DNA from: Alphaproteobacteria bacterium | GTDB taxonomy: Bacteria > Pseudomonadota > Alphaproteobacteria > Rs-D84 | Direction: 5' to 3' | DNA: 64,000 nt | NCBI GenBank assembly: GCA_017466525.1 | Contig: JAFTTY010000035.1 | Coordinates: 13,039-77,038 of the forward strand | Part shown: piece after piece, positions 1 through 64,000 of the stretch | Layout: each line of letters opens with the position of its first letter | How positions within the stretch are numbered: position 1 is the stretch's first letter | Position numbers and translations under genes: made by a program | The notes under the pieces: model-generated | Databases searched by the model: none | What the model was told of the DNA's origin: nothing | The model's input: the letters and a program-made list of their open reading frames with translations, nothing else

Positions 1-453
1 ACAGAATACGAACATCGTATAAAAGACGGTGATGAATTTACGGTTCCAGAAAACTTGTTTAATCGTATTGACGATGACAAGATTGCACAAATGACAGAAA
101 AATATACCGTGAAAAAAGAAGACACAACACCAAAACCCGTTGTTGCAGAAATTGTAAGTGTTGAAAATCACCCTACGCGTGAAAACTTGCATGTTTTATC
201 TGTGAACGCGGGTGGTGACGAAAATATTCAAATTGTATGCGGTGCACCAAATGTACGCGTTGGTTTGCGTGGTGTTTTGGCACCGGTTGGTTCAAAATTA
301 CCCGGCATGAAAAAACCAATGGCACAACGCACTGTTGCCGGTGTTGAATCATTTGGTATGATGTGCAGTGCATTGGAACTGGGCGTTGGTGATGACGGTG
401 ATAATATCATTGAACTGGGGTCTGACGTCGAAATCGGTTCGGAATATAAATAA
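1..453 (+). CDS. metG: Methionyl-tRNA synthetase, C-terminal fragment with appended tRNA-binding (Trbp111/PheT-B2-like) domain; 5' end lies outside the window
   Basis: Frame 1 is open from nt 1. ...VPENLFNRID... is typical of the end of the MetRS anticodon-binding domain. It is followed by IVCGAPNVRVG...VESFGMMCSALELG, a tRNA-binding OB-fold signature. Confidence 0.6.
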   Translation, partial: TEYEHRIKDGDEFTVPENLFNRIDDDKIAQMTEKYTVKKEDTTPKPVVAEIVSVENHPTRENLHVLSVNAGGDENIQIVCGAPNVRVGLRGVLAPVGSKLPGMKKPMAQRTVAGVESFGMMCSALELGVGDDGDNIIELGSDVEIGSEYK

Positions 454-454
454 T

Positions 455-994
455 ATGTCGGGATTGCGTGTTGTTTTGTTGTCGTGCTGTGCACCATGTT
501 CGGCGGGTGCAATTAAGCAGTTGGCAGACCGCGCAATCCCAGACGTATCTGACTTTATCGTTCTATTTTATAATCCAAATATTTTCCCAGAATCAGAATA
601 TACCAAGCGTATGCGCGAACAGATTAAATATTGTGAAAGTATTGGTGCAAAATATGCGGTTTTGGAATATGACCATGATGCGTGGCGTGACGCCGTACGC
701 GGTCTGGAAATGGAACCAGAACGTGGTGCGCGTTGTTCGGTTTGTTTTGAATATCGGTTTCGCCGTGCGGTAAAATTTGCACGTGAAAACGGATATAACG
801 CAATTGCAAGTGTCCTGGGTGTATCGCGTCACAAAGACCAAAGTCAGGTTGACGTCGCCGCCCAAACGGAATGTTCTGATATTCAATATTTGCCAATAAA
901 GTGGGACGAAGGTTTACGTGTACAAATTAATCGTGAATCTGATTTTTATCGTCAGAATTATTGCGGTTGCGAATTTAGTATTCGCAAAGTATAA
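455..994 (+). CDS. queH: Epoxyqueuosine reductase QueH (DUF208)
   Basis: LLSCCAPCS near the N-terminus, RCSVCF, and a C-terminal YRQNYCGCEFS motif. The ATG at 455 directly follows the metG stop; the longer ORF from 368 overlaps metG. Confidence 0.8.
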   Translation: MSGLRVVLLSCCAPCSAGAIKQLADRAIPDVSDFIVLFYNPNIFPESEYTKRMREQIKYCESIGAKYAVLEYDHDAWRDAVRGLEMEPERGARCSVCFEYRFRRAVKFARENGYNAIASVLGVSRHKDQSQVDVAAQTECSDIQYLPIKWDEGLRVQINRESDFYRQNYCGCEFSIRKV

Positions 995-1023
995 TCTGAA
1001 TTGAATTTAACAAAAGGTTATAT

Positions 1024-1899
1024 ATGTCATCAATATTTGTTTTCCCGGGCCAAGGTGCACAATCTGTCGGCATGGGACGTGAACTGTATGAAAACAATGC
1101 TGCGGCACGTGCGGTGTTTGACGAAGTTGACGCGGCGTTGGGCGAAAAATTATCAGATATTATTTTTAATGGTCCGATGGATGAATTAACCCTGACTGCA
1201 AATGTTCAGCCGGCAATTATGGCAACGTCGATTGCAATGTTGCGTGCATCTGGTGCGTCAATTCCAGAATATGTTGCGGGACATTCATTGGGTGAATATA
1301 CGGCATTATGTGCGGCCGGCGCATTAAGTGTTGGTGATACTGCAAAATTGTTGCGTGCACGTGGCAATGCAATGCAGACGGCTGTTCCGGTGGGTCATGG
1401 TTTAACTGCGGTTGTTTTGGGTTTGGATATTGATGTATTGCGTGAAATATGCGCCAAAACAGACTGTGATGTTGCGAACGACAATTCCCCGGGCCAGGTT
1501 GTGATTTCTGGCGCCAAGGATGTCGTAGAACAAACAATGGTTGCGGCCAAGGATGCAGGCGCAAAACGTGCAATGCCATTGGCGTTATCTGTACCTGTTC
1601 ATTGCCGGATTCAGCAGCCTGCGGCCGACGCAATGCGCGCAGCGTTGGAAAGCGTAAAAATGGTTGCACCATCTGTACCATTAATTTCAAACAAGACATG
1701 CACGCCTTTGACAGATGTAAACGAAATCAAAGACGCGCTTGTTTATCAAATGACCCATGGTGTGCGCTGGCGCGAAAGTGTGTTGGAAATGGCGAATATT
1801 GGTATCACAGATATGATAGAGGTTGGACCAGGTTCTGTCTTAACAGGTCTGTGTTCACGCATTACAGATAAAATTAACGCAAAGAAGATGGAGATATAG
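1024..1899 (+). CDS. fabD: Malonyl-CoA:ACP transacylase
   Basis: FPGQGAQ start and GHSLGEY active-site motif; the length of 291 aa is typical. Confidence 0.95.
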   Translation: MSSIFVFPGQGAQSVGMGRELYENNAAARAVFDEVDAALGEKLSDIIFNGPMDELTLTANVQPAIMATSIAMLRASGASIPEYVAGHSLGEYTALCAAGALSVGDTAKLLRARGNAMQTAVPVGHGLTAVVLGLDIDVLREICAKTDCDVANDNSPGQVVISGAKDVVEQTMVAAKDAGAKRAMPLALSVPVHCRIQQPAADAMRAALESVKMVAPSVPLISNKTCTPLTDVNEIKDALVYQMTHGVRWRESVLEMANIGITDMIEVGPGSVLTGLCSRITDKINAKKMEI

Positions 1900-1901
1900 T
1901 T

Positions 1902-2630
1902 ATGTTTGATTTAACAGGACGTGTTGCATTAATCACAGGTGCCACAGGTGGTATTGGTGTCGCAATTGCAAAAAAGATGAAGGCCGCCGGCGCCACGGTT
2001 GTTGTATCTGGTCGTAATGTTGCAAAAATGGATGCAGAATTTGGTGATGATTATATCAAGATTCCATGTGATCTGGCATCAGATGGTGGTGCGATTGAAT
2101 TAATCATGGATACAATTGACAAGGCTGGCAAGATTGATATCTTAATCAACAACGCCGGTATTACCAAGGATACATTGTTAATGCGTATGACAGACGAACA
2201 ATTTGATGATGTTATAAACACAAACCTGCGTTCTTGCTTTAAGATGTGTCGTGCGGTAATTATGCCAATGATGAAAAATCGCTATGGCCGTATTATAAAC
2301 ATGGCGTCCATTATTGGTACAATTGGTGGTCCGGGCCAGGCAAACTATGCGGCAAGTAAAGGTGGCATGATTGCAATGACAAAATCCATCGCAGCCGAGG
2401 TTGCATCCCGTGGCATCACTGCAAATGCAATTGCGCCGGGCTTTATCAAAACCCCAATGACTGACGTTTTGTCCGAAGAATTGAAAAAGACATACCTGTC
2501 ACAAATCCCAGCGGGTCGTTTTGGTGAACCAGAAGATATTGCGAATGCATGTGTATTCTTGGCCAGTGAAGAGGCATCATACATCAACGGTCAAACATTG
2601 CATGTAAACGGCGGTATGGGACGTTTTTAA
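1902..2630 (+). CDS. fabG: 3-oxoacyl-ACP reductase (SDR)
   Basis: TGATGGIG Rossmann motif, NNAG, and YAASK catalytic motif. It lies immediately downstream of fabD. Confidence 0.93.
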   Translation: MFDLTGRVALITGATGGIGVAIAKKMKAAGATVVVSGRNVAKMDAEFGDDYIKIPCDLASDGGAIELIMDTIDKAGKIDILINNAGITKDTLLMRMTDEQFDDVINTNLRSCFKMCRAVIMPMMKNRYGRIINMASIIGTIGGPGQANYAASKGGMIAMTKSIAAEVASRGITANAIAPGFIKTPMTDVLSEELKKTYLSQIPAGRFGEPEDIANACVFLASEEASYINGQTLHVNGGMGRF

Positions 2631-4273
2631 TGAAAAAATATGATGTAATTGTTATTGGTGGTGGTCATGCAGGTGTCGAAGCGGCATCTGCGTCTGCGCG
2701 TCGTGGTGCAAAAACATTACTGTTAACCCAGGCAAAATCTGACCTGGGGGCGTTGTCGTGTAACCCCAGTATTGGTGGACCTGGTAAATCCCAAATGGTC
2801 GCCGAAATGGACGCATTGGGTGGCGTTATGCCACGCGCCGCAGATCGGGCGGGAATTCATTGGCGCACATTAAACGCGTCGCATGGTGCCGCAACCCAGG
2901 CATTGCGCGCCCAGATTGATCGTGAACTGTATCACAATGCAATTGTTGATATTTTATCGGGCGACAAAAATTTAACGGTAAAATACGAACCTGTTTTTGA
3001 TTTAGACATTAAAAACAAGACGGTTAATAAAGAATATTCTGCCACTGCAATTGTTTTAACAACGGGCACATTCTTGGGTGGTTTGGTGACGCGTGGTGAT
3101 GAAAAAATCCCATCTGGACGTTTGCAAGATGATGGAACATATCAATCGCCTGATACGCATATTTCCGGCGTATTGCGCGATTCTGGATTTAAATTATTGC
3201 GCCTTAAAACAGGAACGCCTGCGCGTATCAAGAAAGATTCGATCGATTTTTCCGTGTGTGAGGTTCAGCCCGGTGACATCCCACACGATTGGTTCAGTGA
3301 TGGTGATGAAACTAATAATTATGACAGTGTGTGCTATATAACCCACACAACGGAACATACGCATGATATTATTCGTGAAAATATAACAAATGCCCCGATG
3401 TATAATGGCGACATTCGTGGTACTGGTCCACGTTATTGTCCGAGTTTAGAAGACAAGGTTATGCGTTTCCCAGACCATAAAACCCACCATGTTTTCTTAG
3501 AGCCTGAGGGTTGGAACAGTGACCTGATATATCCAAATGGCATATCAACCAGTTTTGGCAGTGATGTCCAAGACAAATGGATTCGCACAATTCCAGGTTT
3601 GGAAAATGCAGAAATTGTCCGCTATGGTTACGCAATTGAATACGATGCAATTGATGCACGCGCCTTGAATGATAAATTACAGGCCAGGGATGTTCCGCAT
3701 ATGTTTTTCGCAGGACAAATCAATGGTACATCTGGATACGAAGAAGCCGCCGCCCAGGGCTTAATTGCGGGCGCAAACGCTGCTGCATATGCATTGGGTG
3801 CGGATTCGCTGGAAATCGACAGAACAAATTCAATGATTGGTGTATTGATTAATGACATAACAACATTGGGTGTGGATGAACCGTATCGCATGTTTACATC
3901 GCGTTCTGAATATCGCCTGTCTTTGCGTTCTGATAATGCAATCGCACGTTTGGGGCCAATTGGTGTAAAACTGGGGTTAATCAGTGACGAAAAATATAAC
4001 GAAAAGTTGTCACGTAAATCGGAAATAATTGCCCAAAATGATAAGTTCTATGCCGGCTATATCGCGCGCAACGAACGTGAAATTGCGGCGTACAAACGTG
4101 ATGCAATGTTGAAAATTCCGATTGATTTTAAGTATGATGCCCTGCCCGGCTTAACAAACGAATTAATTGAAAAATTAAACGCCACGCGTCCAGAAAATAT
4201 TGCCGCCCTGTCACGTATACCGGGTATGACCCCGGCGGGAATAATGGTTGTTTTACGACGTGTGAAAAATTAA
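2630..4273 (+). CDS. mnmG: tRNA uridine-5-carboxymethylaminomethyl modification enzyme MnmG (GidA), short form of 547 aa
   Basis: YDVIVIGGGHAGVEAA FAD motif, FFAGQINGTSGYEEAAAQGL, and C-terminal SRIPGMTPAG. The start overlaps the fabG stop (TAATG). Confidence 0.92.
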   Translation: MKKYDVIVIGGGHAGVEAASASARRGAKTLLLTQAKSDLGALSCNPSIGGPGKSQMVAEMDALGGVMPRAADRAGIHWRTLNASHGAATQALRAQIDRELYHNAIVDILSGDKNLTVKYEPVFDLDIKNKTVNKEYSATAIVLTTGTFLGGLVTRGDEKIPSGRLQDDGTYQSPDTHISGVLRDSGFKLLRLKTGTPARIKKDSIDFSVCEVQPGDIPHDWFSDGDETNNYDSVCYITHTTEHTHDIIRENITNAPMYNGDIRGTGPRYCPSLEDKVMRFPDHKTHHVFLEPEGWNSDLIYPNGISTSFGSDVQDKWIRTIPGLENAEIVRYGYAIEYDAIDARALNDKLQARDVPHMFFAGQINGTSGYEEAAAQGLIAGANAAAYALGADSLEIDRTNSMIGVLINDITTLGVDEPYRMFTSRSEYRLSLRSDNAIARLGPIGVKLGLISDEKYNEKLSRKSEIIAQNDKFYAGYIARNEREIAAYKRDAMLKIPIDFKYDALPGLTNELIEKLNATRPENIAALSRIPGMTPAGIMVVLRRVKN

Positions 4274-4274
4274 T

Positions 4275-4304
4275 AAAAACGCCGGCATTTGCCGGCATTT
4301 TTTT
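4275..4304. terminator. Bidirectional intrinsic terminator between convergent mnmG and fabZ
   Basis: A-run, hairpin GCCGGCATTTGCCGGC (4281-4296), then T-run. Confidence 0.8.
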
Positions 4305-4746
4305 ATTCTTTAATTGCCTTTTGCAAGACTGCGGTAAATGTTGCCTCTGCTACCTTTTTTCCGCCAACCATTGCCAACCCATGGAATTTATACAATTTCA
4401 TTTTAGTCATCAATAATTCGACGTGTAATTCTAATTTGTCGCCTGGGCGTACCATATGTGAAAACTTAATTTTTTCCATGGTTGTAAAATAACCCAACAT
4501 GTCTTTGCGTTCTTCGTCAGTCATGCGACTGAATGCGACAAAACACGCTGTTTGTGCCAATGCTTCGACTTGCAATACACCCGGCATAATTGGGTCGCCT
4601 GGGAAGTGTCCCGGGCACCAGAATTCATCGTCACGAACATATTTTATACCAACTGCGCTGGTGTCATTATATTCGCGAATTTCATCAACCAGGCGCATAT
4701 CACCACGATGTGGAATTATTTTTTCAATTTCTTTTGCGTCAATCAT
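4303..4746 (-). CDS. fabZ: 3-hydroxyacyl-ACP dehydratase
   Basis: HRGDMRLVD and HFPGDPIMPGVLQVEALAQ hot-dog fold motifs; 147 aa. Confidence 0.95.
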   Translation of the reverse strand: MIDAKEIEKIIPHRGDMRLVDEIREYNDTSAVGIKYVRDDEFWCPGHFPGDPIMPGVLQVEALAQTACFVAFSRMTDEERKDMLGYFTTMEKIKFSHMVRPGDKLELHVELLMTKMKLYKFHGLAMVGGKKVAEATFTAVLQKAIKE

Positions 4747-4761
4747 GTCTTTCCTTCTCTT

Positions 4762-5814
4762 TTATTTTTTATCGTTTTTCATTTGTTTTTTTAACCATGC
4801 ATAATGACGCATAAATTCTGTTCCTGGCCCCGCCGGATATCCCATGTGTGATTCCCCATCTGGAATATTGCGGAATACCCCACTGTTTGCACCAACGGAC
4901 GCATCGTTTCCAATGTGTACACCGTTTGCAACACCAACATGCCCACCCAGCAACGCACGGTCACCAACCACAACACCGCCCGCCAGGCCAACACCACTGG
5001 CCAAGAAACATTCAGAACCAATAACAACGCCATGTGCAATTTGACACAGGTTGTCAATTTTTGTGCCATCACCCACGCGCGTATCTGTCATCGCGCCACG
5101 GTCAATGCATGTATTTGCCCCAACAGATACCCGTTCGCCCAAAACAACACGGCCAACGTGTGGGATAAATATGTTTTTGCCATTTTGACGGGTATATCCA
5201 AACCCGTCTTTACCAATCACAGCCCCAGAATTTATTACACTATCTGCGCCAATTGTTGCGTTTTCAATATGCGCCCCAGATTGTATAATTGTATTGCGTC
5301 CGATAACAACGTTTCGACCAATATACGCATATGGGTATATCTTTGCACCCGGTTCGATTACCGCCCCGCGTTCAATTGTTGCAAATTGTCCGACATAGTT
5401 TGTGCGTCTTTTGCGAAAGAACACACCCCGGTCAATATGTGCGTTCTTGCTGATACCAAAACGTGGTTTTTCTTTATAAATTTCACCCAATATTTTTACA
5501 ATATTTCCACGTGGACTGTCTGTGATTAACAGCGTCGCCCCCTTTGGTGCATGTTTTGCCTGTTCTGGCTGAACCAGTATCACAGTTGCACGTGTTTTTT
5601 GTAAAACCTCTATCGGTAGAATTTTAAAGGCATTACTATTTTGTTCTGTGGAATAGAACGCCAATTGTCCGGCGCGTGCATCTGCGATTGGTGCGACACC
5701 ACGCACAGGTTCATTTGCGTTTCCACGTAATTCCAAGCCAAATTTTTTGGCCAATTCGCCCGCGGTCGTCTTGCTTGCGCTGGGCATAAACAAAGATTTA
5801 ATTATTTTCATCAT
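4762..5814 (-). CDS. lpxD: UDP-3-O-acylglucosamine N-acyltransferase
   Basis: Left-handed beta-helix hexapeptide repeats, QIAHGVVIG, and position upstream of fabZ. The ORF is open to 5910, but MMKIIKSL at 5814 fits the usual LpxD N-terminus. Confidence 0.88.
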   Translation of the reverse strand: MMKIIKSLFMPSASKTTAGELAKKFGLELRGNANEPVRGVAPIADARAGQLAFYSTEQNSNAFKILPIEVLQKTRATVILVQPEQAKHAPKGATLLITDSPRGNIVKILGEIYKEKPRFGISKNAHIDRGVFFRKRRTNYVGQFATIERGAVIEPGAKIYPYAYIGRNVVIGRNTIIQSGAHIENATIGADSVINSGAVIGKDGFGYTRQNGKNIFIPHVGRVVLGERVSVGANTCIDRGAMTDTRVGDGTKIDNLCQIAHGVVIGSECFLASGVGLAGGVVVGDRALLGGHVGVANGVHIGNDASVGANSGVFRNIPDGESHMGYPAGPGTEFMRHYAWLKKQMKNDKK

Positions 5815-6001
5815 AGTGACACGATTATAGACCATAAAACCCACCTTTTCCACATTTTTGTTAACATGCAGATTTTTCTTGCGTTTTAATATTTCGTCTA
5901 TATAATACACAGTGTTCTTAAATAATTTTTTTAAGGGCGGGGTTCGGGAAAGAATCCCGCTCTTTCAATAAGACATAAAATAAACGCGAAGGAGTATATA
6001 A

Positions 6002-7540
6002 ATGTCTTTTGTATCTATGCCTCGTCAAGATTTGCTGTTGGCCATTGATTCTTTGGCCCAGGAAAAGCAGATTGACCGTGAAATCGTTATTGAATCACTA
6101 GAAGCGGCGATTGCCAAAATTGCAAAACATAAATATGGCGAAGAATTTAATATCACTGCCAGTATTGACCGCAAGAATGGCGCGATTTATGTAAAACGCT
6201 TGTTTGATGTTATTGAATCACCTGAATCTGTTGGCGAAGAATACGATGCAAATACAATGTTAACTGTCGCCCAGGCAAAGAAATATGCAAAAAGCCCGGT
6301 TGTTGGTGACGTGGTCGAAGATGCCCTGCCAGAACCAGAATTTGGCCGTATGGCATTCCAAACCGCGAAACAAATCATGACTGCACGCGTACGTGACGCT
6401 GAAAAAGGTCGTCAGTACGAAGACTTCAAAGATAACATCGGCGATATCGTCAGTGGCGTTGTTAAACGTATTGAATTCGGCAACGTTTTTGTCGACATTA
6501 ATGGCAAGGCCGAAGGTTACATCAAGGGCACAGAATTAATCCCTGGTGAACGCTTGACGGTTGGTGACCGTGTTCGTGCAGTGATTATGGATGTTGCACG
6601 TTCTAATACAGGTCCTCAGATTTTCTTGACGCGTACACACCCAATGTTCATGGAAAAATTATTCGTTCAAGAAGTACCAGAAATCTACGAAGGTTTGATT
6701 AAAATCAAATCTGTTGCACGTGCACCTGGCTCACACGCAAAAATCGCAGTTGAAACATCTGATCCATCAATTGATGCGGTTGGTATGACTGTTGGTATCA
6801 AGGGTACACGTATTCAGCCGGTTATTAACGAATGTCATGGCGAAAAAATTGACGTTATCTTGTATTCCGAAGACCCTGCTGTATTTATCGTTAATGCAAT
6901 GCAACCGGCCAAGGTCGCAAAAATCATCGTTGACGAAGATACACGCAGCGCAGCGGTCGTTGTAAACGAAGATCAGCAGTCTTTGGCAATTGGCCGTCGT
7001 GGTCAGAATGTTCGCCTGGCGTCACAATTAACAGGCTGGAATATCGACGTTATGAACGAGGCCGAAGAACAAGAACGTCGCGCCAAAGAATTTAAAGAAA
7101 AGACAGAATTATTTATTGGCGGTCTGGATGTTGATGAAATGATTGCACAATTACTGATTACCGAAGGTTTCCGTACAATCGAAGAAATCGCATTTGTTGA
7201 CATTTCTGAACTGGAAAGCATCGAAGGCTTTAACGCGGAATTGGCATCAGAATTACAGAAACGTGCAAAAGATTATTTAAATAAAGTCGAACAAGACTAT
7301 CTGGACAACGGTCACAAATTGGGCATGTCTGATGACTTGTTAACATTTGACTTTATTAAACGTCCGACAATCATGAAATTGGGCGAAGCAGGAATCAAAT
7401 CGCTGGAAGATTTGGCTGATTTATCAACAGATGAATTGGTTGAAATCTTGGGCGAAGACACAATGAGTAATCGTTTGGCAGGTCGTGTAATTATGAAAGC
7501 ACGCGAAGTCGCATACGACATAAAACAAGACGAAGAGTAA
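6002..7540 (+). CDS. nusA: Transcription termination/antitermination factor NusA
   Basis: S1 and KH domains (GRRGQNVRLASQLTGW) and C-terminal HhH repeats; followed by infB. Confidence 0.97.
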   Translation: MSFVSMPRQDLLLAIDSLAQEKQIDREIVIESLEAAIAKIAKHKYGEEFNITASIDRKNGAIYVKRLFDVIESPESVGEEYDANTMLTVAQAKKYAKSPVVGDVVEDALPEPEFGRMAFQTAKQIMTARVRDAEKGRQYEDFKDNIGDIVSGVVKRIEFGNVFVDINGKAEGYIKGTELIPGERLTVGDRVRAVIMDVARSNTGPQIFLTRTHPMFMEKLFVQEVPEIYEGLIKIKSVARAPGSHAKIAVETSDPSIDAVGMTVGIKGTRIQPVINECHGEKIDVILYSEDPAVFIVNAMQPAKVAKIIVDEDTRSAAVVVNEDQQSLAIGRRGQNVRLASQLTGWNIDVMNEAEEQERRAKEFKEKTELFIGGLDVDEMIAQLLITEGFRTIEEIAFVDISELESIEGFNAELASELQKRAKDYLNKVEQDYLDNGHKLGMSDDLLTFDFIKRPTIMKLGEAGIKSLEDLADLSTDELVEILGEDTMSNRLAGRVIMKAREVAYDIKQDEE

Positions 7541-7601
7541 AAAAACGGGGTGCAATGGTTAATCCACCGCACCTTGAAAATTATTAACGGAGTGAATCTA
7601 T

Positions 7602-10019
7602 ATGGCAACATTGACACTTGGAAAATCTGTGACAACTGACGCAGTGCGCAGTAAAAAGGGCGACGCAGTATTTGTTGAACGTCGTCGTCGCGTAATTGCC
7701 CCAGGCAGCAAAGAATTGCGCGATGAACCGGCAACGCCGGCCACACCACGTAATGCAACAGATGAAAAGTTGCGTGCAGTATTGGCCGCCGCCAAGGCGC
7801 GTGAAGAAGAACGTAAAAAGCGCGAAGCCGAAGAAGAAGCCGCACGCAAAGCGCGCGAGGCAGAAATCGAGCGTGAAAATCGTGAATACGAACGCGTCAA
7901 AGAACAACTGAATGCGCGCGAAAACACTGTTGCTGAAAATACTGTTGACGTTGTAGAAGAAGCGCCATCTGCGCCACGTGCACAAAAACCTGCACCTGCG
8001 CCAAAGGTGTTTACGAATAATGCCGCGCCATCACAGAATAACCGCAAGAATCGCGGTAATGATGACGAAGATTCACGTCCATCAAAATTTGCAAATTCAA
8101 AGAAAGATTTCAAAAAATCTGGCAAAATTCACCTGAATGACATTGTTATGGGTGGTGGCGACGACGATGATGAAATCGGCATTCGCGGTGCAAACCGTCG
8201 CCGTTCCGAAGCGTCCTTGAAACGATTCCGTGAAAAGGCGCGCGCAATGTTCACTGTTCCGCAAAAGGTTGAACATGTTGTAACATTGGGTGATACAATC
8301 ACCGTCAAAGATTTGGCGGCCGCCATGGCTGAAAAGGTTGGCAATGTTATTAAAAAATTGATGGAAATGGGTATGATGGTATCTGTAAACCAATCCATCG
8401 ATGCAGATACTGCTGAATTGATTGCCAGTGAATTTGGCGCAACGGTAAAGCGCGTAGATGTAAAACCATATGCAGAAATCCTTGAACGTGAACCAAACCC
8501 AGAAAAATTGGCGCCCCGCGCACCTGTTGTGACGGTTGTGGGTCACGTTGACCACTGTAAGACATCGTTGCTGGACGCGTTCCGCAATGCGAATGTTGCC
8601 GCCGGCGAAGCGGGCGGTATCACCCAGCATGTTTCTTCGTACGAGGTAAAAACAAAATCCGGTCCAATGATTACATTCTTGGATACCCCAGGTCACGAAA
8701 CATTTACAGCCATGCGTGCACGTGGTGCCCAGATGGCAGACATCGTTGTTTTGGTGGTTGCAGCAAACGATTCTATCATGCCACAAACGATAGAGGCGAT
8801 TAACCACATCCGTGCGGCCAAGGTTCCATTTATCGTTGCGATTAATAAAATCGATTTACCAGAAGCAAATCCAACACGCGTTAAAACAGACCTGTTGCAG
8901 CAAGAAGTTCAAGTCGAAGAAATGGGTGGTGATGTTCAATGTGTTGAAATTTCTGCAACGAAAAAAATAGGTCTGGATAAACTAGAAGAAGCGATTTTAT
9001 TACAGGCAGAAATGATGGATTTAAAGGCAGACCCAGAAATGCCAGCCGTCGCCTATGTTGTCGAAGCAAAACAAGAAAAAGGTTTGGGTGCCGTTGCAAC
9101 TGTTTTGATGCGCCAAGGTACCTTGAAAATTGGTGATGTTTTTGTTGTCGGCGAAACATTTGGACGTGTTCGTGGTTTGATTAATTCTGCTGGTGAACGT
9201 GTAAAGTCTGTAAAACCTGGTCAACCTGTTGTTGTGTTGGGATTGAACACCGTCCCAGGTGCTGGTGACGAATTACGCGTTATGGAATCTGAGGCGCAAA
9301 CCCGTGAAGTCGCTGCATACCGCGCACAAAAGGCCAAGGACAAGGCAAATGCAGTTAAACGTTCGTCATTGGAAGAACTGTTTGCAAAACGTGATGATAA
9401 CAAGAAATTAATCTTGCCGATTATCCTGCGTGCAGACGTTCAAGGTTCGGTAGAGGCAATTTCAGACATGGTCAAAGAAATCAATACAGACAAAGTTGGT
9501 GTTGAAATCTTGTCATCTGGCGTTGGTCAAATTACCGAAGGCGACATTCGTCTGGCAACGGCATCTGGTGCTGTTATCGTTGCGTTTAATGTTCGTGCAG
9601 ATTCTGTCGTTCGTGACATGGCGCGCAGCAATGGCGTTGACATCCGTTATCACAGTGTTGTTTACCGTATTACAGACGAAATCAAAGAAATCTTGTCTGG
9701 TAAATTGGCGCCTGAAAAACGTGAAACCTTTATCGGTTACGCAGATGTTATTGCGTTATTTACCGTTGGCAAAGGTATACGCGTTGCCGGTTGTCGCATG
9801 ACCGAAGGTACGGTCAAGAAAGATGCATTTGTTCGCCTGTTGCGTAACAATGTTGTTATCTATGATGGTAAAATTGGTCAGTTGCGTCGTGAAAAGAACG
9901 AAGTAAAAGAAGTATCTGGTGGCGTTGAATTCGGCATGTCTTGTGATAAGTATAATGACTTAAAAGAAGGCGACCGTGTCGAATGTTACGAGGTAGAAGA
10001 AGTTCGTGCACAATTGTAA
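7602..10019 (+). CDS. infB: Translation initiation factor IF-2
   Basis: Charged E/K/R-rich N-terminus. G-domain motifs are GHVDHCKT (note the Cys), DTPGHETF and NKIDL. The C-terminal beta-barrel domains are conserved. Confidence 0.97.
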
Positions 10020-10020
10020 T

Positions 10021-10050
10021 AAAAAACACCGGCATTTGCCGGTGTTTTTT
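10021..10050. terminator. Bidirectional intrinsic terminator between convergent infB and the ABC permease
   Basis: AAAAAA, hairpin CACCGGCATTTGCCGGTG (10027-10044), then TTTTTT. Confidence 0.85.
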
Positions 10051-11266
10051 ATTCATATCTCAGACTATCAATTGGGTTTAATTTAGACGCCTTTTTTGCT
10101 GGCATCACCCCAGATGACAATCCAACGATTATTGCCACAGATACAGATAATATTACAGGCCATATACTGAATGGTACGTTGTATCCCAATACAAATCGGC
10201 CGACGCCTTGGGACAAACCAACCCCAATGACCAACCCAATCATTGAACCAATAAATGAAATTAATACGGATTCGGACAAGAATTGAATCACAATCATGCT
10301 TTCGCGTGCACCAATTGCCTTGCGAATACCGATTTCACGTGTTCTTTCTGCGACCGATACCAGCATCATGTTCATAATTCCAATTGCGCCAACCAACAGG
10401 GAAACCGCTGCAATCGCAATCAGTAACAGTTTCATATATCCGGTGACGGTTGTCATTGTTTCCATAACCTGCTTCATATCCATGATTTGGAAATCGTCCA
10501 CTGCATCATCTTTCAGTCTGTGTCTTTGGCGCAACAGTGCAGTTATTTGTTCAATTGCCATATTGTTATCAGAAGATTCAAATAATTTCATTGCAACCAT
10601 TTGAACAGAATTTGGGAATCGTGACCCTTGCAGTCGTTTTTTTAATGTTGTGATTGGTATTATAACCATATCGTCTTGACTGCCCATTGCAGAATCGCCC
10701 TTTGCCTTGGTGACGCCAACGATAACAAATGGTGTGTTTTGTACGCGTATGACTTCGCCCACAGGATTTTTCGGCAGACCTAATTCTTCGGCTGTTTCTG
10801 GCCCAATTACCGCATATGTTGACGCGTTTCGCACGGCGGCCATATCAAAGAATGTCCCATATTCGATTTCAACATTTTGAACAGTCGTATAATCTGGATA
10901 CACACCAACCATTGATGTTGCCCAGTTTTTATTTCCATAAATAACCTGGGCTGCACCATTTTGAACCGGTGTAATTGCCATAACATCGGGCAGTTTTCCA
11001 ATAAATTCTGCGTCTTGAATGGTCAGTGTCTGACGACTGCCTGTACGAACGCCGGCCTGTTGCGCGGCGCCTGCACGAATCATAATCGTATTTGTTCCCA
11101 GTGATGAAAACTGGTCTGTGATTTGCTTTTGCACTGTTTCACCAACGGCAACCATAATCACAACCGCCATAACACCGATAATAATACCCAACACGGTCAG
11201 AAAAGATCGTACTTTATTTCCGCTGATTGACAGCCAAGATTCTTTTAAAATATCGTTAAAAGTCAT
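10049..11266 (-). CDS. ABC transporter permease, MacB/FtsX family
   Basis: N-terminal TM segment, a large periplasmic domain, then a C-terminal FtsX-type 3-TM bundle (RTREIGIRKAIGA motif). Confidence 0.85.
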   Translation of the reverse strand: MTFNDILKESWLSISGNKVRSFLTVLGIIIGVMAVVIMVAVGETVQKQITDQFSSLGTNTIMIRAGAAQQAGVRTGSRQTLTIQDAEFIGKLPDVMAITPVQNGAAQVIYGNKNWATSMVGVYPDYTTVQNVEIEYGTFFDMAAVRNASTYAVIGPETAEELGLPKNPVGEVIRVQNTPFVIVGVTKAKGDSAMGSQDDMVIIPITTLKKRLQGSRFPNSVQMVAMKLFESSDNNMAIEQITALLRQRHRLKDDAVDDFQIMDMKQVMETMTTVTGYMKLLLIAIAAVSLLVGAIGIMNMMLVSVAERTREIGIRKAIGARESMIVIQFLSESVLISFIGSMIGLVIGVGLSQGVGRFVLGYNVPFSIWPVILSVSVAIIVGLSSGVMPAKKASKLNPIDSLRYE

Positions 11267-11290
11267 ATATTATTCCCCCCTGCCCCACGA

Positions 11291-12013
11291 TTATAATTTT
11301 GCATCTGATTTTGGGATTTTTCCGTCATAATTTATTTTGCCGTCGCGAATATGAATCAAACGATTTGCATACTTTGCAATGTCAAATTCGTGTGTAATCA
11401 TCACGATTGTGATACCAAATTCTTTATTTAATTTCTTAAAGAATTGTAAAATATCATGCCCCATTTTACTGTCCAGTGCGCCGGTCGGTTCGTCTGCCAA
11501 AATTAATTTTGGATTTCCGGCCAACGCGCGTGCGATTGCGACACGTTGTTTCATACCGCCTGATAATTGCGTTGGCAAATAAGACTCGAATTTTTCCAAG
11601 CCCACTAACTTTAACATTTCGCGTGCGCGTTCAACACGTTCATGCATGGGCAGTCCACGATACATCAACGGCAACATAACATTATCCAACACCGTTCTTT
11701 TCGGCAGCAGGTTAAACTGTTGAAAAACAAACCCGATATATTCATTTCGTGCGATTGCCAGTTCGTCTGGCGACATGGTTGTAACGTCGGTACCATATAA
11801 TTCATACTGTCCACTGGTTGGTGTGTCCAGTGCACCAATTATATTCATACATGTTGATTTCCCAGACCCAGACGGCCCCATAATCGCAACAAATTCACCA
11901 GATTTGACCGTAAAGTTAATGTTAAACAAAACCTGTTGTTCGCCACCAACCTCTAATGGGAAAATCTTGTTAATATTTTTCAGCGATATAATATTTTCCG
12001 ATGATTTTTTCAT
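11291..12013 (-). CDS. ABC transporter ATP-binding protein (MacB/LolD-like)
   Basis: Walker A GPSGSGKST, Q-loop, LSGGMKQRVAIARAL signature and ILADEPTGALD Walker B. Confidence 0.93.
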   Translation of the reverse strand: MKKSSENIISLKNINKIFPLEVGGEQQVLFNINFTVKSGEFVAIMGPSGSGKSTCMNIIGALDTPTSGQYELYGTDVTTMSPDELAIARNEYIGFVFQQFNLLPKRTVLDNVMLPLMYRGLPMHERVERAREMLKLVGLEKFESYLPTQLSGGMKQRVAIARALAGNPKLILADEPTGALDSKMGHDILQFFKKLNKEFGITIVMITHEFDIAKYANRLIHIRDGKINYDGKIPKSDAKL

Positions 12014-12075
12014 TGTTTTTAGGCTCTCTCTATACCAGAAATATTATATCACCGTTGACATGAAAATAAAAACGC

Positions 12076-12105
12076 AAAATAAACACCGGCATTTGCCGGT
12101 GATTT
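12076..12105 (-). terminator. Intrinsic terminator downstream of der
   Basis: Hairpin CACCGGCATTTGCCGGTG (12084-12101), followed on the minus strand by TTTATTTT. Confidence 0.75.
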
Positions 12106-13442
12106 TAATCGTATGGATTGTCTGATTTTTCATAATCGATAACGATTGGCAAATGTTCCCATTTTAATGCGGTTGCCAACCCACGACGTAAATACCGTGT
12201 ATATGATTCTGGGATGTCAGACGCGCCACCAACATTAATTGTGATGCGCATTGGGTGTCGACCTGTCTGACGTGCGAACTTAATTTTCATTGGTCGTTTC
12301 AGGCGTGATAACGGTGGCTGTCTGTCACTAACCAATTTTTCAACGATTCTATTAATCAGACTGGTTGGTGCCTGGGTCATTGAAATATCCCATTGTTCAT
12401 AGATACGTCGGAACATATTCTGCACGCCTGTACCTGTTTCTGCCGATACGGCCAAAATCATAGGCTTTATAATTTGATGAAAAGAATTAGAGAATTGATG
12501 TTTCAGTTTTAATAACTTTTCATCACGAATTTCCGGTTCAATCAGGTCCCACTTGTTCAACGCGACACACAGTATTTTTCCTGCGTTATAGACGCGTCCT
12601 GCGATACCCAGTGCCTGGTTTTCGATATTTCGTGTTGCGTCAACCATCAGGATAACAACGTCTGCTTTGTCAATTGCATCCAACGATTTTAACGCAGACA
12701 GCGTTTCAACATCGTCTGTCACGCCCGCTTTGCGACGTAAACCGGCCGTATCCATCAATACAATATCACGCCCATAGAATTTTGTTGGAATCTTGACTGT
12801 GTCACGTGTAATTCCCGGTGCGTCCATAACAATTTGACGCTTTTCACCCAATACACGATTAACGAATGTGGATTTTCCAACGTTTGGCTGACCCAAGATT
12901 GCGATTTTGATACGTGTATCTGTGGGTTTTTCTGGTATGTCGATTTGCGTCACATCAACACCGGCAATTTTATCAACAAATTCGAATATTTCATCGAATC
13001 CACGCTTGTGTTCTGCCGATACCAATACCGGCGCGCCAAACCCCAGCTTATAAAAGTCATGAACGTTTGCCAGACGTTTTTCCGATTCGCTTTTATTGAC
13101 CAGCAACAACACAGGCGCACGTGTTTTGCGTCGTACCAGTTTTGCCCAGTCTAAATCTTCGGTGGTTAATCCGACACGCCCATCAACGACGAACAATACG
13201 GCGTCTGCACTAGCAACTGCATCGATTGCCATATTGGTTGAATCCAACGCAATCCCAGAACGCGCGTTTTCCAGGCCTGCCGTGTCGTACAGCATGTACG
13301 GACGGTTTTTAAATTGTCCAGAAATTGTATCGCGTGTGACCCCCGGTCTGTCATGAACCAGTGCGTCGCGCGTCCCCGTCAGGGCATTAAATAATGTGGA
13401 CTTTCCTGTATTTGGTCGTCCAGCAATCGTTATCTTTATCAT
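12105..13442 (-). CDS. der: Ribosome-associated GTPase Der (EngA)
   Basis: Two tandem G domains (GRPNTGKST, GQPNVGKST) plus a C-terminal KH-like domain. The ORF is open to 13556, but MIKITIAG at 13442 matches the usual start. Confidence 0.93.
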   Translation of the reverse strand: MIKITIAGRPNTGKSTLFNALTGTRDALVHDRPGVTRDTISGQFKNRPYMLYDTAGLENARSGIALDSTNMAIDAVASADAVLFVVDGRVGLTTEDLDWAKLVRRKTRAPVLLLVNKSESEKRLANVHDFYKLGFGAPVLVSAEHKRGFDEIFEFVDKIAGVDVTQIDIPEKPTDTRIKIAILGQPNVGKSTFVNRVLGEKRQIVMDAPGITRDTVKIPTKFYGRDIVLMDTAGLRRKAGVTDDVETLSALKSLDAIDKADVVILMVDATRNIENQALGIAGRVYNAGKILCVALNKWDLIEPEIRDEKLLKLKHQFSNSFHQIIKPMILAVSAETGTGVQNMFRRIYEQWDISMTQAPTSLINRIVEKLVSDRQPPLSRLKRPMKIKFARQTGRHPMRITINVGGASDIPESYTRYLRRGLATALKWEHLPIVIDYEKSDNPYD

Positions 13443-13494
13443 CACTTTTTCCATTGATTTTTTGTTATTATAAAGCAAAAATAGAAATAAGCAA

Positions 13495-14106
13495 ATGAAG
13501 GTGATGATTATGAAGAAAAAGAAAGTCGGAATATTTGGACATATTCGAAATGTCATTGTGAATCCGCGTCGCTATTTTACAAAAATTGTTGCAGACGGCA
13601 ACATGGAAGAATCAATGTTAAAGGCGTTTATATACGGCTTGATTGGTGGTGCTGCGGTATTGCTGATAAAGTTGATTGGCGGTGCGACATTTACAATTGG
13701 TTCTTTGTTTACATCGTTTATTATTATTCCTGTGTTGGCGGTTGCGTTACTGTTTGTCATGGGCGGTTTAATGATGTTGGTATCTGAAATCACGGGTGGC
13801 GAACGTGATTGGGAAATCGCGATAAAGGGTTTGGCATCAATATTCTTTATATATCCTGTTATATTGATATTGAATGCGTTGGCGTTTAATTGCACGTCGA
13901 TTTGGGTAATCAGCATGTTGGTTGACGCGTATGTTTTGTTTTTATTTTACAACATATCGCTGTATTGCATGCGCGGCAAGAAAGGCAATGTTTTAATTGT
14001 GATTGGTATCTTGGCATTGTTTATGATAACAGTATATGTCTCAGATTTTCGTCTGGGTTGGTTTATGTTAAAGAATACGGGTGCAACCTTGGCGTGTTTA
14101 TTATAA
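13495..14106 (+). CDS. Yip1-family integral membrane protein
   Basis: Short cytosolic N-terminus followed by about five hydrophobic helices, an organisation typical of the YIP1/DUF1282 family. The start is ambiguous (13495, 13504 or 13510). Confidence 0.55.
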   Translation: MKVMIMKKKKVGIFGHIRNVIVNPRRYFTKIVADGNMEESMLKAFIYGLIGGAAVLLIKLIGGATFTIGSLFTSFIIIPVLAVALLFVMGGLMMLVSEITGGERDWEIAIKGLASIFFIYPVILILNALAFNCTSIWVISMLVDAYVLFLFYNISLYCMRGKKGNVLIVIGILALFMITVYVSDFRLGWFMLKNTGATLACLL

Positions 14107-14133
14107 AAAGGCCGGCAAATGCCGGTTTTTTTT
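14105..14133 (+). terminator. Intrinsic terminator after the Yip1-family gene
   Basis: AAAAA, hairpin CCGGCAAATGCCGG (14112-14125), then T8. Confidence 0.8.
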
Positions 14134-14153
14134 ATAATGTCCGCACCCCCAAA

Positions 14154-14217
14154 AAATCCATAAATAAAACCCCATGCAGTTGCACGGGGTTTATTATTTC
14201 TGGTGGGTGGTATTGGA
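14154..14217. repeat. Direct repeat copy 1: displaced tRNA-Val 3' end (17 nt) plus its downstream hairpin
   Basis: 63/64 identical to 14332-14395; the period is 178 bp. Confidence 0.95.
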
Positions 14218-14331
14218 TTGGTCTGGCGACCGCACTGGCGCAAATCGTCACATACGTTCCGACCGCGATACATCCGTCTCGCTTTTGCTGGTTGTCGAAC
14301 CAACACCCGTTGGTTCTTGCGTCCACCACCC
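14201..14331 (-). other. tRNA-Val-derived relic or tRNA-like element, 131 nt
   Basis: The minus strand reads GGGTGGT...(117 nt)...ACCACCCACCA. This is the same 7-bp acceptor stem, discriminator and CCA as the adjacent tRNA-Val. Inside is a T-arm-like GTTGGTTCGAC, but no D arm or anticodon arm. Confidence 0.5.
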
Positions 14332-14395
14332 AAATCCATAAATAAAACCCCATGCGGTTGCACGGGGTTTATTATTTCTGGTGGGTGGTATTGGA
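14332..14395. repeat. Direct repeat copy 2, overlapping the functional tRNA-Val 3' end and its terminator hairpin
   Basis: See copy 1. The hairpin AAAACCCCATGCGGTTGCACGGGGTTT acts as the minus-strand terminator for tRNA-Val. Confidence 0.95.
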
Positions 14396-14455
14396 CTCGA
14401 ACCAACGACCTTTACGATGTCAACGTAACGCTCTAACCAACTGAGCTAACCACCC
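14379..14455 (-). tRNA. tRNA-Val (anticodon GAC), CCA encoded
   Basis: Cloverleaf folded by hand: GGGTGGT/ACCACCC acceptor, GCTC..GAGC D stem, TTACG/CGTAA anticodon stem with loop TTGACAT, and GTTGG-TTCGAGT-CCAAT T arm. Confidence 0.95.
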
Positions 14456-14467
14456 ATTGCGACACGG

Positions 14468-14519
14468 ATTATATCAAAGAATTTTCAGATTGCAAACAAT
14501 ATTTGTTATAGGTTATAAT
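14468..14519. promoter_or_regulatory. Back-to-back divergent sigma70-like promoters sharing one palindromic -35 hexamer
   Basis: TTGCAA (14490-14495) is its own reverse complement. On the plus strand, TATAAT lies at 14514-14519 (18-nt spacer). On the minus strand, TATAAT lies at 14468-14473 (16-nt spacer), 12 nt before the tRNA-Val 5' end. Confidence 0.6.
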
Positions 14520-14525
14520 ACCGAT

Positions 14526-14696
14526 TGTAATAGGGAACCTATTATGCGAGATTAGAACTCTCGCCCAACAGTCGTCTGCGCAGACGTTAATTGCTCCAAC
14601 CCGTGGTTGGAGGGCGGTAAATATGTTGAATAGCCGCTGAGCATACTGTTGTGCAAAGTTCTAACCTCCAACCACCCTATTATTCGGTGGTTTTTT
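14526..14696 (+). ncRNA. Candidate structured sRNA or cis-regulatory leader, about 170 nt, class unknown
   Basis: It has its own promoter and four consecutive hairpins (14528-14544, 14546-14564, 14572-14585, 14594-14612). It ends in an intrinsic terminator, ACCACC-loop-GGTGGT-T6 (14671-14696). Confidence 0.5.
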
Positions 14697-14716
14697 ATTT
14701 GAAAAAGGGGTTGGAA

Positions 14717-14902
14717 ATGACAACTGCTCAGGAATTAGAACGTTTACGTCAGACGCGCGGTTTTTCAATTATTGACGTTTGCAATGCGTTAAATGTCGAC
14801 GAAAAAGAATACAATCGAATTATAAAGCATAACCGCACCCCCAGTGTTTATCAGTTAATCATGTTTATTGATTTGGTTCATTGTCCGTTGGAAACAATTT
14901 AA
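14717..14902 (+). CDS. Small Xre-type helix-turn-helix protein, 61 aa
   Basis: LERLRQTRGFSIIDVCNALNVDEKEYNRI resembles an HTH_3 pattern. An AGGGG SD-like sequence lies 8 nt upstream of the ATG. Confidence 0.55.
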   Translation: MTTAQELERLRQTRGFSIIDVCNALNVDEKEYNRIIKHNRTPSVYQLIMFIDLVHCPLETI

Positions 14903-14951
14903 AATTAACTGTGGAAATAAGAAAAAATATGTATTACAGTTGACTCCGTTC

Positions 14952-15027
14952 GCCGGTGTAGCTCAGCTGGTAGAGCATCTCATTCGTAATGAGGGGGTCG
15001 TAGGTTCAAGTCCTATCACCGGCACCA
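14952..15027 (+). tRNA. tRNA-Thr (anticodon CGU), CCA encoded
   Basis: GCCGGTG/CACCGGC acceptor, GCTC..GAGC D stem, anticodon loop TTCGTAA, and GTAGG-TTCAAGT-CCTAT T arm. Confidence 0.95.
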
Positions 15028-15032
15028 CAAAT

Positions 15033-15061
15033 AAAAATACCGGCATTTGCCGGTGTTTTTT
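15033..15061. terminator. Bidirectional terminator between tRNA-Thr and convergent virD4
   Basis: A-run, hairpin ACCGGCATTTGCCGGT (15039-15054), then T-run. Confidence 0.8.
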
Positions 15062-17303
15062 ATTGTGTTAGCTCTTTTACCTGTTTTGTTTCCGGGTCAT
15101 ACACACGTGGTGCGCCTGGGTATCGCAACGCGCGGTGATGATGTGGCACCAGGTATTCTGGAATTGGTGCCGCCCTGCCCATCTTTACCTTGGCGGAAAT
15201 TTCTTTTTCTTTTGGTGTTTTTTCTTCAAAGTATCGCAGTGCTTCTGCCTCTATCGGGCGGTTATAGAACCCTTGGAACAATACCAACTGCTTGCCCATT
15301 TTCAATGTCATCAAATCCATTGGGCTGAACAGGTCTTCTTCTTTGGTGACTTCGGTATCTTTTCCGTCTGGGCCTTTTTCTTTCTTTTTTACTTTCTTTT
15401 TGCCAATCATGTCTGTAAAGCGTTGTGCCGTTGCCGGGTCATTTACACGCAGGATGATTTTTGCTGCACTATTTGCGATAACTGTATCTGCGGCCTTGTC
15501 GCCATATTTTTCAGCAATCTGGCTGATGTCCTGACCAACAATCAGGTATGAAACCTTTTGTCCACGACCAACGGCGGGTCCTTGTATAACTGCCTCTAAC
15601 TTATTCATTGTTGGCATTTCGTCCAACACGAACAGCGTTGGGTATGGCCCCAGTTTCTGACCGTGGTCCATATCTTCTGGTTTGTGTGCAATTAAAAAGT
15701 TTGATAACAATTCAACGAACATACTGGTAATTGGGCGGAATGCTGGTGCGTCTGCCACATTCATTGACAGGTATACCGTCACTGGTTTGACTTTGCCATC
15801 ACGTGGGTCAACCATACCGCGCAAATCGCCAAAGTGTAAATCAGAATGACGTGTGTGTTTATTAACCGCCGGATGACGGAAAATGTTCAAGCCGGCATTC
15901 ATTGTTGAAATAACAGAGCCACGTTCCTTGTCCGGTGTATTGGCCAGGTTAATAAGGGACGAAACAGCATCACTGTCATACGAATACAATTGGGCTTCGT
16001 TTACTGCTTCGTTCAAGAAGTCTTTCATTGGGTCTGCCATCATAACCATTTGGTCGCCTTGGCGTTTGCGTTCTTCGATTTGTTGGGCAACTTTGATTTG
16101 TCCTTCGACGTACCATGCCAAGAACATTGGTATTGATGCCTCGGCCCCGTGCCATTCTTTTGGTAACCCAGCCCAGGTTCCAACATGAACATAGTTGTTA
16201 ATATTTAATTCTCCACGTTGTAACAGCGCCATCGCTGCATACGCATTTGGATCGGCAGACATTGTCATATAATAATCCATCAACACCGCCGCATCTTGGG
16301 CATCAAATGTTCCATTTGATAATCTGGAATAGAAATAGTCATTTGCCTTGGCACGTTCAACCTTGGATACAATAAAGTTCACAAATCCCGTCAATGCTGC
16401 ACGTGCCGTATTTGACCAGTGTGGGTCCTTGGCATTTTCTTCGATGATTGTGTTAACAATAACCTGGATATATGTACTTTTTTCTTCTTCGGTTGCCGGC
16501 AGGTTTTCTGGTGACAATGGATTCCACGCCGGGTAATAGATACCTTTTTCTGGTTCGTCGCGTGCCGCCCAGTTTAATATAAACACCGGCCCAACGGTTG
16601 CGCGATATGCAGATGTTTTCAAATCTAATTCCGGTTTCGGGTCATTTACAATCATGGATACATTATCGCATTCCAAGATTGTTGGAATAACGCACCCGAT
16701 TGTTTTACCGGTACCTGCCGGTGCCAACAGCAATGCAGACAAACATTCGTCCATCTTTAATGCCTTGCCCTTGAAATAGCCCAATACCATCATAAAACCA
16801 CCAAACAGACCGTTTTTGTTCTTCCAGTCTGCGGCCATTTTTTTAATATCAGCCTCGTTCGCGACACGTGCAGTTTTCTCTTCGAATTTATCCTTGCTGT
16901 GTGGGTTAAATTCATCGGCCATTGTTGCGTCTGATAAAAAGTAATATCCGATAATTGGAATTAATGGCGCAATACATGCCCAGTCTGGACGGGCAACCGC
17001 GCGTGCAATCCATGCAGGAATTTCTGCCACCACAGACATCCCCAATGTTGTCACCATTTGATAAAGATATATACCAATCCAATGCCGTGTTGCCGGCGAC
17101 CAACCATAACGCCATATTTGTTCGGCCGGAAACGACATTGCGAACATCAGTGCGCCAATTAACCAAATTATAATTGCCCAACGTATCGACCAAAACTCAC
17201 GCGCCAATGGGGTTTGTTCATGTTCCTTGTATTTTGTGGAATCAAAAATCCCCAGGCCTTTGCCCTTGCCCGATGCTGATAAAAAGTTGAATTTTATTGC
17301 CAT
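15060..17303 (-). CDS. virD4: Type IV secretion coupling protein (VirD4/TraG family)
   Basis: N-terminal TM helices, Walker A LLLAPAGTGKT and Walker B TLFVLDEMPTM. The size of 747 aa is typical for a T4CP. Confidence 0.85.
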   Translation of the reverse strand: MAIKFNFLSASGKGKGLGIFDSTKYKEHEQTPLAREFWSIRWAIIIWLIGALMFAMSFPAEQIWRYGWSPATRHWIGIYLYQMVTTLGMSVVAEIPAWIARAVARPDWACIAPLIPIIGYYFLSDATMADEFNPHSKDKFEEKTARVANEADIKKMAADWKNKNGLFGGFMMVLGYFKGKALKMDECLSALLLAPAGTGKTIGCVIPTILECDNVSMIVNDPKPELDLKTSAYRATVGPVFILNWAARDEPEKGIYYPAWNPLSPENLPATEEEKSTYIQVIVNTIIEENAKDPHWSNTARAALTGFVNFIVSKVERAKANDYFYSRLSNGTFDAQDAAVLMDYYMTMSADPNAYAAMALLQRGELNINNYVHVGTWAGLPKEWHGAEASIPMFLAWYVEGQIKVAQQIEERKRQGDQMVMMADPMKDFLNEAVNEAQLYSYDSDAVSSLINLANTPDKERGSVISTMNAGLNIFRHPAVNKHTRHSDLHFGDLRGMVDPRDGKVKPVTVYLSMNVADAPAFRPITSMFVELLSNFLIAHKPEDMDHGQKLGPYPTLFVLDEMPTMNKLEAVIQGPAVGRGQKVSYLIVGQDISQIAEKYGDKAADTVIANSAAKIILRVNDPATAQRFTDMIGKKKVKKKEKGPDGKDTEVTKEEDLFSPMDLMTLKMGKQLVLFQGFYNRPIEAEALRYFEEKTPKEKEISAKVKMGRAAPIPEYLVPHHHRALRYPGAPRVYDPETKQVKELTQ

Positions 17304-17358
17304 GGTGTTAAGATTATACCAGAAAAAAAGATATTTATAAATCAGGAAATGAAAAAAT

Positions 17359-18015
17359 ATGAAAAATATTCCACGTATTTTTATGGGCGATAATTTAGCA
17401 ACTGGGGTGGCTGTACCTGTTGACCGGGGGACAATGCACTATTTGACACGTGTTATGCGTACGTCCCAGTGCTTGGTGTTTGGTGGCGGAAATGAATATC
17501 ATGCAACGCTGTCAGATGATGGTCGCATGTTGAATATCGGTGAAAAAACAGACCATGTTGACCCGTCAAACAATATAACATTGATGTTTGCACCGATTAA
17601 GCGTACAGATGACTTGTTAAATATGGCAACCCAAATGGGTGTTGCAACATTTCAACCTGTTATAACAGAACGCACAAACGCCAATCATATAAATTGGACG
17701 CGTATGGTCAAAATAGTGGTAGAGGCATCAGAACAATCCAATCGCAACAGCGTTCCAAAAATATTGCCACCGAAAAAATTCTCGGAATTGGAATTATCTG
17801 GTTTGGTCTTTGCAGACGAACGTGTTGCGCATGGAAAAGAATCGGCTTGTGCGCCGGTTGGCGCGAATGCTATCTTGGTTGGACCAGAGGGTGGTTTTTC
17901 AGATACAGAATTTTCTGCGCTGGATAATGCGGGTGCGCATGGAATATCACTGGGGAAAACGATATTGCGTGCCGAATTGGCGGCATCAATCGCGGTTGAA
18001 AAATTATTGGGGTAA
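17359..18015 (+). CDS. rsmE: 16S rRNA m3U1498 methyltransferase RsmE
   Basis: PRIF... N-terminus, PUA-like domain, and C-terminal SPOUT motif LVGPEGGFSDTE...LGKTILRAE. Confidence 0.85.
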   Translation: MKNIPRIFMGDNLATGVAVPVDRGTMHYLTRVMRTSQCLVFGGGNEYHATLSDDGRMLNIGEKTDHVDPSNNITLMFAPIKRTDDLLNMATQMGVATFQPVITERTNANHINWTRMVKIVVEASEQSNRNSVPKILPPKKFSELELSGLVFADERVAHGKESACAPVGANAILVGPEGGFSDTEFSALDNAGAHGISLGKTILRAELAASIAVEKLLG

Positions 18016-18019
18016 AAAT

Positions 18020-18718
18020 ATGTCGGTTCGTATTGCAAAGTTTATTGCGGATTCTGGATTTGCGTCACGTCGTGCCGCCGAAGAATTAATTGTGGCTGGT
18101 CGTGTATCTGTAAACGGCGATACGATTACGACACCTGTGTTTTTTGTCGAAGATGGCGACCGTGTTTGTATTGATGGAAACATTTTGTCTGGGCGTGCAC
18201 AAACAGAATTATATATGTTTAACAAGCCACTGAATACAATGACAACCACACGTGACCCAAATGGTCGCCGTACAATTTACGATTGCTTGCCCCCAGAATG
18301 TCGGGGCCTAAAATATGTTGGTCGTTTGGATTATAAAACAACAGGATTGTTGCTGCTAACAAATGATGGTGCGTTGGCGCGTAAATTGACATTGCCGTCA
18401 TCGAATATTCCGCGTACCTATATTGCGACGGTTAATTGTAATGACTTTTCTAAGCTAGATTGCGCACGTCGTGGCATAACGGTTGACGGTGTTAAATATG
18501 CACCGATGAAAATCGATGAAATTGGCGATAATGATTTGCAGGTCACAATAACAGAAGGAAAAAAGAACGAAGTGCGAATTGTCTTGCGTTCTTGCGGGTG
18601 TCCTGTGCGCAAATTACATCGTGTTTCTTTTGGGAATATAGTACTGGGAAATCTTGCCGTTGGAAAAATTAAAAAAGTTTCGCAGAAAACAATTGACGAA
18701 TTGATTAAAACTCTTTAA
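18020..18718 (+). CDS. rRNA pseudouridine synthase, RsuA/RluB family
   Basis: N-terminal S4 domain (RIAKFIADSGFASRRAAEELI) and catalytic VGRLDYKTTGLLLLTNDG. The ORF is open from 17810, but that part overlaps rsmE. Confidence 0.88.
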   Translation: MSVRIAKFIADSGFASRRAAEELIVAGRVSVNGDTITTPVFFVEDGDRVCIDGNILSGRAQTELYMFNKPLNTMTTTRDPNGRRTIYDCLPPECRGLKYVGRLDYKTTGLLLLTNDGALARKLTLPSSNIPRTYIATVNCNDFSKLDCARRGITVDGVKYAPMKIDEIGDNDLQVTITEGKKNEVRIVLRSCGCPVRKLHRVSFGNIVLGNLAVGKIKKVSQKTIDELIKTL

Positions 18719-18746
18719 CATTCCAATAAAAGGAAGGGAGTTTTAC

Positions 18747-19844
18747 ATGAAAAAAACATCTGCAAAGAAAAATACAAACGTTAAAAACCACGCAGGTACG
18801 CGGTCTGTGGCGGCAAAGCCTGTTGTCAAAAATGACAAGGTTAAAACATGTGGTGGTTCATGGTCTTTATCGATTTATGTTTATTGGTTTATAATTTTAT
18901 TCTTTATTGCTGCAACATTTTATATTTTGGGACGCAGTCATACACCAACAAACGTCATTGCACCAACGGTTGAAATCACCGAAGAAGTTTTGTTGCAATC
19001 TGCTGACTATTATAAAAGTGGCAAAGAAAAATTAGTCGCCGGAAATATTGATGACGCGATTGCAGATTTAACTGCCGCAATTGATGCAGGTGGTGCGTCT
19101 GTTGATGCGTACATCATGCGTGGCGAAGCATATTTGCAGTCTGGAAATTATGACATGGCGCTGAATGATTTTGATGCTGCCTTGGCCAAGGATCCTGCAA
19201 ACGCGGTTGCATATTATGATCGTTCTTTGTTGTACACACGTATGGAAGATTACAGTGCCGCATTGGCAGATATTAACAATGCGTTGGCCGCAAATACTGC
19301 GAACCCAAGTGCAGCGTTGCAAATGCGTGACCTGTATGCAAAACGTGGTCAGTTAAATTTGTGGTTAAAGAACTGGGAAGGTGCGGTTGCAGACTTTACA
19401 AACTCTTTGGCGCGCCCAGAAGGTTCTGTATCACCAACTGTTTATGCCGAACGTGCAGAGGCGTACACCGCGCTGAATAACTATGCAGGTGCAATTGAAG
19501 ATTACTCTTCTGCAATTCGCGTAATTTCTGAACAAATTCAGGGTGCGCCAACGCTGGAAGAACGTGAAACGTTATCCAGTCAGGCAATGGCGTATTTCGA
19601 AAAATCTGCTGCTTTGAATTTGCAACTTGGTAACGTTGACGCGGCGCGCAGTGATTTGGAATCATCTTACACAATTGCTGTTGCATTAAATGATGCAGAA
19701 ACAGTCACACGTTTGCAGACATTAATTGCAGAATTAACACCACAGCCTGCTGCCCAACCAGTGGCTCAGCCGGCGGTACCTGCGGTTGCTGATCCTGTTG
19801 CAACAGATGCAATTGTTGAACGTGATGCAACCCAGGCAGAATAA
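18747..19844 (+). CDS. Membrane-anchored TPR-repeat protein
   Basis: Basic N-terminus, one TM helix (YVYWFIILFFIAATFYIL), then several 34-aa TPR-like repeats (AYxxRGxAYxxxGxYxxAxxDFxxAL). Confidence 0.7.
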   Translation: MKKTSAKKNTNVKNHAGTRSVAAKPVVKNDKVKTCGGSWSLSIYVYWFIILFFIAATFYILGRSHTPTNVIAPTVEITEEVLLQSADYYKSGKEKLVAGNIDDAIADLTAAIDAGGASVDAYIMRGEAYLQSGNYDMALNDFDAALAKDPANAVAYYDRSLLYTRMEDYSAALADINNALAANTANPSAALQMRDLYAKRGQLNLWLKNWEGAVADFTNSLARPEGSVSPTVYAERAEAYTALNNYAGAIEDYSSAIRVISEQIQGAPTLEERETLSSQAMAYFEKSAALNLQLGNVDAARSDLESSYTIAVALNDAETVTRLQTLIAELTPQPAAQPVAQPAVPAVADPVATDAIVERDATQAE

Positions 19845-19866
19845 AGTAACTAAGAACAACCAAGAA

Positions 19867-19893
19867 CACCCCGAAACATCGGGGTGTTTTTTT
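19867..19893 (+). terminator. Intrinsic terminator
   Basis: Hairpin CACCCCGAAACATCGGGGTG followed by T7. Confidence 0.85.
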
Positions 19894-19919
19894 ATGATTC
19901 TTTAACAAAAAATACAGAC

Positions 19920-19947
19920 TTGCAAACGTGTAAATATATTTTATAAT
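19920..19947 (+). promoter_or_regulatory. Sigma70-like promoter for pnp
   Basis: TTGCAA, 16-nt spacer, TATAAT; about 115 nt upstream of the pnp ATG. Confidence 0.5.
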
Positions 19948-20061
19948 CAAACAGTTGCGAAGGTGAAATTGTTCTTTTATGCATTTGGCACAGAGTGTAT
20001 AAACGAATAATTTTTCTTCGCAGAATTCGAACAAAGAAAAAAAACAAAATGGAGAAAAGAA

Positions 20062-22230
20062 ATGGTTTTTGGCTTATTCAAGAAAGAAGACAAAACAAAA
20101 TTAAACAATCCAATCGCGGTTGAAATTCCATATGGCAACACAACATTGCGTTTGGAAACTGGTCGTATGGCAAAGCAGGCAAACGGTTCTGTTTTGGCGA
20201 CAATGGGTGAAACAATGGTCTTGGCAACTGTATGCGCAGAAAAGTCTGCGGTCGAAGGTCAAGATTTCTTTCCATTGACTGTTGACTACCAAGAAAAATT
20301 TGCGTCTGCGGGTCGTATCCCAGGTTCGCGTGACAGACGCGAAGGCAAGGCGTCAACTGCGGAAACATTAACTGCACGTTTGATTGACCGTCCAATTCGT
20401 CCGTTATTCCCAGAAACATTCAAGAACAAGGTTCAAATCATTGCCCAGGTATTTTCATATGACAAGGTTAATCAGCCGGACATCTTGGCGATGATTGCGT
20501 CATCTGCGGCGTTGGCGTTAAGTGGTGTTCCATTCCAGGGGCCAATTGGTGCAGCACGTGTTGGCTATGAAAATGGTAAATATATCTTGAACCCATCGAA
20601 AAAAGAAACCGAAGATTCTGAAATGGATTTGGTTGTTGCTGCAACCAAAGATGGTGTATTGATGGTTGAATCTGAAATTGGCGAATTGGATGAGGCAACT
20701 GTCCTGGGTGCTGTTAAATTTGGTTTTGACGCGCAACAGTCTGTTATCGCTGCAATTAATGAATTGGCAGACAAGGCCGGTAAAGAACGTTGGGCAACAC
20801 CTGAAAAGACAGCCGAACAAATCGAAATGGAAAAAGATTTTGAACAGTTTGCTGGTCAAATCGAAGAAGCATTACAAATCAAAGAAAAATTGGTTCGTTT
20901 GGAAACATTGGCAAACATTCATGCAGATGCCAAGGCACGTATCCCAGAATTATTCCCAGAATCCGAACGTGCGACATCTACATTGGAATCATGGGCAGAC
21001 GAAGTTATTGAAAATCTGACGGCACGTATTATGCGCGGCAATATCTTGGCAGGCAAACCACGTATCGACGGCCGTGATAATAAAACAGTTCGTCCAATTG
21101 AAATTGAATTGGGTGTTATGCCACGCGCACACGGTTCTGCGCTGTTTACACGCGGTGAAACCCAGGCCTTGGTATCATTGACATTGGGCGGTGGCAAGGA
21201 CGCATTGCCAATCGAATCTTTGGACGGGTCCGAAGAACGCGACTTTATCTTGAACTATAATTTCCCAGGCTATTCTGTTGGCGAATGCAAAGGGTTAAAG
21301 TCACCAGGTCGTCGTGAAATTGGTCACGGTAATTTGGCGTGGCGTGCGGTTCATCCAATGGTGCCAAGTCGTTCGGAATTCGACTATGTAATCCGTATTG
21401 TATCAGACATCTTGGAATCAAATGGTTCATCATCAATGGCGACAACATGTGGCGCAACATTGGCAATGATGGACGGTGGTGTTCCAATGAAACGCCCTGT
21501 TGCAGGTATCGCAATGGGTCTGATTAAAGAAGGCGACGATTACGCAATCTTGACAGACATTTTGGGTGACGAAGATCACTTGGGCGACATGGACTTTAAG
21601 GTCACAGGTACTGACCAAGGTGTGACAGCATTACAGATGGATATTAAAATCACATCCATTACTTTCGAAATTATGGAACGTGCCCTGGCCCAGGCAAAAG
21701 ATGGCCGCATGCACATATTGGGCAAGATTGAAAAGGCAATCAAAAAGCCACGTGCATCTGTGTCAGAATATGCACCCCAGGCATACACCATGAAAATCAA
21801 TCCAGACAAAGTCCGTGATGTTATCGGCAAGGGCGGTTCTGTGATTCAGGCGTTGGTTCGTGAAACAAACACGATTATTGATTTGGAAGATGATGGTACA
21901 ATCAAAATCATGGCAACAGACAAGGCAGATGCAGATAACGCAATCGCGCGTATCAAAGATATCGTTGCCGAACCAGAAGTTGGCATGATTTACAAAGGTA
22001 CCGTATCCGGCATGAAAGATTTTGGTCTGTTTGTAAAAATCATGAACGGATTCGAAGCCATGGTTCATATTTCTGAAATCACGGGTGAACGTATCGCAAA
22101 AATCGAAGATACAAAAATCAAAGAAGGCGATACAGTATATGTCCGTTTCTTGGGTGCCGACAAACGCGGCAAAACACGCATGTCTATGGTTGGTATCGAC
22201 CAGAAAACAGGCGAAGAAATCAAGAAATAA
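20062..22230 (+). CDS. pnp: Polyribonucleotide nucleotidyltransferase (PNPase)
   Basis: Two RNase PH domains, a KH domain (VIGKGGSVIQ) and a C-terminal S1 domain; 722 aa. Confidence 0.97.
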   Translation: MVFGLFKKEDKTKLNNPIAVEIPYGNTTLRLETGRMAKQANGSVLATMGETMVLATVCAEKSAVEGQDFFPLTVDYQEKFASAGRIPGSRDRREGKASTAETLTARLIDRPIRPLFPETFKNKVQIIAQVFSYDKVNQPDILAMIASSAALALSGVPFQGPIGAARVGYENGKYILNPSKKETEDSEMDLVVAATKDGVLMVESEIGELDEATVLGAVKFGFDAQQSVIAAINELADKAGKERWATPEKTAEQIEMEKDFEQFAGQIEEALQIKEKLVRLETLANIHADAKARIPELFPESERATSTLESWADEVIENLTARIMRGNILAGKPRIDGRDNKTVRPIEIELGVMPRAHGSALFTRGETQALVSLTLGGGKDALPIESLDGSEERDFILNYNFPGYSVGECKGLKSPGRREIGHGNLAWRAVHPMVPSRSEFDYVIRIVSDILESNGSSSMATTCGATLAMMDGGVPMKRPVAGIAMGLIKEGDDYAILTDILGDEDHLGDMDFKVTGTDQGVTALQMDIKITSITFEIMERALAQAKDGRMHILGKIEKAIKKPRASVSEYAPQAYTMKINPDKVRDVIGKGGSVIQALVRETNTIIDLEDDGTIKIMATDKADADNAIARIKDIVAEPEVGMIYKGTVSGMKDFGLFVKIMNGFEAMVHISEITGERIAKIEDTKIKEGDTVYVRFLGADKRGKTRMSMVGIDQKTGEEIKK

Positions 22231-22241
22231 GGATTTAGTAT

Positions 22242-22604
22242 ATGACGCCTGAACAGTTAAAGTGGACAGATGAACAGTGGGCGGCACACCTGGGGTGTGC
22301 TGCCCAGGATGTTCCGAAATATAAACGCTGGGTGGCAGAAAACTATTTACCGTACATTGCGCTGGACGCAGAAACAAAACGATATCTTTTTGTTCTTTCG
22401 CGTCGTAATGATACTCCATCTGGTTTTGTTCGTTATATAGATATGATGCACAAATCAACGCATCAAGAGAATATAAAAGACGCACGTGATTATGCAAATG
22501 AAATAATAATACCAGGTTTATGGTTGAATTCGACGTTTGCACGTGTATACGATGTTCCACAAAAAATTCTGCAAATGTTGCACATAAACAAAAAACAAAG
22601 ATAA
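22242..22604 (+). CDS. Hypothetical protein, paralog 1 of a tandem pair
   Basis: Starts MTPEQLKWTDEQWAAHLGCAAQDVP and ends YDVPQKILQMLHI. It is paralogous to the next gene. Confidence 0.75.
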   Translation: MTPEQLKWTDEQWAAHLGCAAQDVPKYKRWVAENYLPYIALDAETKRYLFVLSRRNDTPSGFVRYIDMMHKSTHQENIKDARDYANEIIIPGLWLNSTFARVYDVPQKILQMLHINKKQR

Positions 22605-22613
22605 GGTTTTTTA

Positions 22614-22970
22614 ATGACACCAGAACAATTAAAATGGACAGATAAACAATGGGCGGCATATCTTGGATGTGCTGTCCAAGAAATTCCAAGCATTCGGGCA
22701 TATTTACTTGAAAACTTTTTTCCTGTAATTGAACAGAATAAAAATACAAAAGCGTATAATTTCCTTTTGACAAAAATGTCAACGTCTATGGCAGGTACCA
22801 GAAGGGTTATGCCCATGATTTCTGACAAGAAAGTATTTTCTGATTTTGAATCTGCCAGAACGCGTGCGAACAATGAAGTAATACCAAAATTGGAACTGAC
22901 GAAATTTTGGTCTGACGCATATAATATTCCACAACGTGCGTTACAAATGTTGCATATAAAGGAGAGATAA
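22614..22970 (+). CDS. Hypothetical protein, paralog 2 of a tandem pair
   Basis: Starts MTPEQLKWTDKQWAAYLGCAVQEIP and ends YNIPQRALQMLHI. Many differences from paralog 1 in the conserved ends are synonymous. Confidence 0.75.
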   Translation: MTPEQLKWTDKQWAAYLGCAVQEIPSIRAYLLENFFPVIEQNKNTKAYNFLLTKMSTSMAGTRRVMPMISDKKVFSDFESARTRANNEVIPKLELTKFWSDAYNIPQRALQMLHIKER

Positions 22971-22971
22971 T

Positions 22972-23271
22972 ATGGATATGGAATCGTTAATGGCCCAGGC
23001 GGCCGCCCTGCAAAACAAGGTTGCAGATGCGCAAGATAGATTGGCAAAAATGACAATCAAAGGTATTGCGGACAATGGGGCATGTATTGTTGATATGTCT
23101 GGCAAATACGATTTGTTAAAATTGACAATCCGTCCAGATGTTTTATCACGTGGTGCGGATGCGGTTGCGGAAATCGTAATGGCGGCATATAACGACGCCA
23201 AGAAAAAGGCAGACGACATAATCGACCAGGTTATGGGTGATGCAACGGCCGGCGTACCATTGCCTATGTAA
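22972..23271 (+). CDS. ybaB: Nucleoid-associated protein YbaB/EbfC
   Basis: 99 aa, with LMAQAAALQNKV...G.GA..V.M.G......L.I...V... family pattern. Confidence 0.85.
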   Translation: MDMESLMAQAAALQNKVADAQDRLAKMTIKGIADNGACIVDMSGKYDLLKLTIRPDVLSRGADAVAEIVMAAYNDAKKKADDIIDQVMGDATAGVPLPM

Positions 23272-23290
23272 TTGTTTATAAAAACATATA

Positions 23291-23317
23291 AAAACACCGG
23301 CATTTGCCGGTATTTTT
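23291..23317. terminator. Bidirectional terminator between convergent ybaB and accC
   Basis: A-run, hairpin ACCGGCATTTGCCGGT (23296-23311), then T-run. Confidence 0.8.
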
Positions 23318-23318
23318 A

Positions 23319-24674
23319 TTATTCATTTTTCAAAAACTTTTCCAACCATTTGTTATCAAAATTTAACTGTTTCACATCTTTGTTTTTCAACAATTTTTGT
23401 TGCAGTGGGATTGTTGTTTTTACCCCTTCAATAACAAATTCATCCAATGCGCGTGTTGCACGCATAATACATGCGGGTCTACTTTGTGCATGAACGATTA
23501 ACTTTGCAATCATTGAATCGTATGTTGGTGGAATTGTATATCCTGTGTAAACCGCACTATCTACGCGAACGCCCAATCCGCCAGATGGTGCATAAAGCGT
23601 AATTTTCCCAGGATTTGGAATAAATGTTTCTGGGTCTTCTGCATTGATACGAAATTCAATTGCATGACCATTTGGAATAACGTTTGATTGGGTATAACCC
23701 AACTTTTCGCCCGCCGCGACACGAATCTGTTCACGAACCAGGTCAACGCCATACACCATTTCTGTGACCGGATGTTCAACCTGCAAACGTGTATTCATTT
23801 CCAAGAAATAGAACTTGCCATCTTCGAACATAAATTCAAATGTACCGGCGTTTGTATATCCCATTTTTTTTGCAGCAGATTTACAAACTTCTATCATATC
23901 ATCACGTTGTTTTTGTGACAGTACGGCGGCTGGACATTCTTCCATAACCTTTTGATTTCTGCGTTGTAACGAACAATCGCGTTCGCCAAAGATTACAACA
24001 TTGCCATGTTTGTCACCCAGTACTTGAAATTCAATATGACGTGGATGCAACAATAATTTTTCCATATACAATGTATCGTCACCAAATGCAGATTTTGCCT
24101 CGTTCTTGGTTAATTGATACGCTTCTGCCATTTCGTCGGCATTCATCACAGGTCGCATTCCGCGTCCGCCACCACCAGCCGATGCCTTTAACATAACAGG
24201 ATAGCCGATTTTTTCGGCGGTCGCCAACGCATCATCTAAGGATACCAGTGCACCATCAGAACCCGGCACCACCGGCAGTCCACATTCGATTGCGGTGCGT
24301 TTTGCATTAACCTTGTCGCCCATTTTTGTAATCATTTCTGGGCTGGGCCCGACCCAAATCATACCATGCTGTTCTACCTTGCGTGCAAAGTCCGCGCGTT
24401 CGGACAAGAAACCGTACCCCGGGTGAATCGCATCAGAATTTGTTAATAATGCCGCGGTTAATATTGCAGATTCATTCAAATAAGAATCCTTGGCAGGTCC
24501 CGGTCCAATGCATACAGATTCATCTGCCAGTTGAACGTGCATTGCATCTTTATCAACTGTTGAATATACTGCAACGGTGCGAATGCCCATGTCGCGACAT
24601 GCGCGAATAATACGCAGGGCGATTTCCCCACGATTCGCGATTAATACTTTTTTTATTTGTGACATATTATTCAA
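23319..24674 (-). CDS. accC: Acetyl-CoA carboxylase, biotin carboxylase subunit
   Basis: [14 protein letters not shown] start and ATP-grasp motifs; 451 aa; overlaps the accB stop. Confidence 0.97.
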
Positions 24675-25110
24675 TCACTATTAATGGTTGATCAAATTCA
24701 ACAGCCGCGCCGTCAGATACCAATATTTCTTTTACAACGCCGTCCTTATCAGACTTTATTGGGTTGAATGTTTTCATTGCTTCGACCAATGCGACGGTGT
24801 CACCAGACTTGACCTGTTTGCCAACTGTTACGAATGTGTCTGCGCCCGGTTCTGGTGCCAAATATACCACACCAACCATTGGTGATTTTAATGCATATCC
24901 GCTGACTGTGCCAGCCACAGGTTCTGATGTCGCAGATTTTGCATCTGCCACCGGTGCAGATGACACAGCGACCGTTGCAGCCTGTTGTTTTGACAGGTGA
25001 ATATGTTTACGGTATACGCCAAATAAAAACTGACGTTCTAAATCCAATTCTGTAATGCCCATATCGTCCATAATTTTTGACATGGATTCAACGGTTGCAC
25101 GAAATGACAT
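24667..25110 (-). CDS. accB: Acetyl-CoA carboxylase, biotin carboxyl carrier protein
   Basis: C-terminal biotinyl domain with the EAMKT attachment motif. Confidence 0.93.
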
Positions 25111-25178
25111 TTTTTATATCCTTATGTTAAATTTAATATGTCTTGTGGTTTAAAAGTTTATCATATTCTAACCCATTG

Positions 25179-25415
25179 TCAAGGGACGGGGTCATAGCCA
25201 AATCCCCCACCTGGTCGACATCGGCTGATGCGTTTTATTCCCAACCAAGTACCACGAAATACACCATGTTTTTGAATGGCGATACGTGTGTATTCGCTGC
25301 ATGTTGGGGTAAATCTGCATGCTGCCCTGCCCCCAATTATTGGCGATATTGCGCATTGATACGCGCGCACCATCGCGCACGCCATACGTTGAAAGAATGT
25401 TTGATTATTCTGCAT
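25179..25415 (-). CDS. yidD: Membrane protein insertion efficiency factor YidD
   Basis: [24 protein letters not shown]...[13 protein letters not shown], the family signature. Confidence 0.92.
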
Positions 25416-25752
25416 TGATTTCTTGTTTCCGCAGATAGTGCAATGCTTTTTTCATTGCGACACGGCCAGCTGTTCTGTCTGCATCCAGTATTGCGCGCCG
25501 TATGACAAACACATAATCCCATTCTGGGCGCATCATTTTTTCATTAAATGCAATCCAGTCCCGTAATACCCGCTTTGCACGGTTTCTGTCAACGGCGTGT
25601 TTGAATGTTTTTTTTGTTACGATTATGCCATATCGTGCATCATCTGGGAACTTTGCAGGTTTTGCACGTACCAAAAAATAGGCACAACGTGCAGTTGGGT
25701 CATTTTCCCCCATTGCAAAGTCTATATGATTTTTTATTGTATCGCGTTTCAT
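25405..25752 (-). CDS. rnpA: RNase P protein component
   Basis: Basic small protein with [25 protein letters not shown], the RnpA motif; upstream of yidD. An alternative start lies at 25788. Confidence 0.85.
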
Positions 25753-25819
25753 TGTGGGCACATAATACCACATTACAGAATAAATCAAATAAATTTGTTG
25801 GCGCGCCTTGATTTTTTGA

Positions 25820-26917
<1,098 letters not shown>

Positions 26918-26934
26918 TACGAATAAAAATGTTA

Positions 26935-26962
26935 AAAAATACCGGCAAATGCCGGTGTTTTT
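26935..26962. terminator. Bidirectional terminator between convergent mreB and sspB
   Basis: A-run, hairpin ACCGGCAAATGCCGGT (26941-26956), then T-run. Confidence 0.8.
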
Positions 26963-27428
26963 ATTGGTTTCTATTTTTTCTAAATTCATCCAGTGATACA
27001 ACCCGCCCCGGGTCTGGAACAGTGTCCGGTTTTTCTTCCAGTGGTAATTCCATATCGTTATCTGCCGCCGCCGGTTGTAATTTATTTTGAAAGGTCAGCA
27101 TAAAATCAACAGACGGGTCTTTAAATTCAACCAATGCAGAAAATGGAACGCGTATAAAGAATGGTCGCCCATCAAATGTTAATTGTACACCAAATTCTTT
27201 ATCTGAAACATGCAGGTTGTTGTACGAATACTGTAAAACAATCGTCATCAAATCAGGATATCTTATACGCAGAAAATCTGGTAATACAACACCGTTGTCG
27301 CGCGTGCGGAATGTTATGAAAAAATGCGTTCCATCGCCCAGACCGTTAAATTGTGCATGTACCAGTGCATCCTTGACCACTGATTTTAATGCGTTGTCCA
27401 AAAGTGTTTGATAATCAATACGTGCCAT
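26961..27428 (-). CDS. sspB: ClpXP adaptor SspB, alphaproteobacterial type
   Basis: DYQTLL..AL..VV...L, HFFITF.T, YPDLMTIVLQY and DPSVDF blocks match the alpha-type SspB family pattern as I recall it. Confidence 0.7.
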   Translation of the reverse strand: MARIDYQTLLDNALKSVVKDALVHAQFNGLGDGTHFFITFRTRDNGVVLPDFLRIRYPDLMTIVLQYSYNNLHVSDKEFGVQLTFDGRPFFIRVPFSALVEFKDPSVDFMLTFQNKLQPAAADNDMELPLEEKPDTVPDPGRVVSLDEFRKNRNQ

Positions 27429-27434
27429 ATCTTT

Positions 27435-28514
27435 TTACTCCGCACATACTATATTATTTATTTCACCATTTTGGCAAGCAACAAATACAGCGTTTGGAAC
27501 ATCCTTGAAAACATCGGGGTCTAAACCAGTTGCCCAAACTTGTGCATCTGCCGCGCCCAGTTCGCAAAACAGCTGATTGCGTGCATTTGCGTCCAGATGT
27601 GCCGCCGCCTCGTCCAACAGGATTAGTGGTCGTTTGCCCGTTTTTGTATGAATTAATTTTGCATGCGCCAAAATCAATTCAATCAGAATAGTTTTTTGTT
27701 GCCCTGTGCTGGTTAAATGTGCAGGTAATTTTAATTCATTATTAAAAACGCCAAAATCAGATTTATGCGGTCCATCAATAACCATTTTATCACCAATCAG
27801 CGTTCTGTTTTCCTTTAAGTATTCAATATAGGCGCGTTCTGCATCGCCTGCACTTGTTCCGTCAATCAACATTTTTTCAATCATACCTGATACAGAAACG
27901 GCGCATCTTTTTAGAAAATAATTTAGTTCGCCTGCATATTGAATCCGTGCGGCTGCAATTGCAACCGCCACGCCTGCAATTTGTGTGTCCAGTGCGTTCA
28001 GCCAATGTGTGTCTGCGCCTGATTTTAATGCGTACGCGCGTTCGCTCATCAACTTGCTAAGTCGCGCTGTGCGTCCCGCGTGCGACGTATCAAAACTGGT
28101 GGCCAGTCTGTCAAAGAATCCACGTCTGTCAGATGCGCTATCAACAAACAATCTGTCTTCACGTGGGGTCAGCCAAACCATTCGTAAATGTTGCGTTAAT
28201 TCAGATAGTGGCGCATTTTCACCATCTATCTTTGCGCGTCTGTTTGTGTCGCCACCGATGAATTGTACCGCAACCTCTGTATCATCAATCAGGTTGGCGA
28301 ATACGCTAAACCCCCCTGCCCCATCAAATCTTGCGATGTCAGACATCTGTGCGCCGCGCATACCACGATCCCCCGACAGCATGGATAACGCTTCTAATAT
28401 CGCGGTTTTGCCTGCGCCATTTGGGCCTGTGATAATTACGTTGCGTCGATTGTGTGTTTCAACACGACACATTGTGTGGTTTCTAAAATCTGTCAGGCTA
28501 ATTGATTTAATCAT
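27435..28514 (-). CDS. recF: DNA replication and repair protein RecF
   Basis: ISLTDFRNH..., Walker A GPNGAGKT, SxGQQKT signature and LILLDEAAAHLD. Confidence 0.92.
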   Translation of the reverse strand: MIKSISLTDFRNHTMCRVETHNRRNVIITGPNGAGKTAILEALSMLSGDRGMRGAQMSDIARFDGAGGFSVFANLIDDTEVAVQFIGGDTNRRAKIDGENAPLSELTQHLRMVWLTPREDRLFVDSASDRRGFFDRLATSFDTSHAGRTARLSKLMSERAYALKSGADTHWLNALDTQIAGVAVAIAAARIQYAGELNYFLKRCAVSVSGMIEKMLIDGTSAGDAERAYIEYLKENRTLIGDKMVIDGPHKSDFGVFNNELKLPAHLTSTGQQKTILIELILAHAKLIHTKTGKRPLILLDEAAAHLDANARNQLFCELGAADAQVWATGLDPDVFKDVPNAVFVACQNGEINNIVCAE

Positions 28515-28532
28515 ACGCGCATAATACACCAT

Positions 28533-28560
28533 ATAAAAAACGCCCGCAAGGGGCGTTTTA
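28533..28560 (-). terminator. Intrinsic terminator after gpsA
   Basis: On the minus strand: hairpin CGCCCCTTGCGGGCG followed by T6. Confidence 0.8.
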
Positions 28561-28561
28561 T

Positions 28562-29422
28562 TTATATTTTTAATTTGTGTTTCATTGCTTTTAATACCGG
28601 CATATCGATACCCAACGCATCACCGCGCGCAATCAGGCCATTCAGGGCAAAAATCCCCTCTACGGTACCTGCAGGCGTTTCGCCACGTGCAATTGCCATG
28701 CCGCCTGAAAAGTTTCGGCTGGTTGGACTGGTTGCAGACAGGAACAAGTCCCCTATTCCGCACAGTCCCAAGAATGTACGCATTTGTGCACCTGCGGCCA
28801 TCCCCAGGTCTACAATCTCATTCCAGGCGCGTGTGAAAATCATTGCGCGTTCGTTTTCACGTGCAACAACGCTGTTGTATCCACATATCAGTGCGACTGC
28901 GTTTTTCCCAACACCACAAATTTCTGTGCCAATAACATCTGATGTTGTGTCCAGATACAATTTATTTAGCGCGTCTGTCCCTGCATTTAGTGCGATGTTT
29001 GTTCCTGCCAATGTTGACCCAGTTGGTGTGCCTTGTGCCACTTCGTGTGCAAATTGCGGGCCTGACAGTACGCCAAAATCGATGCATTCTGGTAATTCAG
29101 ATTGCAGTATTTCAGACATAAATTGATTGGTTGTGCTTTCTGCGCCCTTGGTGCAAATTATAATTGGTTGACCGTTATACGCCAGTTTTGCCTTGCGCAG
29201 TGTTTCGCGAAAAAACGATGCCGGTGTCACAATTAACCAAGTGTCAGTATTCTTTGTTTTGCCAAAGTCATTGGTAATTTCTATGTTGTTTGGCATGTCT
29301 ACGCCATCAAAATGTTTGTATTCGTTATCATAAGACCACAATACAACATCTGCGCCGCCATGTGCGACGGTAATGGCCAACGCTGTGCCCCATGCGCCGG
29401 CGCCTATAACACCTACTTTCAT
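28562..29422 (-). CDS. gpsA: NAD(P)H-dependent glycerol-3-phosphate dehydrogenase
   Basis: VIGAGAWGTALA Rossmann motif and conserved GxKN / GL.GxGDL motifs. At 286 aa it is somewhat short. Confidence 0.88.
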   Translation of the reverse strand: MKVGVIGAGAWGTALAITVAHGGADVVLWSYDNEYKHFDGVDMPNNIEITNDFGKTKNTDTWLIVTPASFFRETLRKAKLAYNGQPIIICTKGAESTTNQFMSEILQSELPECIDFGVLSGPQFAHEVAQGTPTGSTLAGTNIALNAGTDALNKLYLDTTSDVIGTEICGVGKNAVALICGYNSVVARENERAMIFTRAWNEIVDLGMAAGAQMRTFLGLCGIGDLFLSATSPTSRNFSGGMAIARGETPAGTVEGIFALNGLIARGDALGIDMPVLKAMKHKLKI

Positions 29423-31035
29423 TTTAATTTCCTTATTTTCCTTTCAATATCGGGGACAACTGTTAATCCATCATCAGATAAATCGATTGCGCGTTTATAT
29501 GCCTCTATTGCTTTTTTATTTTCGCCTTTTGTGGCATATATATCCCCCATGTTTACAAACAACGAAGAACATGTTTCTGATACTTCGCCAACACGCTCTA
29601 ATAATTCCAGTGCTGCGTCTGCACCTTCGCGCACTGCGACAACGCATCCCAGTGTATCCCATGCCAATATGTCTGCTGGATTTTGTGTCACCAACGTCAT
29701 GGCATAACTATATGCGTTATCTAATTCGCGATTTTGTTTTGCCCATATCTTTGCCTGTAATGATAATATTTCGGCATCAATATTCAAAACCTTTGTTGCA
29801 TCGCGAATATCTTTCTGTGCAGATTTTATGTCACCAAAAGCAAAGTAGATTTGTGCACGGCTTTTTATAAAGAATGCCCTGCCCGCCTCATTTAAGTTTT
29901 TGTCTTTTATCGCTTTGTTAACCACGCGTAATGCAGCGCGCTTGTTTCCGTTTTTAATATGGTGTCCAATCAGTTTGTTAACCGCAGGCACAAACAACGG
30001 ATGCTTGTCCAGTGCATCTTGCAGCACATGGATGTCGCCGTTTTTTTCTGCAATTCTTAATTGTGCAAATAGATAAAAAGGACTGTTTTTATCAATGTTT
30101 TTAAATTGCGCCTCATAATCGCCCGTATTGGTATAAAAATATTGTCCCAAATAATAGTTTATTGCATCGGTGTTTCTTGTGAAATTTGGTGCGGTTATTT
30201 CTGCAAATCTTAACAGCAGCATTGCCAAATCAGAATGCATCATGATTTGTGTGTGTGATACAGTTTGCACCAGGCTAAACGCCAATGCATTTTCATAGCC
30301 ACTATACACAGACCAGTCTGGTATTGTGTCATAGTCTAACATGTACATGCCGCCTGGGCGCTGTGTAAACTTTGCACGCAGTTCGGTTGATTTAACCGCC
30401 ATGTTATTGTGGTTATAAAAAGACATTAAATATAGATAGTCATTTATATTGATAAAATCTGTATTTACTTGGTCGAAATTTTCCGCTGCTTTATCAATGT
30501 CGCCTAATTCTGCATAGATTTGCCCACGAACAAAGGCCTTCCAAGAATTGTTGGTCGGTAGTTTTTCGATAAATTTGAACGTGTTTGTACGATAATCATT
30601 CGCAATTGCAGACCATATGCGCAGTGGGGCCGCCAATGCAGATTCATCTTTTTTGTGACGGTCGTGTAATTCTTTCCAGTTATTGTTTTTTACCAAATAT
30701 GCATCGTAAATTAGCTGTGCTGGTGTGCTCTTTTCTTTTTTTAGCAATTTTGCATCAGCTGGCATGCGGCCACTCAAAAAGTCTGATAAATATTTTGCGT
30801 TTTGAACGATTGGGTATTGTTCGTTGCCAAACGTTTCGGACAGTTGTACGGCCGTATCAAAATCGTTCACGTATATTGCGTGTTGTGCGGCCAAGAATGC
30901 ACCGTATTTCGTTTCTGGAAAGCGATGATTGCTTGTTTGGTTTTTGTTGTCATAGTGTTGCCATATCGCCCCACCGATGACGGTCAGCGTCGTCAATAAA
31001 CCGATACTGATAAATATCCTTTCTATTTTCTTCAT
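29419..31035 (-). CDS. Membrane-anchored TPR-repeat protein
   Basis: N-terminal TM helix (IFISIGLLTTLTVIGGAIW) and C-terminal TPR-like repeats. Its stop overlaps the gpsA start. Confidence 0.65.
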   Translation of the reverse strand: MKKIERIFISIGLLTTLTVIGGAIWQHYDNKNQTSNHRFPETKYGAFLAAQHAIYVNDFDTAVQLSETFGNEQYPIVQNAKYLSDFLSGRMPADAKLLKKEKSTPAQLIYDAYLVKNNNWKELHDRHKKDESALAAPLRIWSAIANDYRTNTFKFIEKLPTNNSWKAFVRGQIYAELGDIDKAAENFDQVNTDFININDYLYLMSFYNHNNMAVKSTELRAKFTQRPGGMYMLDYDTIPDWSVYSGYENALAFSLVQTVSHTQIMMHSDLAMLLLRFAEITAPNFTRNTDAINYYLGQYFYTNTGDYEAQFKNIDKNSPFYLFAQLRIAEKNGDIHVLQDALDKHPLFVPAVNKLIGHHIKNGNKRAALRVVNKAIKDKNLNEAGRAFFIKSRAQIYFAFGDIKSAQKDIRDATKVLNIDAEILSLQAKIWAKQNRELDNAYSYAMTLVTQNPADILAWDTLGCVVAVREGADAALELLERVGEVSETCSSLFVNMGDIYATKGENKKAIEAYKRAIDLSDDGLTVVPDIERKIRKLK

Positions 31036-31056
31036 GGTTATGTTAGAATAACGCTT

Positions 31057-31617
31057 ATGAGCAATAAAGTCAAATTTGAACAATATGCGTCACTGCTGCG
31101 ATTGTGGTCAACGCGCATGAACTTGGTTGCCCCCAGCACATTGGGGGATATTGAAACACGTCATATTGCCGATTCTGCGCAGCTTGCCGATGTTTTACCA
31201 CGCGATGTCGATGTTGTTGATTTGGGCAGTGGTGCCGGATTTCCTGGGGTTGTTTTGGCGATTTTGGGTTGGCGTGTGACGTGTATCGAATCGATTGGAA
31301 AAAAGGTTGCCTTTCTGAACGCGGTCAAAGAAGAATTAAAATTAGACAACTTGACTATTTATCATGGTCGTGTCGAAGAATATGTCCGGCATTTGCCGGC
31401 AAAAACGGATGATTTTGTATTTACATCACGTGCGTTTGCGTCATTGACCAAGATTATGGACTATGTTGGACGTACAAAACGCCGGCTTTTTCTATTAAAA
31501 GGCCGGGAAATTGAATCTGAAATTGCGTTGGCGAAACAAAAGTATAAATTTGATTATGAATTAATTCCGTCCAAGACCGGTGATGGTTTTATAATTTGTG
31601 TGCGTTTTTGCCGGTAA
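31057..31617 (+). CDS. rsmG: 16S rRNA m7G527 methyltransferase RsmG (GidB)
   Basis: DLGSGAGFPG SAM motif, RVEE and SRAFASL motifs. Confidence 0.9.
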   Translation: MSNKVKFEQYASLLRLWSTRMNLVAPSTLGDIETRHIADSAQLADVLPRDVDVVDLGSGAGFPGVVLAILGWRVTCIESIGKKVAFLNAVKEELKLDNLTIYHGRVEEYVRHLPAKTDDFVFTSRAFASLTKIMDYVGRTKRRLFLLKGREIESEIALAKQKYKFDYELIPSKTGDGFIICVRFCR

Positions 31618-31653
31618 TTTCATGTGAAATGAATTTTAACGTGTTGATTTTAG
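31615..31653. repeat. Left copy of a 39-bp direct repeat flanking the HExxH gene pair
   Basis: TAATTTCATGTGAAATGAATTTTAACGTGTTGATTTTAG matches 33565-33603 at 33/39 positions. It starts at the rsmG stop codon. Confidence 0.85.
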
Positions 31654-32564
31654 CGCGAATTCCAGTTTTTTAAAAAGTGCGTGTTTTTGCCGGCGATTTT
31701 GCTAATTGTAGAGTCCACTGAGTTCAAAATGCGTTGTCTTTGTTTTGTGCTGGCGGCAATCCACAGGTTTACAGGTCCTTTTTTACTTTCAAATTCCCAC
31801 ATTGGTGCCCACATTCCGCTGTTGGGCAAAAATAATGCCTCTTGCAGTTTGGCGCATTGGTTGTTTGGGGTATATTTTTTTGCGCTTCGGTTATTCATTT
31901 CGCGACGAATTGTTCCGATGTATGTTCCGCGTGCAGTTTCGCTTAGAAAGCGTTGTAATGCATTTTCCAAAACGATGTCTGCGATATGTTCTTGATTAAA
32001 GTCCGCGGGCGCATATCTCAGACTGTCGTTTGTTGTGTTTACAATCTGCTTGTCTGCATTTTTGATGATGCTTTTTTGTGTTGGGAATGCCTTATGATTT
32101 TCGTGTCTATAGTCTATCGCTTCGATAATTTCTGCGGCTGGTGCCATAATTTCATTCATGGCTGCGATTCTGCCACGTGTAAAAGAATCAAATTTAGACA
32201 CGTTTTTTGTCAGACTTGCTTTTCGTGCGTGTTCTGTTTCGTGGCGTATGGTTAGTGGTATCAGGTTGTTATTGTTGTTGCAATATCTGTGTATTTTTGG
32301 GTTGTTGCTTTGTGGGTTAAAATAGTATATAACAATGGTGTTATTGTGTGCTTTGAATTCGCCTGCTGCGTATTTGCATTTAAATTTTTCAAACTGTTCA
32401 TCTGTGACGTTTATGGTGTCTATGCGTGTTCTTATGCTTGGGCGTACTTCGGTCTTTTTTTGCGGTTGTTTATTTTGTTTGTCGCGCGTGATAAATGGTG
32501 TTGCTGTGCATGTGATTGCCAGGGCTATCCCAATTGACCAAGATGCGACTTTTTTGAATTTCAT
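31650..32564 (-). CDS. Exported HExxH protein (putative zinc metallopeptidase), paralog A
   Basis: Signal-like N-terminus. LTIRHETEHARKA is followed 25 residues later by AAMNEIMAP, an HExxH...NE arrangement like that of gluzincins. Paralogous to the next gene. Confidence 0.7.
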   Translation of the reverse strand: MKFKKVASWSIGIALAITCTATPFITRDKQNKQPQKKTEVRPSIRTRIDTINVTDEQFEKFKCKYAAGEFKAHNNTIVIYYFNPQSNNPKIHRYCNNNNNLIPLTIRHETEHARKASLTKNVSKFDSFTRGRIAAMNEIMAPAAEIIEAIDYRHENHKAFPTQKSIIKNADKQIVNTTNDSLRYAPADFNQEHIADIVLENALQRFLSETARGTYIGTIRREMNNRSAKKYTPNNQCAKLQEALFLPNSGMWAPMWEFESKKGPVNLWIAASTKQRQRILNSVDSTISKIAGKNTHFLKNWNSR

Positions 32565-32569
32565 ATTTT

Positions 32570-33517
32570 CTATCGTGTTAAATAGTTTTTTATGTTAAAA
32601 GCAATATTGTTTGGCGGCAGTTTGTCTGTGTTTGCTTGTATTATAGAATCGATTGTGTTCAGGGTTTTTTGACGTGTTTTATCGCTTGCGGCCAACCACA
32701 GGTTTGCCTGTCCGCCGGCTGTTTCAAATTGCCACATTGGTGCCCACATATCGAATTCTGGCATGAAAAAGACTTTTTGTATCGGGTCGCATTCCTGATT
32801 TGGTGTGTATGATATTTCTAGTGTGTTATAATATTCGCGTCGTAATGTTGATACGTATTGTCCGGTTTTGATTTCGCCTTTAAAGCGATCCAGTGCGTTT
32901 TTGATGACAATGTCTGCAATTTTTTGGTTGTTAAAATCGATGGGTTGTGCCGGTGTTTGTTGGTTAGTTGTATTTAATATGTTGTCGCATGCTTTTTTCA
33001 CAAATACTTTGCATGTTGGAATTGGTTTTTGGTTTGTGTAGTGGTAATCCATCGCTTCGATAATTTCGCCGGCAGGCGCCATTGTTTCATTGATGGCCGC
33101 GATGCGTGCGCGTGTTTGTGCGCTGTAATGAGGTTTAGTCATTTTTGTCATGTGTGCTTTGCGTGCGTGTTCCATTTCATGGCGCAGTGTTAGTGGCAGC
33201 ATCCCGTTTTGGTGATTACAGGCGTGATTAATGTATTCTGCATTGTCTGTTGGATTATAGTATGTTACCGTAACCTTGTTTTGTAATGGTGTAAAAACGC
33301 CGGCGATTGCCTTTGGGTATTCGATGTTAAAGTTTTGTCTGTTCAGGTTTAGTGTATCTATTTCGACAATTAGTTTTGGACGTGGTTTATAGCTTAGGAT
33401 TCTTGCGCGTTCAATGTCTTTATCGTGAGCGTTTTTTACAAGCAATGCCGGCCCCAGCACGGCTGTGACGGTCATTGCGATTGATAATGATAGTGTACAT
33501 AATTTATCAAACTTCAT
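32570..33517 (-). CDS. Exported HExxH protein (putative zinc metallopeptidase), paralog B
   Basis: Signal-like N-terminus and LTLRHEMEHARKA ... AAINETMAP. Blocks shared with paralog A: IADIV..NAL.RF, MWAPMW.FE and NLW.AAS. Confidence 0.7.
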   Translation of the reverse strand: MKFDKLCTLSLSIAMTVTAVLGPALLVKNAHDKDIERARILSYKPRPKLIVEIDTLNLNRQNFNIEYPKAIAGVFTPLQNKVTVTYYNPTDNAEYINHACNHQNGMLPLTLRHEMEHARKAHMTKMTKPHYSAQTRARIAAINETMAPAGEIIEAMDYHYTNQKPIPTCKVFVKKACDNILNTTNQQTPAQPIDFNNQKIADIVIKNALDRFKGEIKTGQYVSTLRREYYNTLEISYTPNQECDPIQKVFFMPEFDMWAPMWQFETAGGQANLWLAASDKTRQKTLNTIDSIIQANTDKLPPNNIAFNIKNYLTR

Positions 33518-33564
33518 AATATTAAACTATATAGCACAAAAAATATATTTTGTCAATCAATTAA

Positions 33565-33603
33565 TAATTTCATATGAAATGGGGTTTAACGTGTTAATAT
33601 TAG
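33565..33603. repeat. Right copy of the 39-bp direct repeat
   Basis: TAATTTCATATGAAATGGGGTTTAACGTGTTAATATTAG. It contains the perfect 14-bp palindrome ATTTCATATGAAAT. Confidence 0.85.
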
Positions 33604-33689
33604 TCGCTTTTTTTATTTGTATAATATAAACCCTTGACCGAATCGACCGGTTTTTATAAGGTGTACATGAAAAGTATGGAAAGGGAAAA

Positions 33690-34472
33690 ATGACACGAAT
33701 TATTGCATTTGCGAACCAAAAAGGCGGCGTTGGTAAAACGACGACCGCAATTAATATTGGTGCATCATTGGCGGCGATTAAGCGTCGTGTATTGTTAATT
33801 GATTTAGATCCCCAAGGGAACGCTGGGACCGGACTTGGTTTTGTACGTGCGTCGCATCGCCAAAGTGCGTATGGCGTTATCATGGGGACTGCAAATGCTG
33901 CTGATAATATTTTGACGACCGCGGTACCGGGGTTGCATTTGTTGCCGTCGTCCCAGGCGTTGGCAGGCGCAGACATTGATTTGTTAGATATGGAAAATCG
34001 CGAATTTCGTCTGCGCAATGCATTGGCGCCAATTCTGGAACATTATGATTACATTCTGCTGGATTGTCCGCCCGCATTGGGGTATTTAACTATTAATGCA
34101 TTGACCGCATCGGACAGTGTTGTTGTTCCGTTACAGTGTGAATTTTTTGCACTCGAAGGTGTTCAACAACTGACCGATACCATCAGTGTTGTCAAAGAAA
34201 AGTGGAATCCTACATTAGATATACTGGGTGTATTGCTGACAATGTATGATAAACGCTATGGTGTGACGCGCGCAGTCGATGATGATGTTCGCGCAACGTT
34301 TGGTGATTTAGTGTTTAAGACAGTTGTTCCGCGCAATGTTCGCGTGTCAGAGGCACCATCACACGGCAAGCCGGCATTGTTTTATGATTTTAATTCTGCT
34401 GGCGCCCAGGCGTATCTGCGTGTCGCGACAGAGGTGGTAAACAGAACCGAAGGGGGAATCGATGGCGAATAA
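33690..34472 (+). CDS. parA: Chromosome partitioning ATPase ParA (Soj)
   Basis: Deviant Walker A ANQKGGVGKTTT and DLDPQGN; 260 aa. Confidence 0.95.
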   Translation: MTRIIAFANQKGGVGKTTTAINIGASLAAIKRRVLLIDLDPQGNAGTGLGFVRASHRQSAYGVIMGTANAADNILTTAVPGLHLLPSSQALAGADIDLLDMENREFRLRNALAPILEHYDYILLDCPPALGYLTINALTASDSVVVPLQCEFFALEGVQQLTDTISVVKEKWNPTLDILGVLLTMYDKRYGVTRAVDDDVRATFGDLVFKTVVPRNVRVSEAPSHGKPALFYDFNSAGAQAYLRVATEVVNRTEGGIDGE

Positions 34473-35340
34473 ATTTGGATTAGGACGTGGCTTGGCCGAT
34501 TTACAGGCGTCGCGCGGCACAATACCTGATATATCATTACTAACGCCAACAGAACGCGTTGTTGTAAAGCAAATTCCGTTGGCGCAAATTGGCGCAAATC
34601 CTGATCAGCCACGCAAAACATTTACAGAAAACGAATTGGCGGACCTGGCCGCGTCAATAAAAGAAAAAGGCGTTTTACAACCAATTTTATTGCGCGCGGT
34701 AAGTGGGCGTCCATATGCATACGAAATTGTTGCAGGTGAACGTCGTTTTCGTGCGTCCAAGATGGCTGGATTGAATGAGATTCCTGCATTGGTAAAAACG
34801 ATTGATGACACAAATGCGCGCGAAATAGCACTAATTGAAAATGTTCAACGTGAAAATCTGAATCCGATAGAGGAGGCAAACGCCTATAAAAATCTGATGG
34901 AATGTTGCGATTATGAATTGCCGGATGTTGCGCGCCTGATTGGAAAATCCGAAAGTTATATTCGTAATATGCTACGCTTAACATCGTTACCAGATTCTGT
35001 TCAAAATTTGGTCGGTCAGGGCGAATTGTCCGCATCCCACGCCCGCACGATTGCGGTTGCAGAAAATCCCGAAGAATTGGCACATAAAATCATTGCAGAA
35101 AAGTTATCTGTTGCAGATGCGGGTAATTTGGTAAAAAGTGCGCCACGTGCAAAAACGACGCGCGCAATTGTTCAAAAGACAATTGATGCAGATGTCCGCC
35201 GTGATATAGAAAAACGACTGGCAAAATCATTAAATTCGCCGGCAAAAATCGTTGAGCGTCGGGGTGGGGCGGGGCAGATTGTAATATCGTTTGCGACACG
35301 AACGCAACTGCACGAACTGGTTGAAAAATTAACTATATAA
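34462..35340 (+). CDS. parB: Chromosome partitioning protein ParB (Spo0J)
   Basis: GLGRGL start, IVAGERRFRASKMAGL box and an HTH region. The start overlaps the parA stop. Confidence 0.95.
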   Translation: MANKFGLGRGLADLQASRGTIPDISLLTPTERVVVKQIPLAQIGANPDQPRKTFTENELADLAASIKEKGVLQPILLRAVSGRPYAYEIVAGERRFRASKMAGLNEIPALVKTIDDTNAREIALIENVQRENLNPIEEANAYKNLMECCDYELPDVARLIGKSESYIRNMLRLTSLPDSVQNLVGQGELSASHARTIAVAENPEELAHKIIAEKLSVADAGNLVKSAPRAKTTRAIVQKTIDADVRRDIEKRLAKSLNSPAKIVERRGGAGQIVISFATRTQLHELVEKLTI

Positions 35341-35355
35341 AAATATGCAAAAAGG

Positions 35356-35369
35356 CCGGCAAATGCCGG
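35356..35369. repeat. Copy of the CCGGCAAATGCCGG hairpin core directly after parB
   Basis: Exact 14-nt core preceded by AAAAGG. The expected T-run is replaced by the GC-rich element that follows. Confidence 0.7.
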
Positions 35370-35371
35370 AC

Positions 35372-35422
35372 AATCCCATTCGCTGGCGAAGGGGTGCCGC
35401 GAATGCGGTGGGGTAGTGGTAA
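35372..35422 (+). repeat. GC-rich palindromic (REP-like) element, family 1, copy A
   Basis: AATCCCATTCGCTGGCGAAGGGGTGCCGCGAATGCGGTGGGGTAGTGGTAA. About 45/52 positions match the reverse complement of 41518-41569. Confidence 0.85.
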
Positions 35423-35444
35423 TGATTGTAATTAAAAACAAACA

Positions 35445-35472
35445 AAAAAGCCGGCAAATGCCGGCATTTTTT
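35445..35472. terminator. Bidirectional terminator between the parB side and the convergent radical-SAM gene
   Basis: A-run, hairpin GCCGGCAAATGCCGGC (35450-35465), then T6. Confidence 0.8.
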
Positions 35473-36481
35473 ACTTTGATAATCCGGGTATCAGGTTCCT
35501 GATATACAATCGTAAATCTTCGTATTGTGCAGACCGTACTAAATCACGCCTAATTGCCGGCAAATCCCGGGGATTTTTATTTCTGTCGCGCCATGGGGCA
35601 TGGATTTTTCTGCCGGTGTTTTCGCCCAACATCACGTTCCCAAAACTATCAAACGCCATAATTATTTGTGGTCTTTTATCCCGGGTCAAGAATTTGAACT
35701 GTGGCATTTCGACCGGAACTGCGTCTTCTAAATTATTCGCACGTCCGTGTTTATTTAATTGCGCGCTGCTGCAATAAACCAGAACGCGATCATTAATCGC
35801 ATAAAATATTTGATTTCCACCACCAACCAGTTCCAATTCCGTAATACGATTGCCGTCTTTGTTCAGTTTTTTTATTAATTCGGCAAACATCGGCATGTCT
35901 TTATCAAATGTTGATATGTGTATCATGCATGTGCTGTTGCTTTGTGCACGCGACAAGTCTGATATTAATTGTGCATTTTTATTTATGCAATCTGCATGAT
36001 ATCTGTCCAACGACAGTGAAATTTGTAACGGTGACACGTTTATTTTGCCTGGGCTGTACCGCGTTAAAACATCTGCCAGGTCACAAATAATCTGTTCGCG
36101 ATACTTATTTGTTTTTGTTGCCCAGCCTGCATTGGTTTTTATATCAACGCCACACCCATGGGACAGACCGCAATCCAACAATTCTTTTACATATTTTGTA
36201 TCGTGATTGTAGTACGCACTGAAAATTTCGCCACCCGTAAAGATTAATTCTTTCCCGAATTTAGGGTCTTTTATTGCCTGATTTATATATCCCTTGATGA
36301 CATCTGCCGGGATATATTCTTTGGGCATATTTGGACCACATGATTCCAAACAGTGCGCGCAACTATACCAACACCAATGTGTTGTCTTAAACCCCATGAT
36401 ATAAGGCAGCTTTCGCACATATTCACGCGAAATGCAAATTTTATCCATGGTATCTTCGTAAAAATCTTTAATCATTGACAT
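35471..36481 (-). CDS. Radical SAM domain protein of unknown function
   Basis: CWYSCAHC (CxxxCxxC) cluster near the N-terminus, with a FTGGEIF (GGE) SAM-binding motif 40-50 residues later. The ORF is open to 36577, but the extension crosses the pal terminator. Confidence 0.7.
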   Translation of the reverse strand: MSMIKDFYEDTMDKICISREYVRKLPYIMGFKTTHWCWYSCAHCLESCGPNMPKEYIPADVIKGYINQAIKDPKFGKELIFTGGEIFSAYYNHDTKYVKELLDCGLSHGCGVDIKTNAGWATKTNKYREQIICDLADVLTRYSPGKINVSPLQISLSLDRYHADCINKNAQLISDLSRAQSNSTCMIHISTFDKDMPMFAELIKKLNKDGNRITELELVGGGNQIFYAINDRVLVYCSSAQLNKHGRANNLEDAVPVEMPQFKFLTRDKRPQIIMAFDSFGNVMLGENTGRKIHAPWRDRNKNPRDLPAIRRDLVRSAQYEDLRLYIRNLIPGLSK

Positions 36482-36545
36482 ACTTCTATGTATATCACAA
36501 AATCCGCATTTGTCAATATATTTGTCAAAAAAATAAAATTTATAT

Positions 36546-36573
36546 AAAAACACCGGCATTTGCCGGTGTTTTT
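36546..36573. terminator. Intrinsic terminator after pal
   Basis: AAAAA, hairpin CACCGGCATTTGCCGGTG (36551-36568), then TTTTT. Confidence 0.8.
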
Positions 36574-36591
36574 GCATAATTTTTGCAACAA

Positions 36592-37011
36592 TTATTTAAC
36601 TGTTGTTGTGGCATTACGATTCCATTTCCAGACTTCTTCGCCAGAACCCTGAACCAATGGACGTTCTTTACCATAAGAAATTGTAGAGATACGTTTTGCA
36701 TCAATACCGTCATTTACGATAACTTCTTTGGCTGCGTTTGCACGACGTGCACCCAATGCCAAGTTGTATTCTGTTGAACCACGTTCGTCGCAATTACCTG
36801 CGATTTGGATTTTAACATCTTCGTGGTTTTTCATATACAACGCCTGACCTAACAGGTTGTTTTTTGCATCTTCGGAAATTTCAGAAGAATTGAAACCAAA
36901 GAATACGCGTTGATCGTTTAAGTCTGCTGGTTCGACGATTTTAGAAGAACCACCACATGCTGCTAACAAGCCAGCAACGCCTGCCAACATAGCTAAGTTT
37001 TTAATTTTCAT
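36592..37011 (-). CDS. pal: Peptidoglycan-associated lipoprotein Pal (OmpA-like)
   Basis: Lipobox LLAAC and an OmpA_C domain (FGFNSSEI..., GNCDERGSTEYNLALGARRA). The ORF extension to 37338 lacks coding features. Confidence 0.92.
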   Translation of the reverse strand: MKIKNLAMLAGVAGLLAACGGSSKIVEPADLNDQRVFFGFNSSEISEDAKNNLLGQALYMKNHEDVKIQIAGNCDERGSTEYNLALGARRANAAKEVIVNDGIDAKRISTISYGKERPLVQGSGEEVWKWNRNATTTVK

Positions 37012-37088
37012 GAAAATACTCCCTTGAGTTTTTGTTGCTCGTGCTATATTGTACAATAAAAGGTTTGAAAAATCAAGGAAAAACACAA

Positions 37089-37871
37089 ATGTCTGATAAT
37101 ACGTTGCGGGATTTAGAGTTGGCTGGTGTGTATTGGGAACTGGCAGACATGCCAATTGGTGCCGTACAAAAGGTTGCGTCACCTGTGACTGATACGCCTG
37201 TGCGACGTGATGCAACATCAATTGTCGCAGAAATCGGACGTGCTGCAACGACTGTGGTGCCACCAATTGCGCCGGTCCAGACAATGTCGATTGAAACGGT
37301 ACGTGCAATGGCGTCACGTCCAAATGATATGCCTGCATTGGGCAGAATGATTGGGGAATTTAATCATCCATTACGTGCCAGTGCAACAAATACGGTATTG
37401 CCACATATTGCGCCGGGGCAGGGTGGTCTGGTTATCTTGGCGGACATTCCGGGTTCTGATGATGATGCAACGGGGAATATTCTATCGGGGGCATCTGGCG
37501 AATTAATGGACAAGATGTTGGCTGCTATTGGTTTGTCACGTGATAGTGTTTCTATTGTTCCTATTTTATTTTGGCGTACCCCTGGGGGGCGTACGCCATC
37601 GCGTTCTGAATTGGATTTGGCGCGTCCATTCGTTGACAGGGCATTGGAATTGTTAAAGCCGCGCGTTATTCTGACGTTGGGGACATTACCTGCAACAGAA
37701 ATGGCGGGTGTAAATCTGGGGCGCGCCCATGGCATTCCTGTGACAACAGATTCTGGGGTGACAATCATGCCAATATTCCATCCGAATTATCTGTTATTAA
37801 AGCCTGCGGCAAAACGTGATGTTTGGAATGCATTGCAAAATGTACAAAATATCTTGAAAAGTGCCGAATAA
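37089..37871 (+). CDS. Uracil-DNA glycosylase superfamily protein (family 4-like, divergent)
   Basis: C-terminal UDG fold: LADIPGSDDD...SGASGELMDKML.AIGL and FHPNYLL. Motif A is ADIPG rather than the usual GEAPG. Confidence 0.65.
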   Translation: MSDNTLRDLELAGVYWELADMPIGAVQKVASPVTDTPVRRDATSIVAEIGRAATTVVPPIAPVQTMSIETVRAMASRPNDMPALGRMIGEFNHPLRASATNTVLPHIAPGQGGLVILADIPGSDDDATGNILSGASGELMDKMLAAIGLSRDSVSIVPILFWRTPGGRTPSRSELDLARPFVDRALELLKPRVILTLGTLPATEMAGVNLGRAHGIPVTTDSGVTIMPIFHPNYLLLKPAAKRDVWNALQNVQNILKSAE

Positions 37872-37910
37872 TAGTCAATAATTTGCACATGTTTAATAAA
37901 GGAGCGTACA

Positions 37911-38459
37911 ATTAAACCTGCATTTAATCGTGATAATCGTCGCGACACTGGTCCGCGTATGAACAATAAAATATTTGCCAAGTCAGTTCAGGTAATCAGT
38001 TCTGATGGCCAGAATTTGGGCGTTATGCCGACGTCCCAGGCATTGCAGATGGCAATGGACATGGATATGGATTTGGTTGAAATCAACGCCAATGGCGCAA
38101 CACCAATCGCCAAGATAATGGATTATGGAAAATTCAAGTATGAACAGAAAAAACGCGCATCAGAGGCACGCAAAAAACAAAAATCCATCGAAATGAAAGA
38201 AGTTTGGGTCAAGCCTTTTATCGAAGAAAACGACCTGAATATCAAAATGAAAAAGGCTTTGGAATTTTTGGCCGAAGGTAACAAGGTAAAAATTTCTGTC
38301 ATGACCAAGGGCAATAAAAAGGTTTTGGCACGTGGTAAAGACGCTGTTCCAGAATTGTTCGCCCGTATCTTAGAAATTATTGGCGATAATGGTAATCTGG
38401 AATCTAAATCTAAACCAGATGAACGAACAAAATCTATTATCGTTGCGCCTGTAAAATAA
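37911..38459 (+). CDS. infC: Translation initiation factor IF-3, ATT start codon
   Basis: AAGGAG lies 6 nt upstream of the in-frame ATT at 37911. IF3 N- and C-domain motifs are present (VQVISSDGQNLGV, MDYGKFKYEQKK). The first ATG, at 37959, would truncate the N-terminus. Confidence 0.85.
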   Translation: MKPAFNRDNRRDTGPRMNNKIFAKSVQVISSDGQNLGVMPTSQALQMAMDMDMDLVEINANGATPIAKIMDYGKFKYEQKKRASEARKKQKSIEMKEVWVKPFIEENDLNIKMKKALEFLAEGNKVKISVMTKGNKKVLARGKDAVPELFARILEIIGDNGNLESKSKPDERTKSIIVAPVK

Positions 38460-38472
38460 ATAAAAACACAAT

Positions 38473-38500
38473 AAAAAAAACGCCCGTTCGGGCGTTCTTT
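38473..38500. terminator. Bidirectional terminator between convergent infC and typA
   Basis: A8, hairpin CGCCCGTTCGGGCG, then a T-rich run. Confidence 0.8.
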
Positions 38501-40332
38501 TATTGTTCTGCATTCTTGCGTGTCTTTTTGCGGACATTGCTGTCTAATTCTTTTTTACGCAGACGAATTGTATTTGGTGTAACCTCTACCAATTCGTCGT
38601 CCAAGATATAAGACAATGCTTCTTCCAACGATATGCGACGTGGTGGCGCCAAGAACAGTTTTTCATCAGCCGTCACTGAACGCATATTTGTTAATTCTTT
38701 ACCTTTTACTGGGTTGACTTCCAAATCATTTTCTTTGCTGTGTTCACCGATAATCATACCAGAATAAACCTCGGTCTGGGGGTCAACAAACAGTGTTCCG
38801 CGTGGTTGCAGGTTAAACAATGCGTATGTCGCAGTATTTCCTTTTTCCATCGATACCAGCACGCCTGGTCGATATTGCTGAATTGGACCGCGATATGTGT
38901 CGTATTTATCAAAGACACGGTTCATAATACCTGTGCCACGTGTATCTGTGCGGAATTCGGACAGATAACCAATTAATCCGCGTGATGGCGCAGAAAATAC
39001 GATACGTGTTTTGCCAGCACCAGATGCCTTCATTTCTGTGATTGTTGCCTTGCGCTTGGTCATTTTTTCGATAACAACGCCACTGAATTCGTCGTCAACG
39101 TCAATAACGACATCTTCGATTGGTTCTAATTTGTTGCCGTTTTCGTCTTCGTGCATAACAACACGTGGACGGGATACAGATAGTTCAAAGCCTTCACGAC
39201 GCATTGTTTCGATTAAAATACCCAGTTGTAATTCCCCACGACCAGAAACCTCAAACGCTTCGTTGTTTTCGCTTTGTTCAACGCGCAGCGCGATATTTGT
39301 TTCTGCTTCTTTGAACAGACGTTCGCCAATCATGCGCGATGTTAATTTTTTACCTGATTTACCTGCCAATGGCGATGTGTTAACAAAGAATGTCATCGTC
39401 AGGGTTGGTGGGTCAATTGGCATTGCAGGGATTGGTTCTGTGACCTCTGGCGCACACAGGGTGTCTGCCACGGTCGCCTTGGAAAATCCAGCAACGACCA
39501 CAATATCGCCCGCAGACGCGCTATCACGCGAAACCTTTTCGACGCCACGGTGTTCAATAATCTTGGTGATTTTTGCATTTTCGATAAATTCGCCGTTGCG
39601 ATTGATTGCCTTAACAGATTGCCCAACCTTTACAGTCCCAGATTCGATTTTTCCGGTCAGGATTCGACCAACATATGGGTCTGCTTCCAGTGTAGTTACC
39701 AACATTGTAAATGGTGCGTCTAATTGACAGCGGCTGCCATTACAATCAGGTGCCGGTACATGATCGACAATTAATTGAAATAATGGTGTTAAATCTTTGT
39801 GTTCATCATTCAAATCGCGTACCGCCCAACCATCGCGTCCGACGGAATACAGATATGGGAAATCCAGTTGTGAATCAGTCGCACCCAGTTTATCAAACAA
39901 ATCAAATGTTTCGGATAAAACCTCATCAGGGCGCGCGTCTGCGCGGTCAACCTTGTTAATGCAAACAATTGGACGCAGCCCCAGTTTTAATGCCTTGGAC
40001 AACACGAATTTTGTCTGGGGCAGGGGGCCTTCGGCACTGTCGACCAGCAACACAACCCCGTCAACCATGGACAAAATACGTTCTACTTCGCCACCAAAGT
40101 CCGCGTGGCCCGGCGTGTCAACGATATTGATTTTATAATCGCCCCATTGAATTGATGTTGGTTTTGCAGAAATTGTAATTCCGCGTTCGCGTTCGATATC
40201 ACCACTGTCCATAACACGTTCGTCAACGCGTTCATTTTCGCGGAATGTTCCTGCCTGTTTCAGCATATTGTCAACCAGTGTCGTCTTTCCATGGTCAACG
40301 TGTGCAATAATTGCAATGTTGCGAATTTTCAT
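38500..40332 (-). CDS. typA: Translational GTPase TypA/BipA
   Basis: IRNIAIIAHVDHGKTTLVD, DTPGHADFGGEVER and NKVDR; 610 aa. Confidence 0.97.
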   Translation of the reverse strand: MKIRNIAIIAHVDHGKTTLVDNMLKQAGTFRENERVDERVMDSGDIERERGITISAKPTSIQWGDYKINIVDTPGHADFGGEVERILSMVDGVVLLVDSAEGPLPQTKFVLSKALKLGLRPIVCINKVDRADARPDEVLSETFDLFDKLGATDSQLDFPYLYSVGRDGWAVRDLNDEHKDLTPLFQLIVDHVPAPDCNGSRCQLDAPFTMLVTTLEADPYVGRILTGKIESGTVKVGQSVKAINRNGEFIENAKITKIIEHRGVEKVSRDSASAGDIVVVAGFSKATVADTLCAPEVTEPIPAMPIDPPTLTMTFFVNTSPLAGKSGKKLTSRMIGERLFKEAETNIALRVEQSENNEAFEVSGRGELQLGILIETMRREGFELSVSRPRVVMHEDENGNKLEPIEDVVIDVDDEFSGVVIEKMTKRKATITEMKASGAGKTRIVFSAPSRGLIGYLSEFRTDTRGTGIMNRVFDKYDTYRGPIQQYRPGVLVSMEKGNTATYALFNLQPRGTLFVDPQTEVYSGMIIGEHSKENDLEVNPVKGKELTNMRSVTADEKLFLAPPRRISLEEALSYILDDELVEVTPNTIRLRKKELDSNVRKKTRKNAEQ

Positions 40333-40478
40333 GATTTTTGCCTTAATTTTTCGTTAAATCAGGCACAGGGTATACCCAAAAATATGAATTATCAAGATTT
40401 TTTATACAAAAATATTGACATTTACGCAGTTTTGTCTATATTGTAAGATGTGATGAATAAAGATAAAAGGAATTAGAT

Positions 40479-41030
40479 ATGCCAACAGAATATACACAAC
40501 AAGAAGTTTTAAATGCGATGGTCGTTGGATTGTCGGACTATTTAGATTTGGCACGTATTGGTTTGCGTGGGCGCTGGAACAGTTTGTCTCAGTCTGAAAA
40601 GTGGGCGGCGGGTCGCGCATTGGTTGCGTTGTCCGATGTTAAAAAGGCGCCACAAACATATTTTTCACGTGCCACGACATGGAATGATTGGCAAAGCCGT
40701 GCAGAAAAATACAAGGCAGAAAAAGATTTGCCTTCAATTGGGCATGCGTATTATATGGTCCAGGATCCAACCGGAATTGTTTGGAATCAGGTTGCATCTG
40801 CATTTGCATATAACGCAGAAATGGGAAAAAAGTTTTATCATTTTTGTCGTTTAATTCAAAAGTGGGAATATGCCCGAACATCACGTTCGCATGCAGAAAG
40901 CGGTGTTGCTGTTTTATATGGTCATGACATTGTATCTGCTGCAAATCATGTTCATCAGGTCGCGAATATCAAGAAATCAAATCCGATAATTCGTCCAATC
41001 AAAGAGATGTTACATTCATTACAAAAATAA
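40479..41030 (+). CDS. Hypothetical protein, 183 aa
   Basis: Clean ORF with a start near an SD-like AAAGGA. No signal peptide, TM segment or motif that I recognise. Confidence 0.6.
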   Translation: MPTEYTQQEVLNAMVVGLSDYLDLARIGLRGRWNSLSQSEKWAAGRALVALSDVKKAPQTYFSRATTWNDWQSRAEKYKAEKDLPSIGHAYYMVQDPTGIVWNQVASAFAYNAEMGKKFYHFCRLIQKWEYARTSRSHAESGVAVLYGHDIVSAANHVHQVANIKKSNPIIRPIKEMLHSLQK

Positions 41031-41046
41031 AAAAAGGGATATAAAA

Positions 41047-41490
41047 ATGATTGATTATGATGCAACTTTAAAAGTGTTTTTTGCAGAAATTATAAAATAT
41101 TTGGATGATCGTGCATCACATGCCGAAGATGGTATTTCTTATGCCAGAATCGAACATGCGCGTGATGTTGTTAAAAAGATTGCAGAAAATCCATTGCAGT
41201 ACGCGGATTATGATGTTCGTGTAAAAAATAATATGGTTGCTGATGCGCGCGCGTTTATGCCGAACAATACAGACAACAAAGTATTTCGCATGTATCGTCG
41301 TGTGTTGGATATTACGCCTGATTTGTACGATGATTCTGATCCTGTACGTCACAAGGCGCAAGATGCTTTATTGACAATCTTGCACGAAATCAAATACAGA
41401 AATTCAAAGAATCTTTTAAAGAGTTTGTATTTCTCGTTTATTCCTGTAAAGAAATACGCTGTCAAAGCAAATATGCAAAAAACAAAATAA
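41047..41490 (+). CDS. Hypothetical protein, 147 aa
   Basis: Clean ORF 16 nt downstream of the previous gene (SD-like AGGGA). Lys-rich C-terminal tail and no recognised motif. Confidence 0.6.
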   Translation: MIDYDATLKVFFAEIIKYLDDRASHAEDGISYARIEHARDVVKKIAENPLQYADYDVRVKNNMVADARAFMPNNTDNKVFRMYRRVLDITPDLYDDSDPVRHKAQDALLTILHEIKYRNSKNLLKSLYFSFIPVKKYAVKANMQKTK

Positions 41491-41519
41491 AAAAAATCCC
41501 CAGTTTTGGGGATTTTTTT
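41491..41519 (+). terminator. Intrinsic terminator
   Basis: A-run, hairpin TCCCCAGTTTTGGGGA, then T7. Confidence 0.85.
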
Positions 41520-41569
41520 ACCACTACCCCGTCGCATTCGCGCCACCCCTTCGCTTAGCGAAGGGGATT
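41518..41569 (-). repeat. GC-rich palindromic (REP-like) element, family 1, copy B; overlaps the serS 3' end
   Basis: Reverse complement: AATCCCCTTCGCTAAGCGAAGGGGTGGCGCGAATGCGACGGGGTAGTGGTAA, with a perfect 9-bp hairpin CCCCTTCGC/GCGAAGGGG. Confidence 0.85.
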
Positions 41570-42844
41570 ATGCTTTCCGCCGATTTTTGTACGTCCCCCC
41601 ATCAGTGGTTGTAATTTTTTTGGAATGTTAACCGAACCATCTGGGTTTTGGTGGTTTTCAATCACTGGTACAATTGCGCGGGGCAGGGCGATGCCCGTAT
41701 TATTCAGGGTCGCACAGAATTGCATATTGCCCTCTTTATCGCGATAGCGTGTGTTTGTACGACGTGCCTGGAATTGACCAATGGATGAACAAGACCCTAA
41801 TTCGCGATATTTGCCTTCGCTTGGGAACCATGCCTCTACGTCGTGCATTTTTACTTTGTTGAATCCCATGTCACCTGTGCAAGCCTGGATAACGCGATAT
41901 GGTAATTCCAAGTCTTCCATAACTTCGCACAAATTGTTTAACAGATGTTCGTGCATTTCATCAGATTGTTCTGGTGTACAGTATATATATTGTTCAACCT
42001 TGTTAAACTGATGTATGCGAACGATTCCGCGCGTGTCGCGACCGGCGGCACCGGCTTCTTTGCGAAAGCATGGTGAATACCCTGCATATTTGATTGGCAA
42101 ATCTTTTTCGTTTAATACTTCATCGCTGTGCAGTGAATTTAAAATGATTTCTGCGGTTCCGGCCAAACATCTGTCCGTATCGGTCAGCATAAACACATCG
42201 TTATTCATAACGGCTGGGTCAGAACCCATAAAATGCCCCGCGTTAAAGATTGTTTGTGGTTTTGTGATAGACGGACAGTTTACAAACGTAAATCCCTTGG
42301 ACATCAGTTTTTGCAGAACATATGTCTGGATTGCGAGTTCCAGTTCTGCCGCTTCGCCAAACAGCGCATATGTGCGTGTGCCACAAATCGATGCGATTTT
42401 TTCTGGTCTGTACCAATTGTTCATTTCCAGCAAATCCCACTGCGCACGTGGTGTAAAGTCAAATTCGCGCGGTGTGCCGACGCGACGAACCTCTACATTT
42501 TCTGTGTCGTCACGTCCAATTGGTGAATCTGCGCTGGGGATTTGTGGTACGCGATGCAGCAAATCCAACAGTTGTTCTTCTTTTTCTGCCAATTCTGCCA
42601 TGTCTGCGGCGATTTCATTTGCAATTTCTTTGGATTTTGCAATCAGTGGTGCCTTGTCCGTGGCAGTTGGGATTTCGCGTGTGATTTTATTTTTTTCTGC
42701 AGTTTTGCTTTGTGTGATTGTTTTCAGTTCACGTACACGTTTATCCAGATTTAATATTTCGTCTGTATTGTCTGCGATTCCTTTCAGTTCGCATGCACGT
42801 TTTACTGCGTCTGGGTTTTCACGAATAAATTTTATATCCAGCAT
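41555..42844 (-). CDS. serS: Seryl-tRNA synthetase
   Basis: N-terminal coiled-coil arm (MLDIKFIRENP) and class II motifs (FRKEAGAAGRDTRGI, GSCSS...ARR); 429 aa. Confidence 0.96.
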   Translation of the reverse strand: MLDIKFIRENPDAVKRACELKGIADNTDEILNLDKRVRELKTITQSKTAEKNKITREIPTATDKAPLIAKSKEIANEIAADMAELAEKEEQLLDLLHRVPQIPSADSPIGRDDTENVEVRRVGTPREFDFTPRAQWDLLEMNNWYRPEKIASICGTRTYALFGEAAELELAIQTYVLQKLMSKGFTFVNCPSITKPQTIFNAGHFMGSDPAVMNNDVFMLTDTDRCLAGTAEIILNSLHSDEVLNEKDLPIKYAGYSPCFRKEAGAAGRDTRGIVRIHQFNKVEQYIYCTPEQSDEMHEHLLNNLCEVMEDLELPYRVIQACTGDMGFNKVKMHDVEAWFPSEGKYRELGSCSSIGQFQARRTNTRYRDKEGNMQFCATLNNTGIALPRAIVPVIENHQNPDGSVNIPKKLQPLMGGRTKIGGKHNPLR

Positions 42845-43118
42845 TTTATATTCCCCTGTATTTATATGATTATGCTTTATATTATAACTGTGCGATTAAA
42901 TTCGCAATTAATAAAATTGAAAAAGTACACGATAAATTATTCCCCCAACGGGGATGAAGAACGACTAAAAAATGTAAAATTTATTTTCATTTCCCATGAA
43001 TTATAAGCCAATCCAAACAAAAATTCAATAAAATTAACGTATGTCGATTTTGTTTGCGCTATTTTTTGCTTTGTGTTATGTTGGGCGCGAAATATAAATA
43101 CAAAAGGAAGGTATTGCT

Positions 43119-44021
43119 ATGTATGATATTATCATTTTGGGATCTGGACCGGCGGGCCTGACGGCGGCATTGTATACGGCGCGCGCGAACAAAAAGACGC
43201 TTGTCTTGGGTGGCGACAGATTGGGCGGCCAAACAGCAGGTATCGCAACGCTGGAAAATTATCCCGGCTGGGCGGGCAGTGGTCTGGAACTGGCGCAATT
43301 TATGCAAAAGCAATGCGAAACATTCGGCGCAACGGTTAAATTTGTTTCGGCCAAGAATATTTCTGGTGATGCAGAAAATGGCTTTGTTGTATCGTGTGAC
43401 GATGGCGCAGAATATTCGGCGCGTGCGGTTATTGTTGCAACGGGTGCGTCCCCACGTAAACTGGAAATTGATGGTGCACGTGAATTTATGGGCCGTGGCG
43501 TATCATATTGCGCGACATGCGATGGGTTCTTTTACAGTGGCAAGACCGTAATTGTTCTGGGTGGTGGAAATTCTGCATTAAATGATGCGTTGTATTTGGC
43601 AGACCTGGCCAAGACGGTAAAGATTGTGTATCGCAAATCAGAATTTTCCCGTGCCGAAGCGGTATTGCGCGAACGTGTCGCGGCGCGCGAAAACATCGAA
43701 TGCCTGTTTAATACAGATTTGGTCAAAATCGCCGCAAAGCCTGATTCCACAGATGGCGAATTAATCGTCACAACCACAGACGGCACAGATATGGTTGTTG
43801 ATGGCGTATTTGTCGCCATCGGACACGAGGCAAATACAGACTTCCTGTCCGAAGATATAAAGCGTGATGCGCTGGGGCGTCTGGCACCGTCTGCAATGCC
43901 GGCGGGTATGTTTGTCGCAGGTGACGTTCATTCTGATATCAAGATGCAAATTGCAACCGCGGTTGGTACGGGATGTACGGCCGGCATGGACGCAATTGCG
44001 TATATAAATAAATTGCAGTAA
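43119..44021 (+). CDS. trxB: Thioredoxin-disulfide reductase
   Basis: ILGSGPAG FAD motif, CATCDG redox centre and GGGNSA NADPH motif. Confidence 0.95.
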   Translation: MYDIIILGSGPAGLTAALYTARANKKTLVLGGDRLGGQTAGIATLENYPGWAGSGLELAQFMQKQCETFGATVKFVSAKNISGDAENGFVVSCDDGAEYSARAVIVATGASPRKLEIDGAREFMGRGVSYCATCDGFFYSGKTVIVLGGGNSALNDALYLADLAKTVKIVYRKSEFSRAEAVLRERVAARENIECLFNTDLVKIAAKPDSTDGELIVTTTDGTDMVVDGVFVAIGHEANTDFLSEDIKRDALGRLAPSAMPAGMFVAGDVHSDIKMQIATAVGTGCTAGMDAIAYINKLQ

Positions 44022-44048
44022 AAAATGCCCCAATTTGGGGCGTTTTTT
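44021..44048. terminator. Bidirectional terminator between convergent trxB and xth
   Basis: A-run, hairpin GCCCCAATTTGGGGC, then T6. Confidence 0.85.
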
Positions 44049-44817
44049 ATTTTATTTCTAACATTAATCCGCAATGGTCTGTGGGTTTTTCTGCCAATCG
44101 TGGTTCCATGTCAATTTCGCAATTTTTTATCATTGTCGCAGCGGTTTTGTTGCACAGGAAATAATCCAACCGCAACCCTTGTTTATTGCCAACCGTGTCG
44201 CGCCCACGATATCCGTACCATGTATAGTCGATTTCGTCTGGGTGCAGTGTGCGCCATGCATCAACCCATCCAGCATTCAGCCATTGGTTCATAATTTCGC
44301 GTGCCGCCGGTGCAGAAATCGCAATGCCTTCATAATTTTTTGGTTTCCAGATATCGCGATCTTCGATTGCGACATTGTAATCGCCGCCGATAATTACCGG
44401 TTCTGGTGAATCAATGTATTGCGCAATATAATCTGTAAATGCGCGCATCCATTCCAATTTGTATGGAAACTTTGGCGAATCAACGGTGTCACCATTTGGC
44501 ATATACACGTTAATCAGGCGTATCCGCCCATCGACCACGCATTCCAAGAAGCGCGCATTTGGATCTGCATAATTTGGCATTCCGATAATGGTATCTTCAA
44601 TAGAATATTTTGAAAATACTGCAACGCCGTTCCAGCTTTTTTGTCCGTATACCTTTATATTATATCCAAATTCATCAAACAGCATATGTGGAAAGTTTGC
44701 CGTCTCTACCTTTAATTCTTGAACCATAATTACGTCATATTCGCCAGACCGCAATATGTCCATAAAGCTTTCGGCATGTGCGCGTATAGAGTTGATATTT
44801 AATGTCAGAATTTTCAT
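44047..44817 (-). CDS. xth: Exodeoxyribonuclease III
   Basis: MKILTLNINSIRAH, QELK, GDYN and a C-terminal SDHCGL-like TDHCGL (EEP family). Confidence 0.92.
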   Translation of the reverse strand: MKILTLNINSIRAHAESFMDILRSGEYDVIMVQELKVETANFPHMLFDEFGYNIKVYGQKSWNGVAVFSKYSIEDTIIGMPNYADPNARFLECVVDGRIRLINVYMPNGDTVDSPKFPYKLEWMRAFTDYIAQYIDSPEPVIIGGDYNVAIEDRDIWKPKNYEGIAISAPAAREIMNQWLNAGWVDAWRTLHPDEIDYTWYGYRGRDTVGNKQGLRLDYFLCNKTAATMIKNCEIDMEPRLAEKPTDHCGLMLEIK

Positions 44818-44887
44818 AATTGCTTTCCTTTTTTTCATGAGTATAATAGTCACTGTCCAATATAAAAACAACAAGGAATTTTATAAC

Positions 44888-46468
44888 ATGAATATGTATC
44901 AGTTGCTGGAACGTGCCGCACAAACATGGCCGGATAATTTATATCTGGTTCGCGAAAACGTTTCATACAAAGATTTTATCGGTTTGGTCAAGGCGCGTGC
45001 CACATCGCTGAATGCGGCCGGTGTTAAAAAGGGTGATGTTGTTGGTGTTTTATCGCACAATATTCCGGAATTTCCAATTACCATGTTTGCAGTATGGTAT
45101 TTGGGCGGAACTGTATTGTTGTTGGATACAAATCTGACGCCGTTTGAATACGATAACATGACATCGACCACAGATTGTCACATCGTATGTGCAGAAAAAT
45201 CATTCTTTTATAAGACCAGCAAATTTAAGTTCTATGACATTACCAAGAAAGATGGCAAGGCTGACCCAGAATTATTGCCTGCACCAACAGAATCATTGGA
45301 TGTTGCAACAATGTCGTTTACATCCGGTTCGACCGGTACGCCAAAGGTTGTGCCATTAACACACTTTAATCTGGTTGAATGTGCAAATTCGCTGGAAGAT
45401 ATGGCCGAATGGATTCGCCCCGGCGATTTCTTGTACGGTTTCTTGCCGATGTATCACGTATTTGGTTTTGCTGTCGAAATTTTGGCGACCTTGCATTACG
45501 GTGCCGGTGTTCTGTTGCAGCCGACAGTTAATCCAAAAGAAATCATGGCAGACTTCAAGAAATATCGTCCGCAAATTATTCCTGCGGTTCCACGCCTGTG
45601 GGAAGTGTGCCGTAACAAAATCATTGATAATGTAAAGTCGCAAAAGAAATGGTGGCTGGTATCGTTTGTTTTAAAATACGGCAAGACGCTGGAAAAAATC
45701 GGTCTGGGCGCCCTGGTACGCAAGGTACAAAAACCAATCTTGGATGTATTTGGTGGACGTGCGCGTCTGTTGATTGCAGGTGGTGCCGCCACTAAGCCAG
45801 AGGTGGAAACATTTTACGAACGTTTGGGGCTGACATTTATTCAGGGTTATGGTTTGACAGAAACTGTTGGACCAATCTGTATTTCAAAGCCAACAAAAAA
45901 ACGTTTCCCGTTTGCATTTGGTGGTCCAACATCAAACAACGAATGTGAAATCCGCGATAAAAACGAAGATGGTGTCGGCGTATTATGGTTGCGTGGTCAC
46001 CAGGTGTTCGGTGGCTATCTGAATAACGATGCGGCCAACAGTGAAATCTTTGACGAACGTGGTTTCTTTAATACGGGCGACATGGTTTCGATGGATAAAA
46101 ACGGCGAATTGCATTTCGCAGGTCGCAAAAAACAAGTCATCGTTTTGGATAGTGGTAAAAACGTTTACCCAGATGAACTAGAAGGCTTGTTTATCGCAAT
46201 CCCTGGTGTCAAAAACGTTGCTGTGTTTGAACATCGGGTCAAAGGCAAAACTGTTACATATGGTGTGTTCAGCGTTGAACCAACAATGACAATGGAAAAA
46301 TTATCTGCGGAAATTGCCGCGGCAAATAAAAAGGTTGCCAGTTATAAATGGGTGACACACTTTGCCATGACAACCGAAGATTTGCCATCAACCAGCACGC
46401 AAAAGGTTAAACACCACATCGTGCGTCAGAATCTGATTGATGGTAAATATCCAGACAGACACGAATAA
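44888..46468 (+). CDS. AMP-dependent synthetase/ligase (long-chain acyl-CoA ligase-like)
   Basis: AMP-binding motif SFTSGSTGTPK, GYGLTET, TGD and a C-terminal K. The ORF is open from 44756, but that part overlaps xth. Confidence 0.85.
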   Translation: MNMYQLLERAAQTWPDNLYLVRENVSYKDFIGLVKARATSLNAAGVKKGDVVGVLSHNIPEFPITMFAVWYLGGTVLLLDTNLTPFEYDNMTSTTDCHIVCAEKSFFYKTSKFKFYDITKKDGKADPELLPAPTESLDVATMSFTSGSTGTPKVVPLTHFNLVECANSLEDMAEWIRPGDFLYGFLPMYHVFGFAVEILATLHYGAGVLLQPTVNPKEIMADFKKYRPQIIPAVPRLWEVCRNKIIDNVKSQKKWWLVSFVLKYGKTLEKIGLGALVRKVQKPILDVFGGRARLLIAGGAATKPEVETFYERLGLTFIQGYGLTETVGPICISKPTKKRFPFAFGGPTSNNECEIRDKNEDGVGVLWLRGHQVFGGYLNNDAANSEIFDERGFFNTGDMVSMDKNGELHFAGRKKQVIVLDSGKNVYPDELEGLFIAIPGVKNVAVFEHRVKGKTVTYGVFSVEPTMTMEKLSAEIAAANKKVASYKWVTHFAMTTEDLPSTSTQKVKHHIVRQNLIDGKYPDRHE

Positions 46469-46469
46469 A

Positions 46470-46496
46470 AAACACCGCCCATTTGGGCGGTTTTTT
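46470..46496 (+). terminator. Intrinsic terminator
   Basis: Hairpin CCGCCCATTTGGGCGG followed by T6. Confidence 0.85.
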
Positions 46497-46552
46497 ATTG
46501 CAATTTTTCGTTCCGTCTTGTACCGTAGGTTTACAATTACAAGGGGAATATA

Positions 46553-46747
46553 ATGGACGAAAAAAAGTTATCTTTCGAAGACGCGTACAAGCAATTAATG
46601 GAACTGGTAAAAAAAATGGAATCTGGCGAATTACCATTGGCTGATTCTGTTGCGGCATATGAACAGGGGATTAAATTAAAGGCGTACTGTGAACAATTGT
46701 TAAAAGAAGCCGAATTAAAAATCGAAACGTTAAAAGTTAGTGCATAA
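46553..46747 (+). CDS. xseB: Exodeoxyribonuclease VII small subunit
   Basis: 64 aa with LSFEDAYKQLMELVKKMESGELPLADSV..YE.G..L..C, the family pattern. Confidence 0.85.
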   Translation: MDEKKLSFEDAYKQLMELVKKMESGELPLADSVAAYEQGIKLKAYCEQLLKEAELKIETLKVSA

Positions 46748-46774
46748 TTTTATCGTATAAAAAATGGATTTATC

Positions 46775-49300
46775 GTGGCAGACAAAGGCAAATTAACCCC
46801 GGTAATGCAACAATACGTAGACATGAAGTCTGAAAATCCAGACGCATTGTTGATGTTTCGTTTGGGGGACTTTTATGAATCTTTTTTCGAAGATGCAAAA
46901 ACAATCAGTGTGGCCTTGGGGTTGGTTTTAACGGCGCGTGGCACCGATGGTAATGGTGATTCGATTCCAATGTGTGGAATTCCGTGGCACGCGTCTGATA
47001 ATTATTTTGGTCGCTTGGTTCGTGCCGGATACAAGGTTGCGTTGGTCGAACAAATGGAAACCCCCGCCCAGGCCAAGGCCCGTGGGCATAAGTTTATTGA
47101 GCGTAAGGTTGTTCGTGTTTTAACGCCCGGTACACTAACAGACGAAAATTTATTAACACCGACACATTCGAACTTTTTGGTTGCGATTGTGCCGGTTGGT
47201 GGTGGCAATTACGATATTGCCGGTTGTGATATTTCCACAGGTGAATTTTTTGTCGGTCAAACATCAGACGTAATGGATGATCTGGTTCGTATTAACCCGG
47301 CAGAGGTTATATTTCCATTTTCGCGTGCCGAAGAAAAATCGATTATGCAATTGCGTGGCGCATTTAAATCAACGCCGGTGTATGAAAAATTATATCAGCG
47401 CACAGATATTGATATGGTCGTATCGCGTGTCTTTGGTGGTGCAGTTGATGCGAACACGGTCGCAAAAAATTCTGATGGTGCAATTTGTCTGCTTGCGGGT
47501 TATTTATTTAATACCCAGCGTGATGCCACGATAACGTTCCGTGCGCCATATACATTCAAATCAGGTCATCAGTTATTGATTGATTCTGCCACTTGGAAAA
47601 GTCTGGAAATAGATAATCCAATAAATGACGGTGGTGCATGTTTGATTGATGTCTTGGATAAAACCCAGACGTCTGCGGGTGCACGAAAATTGCGTGCGTA
47701 TTTGCGTAATTTGTCCGCCGATATTAACGAGATTGTTTCCCGCCAGCAGCACGTATCGCATTTTGTCTTGAATCCAGATGTGACGGCGTCTGTATCAAAC
47801 GTATTATCATCTGTGCCAGATGTCGGACGTTGTCTGTCGCGTTTGTTGGCTGGGCGTGGTACGCCACGTGATTTGCGTCATATATCTGAATTTATCAGCG
47901 TATTGCCACGCGCCCAGATGTTGGCATCGCGTCTTGATACTGGCTTTGCAGACCGATTTGAAAAAATAAATGTTCATGGTGCGTTTGGCATGCGCCTAAT
48001 GCGCGCCCTGGCGGATGAATTGCCAACGTTCTTTCGTGATGGCGGTGTAATACGTGACGGTTTTGATGTTGCGCTGGATAATATGCGCGGTTTATCACAT
48101 GGCGCGCGTGAAACAATCGCCGCGTTGCAATCAGAATATGTTGCGCAAACAGGCGTAAATACCCTGAAAATAAAATACAACAATATTCTTGGATATTTTA
48201 TAGAGGTGCCATCCACCCGTGCCGACGTTTTGATGAAACCAGAATCTGGATTTATTCATCGTCAAACAATGGCTGGCAATATGCGCTTTACAACATCGCG
48301 TCTGATTGATTTGGACAATGATGTTCGCAGCGCCGCGGACAAGGCCGCCGCGATAGAGGCAGAAATTATAGAATCCTTTATCGCCCAAATCCGTGAAATT
48401 GCAGATGATTTATTATCAACGGCTGACTTGTTGGCAGATGTTGATGTTTGGATATCGTTGGCATCTGTTGCAGATACGTATTCATGGGTTCGCCCAAACA
48501 TGACCGACGATTGCGCGTTTGATGTTGTTGGTGGGCGTCATCCTGTGATTGAATCTGTATTGCGTACACGTGGTGATAATTTCGTAAAAAACGATTGTAA
48601 TCTGAACGCACATGCAATTGCGTTGTTGACCGGTCCGAACATGGCTGGTAAATCAACATACTTGCGTCAGAATGCAATAATTGTCGTGTTGGCGCACCTG
48701 GGGTCATTTGTCCCTGCACAAAGTGCGACGATTGGTGTCTGTGACCAATTATTCAGTCGTGTCGGTGCATCAGATAATCTGGCGGCAGGTCAGTCAACCT
48801 TTATGGTTGAAATGAGCGAGACTGCCAACATCCTAAACCGTGCGACAAACCGTTCGTTTATAATTTTTGATGAAATTGGACGTGGCACCGCAACATATGA
48901 CGGTATGGCAATTGCCCAGGCGGTATTAGAGTATCTGGATGAATTACAGCCACGTACACTATTTGCAACCCATTATCATGAATTAACGCGTCTGGTTTTA
49001 TCTGGTAATTTACATCATGTTTCATGTCTGACGATTGATGTTCGTGAACATAATAATGAAATTGTGTTTATGCATAAAATTGTATCTGGCGTTGCCAATC
49101 GTTCGTATGGTATACACGTTGCAAAAATGGCGGGCATGCCGTCATCTGTTGTTGCGCGTGCAGAATGTGTATTAAGTGCGCTGGAATCGAACGAACCTGT
49201 GATGCCATCGCAAGATTGTGCGCCAAAACCGATGCCGGCACGTAAAAAGCCATCTGTTTCGGATTGCGTATCTCAACCACAATTGAATTTGTTTGGATAA
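46775..49300 (+). CDS. mutS: DNA mismatch repair protein MutS (GTG start)
   Basis: TPVMQQY, FYE.F..DA mismatch-binding domain, Walker A GPNMAGKST and DEIGRGTATYDG. Confidence 0.97.
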   Translation: MADKGKLTPVMQQYVDMKSENPDALLMFRLGDFYESFFEDAKTISVALGLVLTARGTDGNGDSIPMCGIPWHASDNYFGRLVRAGYKVALVEQMETPAQAKARGHKFIERKVVRVLTPGTLTDENLLTPTHSNFLVAIVPVGGGNYDIAGCDISTGEFFVGQTSDVMDDLVRINPAEVIFPFSRAEEKSIMQLRGAFKSTPVYEKLYQRTDIDMVVSRVFGGAVDANTVAKNSDGAICLLAGYLFNTQRDATITFRAPYTFKSGHQLLIDSATWKSLEIDNPINDGGACLIDVLDKTQTSAGARKLRAYLRNLSADINEIVSRQQHVSHFVLNPDVTASVSNVLSSVPDVGRCLSRLLAGRGTPRDLRHISEFISVLPRAQMLASRLDTGFADRFEKINVHGAFGMRLMRALADELPTFFRDGGVIRDGFDVALDNMRGLSHGARETIAALQSEYVAQTGVNTLKIKYNNILGYFIEVPSTRADVLMKPESGFIHRQTMAGNMRFTTSRLIDLDNDVRSAADKAAAIEAEIIESFIAQIREIADDLLSTADLLADVDVWISLASVADTYSWVRPNMTDDCAFDVVGGRHPVIESVLRTRGDNFVKNDCNLNAHAIALLTGPNMAGKSTYLRQNAIIVVLAHLGSFVPAQSATIGVCDQLFSRVGASDNLAAGQSTFMVEMSETANILNRATNRSFIIFDEIGRGTATYDGMAIAQAVLEYLDELQPRTLFATHYHELTRLVLSGNLHHVSCLTIDVREHNNEIVFMHKIVSGVANRSYGIHVAKMAGMPSSVVARAECVLSALESNEPVMPSQDCAPKPMPARKKPSVSDCVSQPQLNLFG

Positions 49301-49314
49301 GAAAGGTAAATATT

Positions 49315-49824
49315 ATGATTGTTAAACCAATTTATGTTTTTGAAGCAAATGCGTACAATATTGTTCGTCGTGAATTTCCAGACAGCAAGTCTTTGTATAA
49401 GTTTATTAAGTCTTTTGATTTTACCAAGATATACGATGAAAATGGCAACCCGATTGATAATAATTACAGTTGTGAAACAAAGCGTTTTCGTTTGGGACAT
49501 CGTTTATCATTTGCGATTGATGGGTATAATGTAAAGTCTGACGTTGTGTGGGGACCAGAATTTTATGTTGGGCGTTCTGCGTCTGTCCTGCCCCAGCCTG
49601 GTGGTCGTCCTGCGTTGGAAATTGATTCGCCAAAGGCAGCGACAGTTTTTGATAACGCCTGTTATCAAAAGTTGTTAAAATATAACTATTCTTCCCTGGA
49701 CAAGGTTTTTGATACCAAAACAATGCGTCAGGTTTACCCCAGTGCGCGCGTGCGTGAATCTGACTTTGTGCGTTTTATTCGTGCTGTTTCGGCAAAAAAA
49801 TATAAAATAGAAAAAATAAAATAA
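49315..49824 (+). CDS. Hypothetical protein, 169 aa
   Basis: Clean ORF between mutS and truB, with SD-like GAAAGG 9 nt upstream. Its stop overlaps the truB start (TAATG). No recognised motif. Confidence 0.6.
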   Translation: MIVKPIYVFEANAYNIVRREFPDSKSLYKFIKSFDFTKIYDENGNPIDNNYSCETKRFRLGHRLSFAIDGYNVKSDVVWGPEFYVGRSASVLPQPGGRPALEIDSPKAATVFDNACYQKLLKYNYSSLDKVFDTKTMRQVYPSARVRESDFVRFIRAVSAKKYKIEKIK

Positions 49825-50696
49825 TGACATCGGGTTGGATTATCTTAGACAAAGATTCAGGACTGTTCTCACGAACCGCGGGCGGACGTATTGCACGAAT
49901 GCTGGGGACGAAAAAGTTCGGGCATATCGGCACATTGGATCCTATGGCAACGGGTGTGTTGCCAATTGCAATTGGTGACGCAACCAAGATGATTCCATTT
50001 GTCGAAGAACATAACCCATCAATCAAAGAATATTTGTTTTCATGTCAGTTTGGTTTTGAAACGGATACGCTTGATGTCACAGGGCGCGAAATTGCGCGCA
50101 ACAATGTCATTCCGACACAATCTGATGTTTTGGCGGCGTTGCCAAAATTTATTGGAAAGATAATGCAGACACCCCCGATTTATTCTGCGGTGCATGTCGA
50201 TGGGTTGCGTGCATATGATGCAGCGCGTCGGGGCAGGGCGATTGATATTCCGCCACGTTCGGTTGAAATTTACGAACTGGAATTTTTAGGCATACATGGA
50301 AAATCGTGGCATTTTCGTATGCGCTGTTCAACGGGTACTTATGTACGCAGTATTGCGCGCGATATTGCAAAAATGTGTGGTGCGTTTGCAACGGTTGATA
50401 TGATACGTCGGACGCTGGCGAATGGTTTTGACATAAAAAATGCCGTAAAACTTGATTTTTTGGAAAATCTGTTTAATAATAGTGGCGATTTTGGGGATAA
50501 CCTAAAACCGATTGATTTTGGACTGGGGGACATTCCGGTTCTAAATCTTGTCGATAAAGACGCTGATTTCTATCGAAATGGTGGCTTTATTGGGGTTGAT
50601 GCAATTGATGGTTTGTATCGCATTTATAACGATGATGTGTTCATTGGTATTGGTGCGGTCTGTGACGGTCTGTTGCGTCCAAAACGAACAATTTAA
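49824..50696 (+). CDS. truB: tRNA pseudouridine-55 synthase
   Basis: G.I.LDK..G..S, GHIGTLDPMATGVLPI catalytic motif and a C-terminal PUA-like region. Confidence 0.93.
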   Translation: MTSGWIILDKDSGLFSRTAGGRIARMLGTKKFGHIGTLDPMATGVLPIAIGDATKMIPFVEEHNPSIKEYLFSCQFGFETDTLDVTGREIARNNVIPTQSDVLAALPKFIGKIMQTPPIYSAVHVDGLRAYDAARRGRAIDIPPRSVEIYELEFLGIHGKSWHFRMRCSTGTYVRSIARDIAKMCGAFATVDMIRRTLANGFDIKNAVKLDFLENLFNNSGDFGDNLKPIDFGLGDIPVLNLVDKDADFYRNGGFIGVDAIDGLYRIYNDDVFIGIGAVCDGLLRPKRTI

Positions 50697-50714
50697 AAAA
50701 CAAAGGAAAATGTA

Positions 50715-50987
50715 ATGTCCATTACAAAGGCAAAAAAGTCTGAATTGATTCAGGCATACAAATCATCTGAAAAAGATAATGGCGGTTCTGTTGAATCCCA
50801 GGTTGCAGTTCTGACAGAACGTATTCGCAACTTAACAGAACATATGAAGGCGAACCACAAAGACAACCATTCAAAACGTGGCTTGTTGTTGATGGTAAAC
50901 CGTCGTAAAAAATTGTTGGCCTATATCAAGAAACGTAACCCAGAAGATTACGAAGCCTTGATTAAGAAATTAGGTCTGCGTAAATAA
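50715..50987 (+). CDS. rpsO: 30S ribosomal protein S15
   Basis: 90 aa; GSVESQVAVLTERI..LTEH...N.KD.HS.RGLL..V..R..LL.Y. Confidence 0.95.
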   Translation: MSITKAKKSELIQAYKSSEKDNGGSVESQVAVLTERIRNLTEHMKANHKDNHSKRGLLLMVNRRKKLLAYIKKRNPEDYEALIKKLGLRK

Positions 50988-50989
50988 TA

Positions 50990-51016
50990 AAAAATCCCCC
51001 GTTTGGGGGATTTTTT
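50990..51016. terminator. Bidirectional terminator between rpsO and the convergent HTH gene
   Basis: A-run, hairpin TCCCCCGTTTGGGGGA, then T6. Confidence 0.85.
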
Positions 51017-51287
51017 AACCGTTCTGTTTAATGATTTTATCAAACTCTTCTAAACAGTTAAGTTTTTTTCCAATTTCTATAAAATGATAGATTGTCACGT
51101 CCAGGGTTGCTTTTTCGTATGCATCAATAAATTCTGAATTAATCCCCAGCATATTTGCCAGTTGTTCTTGTGATATTTTCTGTGCGATGCGAATGTCGCG
51201 AATTTTATTTCCAATTTTTTCATAGAATTTTTTATCGCTGTCTGGGACTATGAATTCCTCGGGCAGGTTGATTTTATCAATTGGCAT
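51015..51287 (-). CDS. Xre-family helix-turn-helix protein, 90 aa
   Basis: IGNKIRDIRIAQKISQEQLANMLGINSEFIDAYE is a classic HTH_3 pattern. Confidence 0.75.
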   Translation of the reverse strand: MPIDKINLPEEFIVPDSDKKFYEKIGNKIRDIRIAQKISQEQLANMLGINSEFIDAYEKATLDVTIYHFIEIGKKLNCLEEFDKIIKQNG

Positions 51288-51412
51288 TTCTTACTCCATT
51301 ATTTATATATTGTTTGATTGTTAATTTTCCACTATCCCCGGACTGACGTCCTTTGTTGGGATTATATACAGTCAAATACTAAATATAAACAGGAGAGTTT
51401 TCCTGACGCGAT

Positions 51413-52519
51413 TTATTTCTTGGCGTTATTCAGTCGCAGTTGTCCACATGCAGAACCGATATCTGTACCGCGTTCACGGCGAATACGCGTATGAATTCCG
51501 TTTTTTATCAGTGTATCTTGAAATCTGTGTACTGCGTTCCCAGATGGCGACGCAAAGTCGCGTTCGTCAACCGCGTTCCATGGTATCAGATTTACCATAC
51601 AGTTTTTACCTTTTAACAATTCGGACAGTTTTTCTGCATATTCTGGGGTTGCGTTATACAAAACAGTTTCGCCGTTTTCGTCGCGTTTGCCCAGCAATAT
51701 ATATTCAATCATCAATTGTCTGTTGTGATTATCTGTAAAACGCCATGCCGCATCTAAAACATCATTTAATTTATATTTGTTGTTTATCGGCATGATTTGA
51801 CTGCGCAGTTCATCTGTTGGTGCGTGCAGTGAAATTGCCAAATTAATTGGTCGGCCCCATTCAATCAGTCTGTCAATCCCCGGCACAATTCCGCATGTTG
51901 ATACGGTTATTCTGCGCCACCCAATTCCCATATCTGAATTTGCGCGTTCAATAAAGTTAATAACATTTTCTGTGTTTTGCAGCGGTTCGCCCGTACCCAT
52001 AATCACGATATGTGACACATCGCCATTGTTTGCGTCCCCATTTGGACGAATTGGTTTGTCTGCAAATTTATCGCCACGCAGTTCCCATTGCGCCACCAGT
52101 ATCTGTGCAAATATTTCATTCGTGGTCAGATTTCTTTTTAACCCCAACAGTGTGCTGGCACAGAATTTACAGCCCATTGCACATCCAGCCTGTGAACTGA
52201 CACATACGCTGTTGCCATACGTTGTGCGCATTAATACACATTCGATTTGTTCGCCATCGTGCAAGCCCAACAAAAACTTGGTCGTTTCGCCGTCCGATGA
52301 TTCCAATTTTTTTACAATTTGTACAGGCAATGTTTGTGCCACATCGTCTAAATCACGACGCAGTTTTTCCGGAATATTTTTCATGGACATAAAATCTGGT
52401 GCGCCACGATTTAACCATTCGCGAATTTGTTTTGCACGAAATTTTGGCTGTCCCATATCTGTAATAAATTTTTCCAGTTCTGGGTCTGTAAAATTAAAAA
52501 GTATTGGTTTGTTTATCAT
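51413..52519 (-). CDS. rlmN: 23S rRNA/tRNA m2A methyltransferase RlmN (radical SAM)
   Basis: FRAKQIREW start, CAMGCKFCAS cluster, GEPL and a C-terminal GSACGQL motif. Confidence 0.95.
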   Translation of the reverse strand: MINKPILFNFTDPELEKFITDMGQPKFRAKQIREWLNRGAPDFMSMKNIPEKLRRDLDDVAQTLPVQIVKKLESSDGETTKFLLGLHDGEQIECVLMRTTYGNSVCVSSQAGCAMGCKFCASTLLGLKRNLTTNEIFAQILVAQWELRGDKFADKPIRPNGDANNGDVSHIVIMGTGEPLQNTENVINFIERANSDMGIGWRRITVSTCGIVPGIDRLIEWGRPINLAISLHAPTDELRSQIMPINNKYKLNDVLDAAWRFTDNHNRQLMIEYILLGKRDENGETVLYNATPEYAEKLSELLKGKNCMVNLIPWNAVDERDFASPSGNAVHRFQDTLIKNGIHTRIRRERGTDIGSACGQLRLNNAKK

Positions 52520-53340
52520 AATTTATATCTGTCGTCATTGATTACAATAACTGCCTTGCGACGCAGTTGTTTTAATTGTTGGTCTGCCTGGAACATCGCC
52601 TGTTTGTACATTGTGTTTTGCTTAATCATATCGTCCAGGTTTTTGTATTCGTCGGTCTTTTTTGTGCTGCATACCAGTAATACAGAATTATCTGCGCGTT
52701 TTGACCATGTCAGCAGCGGCAGCGTTGCAACGCGTTCGCGAATATCGGCAGACAGTTCATATTGTTTTGCTGTAAATTTTTGTGGGATTCCACCCAACGC
52801 CTCTGCCATTTTGATTGCGCCGTCGCATGATTTTGGCTTGGTCAGCTTTTCTGCAATGTCTGCTGGAATATCTGTCAAACGAATAATTGTCATTTCGATT
52901 GGCAGTCCATGTTCGCGTGCCAAATTTGCCTTTTCATTTGCGATATCTTCTTTTGATGTTGATATTGTTGGCATAACTGTTCGCGCAACAATGATTTGCC
53001 ATGCAATTTCCGCGCGCAGTGCATTTTTTGCCATTGCTTTTTCAGACGCGCTAAGTTCCCCCAGATTTAATTTTTTTAATTCCTTATCAACAATATCGTC
53101 TTCGGGCACAGCGTTAAAGTTGCCTGCGTATTTTATTTTTATATCGTCATCAATAATGTTTTGCAGCGCGACACGGCGATTGTCTGTGGATGTTTTTCCT
53201 TGTTTTGCCATTAATTGTGTACGCACAGTAATATCTGTATCTGTGATTGGCGTGCCATTAACGGTTGCGACAACCTGGGCTGCGAATGCCGGAATGGTTA
53301 ACAAAGTCGACATTAACATAGCAATGTTTAGTATTTTCAT
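52516..53340 (-). CDS. SurA-like periplasmic chaperone (SurA N-terminal domain protein)
   Basis: Signal peptide followed by VATVNGTPITDTDI, as in the SurA N-domain. It lies immediately downstream of lptD, as surA does in many Proteobacteria. No clear parvulin motif is seen. Confidence 0.6.
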   Translation of the reverse strand: MKILNIAMLMSTLLTIPAFAAQVVATVNGTPITDTDITVRTQLMAKQGKTSTDNRRVALQNIIDDDIKIKYAGNFNAVPEDDIVDKELKKLNLGELSASEKAMAKNALRAEIAWQIIVARTVMPTISTSKEDIANEKANLAREHGLPIEMTIIRLTDIPADIAEKLTKPKSCDGAIKMAEALGGIPQKFTAKQYELSADIRERVATLPLLTWSKRADNSVLLVCSTKKTDEYKNLDDMIKQNTMYKQAMFQADQQLKQLRRKAVIVINDDRYKL

Positions 53341-53357
53341 CTCTCTTTCCTTGCGTT

Positions 53358-55367
53358 TTAATATTGTTGTCCGTTAATAGCCATGCCGAATCTGAACTGG
53401 AATGTTGTTGTTCCGACATAGTCTTCTTTGATTGCGTTATCACGTCTGTATTCCACAGACAGGTAATAACACGGATGATTATAAAAGAATCCGCCGGTGT
53501 GTCTTTGGAATGCGCCAACTTCGATGTTATAAATCGCACTCCATCGCATAGACCAACGTTCTGTCAGTTTTAAACCCGCGCCAATAACCGCTTCGTTCAA
53601 ATCTGTGTTTTCTGTTAATTCATCACTAAGGTGTTGTGACCATATATGGCCAATATTAAAGAAATTTTGTGCCGTTCCCAAATTGATTGTATTCTCCATA
53701 TGGCGCAGTGCCAAATCGTCTTGGTTTAACCTGAAACGTGACGCAAATCCAAACCATTTCATGTTGTTATAACTGATGCGCCCAACATAATCAGACAGTC
53801 CATTGTGGAATCCGCTATTTAAATCAATTGCCGGTCTTTCTGTAAAGTCATATGATTGCCCCAAGAAGACTTCAACCGTATGTCCGCCATCATTAAATGC
53901 CGCCCAGCGTACACCATAATCTGCATATGTACCATTTTCCCACAAATCCAACCCCGAAAAGCGGTTGTTTGAAAACAGTGTTGAATCCGTCAAAATTGTT
54001 CCGGCAGAATCGTTGTTTAACGCAAATTCCTCGGCGTCCATTTTACGCATAACGGTCAGTCTTGCGCGTGGCTCGATTATCTGTGTCCAATTGTTTGTCG
54101 GCTTAAACAGTGGCAATCCCCATTCCACATATCCACTGGGCAAAAAGCGATTTTTAAATCCGGAAAATACATCGCCATCAACCATTTCTGTATTGTTAAA
54201 GTGATATACGTCGTATCGCGCAGATACGCTGGCGGTCAGTCTGTTGCCGCCCCACAATGTCCATGGGGTTGTCAATCGTGCGTCCCCAATCAGTCGTTGT
54301 GCCGATGTTCCGTCCCCTGAAATCCCCAGTACGTCCGTACCAAATGTCGCATATGTTTCACCGAACAGCGGTGCTGTTTGATGTACGGCGCGAATGTTTG
54401 GTAAAATATCACCGTCTGGCGCGGAATACAATCCGGTACTGTCGCGCAGTTCTTGGAAAATATGCGCATCTGCAACGACATAACTGCTTTGTCCAAATAC
54501 TTCCAGTTTTGCCCCAGAATCCAAATACGGCTGATCACCATAGAATCCATATTTCTGCAAATATGTTTTATCAGACGTACGTTCCAAGAATATTGTTGCG
54601 CGTGCATATTCGCCCAGGTCAATAACATCGTCATTAAAGATATGCCATCTGTTTTCGCCGGCCTTGTTTCGTGTGAACGACCCTTCGGTTCTGTATTCAG
54701 AATGGTCCGCGTTCAGTCGGTGTTCCAATTGAAATAACGGGTTTTCTTGGGTCAGATATGACAACGTAAACGTCATATCGTGTGTATCAGATATTGAAAT
54801 ATACAGCGGTATATTTATCTGGGTTCCCATTTTATTAGTCGACTGAAAATCTGGCATTAACAGGCCGGTTTTATACTTAACCCCCGGGTCCGGCATTTCA
54901 AAATAAGGCAACCATAACACCGGTATGTCATACGTCCGCAATACAGGACTATAAAATTTCAGCATACGTGTATCCATATCGTGGATAATTTTATATGTTG
55001 TAATCTTCCATGCGTCCCCATATGCATCACAGTCATCACATGCGGTAAATGTTGCATGTCTTGCAATGGTCAGGTCACCCTTGCGTATTATGTTATCAGA
55101 TTCAATATACACATGATTCCCCAGCCACATTTTTATATCTTCGCCGGCCAGTTCATCGCCCTGTTGCGTTATATATGAATCCCCCAGTGTCAGTCGTTGT
55201 CCAGATTCATTGACTATTTCTGTCTCTCCGATAGTTTTAATGGTTTCGGATTTTACATCGTATTCAATTTTTTGTGCGGTGATTGTACGTGGTTCATCCA
55301 GGTTTAACGCCCCATGCGCCGTCACAGACGCCAATATCGCCGGAAAAATCACGCAAATTTTTTTCAT
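53358..55367 (-). CDS. lptD: LPS-assembly outer-membrane protein LptD (OstA)
   Basis: Signal peptide, an N-terminal OstA-like segment, then a long aromatic-rich beta-barrel region ending in ...FQFRFGMAINGQQY. It is flanked by lptF/G and the surA-like gene. ATGA overlap with the upstream gene. Confidence 0.8.
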   Translation of the reverse strand: MKKICVIFPAILASVTAHGALNLDEPRTITAQKIEYDVKSETIKTIGETEIVNESGQRLTLGDSYITQQGDELAGEDIKMWLGNHVYIESDNIIRKGDLTIARHATFTACDDCDAYGDAWKITTYKIIHDMDTRMLKFYSPVLRTYDIPVLWLPYFEMPDPGVKYKTGLLMPDFQSTNKMGTQINIPLYISISDTHDMTFTLSYLTQENPLFQLEHRLNADHSEYRTEGSFTRNKAGENRWHIFNDDVIDLGEYARATIFLERTSDKTYLQKYGFYGDQPYLDSGAKLEVFGQSSYVVADAHIFQELRDSTGLYSAPDGDILPNIRAVHQTAPLFGETYATFGTDVLGISGDGTSAQRLIGDARLTTPWTLWGGNRLTASVSARYDVYHFNNTEMVDGDVFSGFKNRFLPSGYVEWGLPLFKPTNNWTQIIEPRARLTVMRKMDAEEFALNNDSAGTILTDSTLFSNNRFSGLDLWENGTYADYGVRWAAFNDGGHTVEVFLGQSYDFTERPAIDLNSGFHNGLSDYVGRISYNNMKWFGFASRFRLNQDDLALRHMENTINLGTAQNFFNIGHIWSQHLSDELTENTDLNEAVIGAGLKLTERWSMRWSAIYNIEVGAFQRHTGGFFYNHPCYYLSVEYRRDNAIKEDYVGTTTFQFRFGMAINGQQY

Positions 55368-56422
55368 TTCTTTGCCAAGATTAAATAAATTCCCATCAAA
55401 ACGCAACCCAAACCGATGGCCAGCAATCCGAATTCAGTTAAACTGCCAATCATATTAGATGCAGACATATATATCGCCATCAGGCCTGCCATTGCGCCAA
55501 CGGCGAACATTGGTGCAAAACTGGCGCGTCTGCGCAACAGCGACGACCGCAACAGTATTGTTGCACACAGCAATGCCAAAATCAGATTCATAACAGGGCT
55601 TAGAAACCGGTTGCATAATTCTGTCAGAATCATCTTGTGTTGTTTTTTTGTTTCTGCGTCGAACGCGATTTTTATCAGTTCGTCTGTTGGAATGCGTCTT
55701 ACGCGGAATGAACTGTTTGTATCTTTGTCTATAACATTCAAATCCATATCAAATGTTTCAAAGGTGCCTGTAATCATTCTGTCGCCCTGGGATTGCAACG
55801 ATCCGTTTGTCATCACCAGTGATAGTCCGCGTACAGTTGATACTAATTTGCCTTTTTCTGCAAAGATTGTGCTGGGTCTGTCCTTGTCACGCATATCAGA
55901 TAACATAACCTGACTTAAATCATGACCAGACACTTTGTCGACATAAACTACCATACCTTCGGTAATTGTGGTGAACGCGCTCTCGTGCAGCTTCATATGC
56001 GCCATACCATATTGCAGATTCCATTGCGTATCGTAAAACATGCTTTGTGTTTTTGGCACAATCCATATGTTTAACACCAGATTTGCCACCATTAGTACCG
56101 CGCCCAATTTAATTGCCGGTCTTGCAATCTGTTTTGGTGACAGACCAGATGCCGCCATAACGGTCACTTCGTTATCGCCAATCATCTTGTTATAAACAAA
56201 TATCACGGCGATAAAGCAAACAAATGGCACAATAATTGACGCGATAAACGGAATCATCAGCGCAGTCAGTCCCAAAAAATCACCCAAATCAATACCGTAC
56301 TTTATCAAGAACTTCATCATAGACATGATTTGCATCATCCATGCCAGTCCTGTCAGTATCAGCATCAGCATCACAAAAATTGCGACCAACTGTTTTGAAA
56401 AATATCTATTTAGGATTTTCAT
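55364..56422 (-). CDS. LPS export ABC permease, LptF/LptG family
   Basis: ILNRYFSKQL start typical of YjgP/YjgQ. Three TM helices, a periplasmic domain, then three TM helices. Confidence 0.85.
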   Translation of the reverse strand: MKILNRYFSKQLVAIFVMLMLILTGLAWMMQIMSMMKFLIKYGIDLGDFLGLTALMIPFIASIIVPFVCFIAVIFVYNKMIGDNEVTVMAASGLSPKQIARPAIKLGAVLMVANLVLNIWIVPKTQSMFYDTQWNLQYGMAHMKLHESAFTTITEGMVVYVDKVSGHDLSQVMLSDMRDKDRPSTIFAEKGKLVSTVRGLSLVMTNGSLQSQGDRMITGTFETFDMDLNVIDKDTNSSFRVRRIPTDELIKIAFDAETKKQHKMILTELCNRFLSPVMNLILALLCATILLRSSLLRRRASFAPMFAVGAMAGLMAIYMSASNMIGSLTEFGLLAIGLGCVLMGIYLILAKK

Positions 56423-56505
56423 ATATCGCAGTATAAAATATAACTTTGTTATTTTCAAATTAATATTAAATATGAAAAAAAATAAAAAAGGGCTGCTGTT
56501 TGTGC

Positions 56506-56534
56506 TTGGCGAAGTTCAAAAAACATGTTATAAT
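56506..56534 (+). promoter_or_regulatory. Sigma70-like promoter for the large Cys-rich protein gene
   Basis: TTGGCG, 17-nt spacer, TATAAT; 27 nt upstream of the ATG, with GGAG as the SD. Confidence 0.45.
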
Positions 56535-56560
56535 GAATACAAAAAATATGGAGTCAGGGA

Positions 56561-59500
56561 ATGTCTTTTCTGAAAAATACAGTTAGTTTAGTGGCGCTTT
56601 TTAGCGTAATTCCGGCTGCCCAGGCGGTCACGGCACGTGCCAGTGCGATACCTACGTCGAATGTCGTGGTGACGGCTGCGGGGCGTCGTATGCCGACAAT
56701 GACCGCGTATTTGGGTGCGGCTGGTTCTGGTTCTGGAAGTATATCTGGTTCTACATCATCTGGCTCTACGTCATCGTCTACACTGTTGGAAAATACAGAA
56801 TGTATTGATGCCTATACTGGTTGTATCAAGGGGGCAGAGGCATGCGGTCCAAACTTCGAAGAATGTACGACCAAGGTTTTATTCCATGGCAAAATGCCAC
56901 AATGTCTCAGCACGCTGGCCCAATGTTCGTCTGGCGGTGTCAGCAGCTTGTTTGGTACATCAGATGTTTCTGCGTTATCAACGGTTGCAACAACAAATAC
57001 CTATGGCGAAGTGACGGATTATGCATATCCAACCGACGGCAGTGTTTTGGGACAAATGATTACCGCTGCGGCGATTGAAAACAAGTATGATACGTCAACG
57101 TGCGTTCGTCGCTTTACATCATGCTTAAAGAAAGAAAGCGTCTGTGGCGAAGATTTTGAGTTGTGTACAACAAATACCGAATTCCGTAAACAACGTGTGT
57201 TTTGTGATTCTACACTTGCGCGTTGTCAGTCTGATGGTTTGATTGAATTGTTGGGATCTGCGAACATGACCGCAATGCCAACCGCAACCAGTCGTGTTGG
57301 CGAAATGATTAGCGAAGGTGCGGCCTTGGCTGCGATAAACGCGGTATCCACGTGTTACAAGGTTGCAGACCAGTGTATCTTGAATGCATGTTCTGCAAAT
57401 CCGTTCAAGTGTCACGAAAATGCAAGTCAGGCGGTCAGTGATTTGGCTGAAAGCATTTCAACGGGTGTTGCGCCTGCGACGGCGGCAGATATGACTGCTG
57501 TGTTGACCAAGTCTGCGATTTCTGGCTATATCAAGAATTCCTGTATGGATACGATTGGTTCGAATAAATATTGCTATGCAACATTTATCGGCGATGGTCA
57601 GATGCCAACATCATCGCAATTGCGTGACGAAGATAACAAAGAAGAAATTTATAGCCTGGCATACAGTTCGCGTATGAATTCTGGGATGAAGGCAAAAATT
57701 TCAGAAATGATTAACAAATTCGATACCAAGGCCAAGGAAAAGTGTGTAAACACAATCAAAACATGTGCAATGCGTGTTTGTGGTTCTGGGTCTGGTGCAT
57801 CTTGTTATGCTCAGGTATTTGGTGCAACAAACAAGACGATTAATAACGCCTATACCCACAATGAAATCAAGGTTGGGTGTGAAGCTGTTGTTAATTCTGA
57901 TGCGAATTGTCAATATGCGGCCCAGAATCCAAATTCTACGGGTACATATAACTATACATTTTCTGATGCGAACACATTCAGCACCTTGTTCCCTGTATAT
58001 GACGATGGTGCCGAAGGCGATCCAATTGGCGTAATTGCATCTTTGAATGCATCCTTGGCAACAAGTTATAGTGATGCCGCTATCGCCCAGATGAAAAAGC
58101 AATGTCAATCTGTTGCAACATCTTGTGTGCGTTCACTGTGCGGTACAGATTTTGTAAATTGCTATCGCAATCGTACGGACATCTATTCGTCATTGACCAA
58201 CACGGGCAGTACATCTTTCGATAAGTCTATGAACAAGGTCGGCGGTGTTCTGGATTATACAATTGTGTTGGGCTTGTGCGTTGACACTGTTAAAAACGCA
58301 TCTGTCTGTGAAGAACATTTGGCAATAGAGGCCAACAAGATTAAAATGTCTGATAAATCTGGCAGTTCGTCAAACTGGGGTACCGGTTCTGTACGTTCTG
58401 ACTGGGTTGATGCCGGTTCTGCATCAAAAATGGACGAAGTTCTGGAACAGGTTCAGGCTGTTGATGAAAATGGTAACGAACTGTGTTCGAACAAGGCCGG
58501 CGACCAGGGACCATGTTATACAGTTGACGCGTCTGGTGCGGTATATGACACACCGGTAAAGATTGGTTATGTCACATACGTTGAATCCCAGGCGGCAAGT
58601 TCATTGTTCAAAGACCTGATCTATGATTTGGAAATCGAGGCCCAGGCAAAATATAATGCCAAATTGACCAAGCAGCAGAATATGTGCTTGTCATCGAACA
58701 GTGGTGGTATTATTGGGGCCAAGGACACTGGTTCAACATATATGTGGGTTAAGTTGAAATCAACCAAGGTTCCAGCGAACTATTCTGTATCTGGTTTGAA
58801 AACATCGCAATTCGCGGCCAGTAACGAATTGTATGGTTCGTTCTGTCGTATCCGTGTGACATTGCATTCCGAAGACAAGGATATCCAAGAAGCGATCCAA
58901 AAGGGTGCAGATTGGTCAACGGCATACTTTGCAGCGGGTGATCCGTTCACATGTGGTTCATGGATTCCACAGGCAAAGTTAGAAGAAATTGCCGCAGCGG
59001 CGGGCGAACGTGCGCGCGAAGAAAAAGATCAAGAACAAGGTGATTGGAAGGGTTGGATAACTGCCTTGGGTACGATTGGTGGTGGTGTTGGTGGTGCATA
59101 CCTGGGCAAGGGCATCAGCGACGGTTCTATCATGGGCGGCTTAACCGGCAATACCAAGACAAACACCGCCAAGGATGACTTTGAAAAATTACAGAAAAAC
59201 TGTAAGTCGTATGCACGTGTCGTAAAATCGAATTTGACCCGAACTGGTTGGGCAACTGCGAAAGCTTACGCCGAAAAATTGCAAGGTATTTTGAGCGACA
59301 TGGGTATCACTGCTTATAGTACTCCTCAAGAATTGTCTGGTGTCGGCGCTTCGATTACTACTCCGAACTGCAAGGCCTCCAACGCCAAAGCTGATGCCGC
59401 CAACGACCAATATTGTTGTGTCGCAGGTAACTATGAAACTGTAACAGAATATGGTGGTTATTGTTATAACGATCAAGATGTAACAAAGTTTAAAACTCCT

Positions 59501-59821
59501 GTAGAGACTTGGATTAAACAAGTAGAACTTGCGTGTGAAGAAGCGACAGAAGAAGATTTTATGGAAAATAAAGGCGATGATTACAAAAAAGCACAAAAGA
59601 AAACTCGTACATCATCTGGTATCGGTGCGGCGGTTGGTGCGATTGCTGGTGGTATCTTGACATACAAGATTACAGACTCTATTGAAGATGCCGCCAAAGA
59701 CAAAGCAGAACGTCAGGCAATCGAAGAATTTATGGAAAACATCGGTTCCAAGATTCATTGCTTTATCGGTTCTGACGAAGTCGCAACCTATGGCGAAACA
59801 GTATCGACCAGTATGGAATAA
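56561..59821 (+). CDS. Large exported Cys-rich repeat protein with C-terminal glycine-zipper-like segments, 1086 aa, unknown function
   Basis: Signal peptide ...IPAAQA, a Ser/Gly-rich linker, at least five modules with fixed Cys spacing, and two Gly-rich hydrophobic segments near the C-terminus (GWITALGTIGGGVGGAYLG; GIGAAVGAIAGGILTY). Confidence 0.8.
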   Translation: MSFLKNTVSLVALFSVIPAAQAVTARASAIPTSNVVVTAAGRRMPTMTAYLGAAGSGSGSISGSTSSGSTSSSTLLENTECIDAYTGCIKGAEACGPNFEECTTKVLFHGKMPQCLSTLAQCSSGGVSSLFGTSDVSALSTVATTNTYGEVTDYAYPTDGSVLGQMITAAAIENKYDTSTCVRRFTSCLKKESVCGEDFELCTTNTEFRKQRVFCDSTLARCQSDGLIELLGSANMTAMPTATSRVGEMISEGAALAAINAVSTCYKVADQCILNACSANPFKCHENASQAVSDLAESISTGVAPATAADMTAVLTKSAISGYIKNSCMDTIGSNKYCYATFIGDGQMPTSSQLRDEDNKEEIYSLAYSSRMNSGMKAKISEMINKFDTKAKEKCVNTIKTCAMRVCGSGSGASCYAQVFGATNKTINNAYTHNEIKVGCEAVVNSDANCQYAAQNPNSTGTYNYTFSDANTFSTLFPVYDDGAEGDPIGVIASLNASLATSYSDAAIAQMKKQCQSVATSCVRSLCGTDFVNCYRNRTDIYSSLTNTGSTSFDKSMNKVGGVLDYTIVLGLCVDTVKNASVCEEHLAIEANKIKMSDKSGSSSNWGTGSVRSDWVDAGSASKMDEVLEQVQAVDENGNELCSNKAGDQGPCYTVDASGAVYDTPVKIGYVTYVESQAASSLFKDLIYDLEIEAQAKYNAKLTKQQNMCLSSNSGGIIGAKDTGSTYMWVKLKSTKVPANYSVSGLKTSQFAASNELYGSFCRIRVTLHSEDKDIQEAIQKGADWSTAYFAAGDPFTCGSWIPQAKLEEIAAAAGERAREEKDQEQGDWKGWITALGTIGGGVGGAYLGKGISDGSIMGGLTGNTKTNTAKDDFEKLQKNCKSYARVVKSNLTRTGWATAKAYAEKLQGILSDMGITAYSTPQELSGVGASITTPNCKASNAKADAANDQYCCVAGNYETVTEYGGYCYNDQDVTKFKTPVETWIKQVELACEEATEEDFMENKGDDYKKAQKKTRTSSGIGAAVGAIAGGILTYKITDSIEDAAKDKAERQAIEEFMENIGSKIHCFIGSDEVATYGETVSTSME

Positions 59822-59854
59822 TTCACACCGATGTTGAATTATCTAACAAAACAA

Positions 59855-59881
59855 AAAACGGGAACCCTTTCCCGTTTTTTT
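59855..59881 (+). terminator. Intrinsic terminator
   Basis: Hairpin CGGGAACCCTTTCCCG followed by T7. Confidence 0.85.
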
Positions 59882-59895
59882 GTTTGTTTTTGAAG

Positions 59896-59980
59896 TTCCC
59901 CTCCTGTGGAGGGGTGGTGCAAAGCACCGGGGAGGGTATTCCCCTCCTGTGGAGGGGTGTCCGCAGGACGGGGAGGGTTA
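59896..59980. repeat. Two tandem GC-rich palindromic units (family 2)
   Basis: Unit 1 is 59896-59938 and unit 2 is 59939-59980. Each is TT-CCCCTCC-TGT-GGAGGGG-T-(second hairpin)-GGGGAGGG. The second hairpin is GGTGC/GCACC in unit 1 and GTCC/GGAC in unit 2. Confidence 0.9.
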
Positions 59981-60080
59981 AAGTCCCCCCCTTACACACA
60001 CTTGTCATTGCCACAAAGCAACCACGCAGCGTTATGATGCAAATAGTGGGGATGTACATATCATGCATGCAGTAAAAAAT

Positions 60081-61040
60081 TTATACGTCTTCCAAGATTT
60101 CTTTTAATTCTGCCATATCTTCGGGCAGGCGCGATTTAAAACGCATCTGTTTTCCCGTCACAGGATGAACAAATTCCAACAATTCGGCATGCAACATTTG
60201 CCCATCGTGTTCTTTTAAAAAATCCAATAAATATTCATCTTTTACAGACCCCAGTCTGGTTGTGCCACGCCCATAAATCGGGTCGCATAAAACCGGAAAT
60301 CCATGTGCAGACAAATGAACGCGAATCTGATGTGTGCGCCCCGTAAATAAAGTACAGCGAAATTCAGATACACCCGCGCGTGGCCACGCATTTATAACCG
60401 CCACAGCCGTCTGTGCAGGTTTTCCCCCAGACTTTACCATTGTCATTTTTTGACGATTACGTGACGAACGCGCAATGTTTCCGGTTATGTCTGCTTCTTC
60501 CCAATTGGGGACGCCCCAAACAAAGGCAACATATTTACGTGTTAAATCATGTTCTGAAAATATTTTAACCAATCCACGATATGCCGCATCTGATTTTGCA
60601 AATACCATAACACCACTGGTGTCTTTGTCCAGACGATGTACAACGCCCGGTCGCGTATCGCCCCCCAGTGTCGACAAATGCGTATGCGCCAGTATGTTTT
60701 GAACCAGTGTTCCTGTCTTGTTCCCCGCAGATGGATACATAACAACACCACGTGGTTTATTAATTACAATTATGTCGTCGTCTTCGAATAAAATGTCTAA
60801 ATCGAAATCAGATGATATGTTTTCGGTCGCAATTTCTGTTTGTGGCGTTGGTATTTCAACAGTGAACACATCGCCGACCTTAATCTTTTCAGAAAATTTC
60901 ACCGCACCACCATTTGCACGTGTCACATTAAATTTTTGAATTTCACTGCGTGAAAATTCGGGCATCTGTCCCGATAAATATTTATCAACGCGTACAATAT
61001 CATCTGTATCAGATACAATAAATTCACGAACGGTTGTCAT
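60081..61040 (-). CDS. rluD: 23S rRNA pseudouridine synthase, RluA/RluD family
   Basis: N-terminal S4-like domain, HRLDKDTSG catalytic motif and C-terminal GRTHQIRVH. Confidence 0.92.
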   Translation of the reverse strand: MTTVREFIVSDTDDIVRVDKYLSGQMPEFSRSEIQKFNVTRANGGAVKFSEKIKVGDVFTVEIPTPQTEIATENISSDFDLDILFEDDDIIVINKPRGVVMYPSAGNKTGTLVQNILAHTHLSTLGGDTRPGVVHRLDKDTSGVMVFAKSDAAYRGLVKIFSEHDLTRKYVAFVWGVPNWEEADITGNIARSSRNRQKMTMVKSGGKPAQTAVAVINAWPRAGVSEFRCTLFTGRTHQIRVHLSAHGFPVLCDPIYGRGTTRLGSVKDEYLLDFLKEHDGQMLHAELLEFVHPVTGKQMRFKSRLPEDMAELKEILEDV

Positions 61041-61052
61041 TTTATATCTGTC

Positions 61053-61517
61053 CTATTTATATTCGTCCCAGTCTGGGCCAACTATACAATCAGACAAATC
61101 TATTGTCAATTCGCGCCCTTTATCAGATATTGGGCATGTCAGAATACCGGTTGTTGTTGCCTGGTCCGCATCACGCGTGGCATTACGATATGCGAATTTT
61201 ATTTCTGTCGGGGCGGCAACGCACGCGATATGTAAATCATTATCTGTTTTGCCATCCGGCCCAACCCAAACACGCACGCCATAGCCCAAACCATAACATG
61301 GGAAGCCATCCAGATAGTATAATACCAACCCACGTCCCACTAATTTTTTATCAGAAATAAATTTCCCGTTATATTCATTTAGTGTTAAACCTGTCACCGC
61401 TTCCCAGTCTGTACTGGTGGAAAAAATACTAACCCTTGGTTGTTGTGGTGGCGTTGTGGCGGCATTCGCGCCACATGTTAACAACAGACCGGCAAATATA
61501 GATGCAATTTTTTTCAT
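61053..61517 (-). CDS. Hypothetical exported protein, 154 aa
   Basis: Signal peptide MKKIASIFAGLLLTCGANA. Its start overlaps the stop of the upstream zinc-ribbon gene. Confidence 0.6.
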   Translation of the reverse strand: MKKIASIFAGLLLTCGANAATTPPQQPRVSIFSTSTDWEAVTGLTLNEYNGKFISDKKLVGRGLVLYYLDGFPCYGLGYGVRVWVGPDGKTDNDLHIACVAAPTEIKFAYRNATRDADQATTTGILTCPISDKGRELTIDLSDCIVGPDWDEYK

Positions 61518-62038
61518 TTCTTTTCCTGTGGGACTTGTAAATCTGCAAAATGTGCAGAAATCTTTTTTACGCCGGCAGGTTGCGCTGATAAAATATGACT
61601 AAAACTGACCGTTGCACCCGAATCCAGCAATGTTGCCGATGGCATAAATTTCTGTTGTGCCAGAACCCGTCCTTCGTCATCAGTTGAAACAATGATTAAA
61701 TCAGGCACGCCATAAATTTCATCAGACACATTTTGAATTTCGCCATTTACAACGACGTGCAACAATCCATTTTCGTCGGTTGTGGTTTCAACGCTTAAAA
61801 CATTTGCGATTAATGGACCACGATTAGCCTTTTTTGCCTGGTGGTGTGTGATAACCGCCACTGTAAATATAATCGCAGACAACAGTGCGCACAGCGCCGC
61901 AAAGAACATCAGCCATGCATTTTTACGTGGTTGTGTTGTGACAACCCATTCATGACCACATACGGCACACTTTACCGGCGTGTTTGGTATTCTGTCCAGG
62001 TTGTATTCAGTCTTACAAAAGTCACATTTTATTTTCAT
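61514..62038 (-). CDS. MJ0042-type zinc-ribbon membrane protein (DUF3426-like)
   Basis: CDFC...(16)...CAVCGHEW zinc ribbon, one TM helix, then a beta-rich C-terminal domain. Confidence 0.7.
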   Translation of the reverse strand: MKIKCDFCKTEYNLDRIPNTPVKCAVCGHEWVVTTQPRKNAWLMFFAALCALLSAIIFTVAVITHHQAKKANRGPLIANVLSVETTTDENGLLHVVVNGEIQNVSDEIYGVPDLIIVSTDDEGRVLAQQKFMPSATLLDSGATVSFSHILSAQPAGVKKISAHFADLQVPQEKK

Positions 62039-62058
62039 ATTTTTAGTTATACCATAAT

Positions 62059-63375
62059 TTATTCTAAATGCAAACTGTGATATTTTCCGCTGACACGTTT
62101 TTGTATTTCGTGTATTGCGTTCATATAGTCTGCCACAGTCGCGTTTTTATTTGTCGCAACCGCGCCAAATATTTGACCTGATTCGGTTCCGTTGCCTTTT
62201 TCATTTCGTGTGGCCAAAACAGCCATACGATTTAATTCGACAAAAGACGCGTCTGCAAAGTTCGCAGTATTTGATTGTGCGTCCCAATAATACGCCGGAT
62301 TTGTTGAATCTTCGATTCTGTTGTTAACAACCAGACGTGGCGTTATAGAACCTGTAAAACCAACGGTTACAAACATTGCTTCTATTCTGCCGGATGTCAT
62401 ATTCAACGATTGATTAATTTTCATAATGGCAAAGTCATCTGTTGCATCGATGTTTAACCCGCCCAGCGTTAAATCAGATACCCACATGTTTTCTGCGGTC
62501 AGTGATGAAAACTTTGCGACATCCCCCAATGTTAATCCGCCCGCGATTTCAATGTTTTTTGCATCTGATGACAACATTCCTGCAACCATTGTGTTTACGG
62601 ATTGATAGTTGCCGTCTATACTGGTTCTATTTTGAAAAATGACATTGTCAGAAACGATTTTATTAACAGTAGTATATTCGCTAATTTCTGTAAATTCTGC
62701 ATTTATAAATGTTGTATTTTTTATATCGTGTCCCCCCAGGTTTAATGCAGACATCATTTTTGCATCGTCTGGGTTTTGTGACGGTACGCGCCACAGATAC
62801 AGGGTTTCATCACGATTAACCTTGGTTGTTTCAATAATTGCATTGTCTACATCCAGGTCCAAATCAATTGCATCAGCATGCCATGTGCCGAATGTTCCAT
62901 ATGCAGTTGTTTCATCTATGAATCCCATTGAACCACTGGACAGGTTAACAATTTCACGTGTACGCAGTGGTGTTATGTCGTCCGATACACGTACCACAAT
63001 ACCTTGTAACGTAGATTGTCCAATACCATCACTAGATTTCAATATTCGTAATTGATATTTTTTATCGCCTTCATTTACGATGGTATCCGCCAAACCAAAT
63101 TCCGCCAAGTCAGCAATATCGACCCGCGTGATGTTGCGTCCAACTGTTTTTAATAATTCAGGTCTGTTTGCGACGATATATCTTTCCAGTGCCGTTTGTA
63201 TTTGCGACATCTGATTTGTTATAGCAATATTTTGTGCACGTATGGCGGCATTTTGTTGATTCTTGAATGCGAACGGAATTATAATCGCCGCCAATGCAAT
63301 ACTAAGCAGCAGTTCAACCAGCATACTGCCACGCGAATTGTTTTTATCTGCAAAAATACATCTGTTGTTTTTCAT
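62059..63375 (-). CDS. Pilin/pseudopilin-like protein with prepilin-type N-terminus and a large repeat-rich C-terminal domain
   Basis: N-terminus ...NNSRG|SMLVELLLSIALAAIIIPFAF: Gly, then Glu at +5, then a hydrophobic helix, the class III signal pattern. The remaining 400 aa are N/I/T-rich and look beta-helix-like. Confidence 0.65.
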   Translation of the reverse strand: MKNNRCIFADKNNSRGSMLVELLLSIALAAIIIPFAFKNQQNAAIRAQNIAITNQMSQIQTALERYIVANRPELLKTVGRNITRVDIADLAEFGLADTIVNEGDKKYQLRILKSSDGIGQSTLQGIVVRVSDDITPLRTREIVNLSSGSMGFIDETTAYGTFGTWHADAIDLDLDVDNAIIETTKVNRDETLYLWRVPSQNPDDAKMMSALNLGGHDIKNTTFINAEFTEISEYTTVNKIVSDNVIFQNRTSIDGNYQSVNTMVAGMLSSDAKNIEIAGGLTLGDVAKFSSLTAENMWVSDLTLGGLNIDATDDFAIMKINQSLNMTSGRIEAMFVTVGFTGSITPRLVVNNRIEDSTNPAYYWDAQSNTANFADASFVELNRMAVLATRNEKGNGTESGQIFGAVATNKNATVADYMNAIHEIQKRVSGKYHSLHLE

Positions 63376-64000
63376 TTATTGAATTACGTCTGTTGTTTTG
63401 TTTGTTGCCTGCCATCCGTCGCGCATCAGTGCGTCAAATTCGGTGTTCTTTGGTGGTTCTGGTCGTGTTGCGCGTGATACAGAAAAACTTGAAAAATGTG
63501 GTGGCTTGGTTGACGGGAAAACCCAGGAACCAATTTTTAACGGTGACGTTGTTGACATCAACAATTCGCCTGAAACGGTCAGACCAAAATTATCATAGAA
63601 CATCATTTCTTCGGCATAAATATATGGTGTATAAACAGAATTTGCAGTTATTCCTGTGAATCCGCTGATTGTACGCGTACTGTCTGATTTTAATGTCATA
63701 TTGTTTGCAACGTTTATTTTGTTTGTTATTGTTGCGCGGTCTGCGATTATACGTCCTGTGGTTGTATATCCGTTACCATTGATATTATCAGACGTTATGT
63801 TTTTAAAACCAGACATGTCAGCAGATACACGAATATTCCCAAGATTAATATTTGCGTTATCTATATTTGCGCCTGTGGAAAAATAGACATTGTTTGCAAC
63901 GATGTCAGTCGCGTCAACAAATGTAGAGTTTATATTCTTTATCTTTGCAGATTCTGCATTTAGATTTGCAACGTTGTAAACATGATGGTTTGCCATGTCT
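63376..64000 (-). CDS. N/I-rich repeat (beta-helix-like) protein, probably 5'-truncated by the window edge
   Basis: The frame is still open at nt 64000. Degenerate repeats (NINSTFVDATDIVANNVYF, NIDNANINLGNIRV, NITSDNINGNG). The stop abuts the start of the pilin-like gene. Confidence 0.55.
   Translation of the reverse strand, partial: DMANHHVYNVANLNAESAKIKNINSTFVDATDIVANNVYFSTGANIDNANINLGNIRVSADMSGFKNITSDNINGNGYTTTGRIIADRATITNKINVANNMTLKSDSTRTISGFTGITANSVYTPYIYAEEMMFYDNFGLTVSGELLMSTTSPLKIGSWVFPSTKPPHFSSFSVSRATRPEPPKNTEFDALMRDGWQATNKTTDVIQ

Follow-up and report, generated by a model that had tools for sequence, protein, structure and literature searches.

The 39-bp direct repeats around a pair of putative exported HExxH protein genes are most likely the two parS sites of a gut alphaproteobacterium

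Comparative analysis of the region between rsmG and parA suggests that its two 39-bp direct repeats are most likely the two parS sites of this gut bacterium, and that they are older than the protease-like gene between them. Two copies of this gene are present in the window, the whole 64-kb stretch of DNA that was analysed. In the explanation that we favour, with a probability of about 0.7, a pair of composite parS sites came first, an exported HExxH gene was inserted between them later, and the gene was then duplicated. From rsmG to parB, the locus has the following features.

31057 to 31617, plus strand: rsmG, 16S rRNA m7G527 methyltransferase (Pfam GidB PF02527, E=1.6e-39)
31616 to 31631 (12-bp core 31618-31629), no strand assigned: left parS-like site AATTTCATGTGAAATG, exact core at this position in 47/48 sequences
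31637 to 31649, plus strand: IHF-consensus-like element TAACGTGTTGATT (9/9 match to YAANNNNTTGATW), 7 nt past the left parS core
31650 to 32564, minus strand: ORF of the 304-aa putative exported HExxH…NE protein, the downstream tandem paralog
32570 to 33517, minus strand: ORF of the 315-aa putative exported HExxH…NE protein (H113, E114, H117, E144), the upstream paralog
33528 to 33556, minus strand: predicted sigma-70 promoter of the 315-aa/304-aa pair, from its match to the consensus
33566 to 33581 (core 33568-33579), no strand assigned: right parS-like site AATTTCATATGAAATG, exact core in 46/48 sequences
33587 to 33614, plus strand: IHF-consensus-like element TAACGTGTTAATA (8/9) with a T-tract at 33608-33614, matched at the fixed offset beside the right parS
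33634 to 33660, plus strand: conserved putative promoter region of parA with TTGACC, GAATC (a GANTC site) and TATAAG
33690 to 34472, plus strand: parA, chromosome partitioning ATPase (Pfam AAA_31, E=3e-62; CbiA)
34462 to 35340, plus strand: parB (Pfam ParB_N/HTH_ParB/ParB_C)

The two minus-strand paralogs between rsmG and parA had been described in an earlier note made from the window sequence, and both ORFs were confirmed; the proteins are 43% identical over their full length (E=4e-88). The 304-aa gene starts 5 nt past the stop codon of the 315-aa gene, and the pair is therefore probably co-transcribed. The direct repeats at 31615-31653 and 33565-33603 are 33/39 identical, also as described there. 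The left repeat begins, as had been noted, at the stop codon of rsmG, whose TAA (31615-31617) forms its first three bases, and it also holds the stop codon of the 304-aa gene, so that the entire convergent spacer is filled by the repeat. Neither half of the repeat has a further occurrence within the 64-kb window. The GC-skew over the window showed no clear origin signature.

Each repeat contains the 12-bp palindrome TTTCAYRTGAAA, which is the core of the canonical parS site, and the right site is a perfect 14-bp palindrome. The exact core occurs twice in the window, both times in the repeats, and 44 of 47 species-level genomes of Ca. Enterousia and relatives (Rs-D84) likewise have exactly two copies per ~20 kb. 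Its two positions are fixed across the clade, one at the rsmG stop codon, where the core begins 4 nt past the last rsmG sense codon in most of the 47 related loci, and the other 118-145 bp upstream of the parA start. The sites are thus few, lie near parAB and occupy the same positions in genomes that lack the HExxH gene, a location characteristic of parS. The canonical parS consensus is TGTTTCACGTGAAACA, and an alphaproteobacterium with only two sites has been documented (PMC7022226). The sites of the window match the 16-bp consensus tGTTTCACGTGAAACa at 11 positions and differ at 5; both 5-bp arms, TTTCA/TGAAA, are intact. The central CG varies in the clade, where TG, CA or TA also occur. The match rises to 14/16 in the relative L024, one of those in which the canonical GTTTCACGTGAAAC is present at the left site, and to 16/16 in the outgroups. 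A scan of the window with the canonical consensus, allowing ≤3 mismatches, returned chance-level matches only, and it therefore took a comparison with relatives to recognise the sites.

The repeats have stayed conserved where synonymous divergence is saturated, indicating that they are functional sequences rather than scars. Their similarity to each other was analysed over the 35 nt downstream of the core, where the median identity is 0.57 within genomes vs. 0.54 between genomes. The identity within genomes is not clearly above that between genomes, and gene conversion between the two copies was rejected; the similarity is thus explained by shared constraint.

The earlier note had attributed the repeats to the insertion itself. 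A mobile cassette of two secreted-effector genes would have duplicated the spacer and so generated the flanking direct repeats, in which case relatives should have an empty site with one repeat copy and the homologs might travel as flanked pairs. The distribution of the gene and the repeats makes this origin very improbable. Both copies, 61-180 bp apart, are kept in six gene-less lineages (L055, L056/57, L060, L061, L067 and L069), and a single copy was found only in the earliest-branching one, L072. The presence of the repeats in gene-less genomes including the earliest-branching, mostly as both copies, indicates that they are older than the gene and did not arise as duplications on its insertion. 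Two genes occur only in the window; the other genomes sampled each have a single gene or lack it. All the homologs with an examined context lie between rsmG and parA, no copy was found at any other locus, and no integrase, transposase or other recombinase gene adjoins the pair among the neighbouring ORFs. The gene tree also broadly tracks the species tree. A cassette would account for the accessory nature of the gene, which is missing from the outgroups, the basal lineages and some nested lineages, and for the way in which nucleotide identity to close relatives collapses precisely between the repeats. Mosaic blocks suggesting recombination point the same way: in L008, what remains of the 304-aa gene is 94-98% identical, compared with 80-88% for the flanks. 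The conservation of the repeats despite saturated synonymous divergence and the two copies at the empty sites nevertheless argue against it.

The part of the earlier proposal that holds is that the gene is an addition, since parA follows rsmG with no HExxH gene in between, both in the outgroups and in the lineages that branch earliest in the clade. Ca. Enterousia are uncultured, have genomes of <1 Mb and probably depend on other cells. Synteny of rsmG, gene and parA in 47/47 genome loci is biased by sampling, as these loci were retrieved via the gene itself; a smaller RsmG-based sample is the one unbiased for gene presence or absence. A neighbour-joining tree of RsmG, ParA and ParB (no support values) places gene-less lineages at the base and the gene in the crown. 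In the gene tree, built by the same method and likewise without support values, the 304-aa gene is sister to a group comprising the 315-aa gene and the L008 and L009 genes; the 304-aa gene is absent from L009 and left as an internally deleted remnant in L001/L008. From these sequence comparisons, a single gain of the gene appears to have been followed by losses in some lineages and by a tandem duplication in that of the window, and the pair is read as a lineage-specific tandem duplication rather than as a unit acquired whole. The gene evolves fast. The dN of the 315-aa gene is 0.26 vs. 0.006-0.035 for the flanking genes, and its dN/dS is 0.26 vs. 0.01-0.06, so that its non-synonymous evolution is 7-40 times faster than that of its neighbours.

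The ParB of the window retains an intact GERRFRA CTP-binding box. Alignment to Caulobacter ParB (6t1f) showed L162, E173 and S201 at the positions of Q162, R173 and G201 (Caulobacter numbering). In all the ParBs of the clade that were surveyed, position 173 is occupied by E, D or A and position 201 by S. R173 hydrogen-bonds guanine 1 of parS (PMC7383237), and the position of this guanine is occupied by A in 137 of 172 half-sites of the clade. The change of R173 to E/D/A coincides phylogenetically with the change from G to A at half-site position 1, whereas the outgroups, with an RsmG ~43% identical, keep R173 and G201 together with a perfect TGTTTCACGTGAAACA. This covariation suggests that the clade ParB is the cognate protein of these sites, with matching DNA-contact residues.

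It is improbable that the palindromes are instead operators of an ordinary, non-ParB transcription factor that co-regulates the gene and parAB, with a coincidental likeness to parS. The right copy does lie in a divergent promoter region, 9-20 bp from the -35 box of the gene and ~55 bp from a -35-like box of parA, as an operator would, but the left copy is located between two convergent stop codons with no promoter there, and both copies persist in the absence of the gene. Their core is that of parS, with a gradation to the canonical site among relatives and outgroups, and the base-contacting residues of ParB have changed in step with the site.

Beside each parS core, an IHF-consensus-like element is positioned at a fixed offset of +8 to +20, always on the same side. 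At least 8 of 9 positions match YAANNNNTTGATW in 35/47 left and 31/46 right sites (66/93), vs. 0.09% of background positions. A+9, T+16 and G+17 of the element are invariant or nearly so, and a T5 run at +29 to +33, the counterpart of the flanking T-tract of IHF sites, is 96-100% conserved in the right sites and 64-89% in the left sites. In the window, the right copy has A at the nearly invariant G+17, a feature of this lineage, and the left copy has no T-tract at +29 to +33. The spacing of the T-tract in the clade element presumably equals that in lambda H'. YAANNNNTTGATW is the reverse complement of the IHF core WATCAANNNNTTR, and the conserved CAA and the middle T of TTR are both present. 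For IHF itself, 10.1101/382655 and PMC1874591 describe the consensus, its A-tract and the middle T of TTR, which is critical. No such motif was found beside the parS sites of the outgroups. The consensus sequences of CtrA (TTAA-N7-TTAA) and of the DnaA box were compared with the extended motif; the conserved columns fit neither, and both readings were rejected.

That the element at +8 to +33 is something other than an IHF site is possible, although we consider it the less probable reading. It could be a second ParB contact comparable to box B of P1, belong to a promoter, or be bound by a different nucleoid or cell-cycle protein. No IHF or HU gene was found by tblastn with E. coli IhfA, IhfB and HupA in the window or the related loci, which are a small part of each genome, and these genomes are strongly reduced (PMC12306168). 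Moreover, three DNA-contact positions in the recognition helix of ParB have changed, and compensating contacts could be needed as a result. On the other side, the conserved positions are the IHF-critical CAA triplet, the middle T of TTR and the flanking A/T-tract, and the left copy has no promoter context. An IHF-like bending site thus remains our preferred assignment for the element.

The predicted promoter of the gene pair comprises a -35 box TTGACA (33556-33551), a 17-nt spacer and TGC-TATATA (33533-33528), 10 nt before the ATG. In a direct comparative search, 46/46 loci with the gene had a perfect TTGACA 9-20 nt past the right parS and a -10 box 7-10 nt ahead of the ATG. A consensus promoter/terminator scanner showed no enrichment and missed the promoter of the gene because its -10 box ends in A. 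With the -35 box only 9-20 bp from parS, ParB occupancy could influence the gene. Towards parA, the promoter-like region CTTGACYGAATCG is kept in the window and in L001, L002, L055, L056, L060, L069 and L070.

The HExxH…NE protein is, from its sequence motifs, most likely a zinc metallopeptidase of the gluzincin type that acts outside the cytoplasm. The motifs RHE[TM]EHARKA and AA[MI]NE[IT]MAP pointed out in the earlier note are present in both paralogs, and R112, H113, E114, E116, H117, K120, N143, E144, E151 and E154 (315-aa protein numbering) are invariant in 33 homologs; the HExxH and the acidic pair are retained even in the most distant relatives (P0088, P0091 and P0094). The N-termini, previously called signal-like, are of the MKFKK type followed by a hydrophobic stretch of 15-22 residues, and a few homologs have a lipobox, so that the proteins look exported, with a signal peptide, a signal anchor or a lipoprotein signal. 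The AF2 model of the 315-aa protein (pLDDT 86, pTM 0.80) shows a three-stranded sheet followed by the HExxH on a helix of residues 107-119 and the NE on a helix of residues 133-162, which places the putative third ligand E144, next to N143, 27 residues after H117. The C-terminal domain, roughly half of the protein, is helical and has no fold match. The resemblance to gluzincins suggested earlier is seen in the invariant motifs on consecutive predicted helices after the sheet; a metalloprotease fold is neither supported nor contradicted by the fold matches, whose E-values of 0.4-1.5 are non-significant. With the full-length model, a Foldseek search of the PDB gave nothing below E=0.5 and only spurious helical matches. 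Truncation to the catalytic domain moved zincins to the top of the list, with anthrax lethal factor (E=0.42), proabylysin (1.2) and selecase (1.5) at TM-scores of 0.26-0.31 and the ColH/ColG collagenases lower in the list, all still non-significant. Against BFVD, weak and non-significant IrrE-like, phage 'Peptidase' and SprT-like matches were obtained. Scans of both proteins with Pfam, NCBIfam, PHROGs and PADLOC gave nothing above noise, and neither Pfam nor NCBIfam placed them in a curated peptidase family; among 33 family members, Pfam returned one sub-threshold match to Peptidase_M91 (E=0.07). Sequence searches of the PDB with a single sequence and with a family profile found no match. The family is small, making up 68 clusters out of 1.84 billion representatives, and is restricted to a single bacterial order.

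The proteins might instead carry out another zinc-dependent hydrolysis, for example of cell wall or lipid, or hold a non-catalytic metal site within a binding protein. Such a role is rather doubtful. It would fit the lack of a significant sequence or fold match to any peptidase family and the unmatched C-terminal half, whereas the general-base Glu and both His are invariant, the NE lies on the next helix at a gluzincin-like spacing, and zincin peptidases are the only recognisable fold neighbours. In the peptidase assignment preferred here, zinc would be bound by H113 and H117, with E144 as third ligand, and E114 would act as the general base.

The proposed course of events is as follows. ParB dimers would load at the variant parS palindrome (A/G)TTTCAYRTGAAA(T/C) and then spread as CTP-dependent clamps. 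The IHF-consensus match 7 bp past parS, with its T-tract ~8 bp further on, may serve a bending protein that gives the partition complex its shape, as in parS of plasmid P1. This composite would have arisen along with the ParB changes Q162L, R173E/D/A and G201S at the base of the Rs-D84 / Ca. Enterousia clade, and would then have been tandemly duplicated in the rsmG-parA spacer. In the crown-group ancestor, a single exported HExxH…NE gene was probably inserted between the two composites, its reading frame running through the old spacer and stopping inside the left composite. The consensus sigma-70 promoter beside the parA-proximal parS would drive the gene. Its subsequent inheritance appears vertical, with loss in some lineages that kept both parS sites and tandem duplication in the lineage of the window. 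The fast evolution of the protein would be in line with that often seen in proteins facing a host, a partner cell or a phage.

A more far-reaching proposal, which we put forward tentatively and regard as unlikely to hold in full, is that the whole order, comprising gut Alphaproteobacteria with reduced genomes, has a re-engineered two-site composite centromere enclosing a zinc-hydrolase slot. ParB would have lost R173 and G201, described as 'absolutely conserved', as well as Q162, and the variant parS ATTTCAYRTGAAAT would work only as a composite with the adjacent IHF-type bending site. The duplicated composite would then form a two-site centromere of P1-plasmid-like architecture on a chromosome. 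Its interior would stably house the gene of an exported zinc hydrolase that is highly expressed and evolves fast, and transcription of this gene would be coupled to ParB occupancy.

For annotation, short direct repeats around a gene near parAB should be checked as parS before they are called insertion scars. The clade offers a natural, order-wide example of ParB-parS co-evolution at experimentally defined specificity residues and bases, and points to a possible chromosomal centromere needing a DNA-bending partner. The HExxH protein, judged from its sequence, is among the few clade-specific, rapidly evolving exported proteins of Ca. Enterousia, and, given its consensus promoter, it can reasonably be considered a candidate for interacting with a host or a partner cell.

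In comparison with gluzincins (the thermolysin clan, anthrax lethal factor M34, proabylysin and selecase), the proteins share the HExxH helix, the NE helix 27 residues on and a small preceding β-sheet; they differ in the distinctive RHExEHARK and NE[IT]MAPxxEIIEA motifs, the large helical C-terminal domain and the absence of a significant sequence or structure match. The sites have the same 16-bp palindrome with TTTCA..TGAAA arms as chromosomal parS (TGTTTCACGTGAAACA; Caulobacter crescentus, and Hyphomonas neptunium with two sites), and the systems are alike in parAB proximity, few copies, intact ParB_N/HTH/C domains and the GERR box. However, half-site position 1 is mostly A rather than G in the clade, the central CG is degenerate (YR), and the clade ParB does not have Q162, R173 or G201. 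Each clade site is also coupled at a fixed spacing to a second element, and the two sites bracket a gene slot. In parS of plasmid/prophage P1, ParB boxes are arranged around an IHF site, with box A and box B repeats on both sides, and P1 ParB belongs to a different ParB class. The clade resembles P1 in having a ParB motif beside an IHF-consensus element, suggesting a bent partition complex; unlike P1, each site consists of one palindrome and one putative IHF-like element, on a chromosome. As in Noc-NBS (tATTTCCCGGGAAATa), a ParB paralog with switched specificity (PMC7383237), an adenine occupies half-site position 1 and R173 is lost. Position 6 nonetheless stays A as in parS, residue 173 is E/D/A rather than Q, positions 179/184 lack Lys, and position 201 holds S instead of R. 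In contrast to Noc of Firmicutes, the clade protein is the parA-linked ParB of a proteobacterium.

The interval between rsmG and parA-parB holds a pair of open reading frames (ORFs) on the minus strand, arranged as follows.

31057-31617, plus strand: rsmG, left neighbour of the ORF pair
31650-32564, minus strand: 304-aa ORF, between rsmG and parA-parB
32570-33517, minus strand: 315-aa ORF, between rsmG and parA-parB
33690-35340, plus strand: parA-parB, right neighbours of the ORF pair

The earlier note had described two paralogs flanked here by 39-bp direct repeats, and this was confirmed: the two proteins share 43% identity over their full length, and the repeat copies (31615-31653 and 33565-33603) are identical at 33 of 39 positions. 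Neither half of the repeat was found elsewhere in the 64 kb window. The left copy extends from the rsmG stop codon to just beyond the stop codon of the 304-aa gene and thus makes up the whole convergent spacer. At its other end, rsmG overlaps the start of a divergent 554-aa TPR gene by 27 bp (31057-31083), and gpsA-TPR-rsmG takes the place of the usual mnmG-rsmG arrangement. Throughout the clade, and not in the outgroups, this order is conserved, as is the overlap of the two genes' matches in many of the loci.

Homologs at 73%, 46% and 36% identity are each encoded by a single gene that occupies the rsmG-parA interval in the same orientation, with the palindrome TTTCAYRTGAAA on both sides. A scan of species-representative genomes retrieved 47 loci via the gene itself; the genus-named records are Candidatus Enterousia, and most others are labelled uncultured gut Alphaproteobacteria or Rickettsiales. 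The gene order parB-parA, protease-like gene, rsmG, TPR gene, gpsA is present in all 47, and the palindrome occurs exactly twice per ~20 kb in 44 of them, the left one 4 nt past the final rsmG codon in most loci and the right one 118-145 bp upstream of the parA start. Its arms are identical to those of the canonical chromosomal parS, TGTTTCACGTGAAACA (PMC7022226). Some relatives (L024) carry GTTTCACGTGAAAC at the palindrome position, and more distant ones (RsmG ~43% identical) have a perfect canonical parS. The 39-bp repeats are most likely the centromere (parS). Three outgroups have a perfect canonical parS at or just upstream of the rsmG start (L073 3328, L075 3481, L076 3484) and a second parS, GGTTTCACGTGAAACA, ~1.9 kb further upstream. 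Thus, parS around rsmG/parA predates the clade, and only its position and sequence changed.

Alignment of the window ParB (34462-35340) to Caulobacter ParB (PDB 6t1f) showed an intact GERR box, with Q162, R173 and G201 (Caulobacter numbering) replaced by L162, E173 and S201. These three residues contact parS, and R173 and G201 are reported to be absolutely conserved in ParB orthologs (Jalal et al.). Residue 173 is E, D or A and residue 201 is S in every readable ParB of the clade, including the earliest-branching lineages; R173 and G201 are present in the outgroups with canonical parS. On the DNA side, position 1 of the half-site is A in 137 of 172 clade half-sites, and the central dinucleotide is TA in 37 sites, TG in 29, CA in 20 and CG in 8. 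That ParB and site changed together is the strongest indirect evidence for the palindromes being cognate ParB sites, and from it we infer binding.

The repeat is longer than parS because both copies share further conserved columns. With both site sets aligned on the palindrome core and offsets counted from it, T+8, A+9, T+15 and T+16 are conserved (A+9 at 100% in both sets, T+16 at 100%), as are G+17 (100% of left and 93% of right sites), T+19, TTA at +21 to +23 and a T-tract at +29 to +33. The sequence at +8 to +20, YAANNNNTTGATW, is the IHF consensus WATCAANNNNTTR in reverse complement, and the invariant columns match CAA and the middle T of the consensus TTR. At least 8 of the 9 specified IHF bases are matched in 35 of 47 left and 31 of 46 right sites, compared with 0.09% of all positions in these loci. 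The T-tract is the counterpart of the A-tract that strong IHF sites carry in their other half, with the same 8-bp spacing as in lambda H'. The two elements in the window are the following.

31637-31649: left IHF-like element, TAACGTGTTGATT, a perfect match
33587-33599: right IHF-like element, A for G+17, with the T-tract at 33608-33614 kept

The left element has the parS core on one side and the gene's stop codon on the other, so coding constraint does not explain its conservation. The two copies are no more similar within genomes than between genomes; their likeness thus comes from shared constraint and not from gene conversion. Such a neighbour is absent beside the canonical parS of the outgroups, and no IHF/HU gene was found in the window and the retrieved loci. 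Each repeat is read, from these columns, as a composite of parS and an IHF-type element.

Because the 47 loci had come through the gene, a second sample was drawn via RsmG, and it contained gene-less genomes. Among these, L055, L056/57, L060 and L061 (RsmG 78-86% identical) have a 220-bp spacer from rsmG to parA, in which both composites lie ~107-111 bp apart with a terminator hairpin in between. Two composites are also present in gene-less L067 and L069, at distances of 61 and 180 bp, respectively, and those of L067 form a plain 61-bp tandem repeat; L070/71 have one good and one decayed composite, and the earliest branch, L072, has a single perfect one. The repeats had been proposed to arise by insertion of the gene, which would leave gene-less relatives with an empty site of one copy; six of the seven gene-less lineages with both positions readable do not show this. 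A neighbour-joining tree of RsmG, ParA and ParB places L072, L069-71 and L067, all without the gene, as the first branches and the gene in the crown group, with gene-less L055-57 nested beside the lineage of the window. The gene is an addition at the rsmG-parA junction, as suggested earlier. Of the proposed secreted cassette, the added, predicted exported and zincin-like gene stands, and the repeats as products of its insertion do not.

In the simplest history, one composite would have been duplicated in tandem, as in L067, and the gene gained once between the copies; the gene would then have been inherited vertically, with loss or decay in some lineages (L055-57; frameshifts in L054), and finally duplicated in tandem in the lineage of the window. 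In the gene tree, the 304-aa gene branches as the sister of a group made up of the 315-aa gene, L008 and L009; it is missing in L009 and internally deleted in L001/L008. In L054 (6646-7336), the protease-like gene is a pseudogene split in three frames, with no exact match to the core at the left parS. Over its final ~20 codons, the gene can be aligned with the terminator-hairpin remnant in gene-less spacers; thus, its reading frame exits through former spacer and ends within the left composite. We also observed a third direct repeat, a partial one (31586-31620 and 31665-31699, 77% over 35 nt), in which the rsmG 3' end (…GTGCGTTTTTGCCGGTAATTT) recurs within the 3' end of the 304-aa gene. Its copy at 31665-31699 aligns with one arm and the T-tract of the hairpin, so the C-terminal tail of the gene seems to be encoded by former spacer DNA.

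Comparison of the window with L009 (ParA 99% identical) showed flanking DNA 85-98% identical and the 315-aa gene only 57-83%, the drop starting exactly at the left repeat. The 315-aa gene has a dN of 0.26 and a dN/dS of 0.26, versus 0.006-0.035 and 0.01-0.06, respectively, for gpsA, the TPR gene, rsmG, parA and parB. The gene is fast-evolving, yet under purifying selection overall. The remnant of the 304-aa gene in L001 (6907-7308, equivalent to L008 10946-11353) is 94-98% identical to the window, whereas the rsmG/TPR DNA on its left flank is only 80-88% identical, which indicates recent recombination across lineages at the locus. Downstream of parB, the DNA is variable (35414-36577) and includes a 368-aa ORF whose match to Radical_SAM is only weak (E=1e-3). 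In this region, identity to L009 collapses, identity to L008 is 96-97%, and a comparable gene of 356 aa occurs in L055. Some relatives encode a TraG/VirD4-type type IV secretion coupling protein a few kb from parAB (L002 1-1121; L056 1-976).

The HExxH proteins have no sequence match in Pfam, NCBIfam, PHROG, PADLOC or PDB. A profile search found only 68 members among 1.84 billion representative proteins, so the family is small, and all genome-scan matches come from the same group of gut Alphaproteobacteria. R112, H113, E114, E116, H117, K120, N143, E144, E151 and E154 are invariant, and HExxH and the downstream acidic pair are kept in the three most distant matches. The AlphaFold2 model with the family alignment (pLDDT 86, pTM 0.80) has a low-confidence N-terminal helix corresponding to the hydrophobic leader, strands at 50-58, 73-76 and 81-89, HExxH on helix 107-119, NE on helix 133-162 and a helical C-terminal half. 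E144 would be level with H113/H117 if the two helices are antiparallel. Foldseek searches with the full-length model gave nothing better than E=0.5 against PDB and weak IrrE-like, phage 'Peptidase' and SprT-like matches against BFVD. With a model of residues 45-170 (pLDDT 87), anthrax lethal factor came out on top (E=0.42), proabylysin was third, selecase was fourth, and collagenases and CapP were further down; none of these scores is significant, and the ranking points to zincins. The N termini consist of MKFKK and a 15-22-residue hydrophobic stretch, and a lipobox occurs in 4 of 41 full-length homologs and several database homologs; we conclude that the protein is predicted to be exported or membrane-anchored. 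We lean slightly towards a gluzincin-type zinc hydrolase of an undescribed family, the catalytic assignment being a prediction.

All 46 gene-bearing loci that have a right site show a perfect TTGACA at a distance of 9-20 nt past the right parS. A spacer of 16-18 nt then leads to a -10-like box, whose end is 7-10 nt upstream of the ATG. In the window these boxes are placed as follows.

33556-33551 (-35) and 33536-33528 (TGC-TATATA), minus strand: predicted promoter of the 315-aa gene, a consensus match

This arrangement suggests a strong promoter. No Shine-Dalgarno sequence is visible before the gene in the window (33515-33556) and the 46 related loci, and the mRNA is probably leaderless or nearly leaderless. 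The 304-aa gene begins 5 nt beyond the 315-aa stop codon, so the two genes probably form one operon. Immediately upstream of this promoter is the right parS, which also precedes a conserved TTGACC-GAATC box before parA by ~55 bp; the two promoters might plausibly be influenced by ParB loading. In other bacteria, ParB is known to affect genes near parS (PMC7022226; PMC4488948). The GANTC site directly after the -35-like TTGACC (33634-33644) is conserved among relatives with and without the gene (L001, L002, L055, L056, L060, L069 and L070) and might be a target of CcrM-type methylation within the parA promoter.

Ca. Enterousia, a fermentative member of the uncultured order Rs-D84, has genomes that are mostly <1 Mb and is without standard transporters. 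Its many hypothetical membrane-bound proteins may, as the authors of PMC12306168 suggest, serve transport or interactions with other cells. A clade-specific, rapidly evolving predicted exported hydrolase fits this picture. The main interest of the locus lies in a variant parS that is coupled to an IHF-like element and goes with a ParB without R173 and G201, which would be a new form of a known system; the composite is reminiscent of P1 parS.

What the first reader, a model, noticed from the sequence alone, without database searches (positions are those of the whole stretch)
56561..59821. 1086-aa exported protein built from repeated fixed-spacing cysteine modules, ending in glycine-zipper-like segments
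After a signal peptide (AAQA|V) and a Ser/Gly-rich linker, the protein contains two long modules with identical Cys spacing, C-x6-C-x6-C-x6-C-x12-C-x6-C. Module 1 is ECIDAYTGCIKGAEACGPNFEECTTKVLFHGKMPQCLSTLAQC. Module 2 is TCVRRFTSCLKKESVCGEDFELCTTNTEFRKQRVFCDSTLARC. There are at least three shorter C-x6-C-x4-C-x6/7-C modules: CYKVADQCILNACSANPFKC, CVNTIKTCAMRVCGSGSGASC and CQSVATSCVRSLCGTDFVNC. Near the C-terminus, two Gly-rich hydrophobic stretches (GWITALGTIGGGVGGAYLG and GIGAAVGAIAGGILTY) resemble glycine-zipper membrane motifs. I know of no characterised bacterial family with this architecture. It has its own promoter and terminator and lies divergent from the lpt operon. It is a candidate disulfide-rich surface or adhesin-like protein.
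Basis: partly seen in the sequence, partly recalled or inferred. Interest (0 to 1): 0.7.

Follow-up and report, generated by a model that had tools for sequence, protein, structure and literature searches.

The report
Novel disulfide-rich envelope protein family
This gene encodes a large exported protein held together by about 20 disulfide bonds, with a fast-changing "head" between two membrane-like segments; it defines a previously undescribed family found only in tiny-genome gut Alphaproteobacteria and matches no known sequence family or 3-D fold.

Summary
ORF 56561-59821(+) encodes a 1086-aa protein with a Sec-type signal peptide, 42 Cys and the stated Cys spacings. There are 13 Cys gaps of exactly 6 residues; the maximum in 20,000 shuffles was 7. 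It belongs to a narrow family: 264 clusters among 1.84 billion representatives, all "hypothetical", from Candidatus Enterousia/order Rs-D84 and related uncultured gut Alphaproteobacteria with ~1 Mb genomes. Pfam, NCBIfam, PHROG, PADLOC and PDB sequence searches give nothing significant. A confident AlphaFold model (pLDDT 79.7) has no Foldseek match in PDB or BFVD. Across 87 members down to 22% identity, the invariant columns are 25 Cys plus one Trp. Mature Cys counts are even in 128 of 133 members, which argues for disulfides. The head is variable even within 90%-identity clusters (14-85% variable sites against 2-5% in the core). My best reading is an extracytoplasmic envelope protein that displays a diversifying head, possibly through the outer membrane. 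Function is inferred, not shown. Pilin-like or secretin genes lie nearby in several lineages, which is only a lead.

The parts
56506..56534 (+). Sigma-70-like promoter, TTGGCG-17 nt-(TG)TATAAT
   Evidence: Consensus scan, 10 of 12 matches with an extended -10 TG. The region as a whole is not enriched in such sites (8 found, 7.8 expected), so this is position-consistent only.
56549..56552 (+). Ribosome-binding site GGAG upstream of the ATG
   Evidence: Read directly from the sequence.
56561..56626 (+). Signal peptide, residues 1-22, MSFLKNTVSLVALFSVIPAAQA|V
   Evidence: Hydrophobic core at residues 7-19 and an AxA cleavage motif. The N-terminus is highly conserved in homologs. No SignalP run was available.
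56627..56788 (+). N-terminal linker, residues 23-76. It carries the conserved motif T-A-R-P-S ... R-R-M-P-T-M (R26, R43 and P45 at >=90%) and a Ser/Gly-rich low-complexity stretch.
   Evidence: Alignments A1 and A2. The motif is kept in relatives at 22-30% identity. pLDDT is below 50.
56789..57346 (+). Two compact six-Cys helical-hairpin modules A1 (residues ~77-176; Cys 81, 88, 95, 102, 115, 122) and A2 (~177-262; Cys 181, 188, 195, 202, 215, 222)
   Evidence: Regex. hhalign A1 against A2 gives probability 99.2%. pLDDT is above 90, with helix-loop-helix secondary structure. A1 is absent from about 26% of the deep alignment and 22 of 186 full-length members carry one A-module, so A1 is an Enterousia-lineage duplication.
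57347..58360 (+). Three expanded six-Cys modules: B1 (Cys 265, 272, 277, 284, 328, 338), B2 (395, 402, 407, 415, 440, 450) and B3 (515, 522, 527, 534, 573, 583)
   Evidence: All 18 Cys are invariant in 87 sequences. 185 of 186 full-length members have exactly three such units. The region is helical with pLDDT mostly above 90.
58427..59050 (+). Alpha/beta domain, residues ~623-830, with a C642-x9-C652 beta-hairpin pair, Cys 709, 762 and 798, and invariant W729
   Evidence: Model secondary structure and pLDDT of 80-95; conservation.
59054..59143 (+). Glycine-zipper segment 1, residues 832-861 (GWITALGTIGGGVGGAYLG...), a 19-residue uncharged stretch
   Evidence: GxxxGxxxG registers. The uncharged stretch is conserved family-wide, 16-35 residues, median 23. 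pLDDT is below 50.
59144..59614 (+). Hypervariable helical 'head', residues 862-1018, bracketed by conserved Cys 881 and 992
   Evidence: Mean identity is 0.19 against 0.69-0.79 for the core modules. Length is 108-298 aa, and the Cys count is even in 117 of 120 homologs. At strain level, variable sites are 14-85% against 2-5% in the core.
59615..59671 (+). Glycine-zipper segment 2, residues 1019-1037 (SGIGAAVGAIAGGILTY)
   Evidence: Pfam Gly-zipper_Omp E 0.14 at 1019-1037. GxxxGxxxG at 1022-1030. Conserved uncharged stretch, median 23 residues.
59672..59821 (+). C-terminal helix plus beta-hairpin tail, residues 1038-1086, with invariant C1067, then the stop codon
   Evidence: pLDDT 78-95. C1067 is invariant. 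It makes the conserved Cys count outside the head even (35 + 1).
59853..59880 (.). Bidirectional intrinsic-terminator-like hairpin
   Evidence: A 12-bp stem with T-runs on both strands.

Best explanation
The gene encodes the founding example, in this window, of an undescribed lineage-specific family of extracytoplasmic cell-envelope proteins. The family belongs to partner-dependent, genome-reduced gut Alphaproteobacteria (Candidatus Enterousia, order Rs-D84, and relatives). The protein is exported by Sec and its signal peptide is cleaved. In the oxidising envelope it folds into a largely alpha-helical body of five six-Cys modules. The inferred pairing in each module is C1-C6, C2-C5 and C3-C4: two antiparallel helices stapled by nested disulfides, plus a small loop disulfide. 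An alpha/beta domain follows. From that domain a two-helix stalk leads out through two weakly hydrophobic glycine-zipper segments to a hypervariable, disulfide-paired helical head. The chain then returns to the alpha/beta domain, probably tied there through C1067. The conserved body supplies a protease-resistant scaffold or binding platform. The two glycine-zipper segments embed in a membrane, most likely as a hairpin across or in the outer membrane, or they drive oligomerisation. The head is the part exposed to outside selection by phage, host immunity or partner-cell specificity. The likely biological role is envelope or surface contact (adhesion or recognition). What is shown: the export signal, the module anatomy, Cys invariance and parity, the hypervariability of the head, the conservation of the Gly segments, and the absence of any known family or fold. 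What is inferred: the disulfide connectivity, the membrane and its topology, and the contact role.
For: Anatomy and significance of the Cys spacing come. The family is narrow and uncharacterised: 888 word-indexed hits, all hypothetical; 264 clusters among 1.84e9 representatives; 167 GTDB species genomes, nearly all Enterousia or uncultured gut Alphaproteobacteria. There is no Pfam, NCBIfam, PHROG, PADLOC or PDB sequence match. A confident AF2 model (pLDDT 79.7, 580 residues at >=90) has no Foldseek match (best E 1.3 in PDB, 0.13 in BFVD). The invariant columns in 87 sequences are 25 Cys plus W729. The mature Cys count is even in 128 of 133 members while ranging from 34 to 46. The head has an even Cys count in 117 of 120, so both the body and the head sit in an oxidising, non-cytoplasmic compartment. 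Gly segments are conserved as uncharged stretches of about 23 residues despite sequence turnover. They are the low-confidence hinges between a confident stalk and a confident head in the model. The head is hypervariable between species and within 90% clusters. The organism is a diderm: LptD, LptF/G, OmpA-family and Skp genes are in the window or locus. Rs-D84 bacteria are predicted to be partner-dependent, with many unknown membrane proteins (PMC12306168).
Against: There is no experimental localisation. The Gly segments are only weakly hydrophobic (Kyte-Doolittle ~0.9-1.4) and fall below the Pfam glycine-zipper thresholds, so they could be flexible hinges rather than membrane spans. Alpha-helical spanning of the outer membrane is uncommon. 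No Dsb oxidase was found in the 64-kb window. Rs-D84 genomes are reported to lack respiratory chains, so the source of oxidising power is unexplained. The neighbourhood gives no conserved operon partner.
Confidence: 0.6

Rival explanations
1. It is a component, substrate or tip/adhesin partner of a type IV pilus-like or T2SS-like machine. The Cys-rich protein would fold and oxidise in the periplasm. It would then either be presented by, or secreted through, the apparatus encoded by the neighbouring pilin-like and secretin genes, and mediate attachment to a partner cell.
For: In Enterousia, three 400-450-aa genes with class-III (prepilin-like) N-termini, plus a 152-aa pilin-like gene, lie within 10 kb. 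They are co-directional with the Cys-rich gene in most species. In L088, where the Cys-rich protein is only 27% identical, the same trio (46-52% identity) and the small pilin (54%) again flank the gene in a rearranged order. In L084, TcpQ and Secretin genes follow directly downstream. In L083, a homolog of the small pilin lies about 1.1 kb upstream. The Cys core and the pilin-like trio diverge at similar rates.
Against: L085, L086 and L087 show no such neighbours. Housekeeping genes (RluD, DnaX) are interspersed, so the linkage may be inherited synteny in slowly rearranging reduced genomes. The pilin-like calls rest on N-terminal motifs seen by eye and one weak ComGG hit (E 0.011). There is no similarity to PilY1/PilC-type adhesins or to known T2SS substrates.
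Confidence: 0.2
2. It is a secreted or surface-released membrane-inserting toxin or effector. The two glycine-zipper segments at the end of a coiled-coil stalk would insert into a target (host or partner) membrane, as in alpha-pore-forming toxins, and the Cys-rich body would give extracellular stability.
For: The best PDB sequence hits, though not significant, are XaxA/YaxA (E 0.05-0.3). They align the toxin's Gly-rich hydrophobic segment and its flanking helices to Gz2 and the C-terminal helix. IpaB and colicin fragments also appear, at E 2-8. Glycine zippers are common in pore formers (own knowledge).
Against: E-values are above any threshold and the alignment is low-complexity plus coiled-coil. 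There is no Foldseek match to ClyA-family structures. The gene appears as one locus per assembly among the 80 GTDB species loci returned and is broadly conserved in the lineage, which is unlike typical toxins. No partner subunit or dedicated secretion genes are consistently adjacent. The hypervariable part lies between the hydrophobic segments, which suits display better than pore lining.
Confidence: 0.07
3. The cysteines are metal ligands rather than disulfides, as in a periplasmic Cu/Zn/Fe-S storage or redox protein resembling Cys-lined helical bundles. The periodic i/i+7 spacing would place thiols along one helix face.
For: Heptad-spaced Cys on helices. The organism is an anaerobe reported to lack respiratory chains, so classical DsbB re-oxidation is unclear. 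No Dsb gene is in the window.
Against: Cys-count parity is preserved (even in 128 of 133) while absolute numbers vary from 34 to 46, and the fast-evolving head keeps even counts. Pairing predicts this; metal sites do not. There are no CxxC or His partners and no match to copper-storage or ferredoxin families. The symmetric spacing (81+122 = 88+115) fits antiparallel stapling.
Confidence: 0.05
4. It is an inner-membrane-anchored periplasmic scaffold. Gz1 and Gz2 would be ordinary inner-membrane helices, the 'head' would be a cytoplasmic loop evolving neutrally, and the protein would have a housekeeping envelope role.
For: Two uncharged segments of about 19-23 residues flanked by Lys/Arg. The signal peptide places the N-domain in the periplasm.
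Against: The head keeps an even Cys number in 117 of 120 homologs, with conserved bracketing Cys 881/992. That is unexpected in the reducing cytoplasm. The head is predicted as a folded helical domain (pLDDT 80-94 for residues 869-932 and 967-1008) and is a strain-level hotspot, not a neutral linker. The hydrophobicity of Gz1 (~0.9-1.0) is low for a Sec stop-transfer.
Confidence: 0.08

Closest known systems
Glycine-zipper membrane motifs (Pfam Gly-zipper_Omp PF13488; Rick_17kDa_Anti / Gly-zipper 2TM PF05433, e.g. the Rickettsia 17-kDa antigen and SlyB/Pcp-type outer-membrane lipoproteins)
   Same: It has two short uncharged GxxxGxxxG-rich segments in an exported alphaproteobacterial envelope protein. 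There are weak HMM hits to these families.
   Different: Scores are below threshold. There is no lipobox. The two segments are about 170 residues apart, around a folded variable domain, rather than forming a tight hairpin. They are attached to an 800-aa Cys-rich body that those families lack.
Disulfide-stapled helical hairpins (the mitochondrial CHCH / twin-CX9C fold; plant alpha-hairpinins with CX3C-Xn-CX3C). This comparison is from my own knowledge.
   Same: The inferred principle is the same: two antiparallel helices are cross-linked by nested disulfides set by fixed Cys spacing.
   Different: The spacing is C-x6-C (one heptad), with a third loop disulfide. There are five tandem modules in a 1086-aa bacterial exported protein. 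There is no sequence or Foldseek similarity.
Cysteine-rich, disulfide-cross-linked envelope or variant surface proteins (Chlamydia OmcB/OmcA; Giardia VSPs; Plasmodium DBL/RIFIN-type helical variant antigens). This comparison is from my own knowledge.
   Same: It has many conserved Cys in an extracytoplasmic protein of a host-associated microbe, with a conserved scaffold combined with a hypervariable exposed region.
   Different: There is no homology: no Pfam hits, and the only RIFIN Foldseek hit was E 6.5 on the low-confidence first model. Module grammar differs. The gene is single-copy rather than part of a multigene family, and no silent cassettes were found in the window.
ClyA-family alpha-pore-forming toxin subunits XaxA/YaxA (PDB 6GY8, 6EK7)
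   Same: Both have a Gly-rich hydrophobic segment embedded between long charged helices. These are the best, though non-significant, PDB sequence hits.
   Different: E is 0.05-0.3 only. There is no structural match, no partner B subunit, and no Cys-rich body in the toxins.

Membership tests
Pfam glycine-zipper families (PF13488 Gly-zipper_Omp, PF05433 Rick_17kDa_Anti) | HMM match at or above the gathering score | tested here: not met
   PF13488 scores 12.5 bits against a cutoff of 25, E 0.14, at residues 1019-1037. PF05433 reaches E 0.0049 in only 1 of 37 family members.
Pfam glycine-zipper families (PF13488, PF05433) | GxxxGxxxG small-residue register in a short uncharged segment | tested here: met
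   Registers are at 837-849 and 1022-1030. The uncharged stretches are conserved family-wide, median 23 residues.
Pfam glycine-zipper families (PF13488, PF05433) | Membrane insertion of the segment | not testable with these tools
   No topology predictor or experiment was available. Kyte-Doolittle hydrophobicity of ~0.9-1.4 is borderline.
ClyA-family alpha-pore-forming toxins (XaxA/YaxA) | Significant sequence or structural similarity to the ClyA-family tail/neck/head helical fold | tested here: not met
   The PDB profile search gives E 0.05-0.3, confined to the Gly-rich segment plus coiled coil. There is no ClyA-family hit in Foldseek.
Type V autotransporter / trimeric autotransporter adhesins | C-terminal outer-membrane beta-barrel translocator domain | tested here: not met
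   There are no Pfam or NCBIfam autotransporter hits. The predicted C-terminus is helices plus a short beta-hairpin.
Chlamydial cysteine-rich outer membrane complex proteins (OmcA/OmcB) | Match to the Chlam_OMP3/OMP6 family models | tested here: not met
   No such hit in the Pfam scan at E <= 10, nor in 37 family members.
CHCH / twin-CX9C helical hairpin domain | Twin CX9C motifs in a helix-turn-helix, and a match to the family model | tested here: not met
   The dominant spacing is C-x6-C. The C-x9-C pairs here are single, not twin. There is no Pfam hit. The resemblance is one of principle only.
Type IV pilus tip adhesins (PilY1/PilC) or T2SS substrates | Homology to PilY1 domains, or demonstrated dependence on the pilus/secretin machine | tested here: not met
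   There is no family or fold match. Only gene proximity to pilin-like or secretin genes in some lineages. Dependence on the machine is not testable here.
Disulfide-bonded extracytoplasmic protein (general class) | A signal peptide plus conserved, paired cysteines | tested here: met
   The signal peptide is seen by eye and is conserved. 25 Cys columns are invariant. Mature Cys counts are even in 128 of 133 members. Actual oxidation state is not testable here.

The most novel reading that the evidence does not exclude
The protein would be a new kind of outer-membrane display device. A conserved, disulfide-stapled periplasmic body would push a glycine-zipper alpha-helical hairpin through the outer membrane. 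That hairpin would present a rapidly diversifying, disulfide-paired head on the cell surface. The device would work together with the neighbouring giant pilin-like proteins as the partner-cell or host recognition apparatus of the obligately partner-dependent Rs-D84 Alphaproteobacteria. It would be oxidised by a non-canonical, quinone-independent disulfide-forming pathway.
Probability: 0.15. Interest if true: 0.8.

Novelty: categorically new. Interest (0 to 1): 0.6.

Why it matters
Rs-D84/Enterousia are widespread gut bacteria of humans, livestock and poultry. Their genomes are about 0.75-1 Mb, and they lack full glycolysis, the TCA cycle, respiration and standard nutrient transporters, so they are thought to live off a partner (PMC12306168). 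How they contact that partner is unknown. This 3.3-kb gene is retained widely in the lineage: relatives turn up in 167 GTDB species genomes. It has a confident predicted fold with no match in PDB or BFVD. It also combines an invariant disulfide scaffold with a strain-level hypervariable head, which is the signature expected of a key interface molecule. It gives a concrete target for localisation, antibody or phage-receptor studies, and strain typing. It raises a testable biochemical puzzle: how about 20 disulfides are made in an anaerobe reported to lack respiratory chains. It would also add a new Cys-module grammar and fold to protein family databases.

Tried and rejected
These lines led nowhere or were rejected:

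- Pfam, NCBIfam, PHROG and PADLOC scans of the protein gave nothing significant, and a Pfam scan of 37 diverse members gave nothing either.
- The PDB profile sequence search returned only noise-level helical or Gly-rich hits. I inspected the XaxA alignment and rejected it as low-complexity plus coiled coil.
- The first AF2 model, built on a 24-sequence alignment, was too poor to use (pLDDT 54.7), and its Foldseek run was uninformative.
- The second model was confident but still had no match in PDB or BFVD. AlphaFold DB was not available.
- Model coordinates were not exposed, so disulfide geometry could not be measured.
- A viral-contig scan found no relatives. One distant member (L083) sits among phage-like genes, but this is not general.
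- A search for silent cassette copies of the variable head in the window found none.
- A search for DsbA/DsbB-like CxxC proteins among the window's 58 ORFs found none. The only hits were cytoplasmic types such as a TrxB-like protein and radical-SAM enzymes.
- Exact-sequence look-ups of two other window ORFs failed, probably because the called start codons differ.
- Two literature searches found no description of this family.
- hhalign between the A and B modules gave only weak support (best E 5.7e-4, probability 29%). The 'five homologous six-Cys modules' view is therefore an interpretation, not a demonstrated homology.


Full report
**Observation**

The ORF at 56561..59821 (+) is real and encodes 1086 aa. 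It has 42 Cys. The two C-x6-C-x6-C-x6-C-x12-C-x6-C modules (residues 81-122 and 181-222) and the three C-x6-C-x4-C-x6/7-C modules (265-284, 395-415, 515-534) are exactly as quoted.

Thirteen Cys-Cys gaps equal 6 residues, and the maximum in 20,000 shuffles was 7. Profile-profile comparison of family sub-alignments shows that the two long modules are true duplicates (probability 99.2%, E 7e-20).

A fourth C-x9-C pair lies at 642/652.

A consensus promoter (56506-56534), a GGAG ribosome-binding site and a bidirectional terminator hairpin (59853-59880) flank the gene.

**Family and organism**

The word-indexed search returned 888 homologs. The best 120 are 56-73% identical over essentially full length. 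All are unnamed or 'hypothetical protein', and none has a precomputed Pfam domain.

An exhaustive HMM search of 1.84 billion representatives found only 264 clusters at E <= 1e-3.

In GTDB species genomes, 167 stretches encode a relative. The 80 retrieved loci are almost all Candidatus Enterousia or 'uncultured Alphaproteobacteria/Rickettsiales' MAGs from guts of ruminants, birds, humans and other animals, and they include a closed 958,618-bp chromosome. Each of the 80 loci comes from a different assembly, so among these the gene appears once per genome.

More distant members (22-33% identity) come from other uncultured 'Alphaproteobacteria' or 'Rickettsiales' MAGs.

Enterousia belongs to order Rs-D84. 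Its genomes are 0.75-1.0 Mb, lack the TCA cycle, respiratory chains and standard transporters, and are interpreted as partner-dependent (PMC12306168).

The window itself is housekeeping: MutS, TruB, S15, RlmN, LptD, LptF/G, RluD, DnaX, OmpA-family, Skp, MreB, SerRS and BipA. The lpt and OmpA/Skp genes indicate a diderm envelope.

**No known family or fold**

Pfam, NCBIfam, PHROG and PADLOC gave no significant hit. Nor did 37 diverse members scanned individually.

A family profile against all PDB sequences gave at best E 0.05, to XaxA. On inspection, this aligns only a Gly-rich hydrophobic segment and its flanking charged helices.

With a 24-sequence alignment AlphaFold was poor (pLDDT 54.7). 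With an 87-sequence alignment reaching 22% identity it became confident: mean pLDDT 79.7, pTM 0.56, and 580 residues at >=90.

That model has no Foldseek match. The best hit is E 1.3 in PDB and E 0.13 in BFVD, and the long alignments have TM-scores of 0.1 or less. AlphaFold DB could not be searched.

**Cysteines define the family**

In the 120 closest homologs, all 35 Cys of residues 81-798 are 100% conserved.

In the 87-sequence alignment, the only invariant columns are 25 Cys and W729. The remaining core Cys are >=95% conserved, except C652 (76%) and those of module A1. A1 is simply absent from about a quarter of members.

Distant members carry one A module and three B units with the same spacings. 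Of 186 full-length members, 185 have exactly three 'four-Cys plus C-x9-C' units. A-module copy number is 2 in 159 members and 1 in 22.

The number of Cys in the mature protein is even in 128 of 133 members, although it ranges from 34 to 46. This argues that essentially all Cys are paired, giving 17-23 disulfides. It argues against metal ligation.

Combining the spacing with the predicted secondary structure gives an inferred module layout: helix carrying C1 and C2, loop or helix end carrying C3 and C4, then helix carrying C5 and C6. The sums 81+122 and 88+115 are equal. From this I infer a common six-Cys module with nested C1-C6 and C2-C5 staples and a local C3-C4 bridge, present five times (A1, A2, B1-B3).

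**C-terminal apparatus**

After the alpha/beta domain (623-830) the model shows the following elements:

- a long helix at 804-826;
- a low-confidence Gly-rich segment at 832-868;
- a confident helical domain at 869-932 and 967-1008;
- a second low-confidence Gly-rich segment at 1009-1036;
- a confident helix at 1033-1059;
- a beta-hairpin containing invariant C1067.

Both Gly segments contain GxxxGxxxG registers. They are conserved throughout the family as uncharged Gly/Ala/Leu/Val stretches with a median length of 23 residues, even though their sequences turn over.

The domain between them is the outstanding feature:

- Mean identity to the query is 0.19, against 0.69-0.79 for the core modules.
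- Its length is 108-298 aa.
- tblastn cannot detect it at E <= 1e-3 over more than half its length in any other species locus.
- Within >=90%-identity clusters, 14-85% of its sites vary, against 2-5% in the Cys core.
- Despite this, it keeps an even Cys count in 117 of 120 homologs, with conserved bracketing Cys 881 and 992.

Outside this head the conserved Cys number 35 + C1067 = 36. This suggests that the C-terminal tail is disulfide-tied back to the alpha/beta domain.

Both the body and the head therefore appear to be in an oxidising compartment. That disfavours the simple model of two inner-membrane helices with a cytoplasmic loop. Two options remain. In one, the Gly hairpin spans or embeds in the outer membrane, with the head on the surface. 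In the other, the whole protein lies on one side of a membrane and the Gly segments act as hinges or oligomerisation zippers.

**Rates of divergence**

Within Enterousia the Cys core is 57-77% identical to the query. RluD is 70-84%, DnaX 73-85%, and the neighbouring pilin-like proteins 50-74%.

In L088, DnaX is still 83% identical but the Cys core is only 27%, and the protein has one A module. The body can therefore also change abruptly between lineages. This leaves open which side of the outer membrane it occupies.

**Genomic context**

The arrangement 'divergent from lpt' holds only for this species and its closest relative (L001). In most Enterousia the order is pilin-like 451, 402, 421 aa, then p174, p154, RluD and the Cys-rich gene, all co-directional.

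Distant relatives sit among unrelated housekeeping genes, so there is no conserved operon.

There is nevertheless a recurring proximity to type IV pilus-like genes:

- In L088 the pilin-like trio and the small pilin flank the gene, in a rearranged order.
- In L083 a small-pilin homolog lies nearby.
- In L084 TcpQ and Secretin genes lie immediately downstream.

The pilin-like assignment rests on G|xxxxE-hydrophobic N-termini seen by eye and a weak ComGG hit. I treat the link as a lead and give it 0.2 as a rival explanation.

**Verdict**

The object is a real, conserved, lineage-restricted protein family with a confident predicted fold and module grammar that match nothing in Pfam, NCBIfam, PHROG, PADLOC, PDB or BFVD. 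On that basis I rate it categorically new at the family and fold level.

Its building principles have precedents: disulfide-stapled helical hairpins, glycine zippers, and a conserved scaffold carrying a hypervariable exposed domain. Its function is inferred only.

The most likely mechanism is an extracytoplasmic, disulfide-rigidified envelope protein that anchors through its glycine-zipper pair and displays a diversifying head for contact with the outside world (partner cell, host or phage). My confidence is 0.6 for the general statement and about 0.35 for the specific outer-membrane-spanning topology.

Noticed in passing
window 62059-63375 (-), 63376-63996 (-, runs off the window); L081 15499-19366 (-) and L081 21479-21937 (+): There are three consecutive large genes (421/438, 402 and 451 aa), plus a 152-aa gene, whose products begin with type-IV-prepilin-like signals: ..RG|SMLVELLLSIALAAIIIPF, ..RG|ASVMEVLLAMAIIVMVSPF, ..RG|NFLLQAMLALALIFAFIPF and ..G|RSLIEVIGVMAIAGV. 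They have no significant Pfam or NCBIfam match (ComGG E 0.011 only). They are conserved (46-74% identity) next to the Cys-rich gene in Enterousia and in the distant locus L088. These giant pseudopilins are themselves uncharacterised.
   Followed up: partly
L084 13832-16354 (+): In a distant relative (P0270, a ~30%-identical Cys-rich protein), TcpQ-like and Secretin genes lie directly downstream on the same strand.
   Followed up: partly
window 61053-61517 (-) and 61514-62038 (-): Two small conserved neighbours lie between the pilin-like genes and RluD in nearly all Enterousia loci. p154 is an exported 154-aa protein with 5 Cys and no family match. p174 has an N-terminal MJ0042-type zinc ribbon, one TM helix and a weak FxLYD-like C-terminal domain.
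   Followed up: partly
window 59895-59995: A GC-rich element sits in a ~43% GC genome. It has two exact copies of the 17-nt palindrome CCCCTCCTGTGGAGGGG (59898 and 59941; none elsewhere in the window, 0 expected) and folds strongly (-59.2 kcal/mol, z -3.1). It lies between the terminator and the 3' end of RluD, at the junction of the species-specific inversion of the Cys-rich gene.
   Followed up: partly
window 56627-56710 (protein residues 23-50): A short motif follows immediately after the signal peptide: [ST]-A-R-P-[SA]-[VIM] ... R-[RMAQ]-[MAVG]-P-[TS]-[ML]. R26, R43 and P45 are >=90% conserved, down to members at 22% identity, although the motif sits in an otherwise variable, disordered linker. 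Its function is unknown; it could be a sorting, processing or docking signal.
   Followed up: no
window 15060-17303 (-): A VirD4/TraG-type type IV secretion coupling protein (T4SS-DNA_transf, E 4.5e-51) is encoded in this ~1 Mb reduced genome.
   Followed up: no
L083 4939-9843 and 18111-18932: The most divergent family member (P0260) is flanked by phage-like genes: T7-type terminase RNaseH-like domain, head-tail connector, Bbp19, phage lysozyme and capsid_2. This suggests a prophage or GTA-like region next to the gene in that MAG. No family member was found on IMG/VR viral contigs.
   Followed up: partly
window 52516-53340 (-): A 274-aa exported protein between LptD and RlmN looks SurA-like by eye (..VATVNGTPITD..) and by position, but it has no Pfam hit at E <= 0.01. 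Many envelope genes of this lineage escape current family models.
   Followed up: no
window 31650-32564 (-) and 32570-33517 (-): Two adjacent ORFs of 304 and 315 aa have hydrophobic, signal-peptide-like N-termini, comparable lengths and no Pfam match. They may be paralogs; similarity between them was not tested.
   Followed up: no

Follow-up and report, generated by a model that had tools for sequence, protein, structure and literature searches.

Three paralogous PilV-like pilins of Rs-D84 bacteria and their probable place in a dispersed type IVb-like pilus system

PilV of the type IVb 'thin pilus' (IncI1/IncI2 R64, TP114 and PAPI-1-type islands; PF04917) works as an adhesin (PMC9045228). In the CFA/III pilus of ETEC and the TCP of V. 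cholerae, both also type IVb, assembly is primed by CofB and TcpB, respectively, each of which forms a trimer at the pilus tip (PMC7248040); the T4b pili of these organisms are also reported to secrete a small protein, encoded in the operon, which binds the trimer of minor pilins (PMC6048534, PMC9565799). GspI-GspJ-GspK of the T2SS and PilV-W-X/FimU of T4a pili form staggered tip complexes of distinct subunits with a large cap (PMC7248040). ZitP combines a zinc ribbon, a TM segment and a periplasmic DUF3426 domain, the last being required for the biogenesis of Tad pili (PMC5182063).

The window analysed here is a 64,000-nt stretch of DNA from a Candidatus Enterousia-like bacterium of the order Rs-D84, which has a genome of less than 1 Mb and a predicted dependence on partner cells. 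The original prediction described four closely spaced genes on the minus strand, upstream of rluD; the ORFs and their junctions agree with that description. In particular, the 3′ part of gene B (63376..64000, minus strand, partial at the window edge; the C-terminal 206+ aa of a 402-aa protein) abuts gene C (62059..63375, minus; a probable PilV-like minor pilin of 438 aa) as TAA/ATG at 63376/63375; a 20-nt gap separates gene C from a zinc-ribbon gene (61514..62038, minus; 174 aa, bitopic, with a probable ZitP-type architecture), which shares a 4-nt overlap with the gene of a small exported protein (61053..61517, minus; 154 aa, with a signal peptide and four invariant Cys). After a further 12 nt follows the rluD-type gene (60081..61040, minus; 319 aa, PseudoU_synth_2 at 2.2e-29), which encodes a RluD-family pseudouridine synthase. 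A terminator-like site was looked for on the minus strand between rluD and the upstream genes and none was found, and a bidirectional terminator-like hairpin (59853..59880, no strand; 12-pair stem, T-runs on both strands) closes the string; rluD is probably the last gene of this co-oriented string and cotranscribed with it. As regards RNA evidence, the sequence is present in DNA metagenome runs only.

The cluster had been expected to run past the window edge. On longer contigs, gene B is complete (L001, 7892-9100; L002, 8792-10000) and one more gene, A, lies upstream of it, giving a cluster that encodes three paralogs of 451 aa (A), 402 aa (B) and 438 aa (C); gene A is interrupted by a premature stop in one MAG. 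The setting of this triplet is chromosomal, with dnaX on one side, rluD/lptD on the other and housekeeping genes as neighbours. The gene after OmpH was considered as BamA and rejected, its product being a Cys-rich protein without a family. In line with the original observation of no pilB/C/D/Q or gsp genes in the window, no T2SSE, T2SSF, A24 or secretin family was recorded for any of its called genes.

Profile comparison shows all three proteins to be remotely homologous to PilV (Shufflon_N), which serves IncI-type type IVb pili as tip adhesin. The gene C family aligns in hhalign with a true PilV (itself matching Shufflon_N at 2.3e-45) at 98.3% and E 1.7e-14, and with an NCBI-annotated PilV of Bosea at 97.2% and E 4.1e-11; Shufflon_N (PF04917) is matched by 3 of 36 family members (best E 2.8e-11), two orthologs have a precomputed PF04917 assignment, and one remote member (P0233) is a true PilV with a PilS pilin and a T2SSE ATPase as neighbours. 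The window's pilin-like proteins score under every Pfam and NCBIfam threshold, those of N_methyl and Shufflon_N included, and have no matches to the T2SS pseudopilin families (GspG-K) in either collection. Further, A, B and C are paralogous to one another (BLASTP 9e-9 to 4e-5; hhalign 2.1e-15 and 1.2e-25), the comparison of the B and C families reaching a probability of 99.7% at E 1.2e-25. The original prediction had asked whether its two large proteins are paralogs; they are, where the partial ORF at the window edge is the C-terminal half of a 402-aa paralog of C. Gene C has orthologs in 65 GTDB species genomes, the triplet is also found in distant lineages (L005, L007, L077 and L080), and the family comprises 187 clusters among 1.84 billion representative proteins, which no Pfam or NCBIfam model finds reliably. 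In public annotation, the pilin-like proteins are recorded solely as hypothetical proteins.

The 438-aa protein had been credited with a prepilin-type leader, G/SMLVE (the slash marks the cleavage site), and a hydrophobic helix, both of which are present and conserved in orthologs. Its class III (prepilin-type) signal (63256..63375, minus) has a polar leader of residues 1-16 that ends in Gly16 and reads NNSRG/SMLVE before the hydrophobic stretch, with a predicted cleavage at G16/S17, Glu21 at position +5 and Pro34 within the hydrophobic alpha1-N segment; alignments of gene C show almost no variation at G16 and none, or almost none, at E21 and P34. The gene B leader is MTVFKSNIFTDTERG/ASVMEV..., with cleavage at G15/A16 and Glu20 at +5. 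Had the homologs lacked a G-x4-E pattern, the N-terminus would be a plain TM anchor; the opposite is seen in about 60 species (2 of the 65 loci gave no N-terminal read), where the N-termini are RG/NFLLQ in A, RG/ASI.E in B and RG/SMLVE in C, Gly(-1) is invariant in all three while the leaders vary, and position +5 is fixed, being always Glu in B and C and always Gln in A among orthologs with a recovered N-terminus. This Gly(-1)/+5 pattern persists in relatives of only 20-25% identity and holds throughout the family, which counts 187 representative clusters. In the remote triplets L005 and L007, all three proteins have Glu at +5, and the 'Gln cap' of gene A is therefore not universal. The models N_methyl (PF07963) and TIGR02532 give no match to A, B or C at E <= 1 and match 1 of 36 family members (0.011); a profile built on the family can be aligned in register with type IV pilin structures from the PDB (Geobacter PilA-N, E 1.2e-3; another, 7.2e-3).

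The original prediction would have been undone by a genome with no prepilin peptidase or type IV filament machinery. Congeneric genomes, rather than the window's own strain, supply a PilO2-like protein, an assembly ATPase, a T2SSF platform and a PilS-like pilin, whereas a prepilin peptidase was not located in the regions covered. In particular, a PilS-like major pilin of 152 aa is encoded some 2 kb past gene A, on the other strand and just after dnaX; it starts MKAESG/RSLIEV and has an invariant C-terminal Cys pair, and Pfam PilS is matched by 16 of 31 orthologs. All of its PDB profile matches, including TcpA, are named type IV pilins or fimbrial proteins, with the exception of 9lab_B, which is the MSHA major pilin. 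A PilO2 / PilP-like / assembly ATPase / platform block is found on the same contig as the triplet, with a gene order that matches annotated type 4b clusters of Bosea and E. coli plasmids. The ATPase (GspE/PilB-type, T2SSE, 544 aa) has Walker A, His box and CPYC motifs, is closest to PilQ/BfpD-type ATPases and is 87-95% identical across more than 120 clusters; its neighbours match PAP_PilO (3.7e-11) and T2SSF (1.6e-27). The machinery adjoins the triplet in JAZSAG010000045.1, and the two occupy 145,860-167,494 (machinery) and 298,763-315,805 (triplet) of one contig in JAZQCH010000001.1; the distance there is about 150 kb, and the components of the system are spread over three or more loci. No A24 Pfam match occurs in the window or around the machinery, and, in two syntenic genome regions, neither an ORF with both A24 Asp motifs (0 in 1.6 Mb of largely redundant loci) nor a secretin was found. 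A 138-aa lipoprotein and an OMP of about 320 aa, at the positions that TcpQ and secretin have in reference clusters, were tried as homologs and rejected (BLASTP returned nothing), as was a 199-aa Bosea protein as the PilS pilin (no similarity). The pilin, the three PilV-like pilins and the type IVb assembly core are kept under purifying selection in these minimal genomes.

Overall, the conserved pilin signal, the PilV homology and the congeneric machinery support the original view of the cluster as a minor-pilin or tip-adhesin module. We consider it likely that A, B and C are three paralogous, oversized pilins of the PilV (Shufflon_N) lineage, belonging to a chromosomal, dispersed type IVb-like pilus system; we further infer a heterotrimeric arrangement, a location at the tip and a role as adhesin. 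The three proteins would enter the inner membrane via their class III signals and be cleaved behind the invariant Gly by a prepilin peptidase. A, B and C, in one copy each, would then join through their N-terminal helices into a tip or initiation complex, which is probably heterotrimeric and which A, with Gln at +5, would top or cap. Below this complex, the PilO2 / PilP-like / ATPase / platform machinery would polymerise the 152-aa PilS-like pilin, and the fibre tip would carry the C-terminal domains of A, B and C, which are beta-rich and divergent, as an adhesin for a partner cell or surface. Uncultured bacteria of Candidatus Enterousia and the order Rs-D84 are widespread in gut and rumen; their genomes measure 0.75-1.0 Mb, and they are predicted to take up metabolites from partner cells (PMC12306168). 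Because related genomes encode the pilus motor, the pilus is probably the organism's means of gripping such partner cells. The pilin, the three PilV-like pilins and the type IVb core together make a concrete, testable candidate for an attachment apparatus.

The likeness to PilV extends beyond the profile scores. PilV proteins also have a class III signal and a length of 400-500 aa; the homologous N-terminal region spans about 250 aa and includes the motif YL.R...M...L.MGGH.I.N; and a PilS-type major pilin accompanies PilO2, PilP, ATPase and platform in the same block order. In contrast to PilV loci, there are three full-length tandem paralogs here, one with Gln at +5, their C-terminal domains are unrelated to known PilV variants, and the genes are chromosomal among housekeeping genes, not on a conjugative plasmid or island beside pilS-pilU. 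A shufflon was considered at the cluster and rejected, as it has no sfx-like inverted repeats; no high-identity inverted-repeat family occurs in the 5-kb cluster and no recombinase within 10 kb of it. The same comparison raises the alternative that the pilus chiefly stabilises mating pairs or cell pairs for the type IV secretion system of the organism, and is not a general adhesin. The nearest known relatives are indeed conjugative PilV proteins, PilV-tipped pili stabilise mating pairs for IncI plasmids and PAPI-1 (PMC9045228, PMC5297154), a VirD4/TraG coupling protein gene lies within the window, and in one locus (L081) VirB4 is encoded some 6 kb away from the pilus machinery. However, T4SS proximity carries little weight in a genome of less than 1 Mb, and there is no relaxase, shufflon or plasmid context among these housekeeping neighbours. 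We regard this alternative as unlikely; it is also a variant of the main explanation, with another target and the same molecular identity.

As regards the PilV-lineage tip complex that we favour, CofB and TcpB offer a likeness in having three subunits at the tip, as proposed here; they differ in being homotrimers of one gene product, where the present system has three diverged paralogs, and no sequence or fold similarity between CofB/TcpB and A, B or C was detected. Where other type IVb systems have one minor pilin that trimerises, this one has three diverged paralogs in its stead, among them one with Gln at +5, which makes it a natural experiment on how a tip complex is built and capped. GspI-J-K and PilV-W-X/FimU likewise comprise several distinct pilin-like subunits, with GspK as the capping subunit. 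GspK reportedly lacks Glu5, as attributed to Korotkov and Hol in 2008, which parallels the Gln at +5 of gene A in all Enterousia orthologs with a recovered N-terminus. These are nevertheless unrelated families without a Pfam match to the present proteins, all three of which are large and of similar size; further, PilO2 and the BfpD/PilQ-like ATPase mark the machinery as type IVb, with no gsp linkage. A more specific version, which we hold as possible but doubtful, has an obligate heterotrimeric tip with a Gln5 cap acting as a partner-recognition organ for a gut alphaproteobacterium that, with its genome of less than 1 Mb, would live attached to other cells, possibly together with the T4SS and an outer-membrane conduit of a non-classical-secretin kind. 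If true, the CofB/TcpB homotrimer would have its first hetero-oligomeric counterpart here.

The body of the 438-aa protein had been described as a 400-aa, beta-helix-like repeat domain, and the partial protein as having similar repeats. The AlphaFold (AF2) model of gene C is unusable with a 10-sequence alignment (pLDDT 33) and reaches a mean pLDDT of 72 with a 36-sequence alignment, predicting an N-terminal helix of 56 residues (14-69), followed by a beta-sheet (107-183), a beta-rich region (221-372) and helices at the C-terminus. A repeat domain is not demonstrable and is not called here, because autocorrelation of the C-terminal halves gave no significant periodicity (z <= 3.1 over 57 lags). 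The beta-helix-like fold was likewise not confirmed and stays a plausible guess, as 10-residue blocks of the region 221-372 have a mean pLDDT of about 51-73 and a Foldseek search of the whole gene C model against the PDB gave no match below E 0.8. Hints of a beta-solenoid (3pet, bactofilin, FapA) were all non-significant.

These C-terminal domains bear on a second alternative, in which the filament serves mainly for secretion or DNA uptake (pseudopilus- or competence-like) and A, B and C are an assembly-initiating complex only; at about 200 aa and beta-rich, they resemble display domains and not minimal initiators. Under this alternative, the 154-aa protein could be a pilus-dependent secreted partner like CofJ or TcpF. 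Such a role has a reported precedent in the T4b pili of ETEC and V. cholerae (PMC6048534, PMC9565799), and the protein is exported and stabilised by Cys residues, its gene always being the second one after gene C; against this, it has no sequence similarity to CofJ, TcpF or any family, being an orphan with no match in Pfam or to PDB sequences. DNA uptake would be useful to Rs-D84 bacteria, since they lack nucleotide biosynthesis according to a published survey (PMC12306168), but no T2SS pseudopilin or competence Pfam family was recorded in the loci examined, and we find this alternative distinctly improbable. It is very improbable that the N-termini are uncleaved signal anchors, with A, B and C as periplasmic or surface proteins anchored in the inner membrane, no filament and the pilin-like motif a relic: no prepilin peptidase was located in the regions scanned, the window proteins fail N_methyl and TIGR02532, and the Rs-D84 genome survey reported type IV pili only for another lineage and none for these bacteria (PMC12306168), but in a relic Gly(-1) would not stay invariant, nor +5 fixed, over about 60 species and in relatives of 20% identity while the leader varies freely, and a major pilin, assembly ATPase, platform and PilO are kept in genomes of less than 1 Mb.

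In the PilV-lineage pilus system that we favour, the zinc-ribbon/DUF3426 protein and the 154-aa protein may help to assemble or localise the pilus, or bind its tip. The 174-aa protein has an N-terminal CxxC-x15-CxxC zinc ribbon whose four Cys are invariant across orthologs, one TM segment and a probable DUF3426-like periplasmic domain. At E <= 0.01, Zn_ribbon_4 is matched by 31 of 34 orthologs and DUF3426 by 15 of 34 (best E 2.7e-6); the window protein itself scores 6.9e-5 and 0.016, respectively, both under the curated cut-offs. It appears to share its three-part architecture with ZitP of Caulobacter crescentus, which is longer (311 aa) and acts on a Tad (type IVc) pilus, whereas the protein here has Pfam scores mostly below threshold and accompanies pilus machinery of the type IVb kind. 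The remote triplets have no zinc-ribbon neighbour. Within the order Rs-D84, both proteins are conserved neighbours of the triplet, and the 154-aa gene lies beside the zinc-ribbon gene in 63 of 65 loci as well as in L080.

The minus strand of positions 60081-64000 carries five co-oriented open reading frames: the pilin-like gene B (63376..>64000), cut by the window edge; the pilin-like gene C (62059..63375, 438 aa); a 174 aa zinc-ribbon gene (61514..62038); a 154 aa exported-protein gene (61053..61517); and, last in the string, an RluD-family pseudouridine synthase (60081..61040, 319 aa; PseudoU_synth_2, 2.2e-29). The tight packing described in the original prediction was borne out; the TAA stop of B (63378-63376) abuts the ATG of C at 63375, a 20 nt gap separates C from the 174 aa gene, and the 174 and 154 aa genes overlap by 4 nt. 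A further 12 nt separate the 154 aa gene from the rluD-type gene, a bidirectional terminator-like hairpin (59853-59880, both strands) closes the string, and no minus-strand terminator-like site was found inside it. The cluster also continues past the window edge, as had been expected: the longer public contigs L001 (GCA_017474005.1) and L002, which encode the exact 438 aa C, contain one further upstream gene, A (451 aa), and identify the cut reading frame as the C-terminal half of a 402 aa B. Divergent from A lie dnaX and a 99 aa gene (L002 7003-7302, minus strand), which is kept in nearly all loci and has a basic/acidic product with a weak DUF4167 match (1.2e-4). In L001, a TAT to TAG change at ~7012 splits A into 153 and 294 aa, while A is intact in L002 and in a third contig, L003, both otherwise identical to L001 there; the split is due to either a nonsense allele at strain level or an error in the assembly.

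A, B and C all start with a prepilin-like motif, which in C reads MKNNRCIFADKNNSRG before and SMLVELLLSIALAAIIIPF after the predicted cleavage site (↓). Across Enterousia species, the N-termini are RG↓NFLLQALLAL in A, RG↓ASI(T/M/L)EVLLAMA in B and RG↓SMLVELLLSVA in C, where the fifth residue after cleavage is always Gln in A and always Glu in B and C. Gly(-1) is present in every recovered N-terminus, and the leader before it varies freely. When 1.84 billion representative proteins were searched by profile, the family came to only 187 clusters; in nearly all full-length members, down to ~20% identity, G-x4-E is retained with a hydrophobic stretch behind it. Against solved type IV pilins, the family profile is in register over the leader and alpha1-N, with Geobacter PilA-N scoring E = 1.2e-3 and 7.2e-3 and PilA/fimbrial proteins matching more weakly. 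Judged by sequence comparison, the three are distant paralogs: BLASTP pairs B with C (9e-9), A with C (4e-5) and A with B (2e-5), and hhalign of the family profiles over the first 210-250 residues gives 99.7% for B-C (E = 1.2e-25) and 98.5% for A-C (E = 2.1e-15). For B and C, this answers the earlier question of whether the two supposed repeat proteins are paralogous. Their description as repeat or beta-helix proteins is unproven, because neither an internal periodicity search nor a Foldseek comparison of the whole C model with the PDB gave a significant result. The AlphaFold model of C (36-sequence alignment, mean pLDDT 72) has an N-terminal helix at 14-69 (56 residues), a beta-sheet at 107-183, a beta-rich region at 221-372 with block mean pLDDT of ~51-73, and three C-terminal helices.

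Pfam and NCBIfam give nothing significant for B and C, and public annotation lists the pilin-like proteins only as hypothetical. A Pfam Shufflon_N match is precomputed for two orthologs and found in 3 of 36 family members (best E = 2.8e-11). The remote member P0233, with a Shufflon_N match of 2.3e-45, the canonical start AG↓FTLLEV and gene neighbours that include a PilS-type pilin and a T2SSE ATPase, is by its sequence a true PilV. Against P0233 the C-family profile scores 98.3% (E = 1.7e-14, 253 columns), and against a Bosea plasmid protein that NCBI annotates as "pilus tip adhesin PilV" it scores 97.2% (E = 4.1e-11); a YL.R...M...L.MGGH.I.N motif is common to the C family and PilVs. A, B and C belong to the PilV family as pilin-like paralogs, and their class III signal is strongly constrained. 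In IncI-type type IVb pili, PilV is the minor pilin that serves as the adhesin recognising the recipient (PMC9045228). A shufflon was rejected here, as the cluster has no inverted-repeat family and no recombinase nearby. Unlike the IncI type, this type IVb-like system is chromosomal and dispersed, lacks a shufflon and has three PilV paralogs.

Among the GTDB species genomes scanned, 65 contain C orthologs (49-89% identity); their labels are Candidatus Enterousia or uncultured Alphaproteobacteria, and they come from animal and human gut sources. The order dnaX, 99 aa gene, A-B-C, zinc-ribbon, 154 aa gene and rluD holds in essentially all of them, and also in the relative L080, whose C ortholog is only 42% identical. 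Remote relatives likewise have three consecutive paralogous genes amid housekeeping genes, encoding 469, 455 and 489 aa (L007), 1236, 1083 and 1188 aa (L005/L006) and 443, 426 and 483 aa (L077, a "Rickettsiales bacterium" MAG), so conservation of the triplet extends to several alphaproteobacterial lineages with reduced genomes. Its gene order appears conserved because the third L007 protein is closest to C and the second to B. Gln occupies +5 of the first triplet protein in Enterousia, L080 and L077, but not in L005 or L007; only within Rs-D84 do the zinc-ribbon and 154 aa genes accompany the triplet.

Further components of the proposed pilus are encoded beyond the window. Scanning the flanks for the motif revealed a 152 aa PilS-like pilin gene directly after dnaX (L002 4879-5337, minus strand), ~2 kb beyond A, with its near end ~5 kb past the window's right edge. 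Its product starts MKAESG↓RSLIEVIGVMAIAG (MKAESG↓RSLIEV...) and has an invariant C-terminal Cys pair; its orthologs match Pfam PilS in 16 of 31 cases and N_methyl in 8 of 31, and every PDB match of its profile but one carries the name of a type IV pilin or fimbrial protein, TcpA included, the exception being an MSHA major pilin (9lab_B). The protein, read from sequence as the probable major pilin, is kept in at least 58 Enterousia genomes. Its gene is followed by OmpA-like and OmpH-like genes. In the Enterousia locus L029, 434 aa, 233 aa and GspE/PilB-type ATPase genes come next, the ATPase having a Walker A motif (GPTSSGKST), a His box and a CPYC zinc motif. Alone among the 65 loci, L029 (1-5345, JAZSAG010000045.1) has its PilO-like, PilP-like and ATPase genes directly after dnaX-pilin-OmpA-OmpH, with pilins and machinery forming one divergent cluster; the layout is either ancestral or a rearrangement.

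Used as a query, the L029 ATPase retrieved >120 clusters from the same kind of MAGs, at 87-95% identity among the matches listed, with source names "TadA" or "GspE/PulE family". Their usual context is a 138 aa lipoprotein, a ~320 aa OMP-like protein, PAP_PilO (3.7e-11), a 223 aa protein, T2SSE and T2SSF (1.6e-27), and type 4b clusters annotated on Bosea and E. coli plasmids share this order of PilO2, X, ATPase and platform. Contig JAZQCH010000001.1 carries both the machinery (145,860-167,494) and the triplet locus (298,763-315,805), and several further contigs agree in length between the hits to C and those to the ATPase. A PilS-like pilin and a type IVb-style assembly core are both encoded in congeneric genomes. 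At the place before PilO2 that TcpQ and a secretin occupy in reference type IVb clusters, Enterousia has the 138 aa lipoprotein and a 311-329 aa OMP-like protein ending in Phe (L081 6437-7969; same position in L083 and L084). Neither shows BLASTP similarity that would identify the pair as TcpQ and secretin, and no A24 peptidase or secretin was found in the window, the machinery loci or the other DNA examined (partial genomes).

Members of Enterousia (order Rs-D84) have genomes of 0.75-1.0 Mb without most biosynthesis and are predicted to depend on partner cells; the same study reports type IV pili only for another lineage (PMC12306168). In such a cell, a putative prepilin peptidase would cut A, B and C, one copy of each would form a tip or initiation complex capped by A (Gln5), and their C-terminal domains would be displayed as an adhesin toward partner cells. 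Such a complex has precedents in the trimers of CofB/TcpB and in GspI-J-K, which has a capping subunit (PMC7248040). The reduced genome also keeps a T4SS alongside the type IVb-like pilus, as a VirD4/TraG-type coupling protein (15060-17303, minus strand, 747 aa; T4SS-DNA_transf, 4.5e-51) lies in the window and, in L081, the pilus machinery has a VirB4 gene ~6 kb away; both favour a pilus that stabilises mating pairs for the T4SS, which we consider unlikely. A role in secretion or DNA uptake is more doubtful still.

The 174 aa protein encoded beside the pilin-like genes combines four Cys that are invariant (CxxC-x15-CxxC) with one TM segment and a periplasmic domain; its orthologs match Zn_ribbon_4 in 31 of 34 cases and DUF3426 in 15 of 34 (best 2.7e-6), with the window copy under the cut-offs. 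The layout resembles that of Caulobacter ZitP, and Tad pilus biogenesis requires the DUF3426 domain of ZitP (PMC5182063). The 154 aa product carries a signal peptide and, again, four invariant Cys; no relative turned up in Pfam or the PDB. With the whole region syntenic in the lineage, adjacency alone is weak evidence that either of the two works with the pilins. On the plus strand, 56561-59821 encodes a secreted Cys-rich protein (1086 aa, no family match), weakly related (E = 1e-4, repeated C..C..CG....C motifs) to an 862 aa Cys-rich protein encoded after the OmpH-like gene in the window's strain (L002 772-3360, minus strand).
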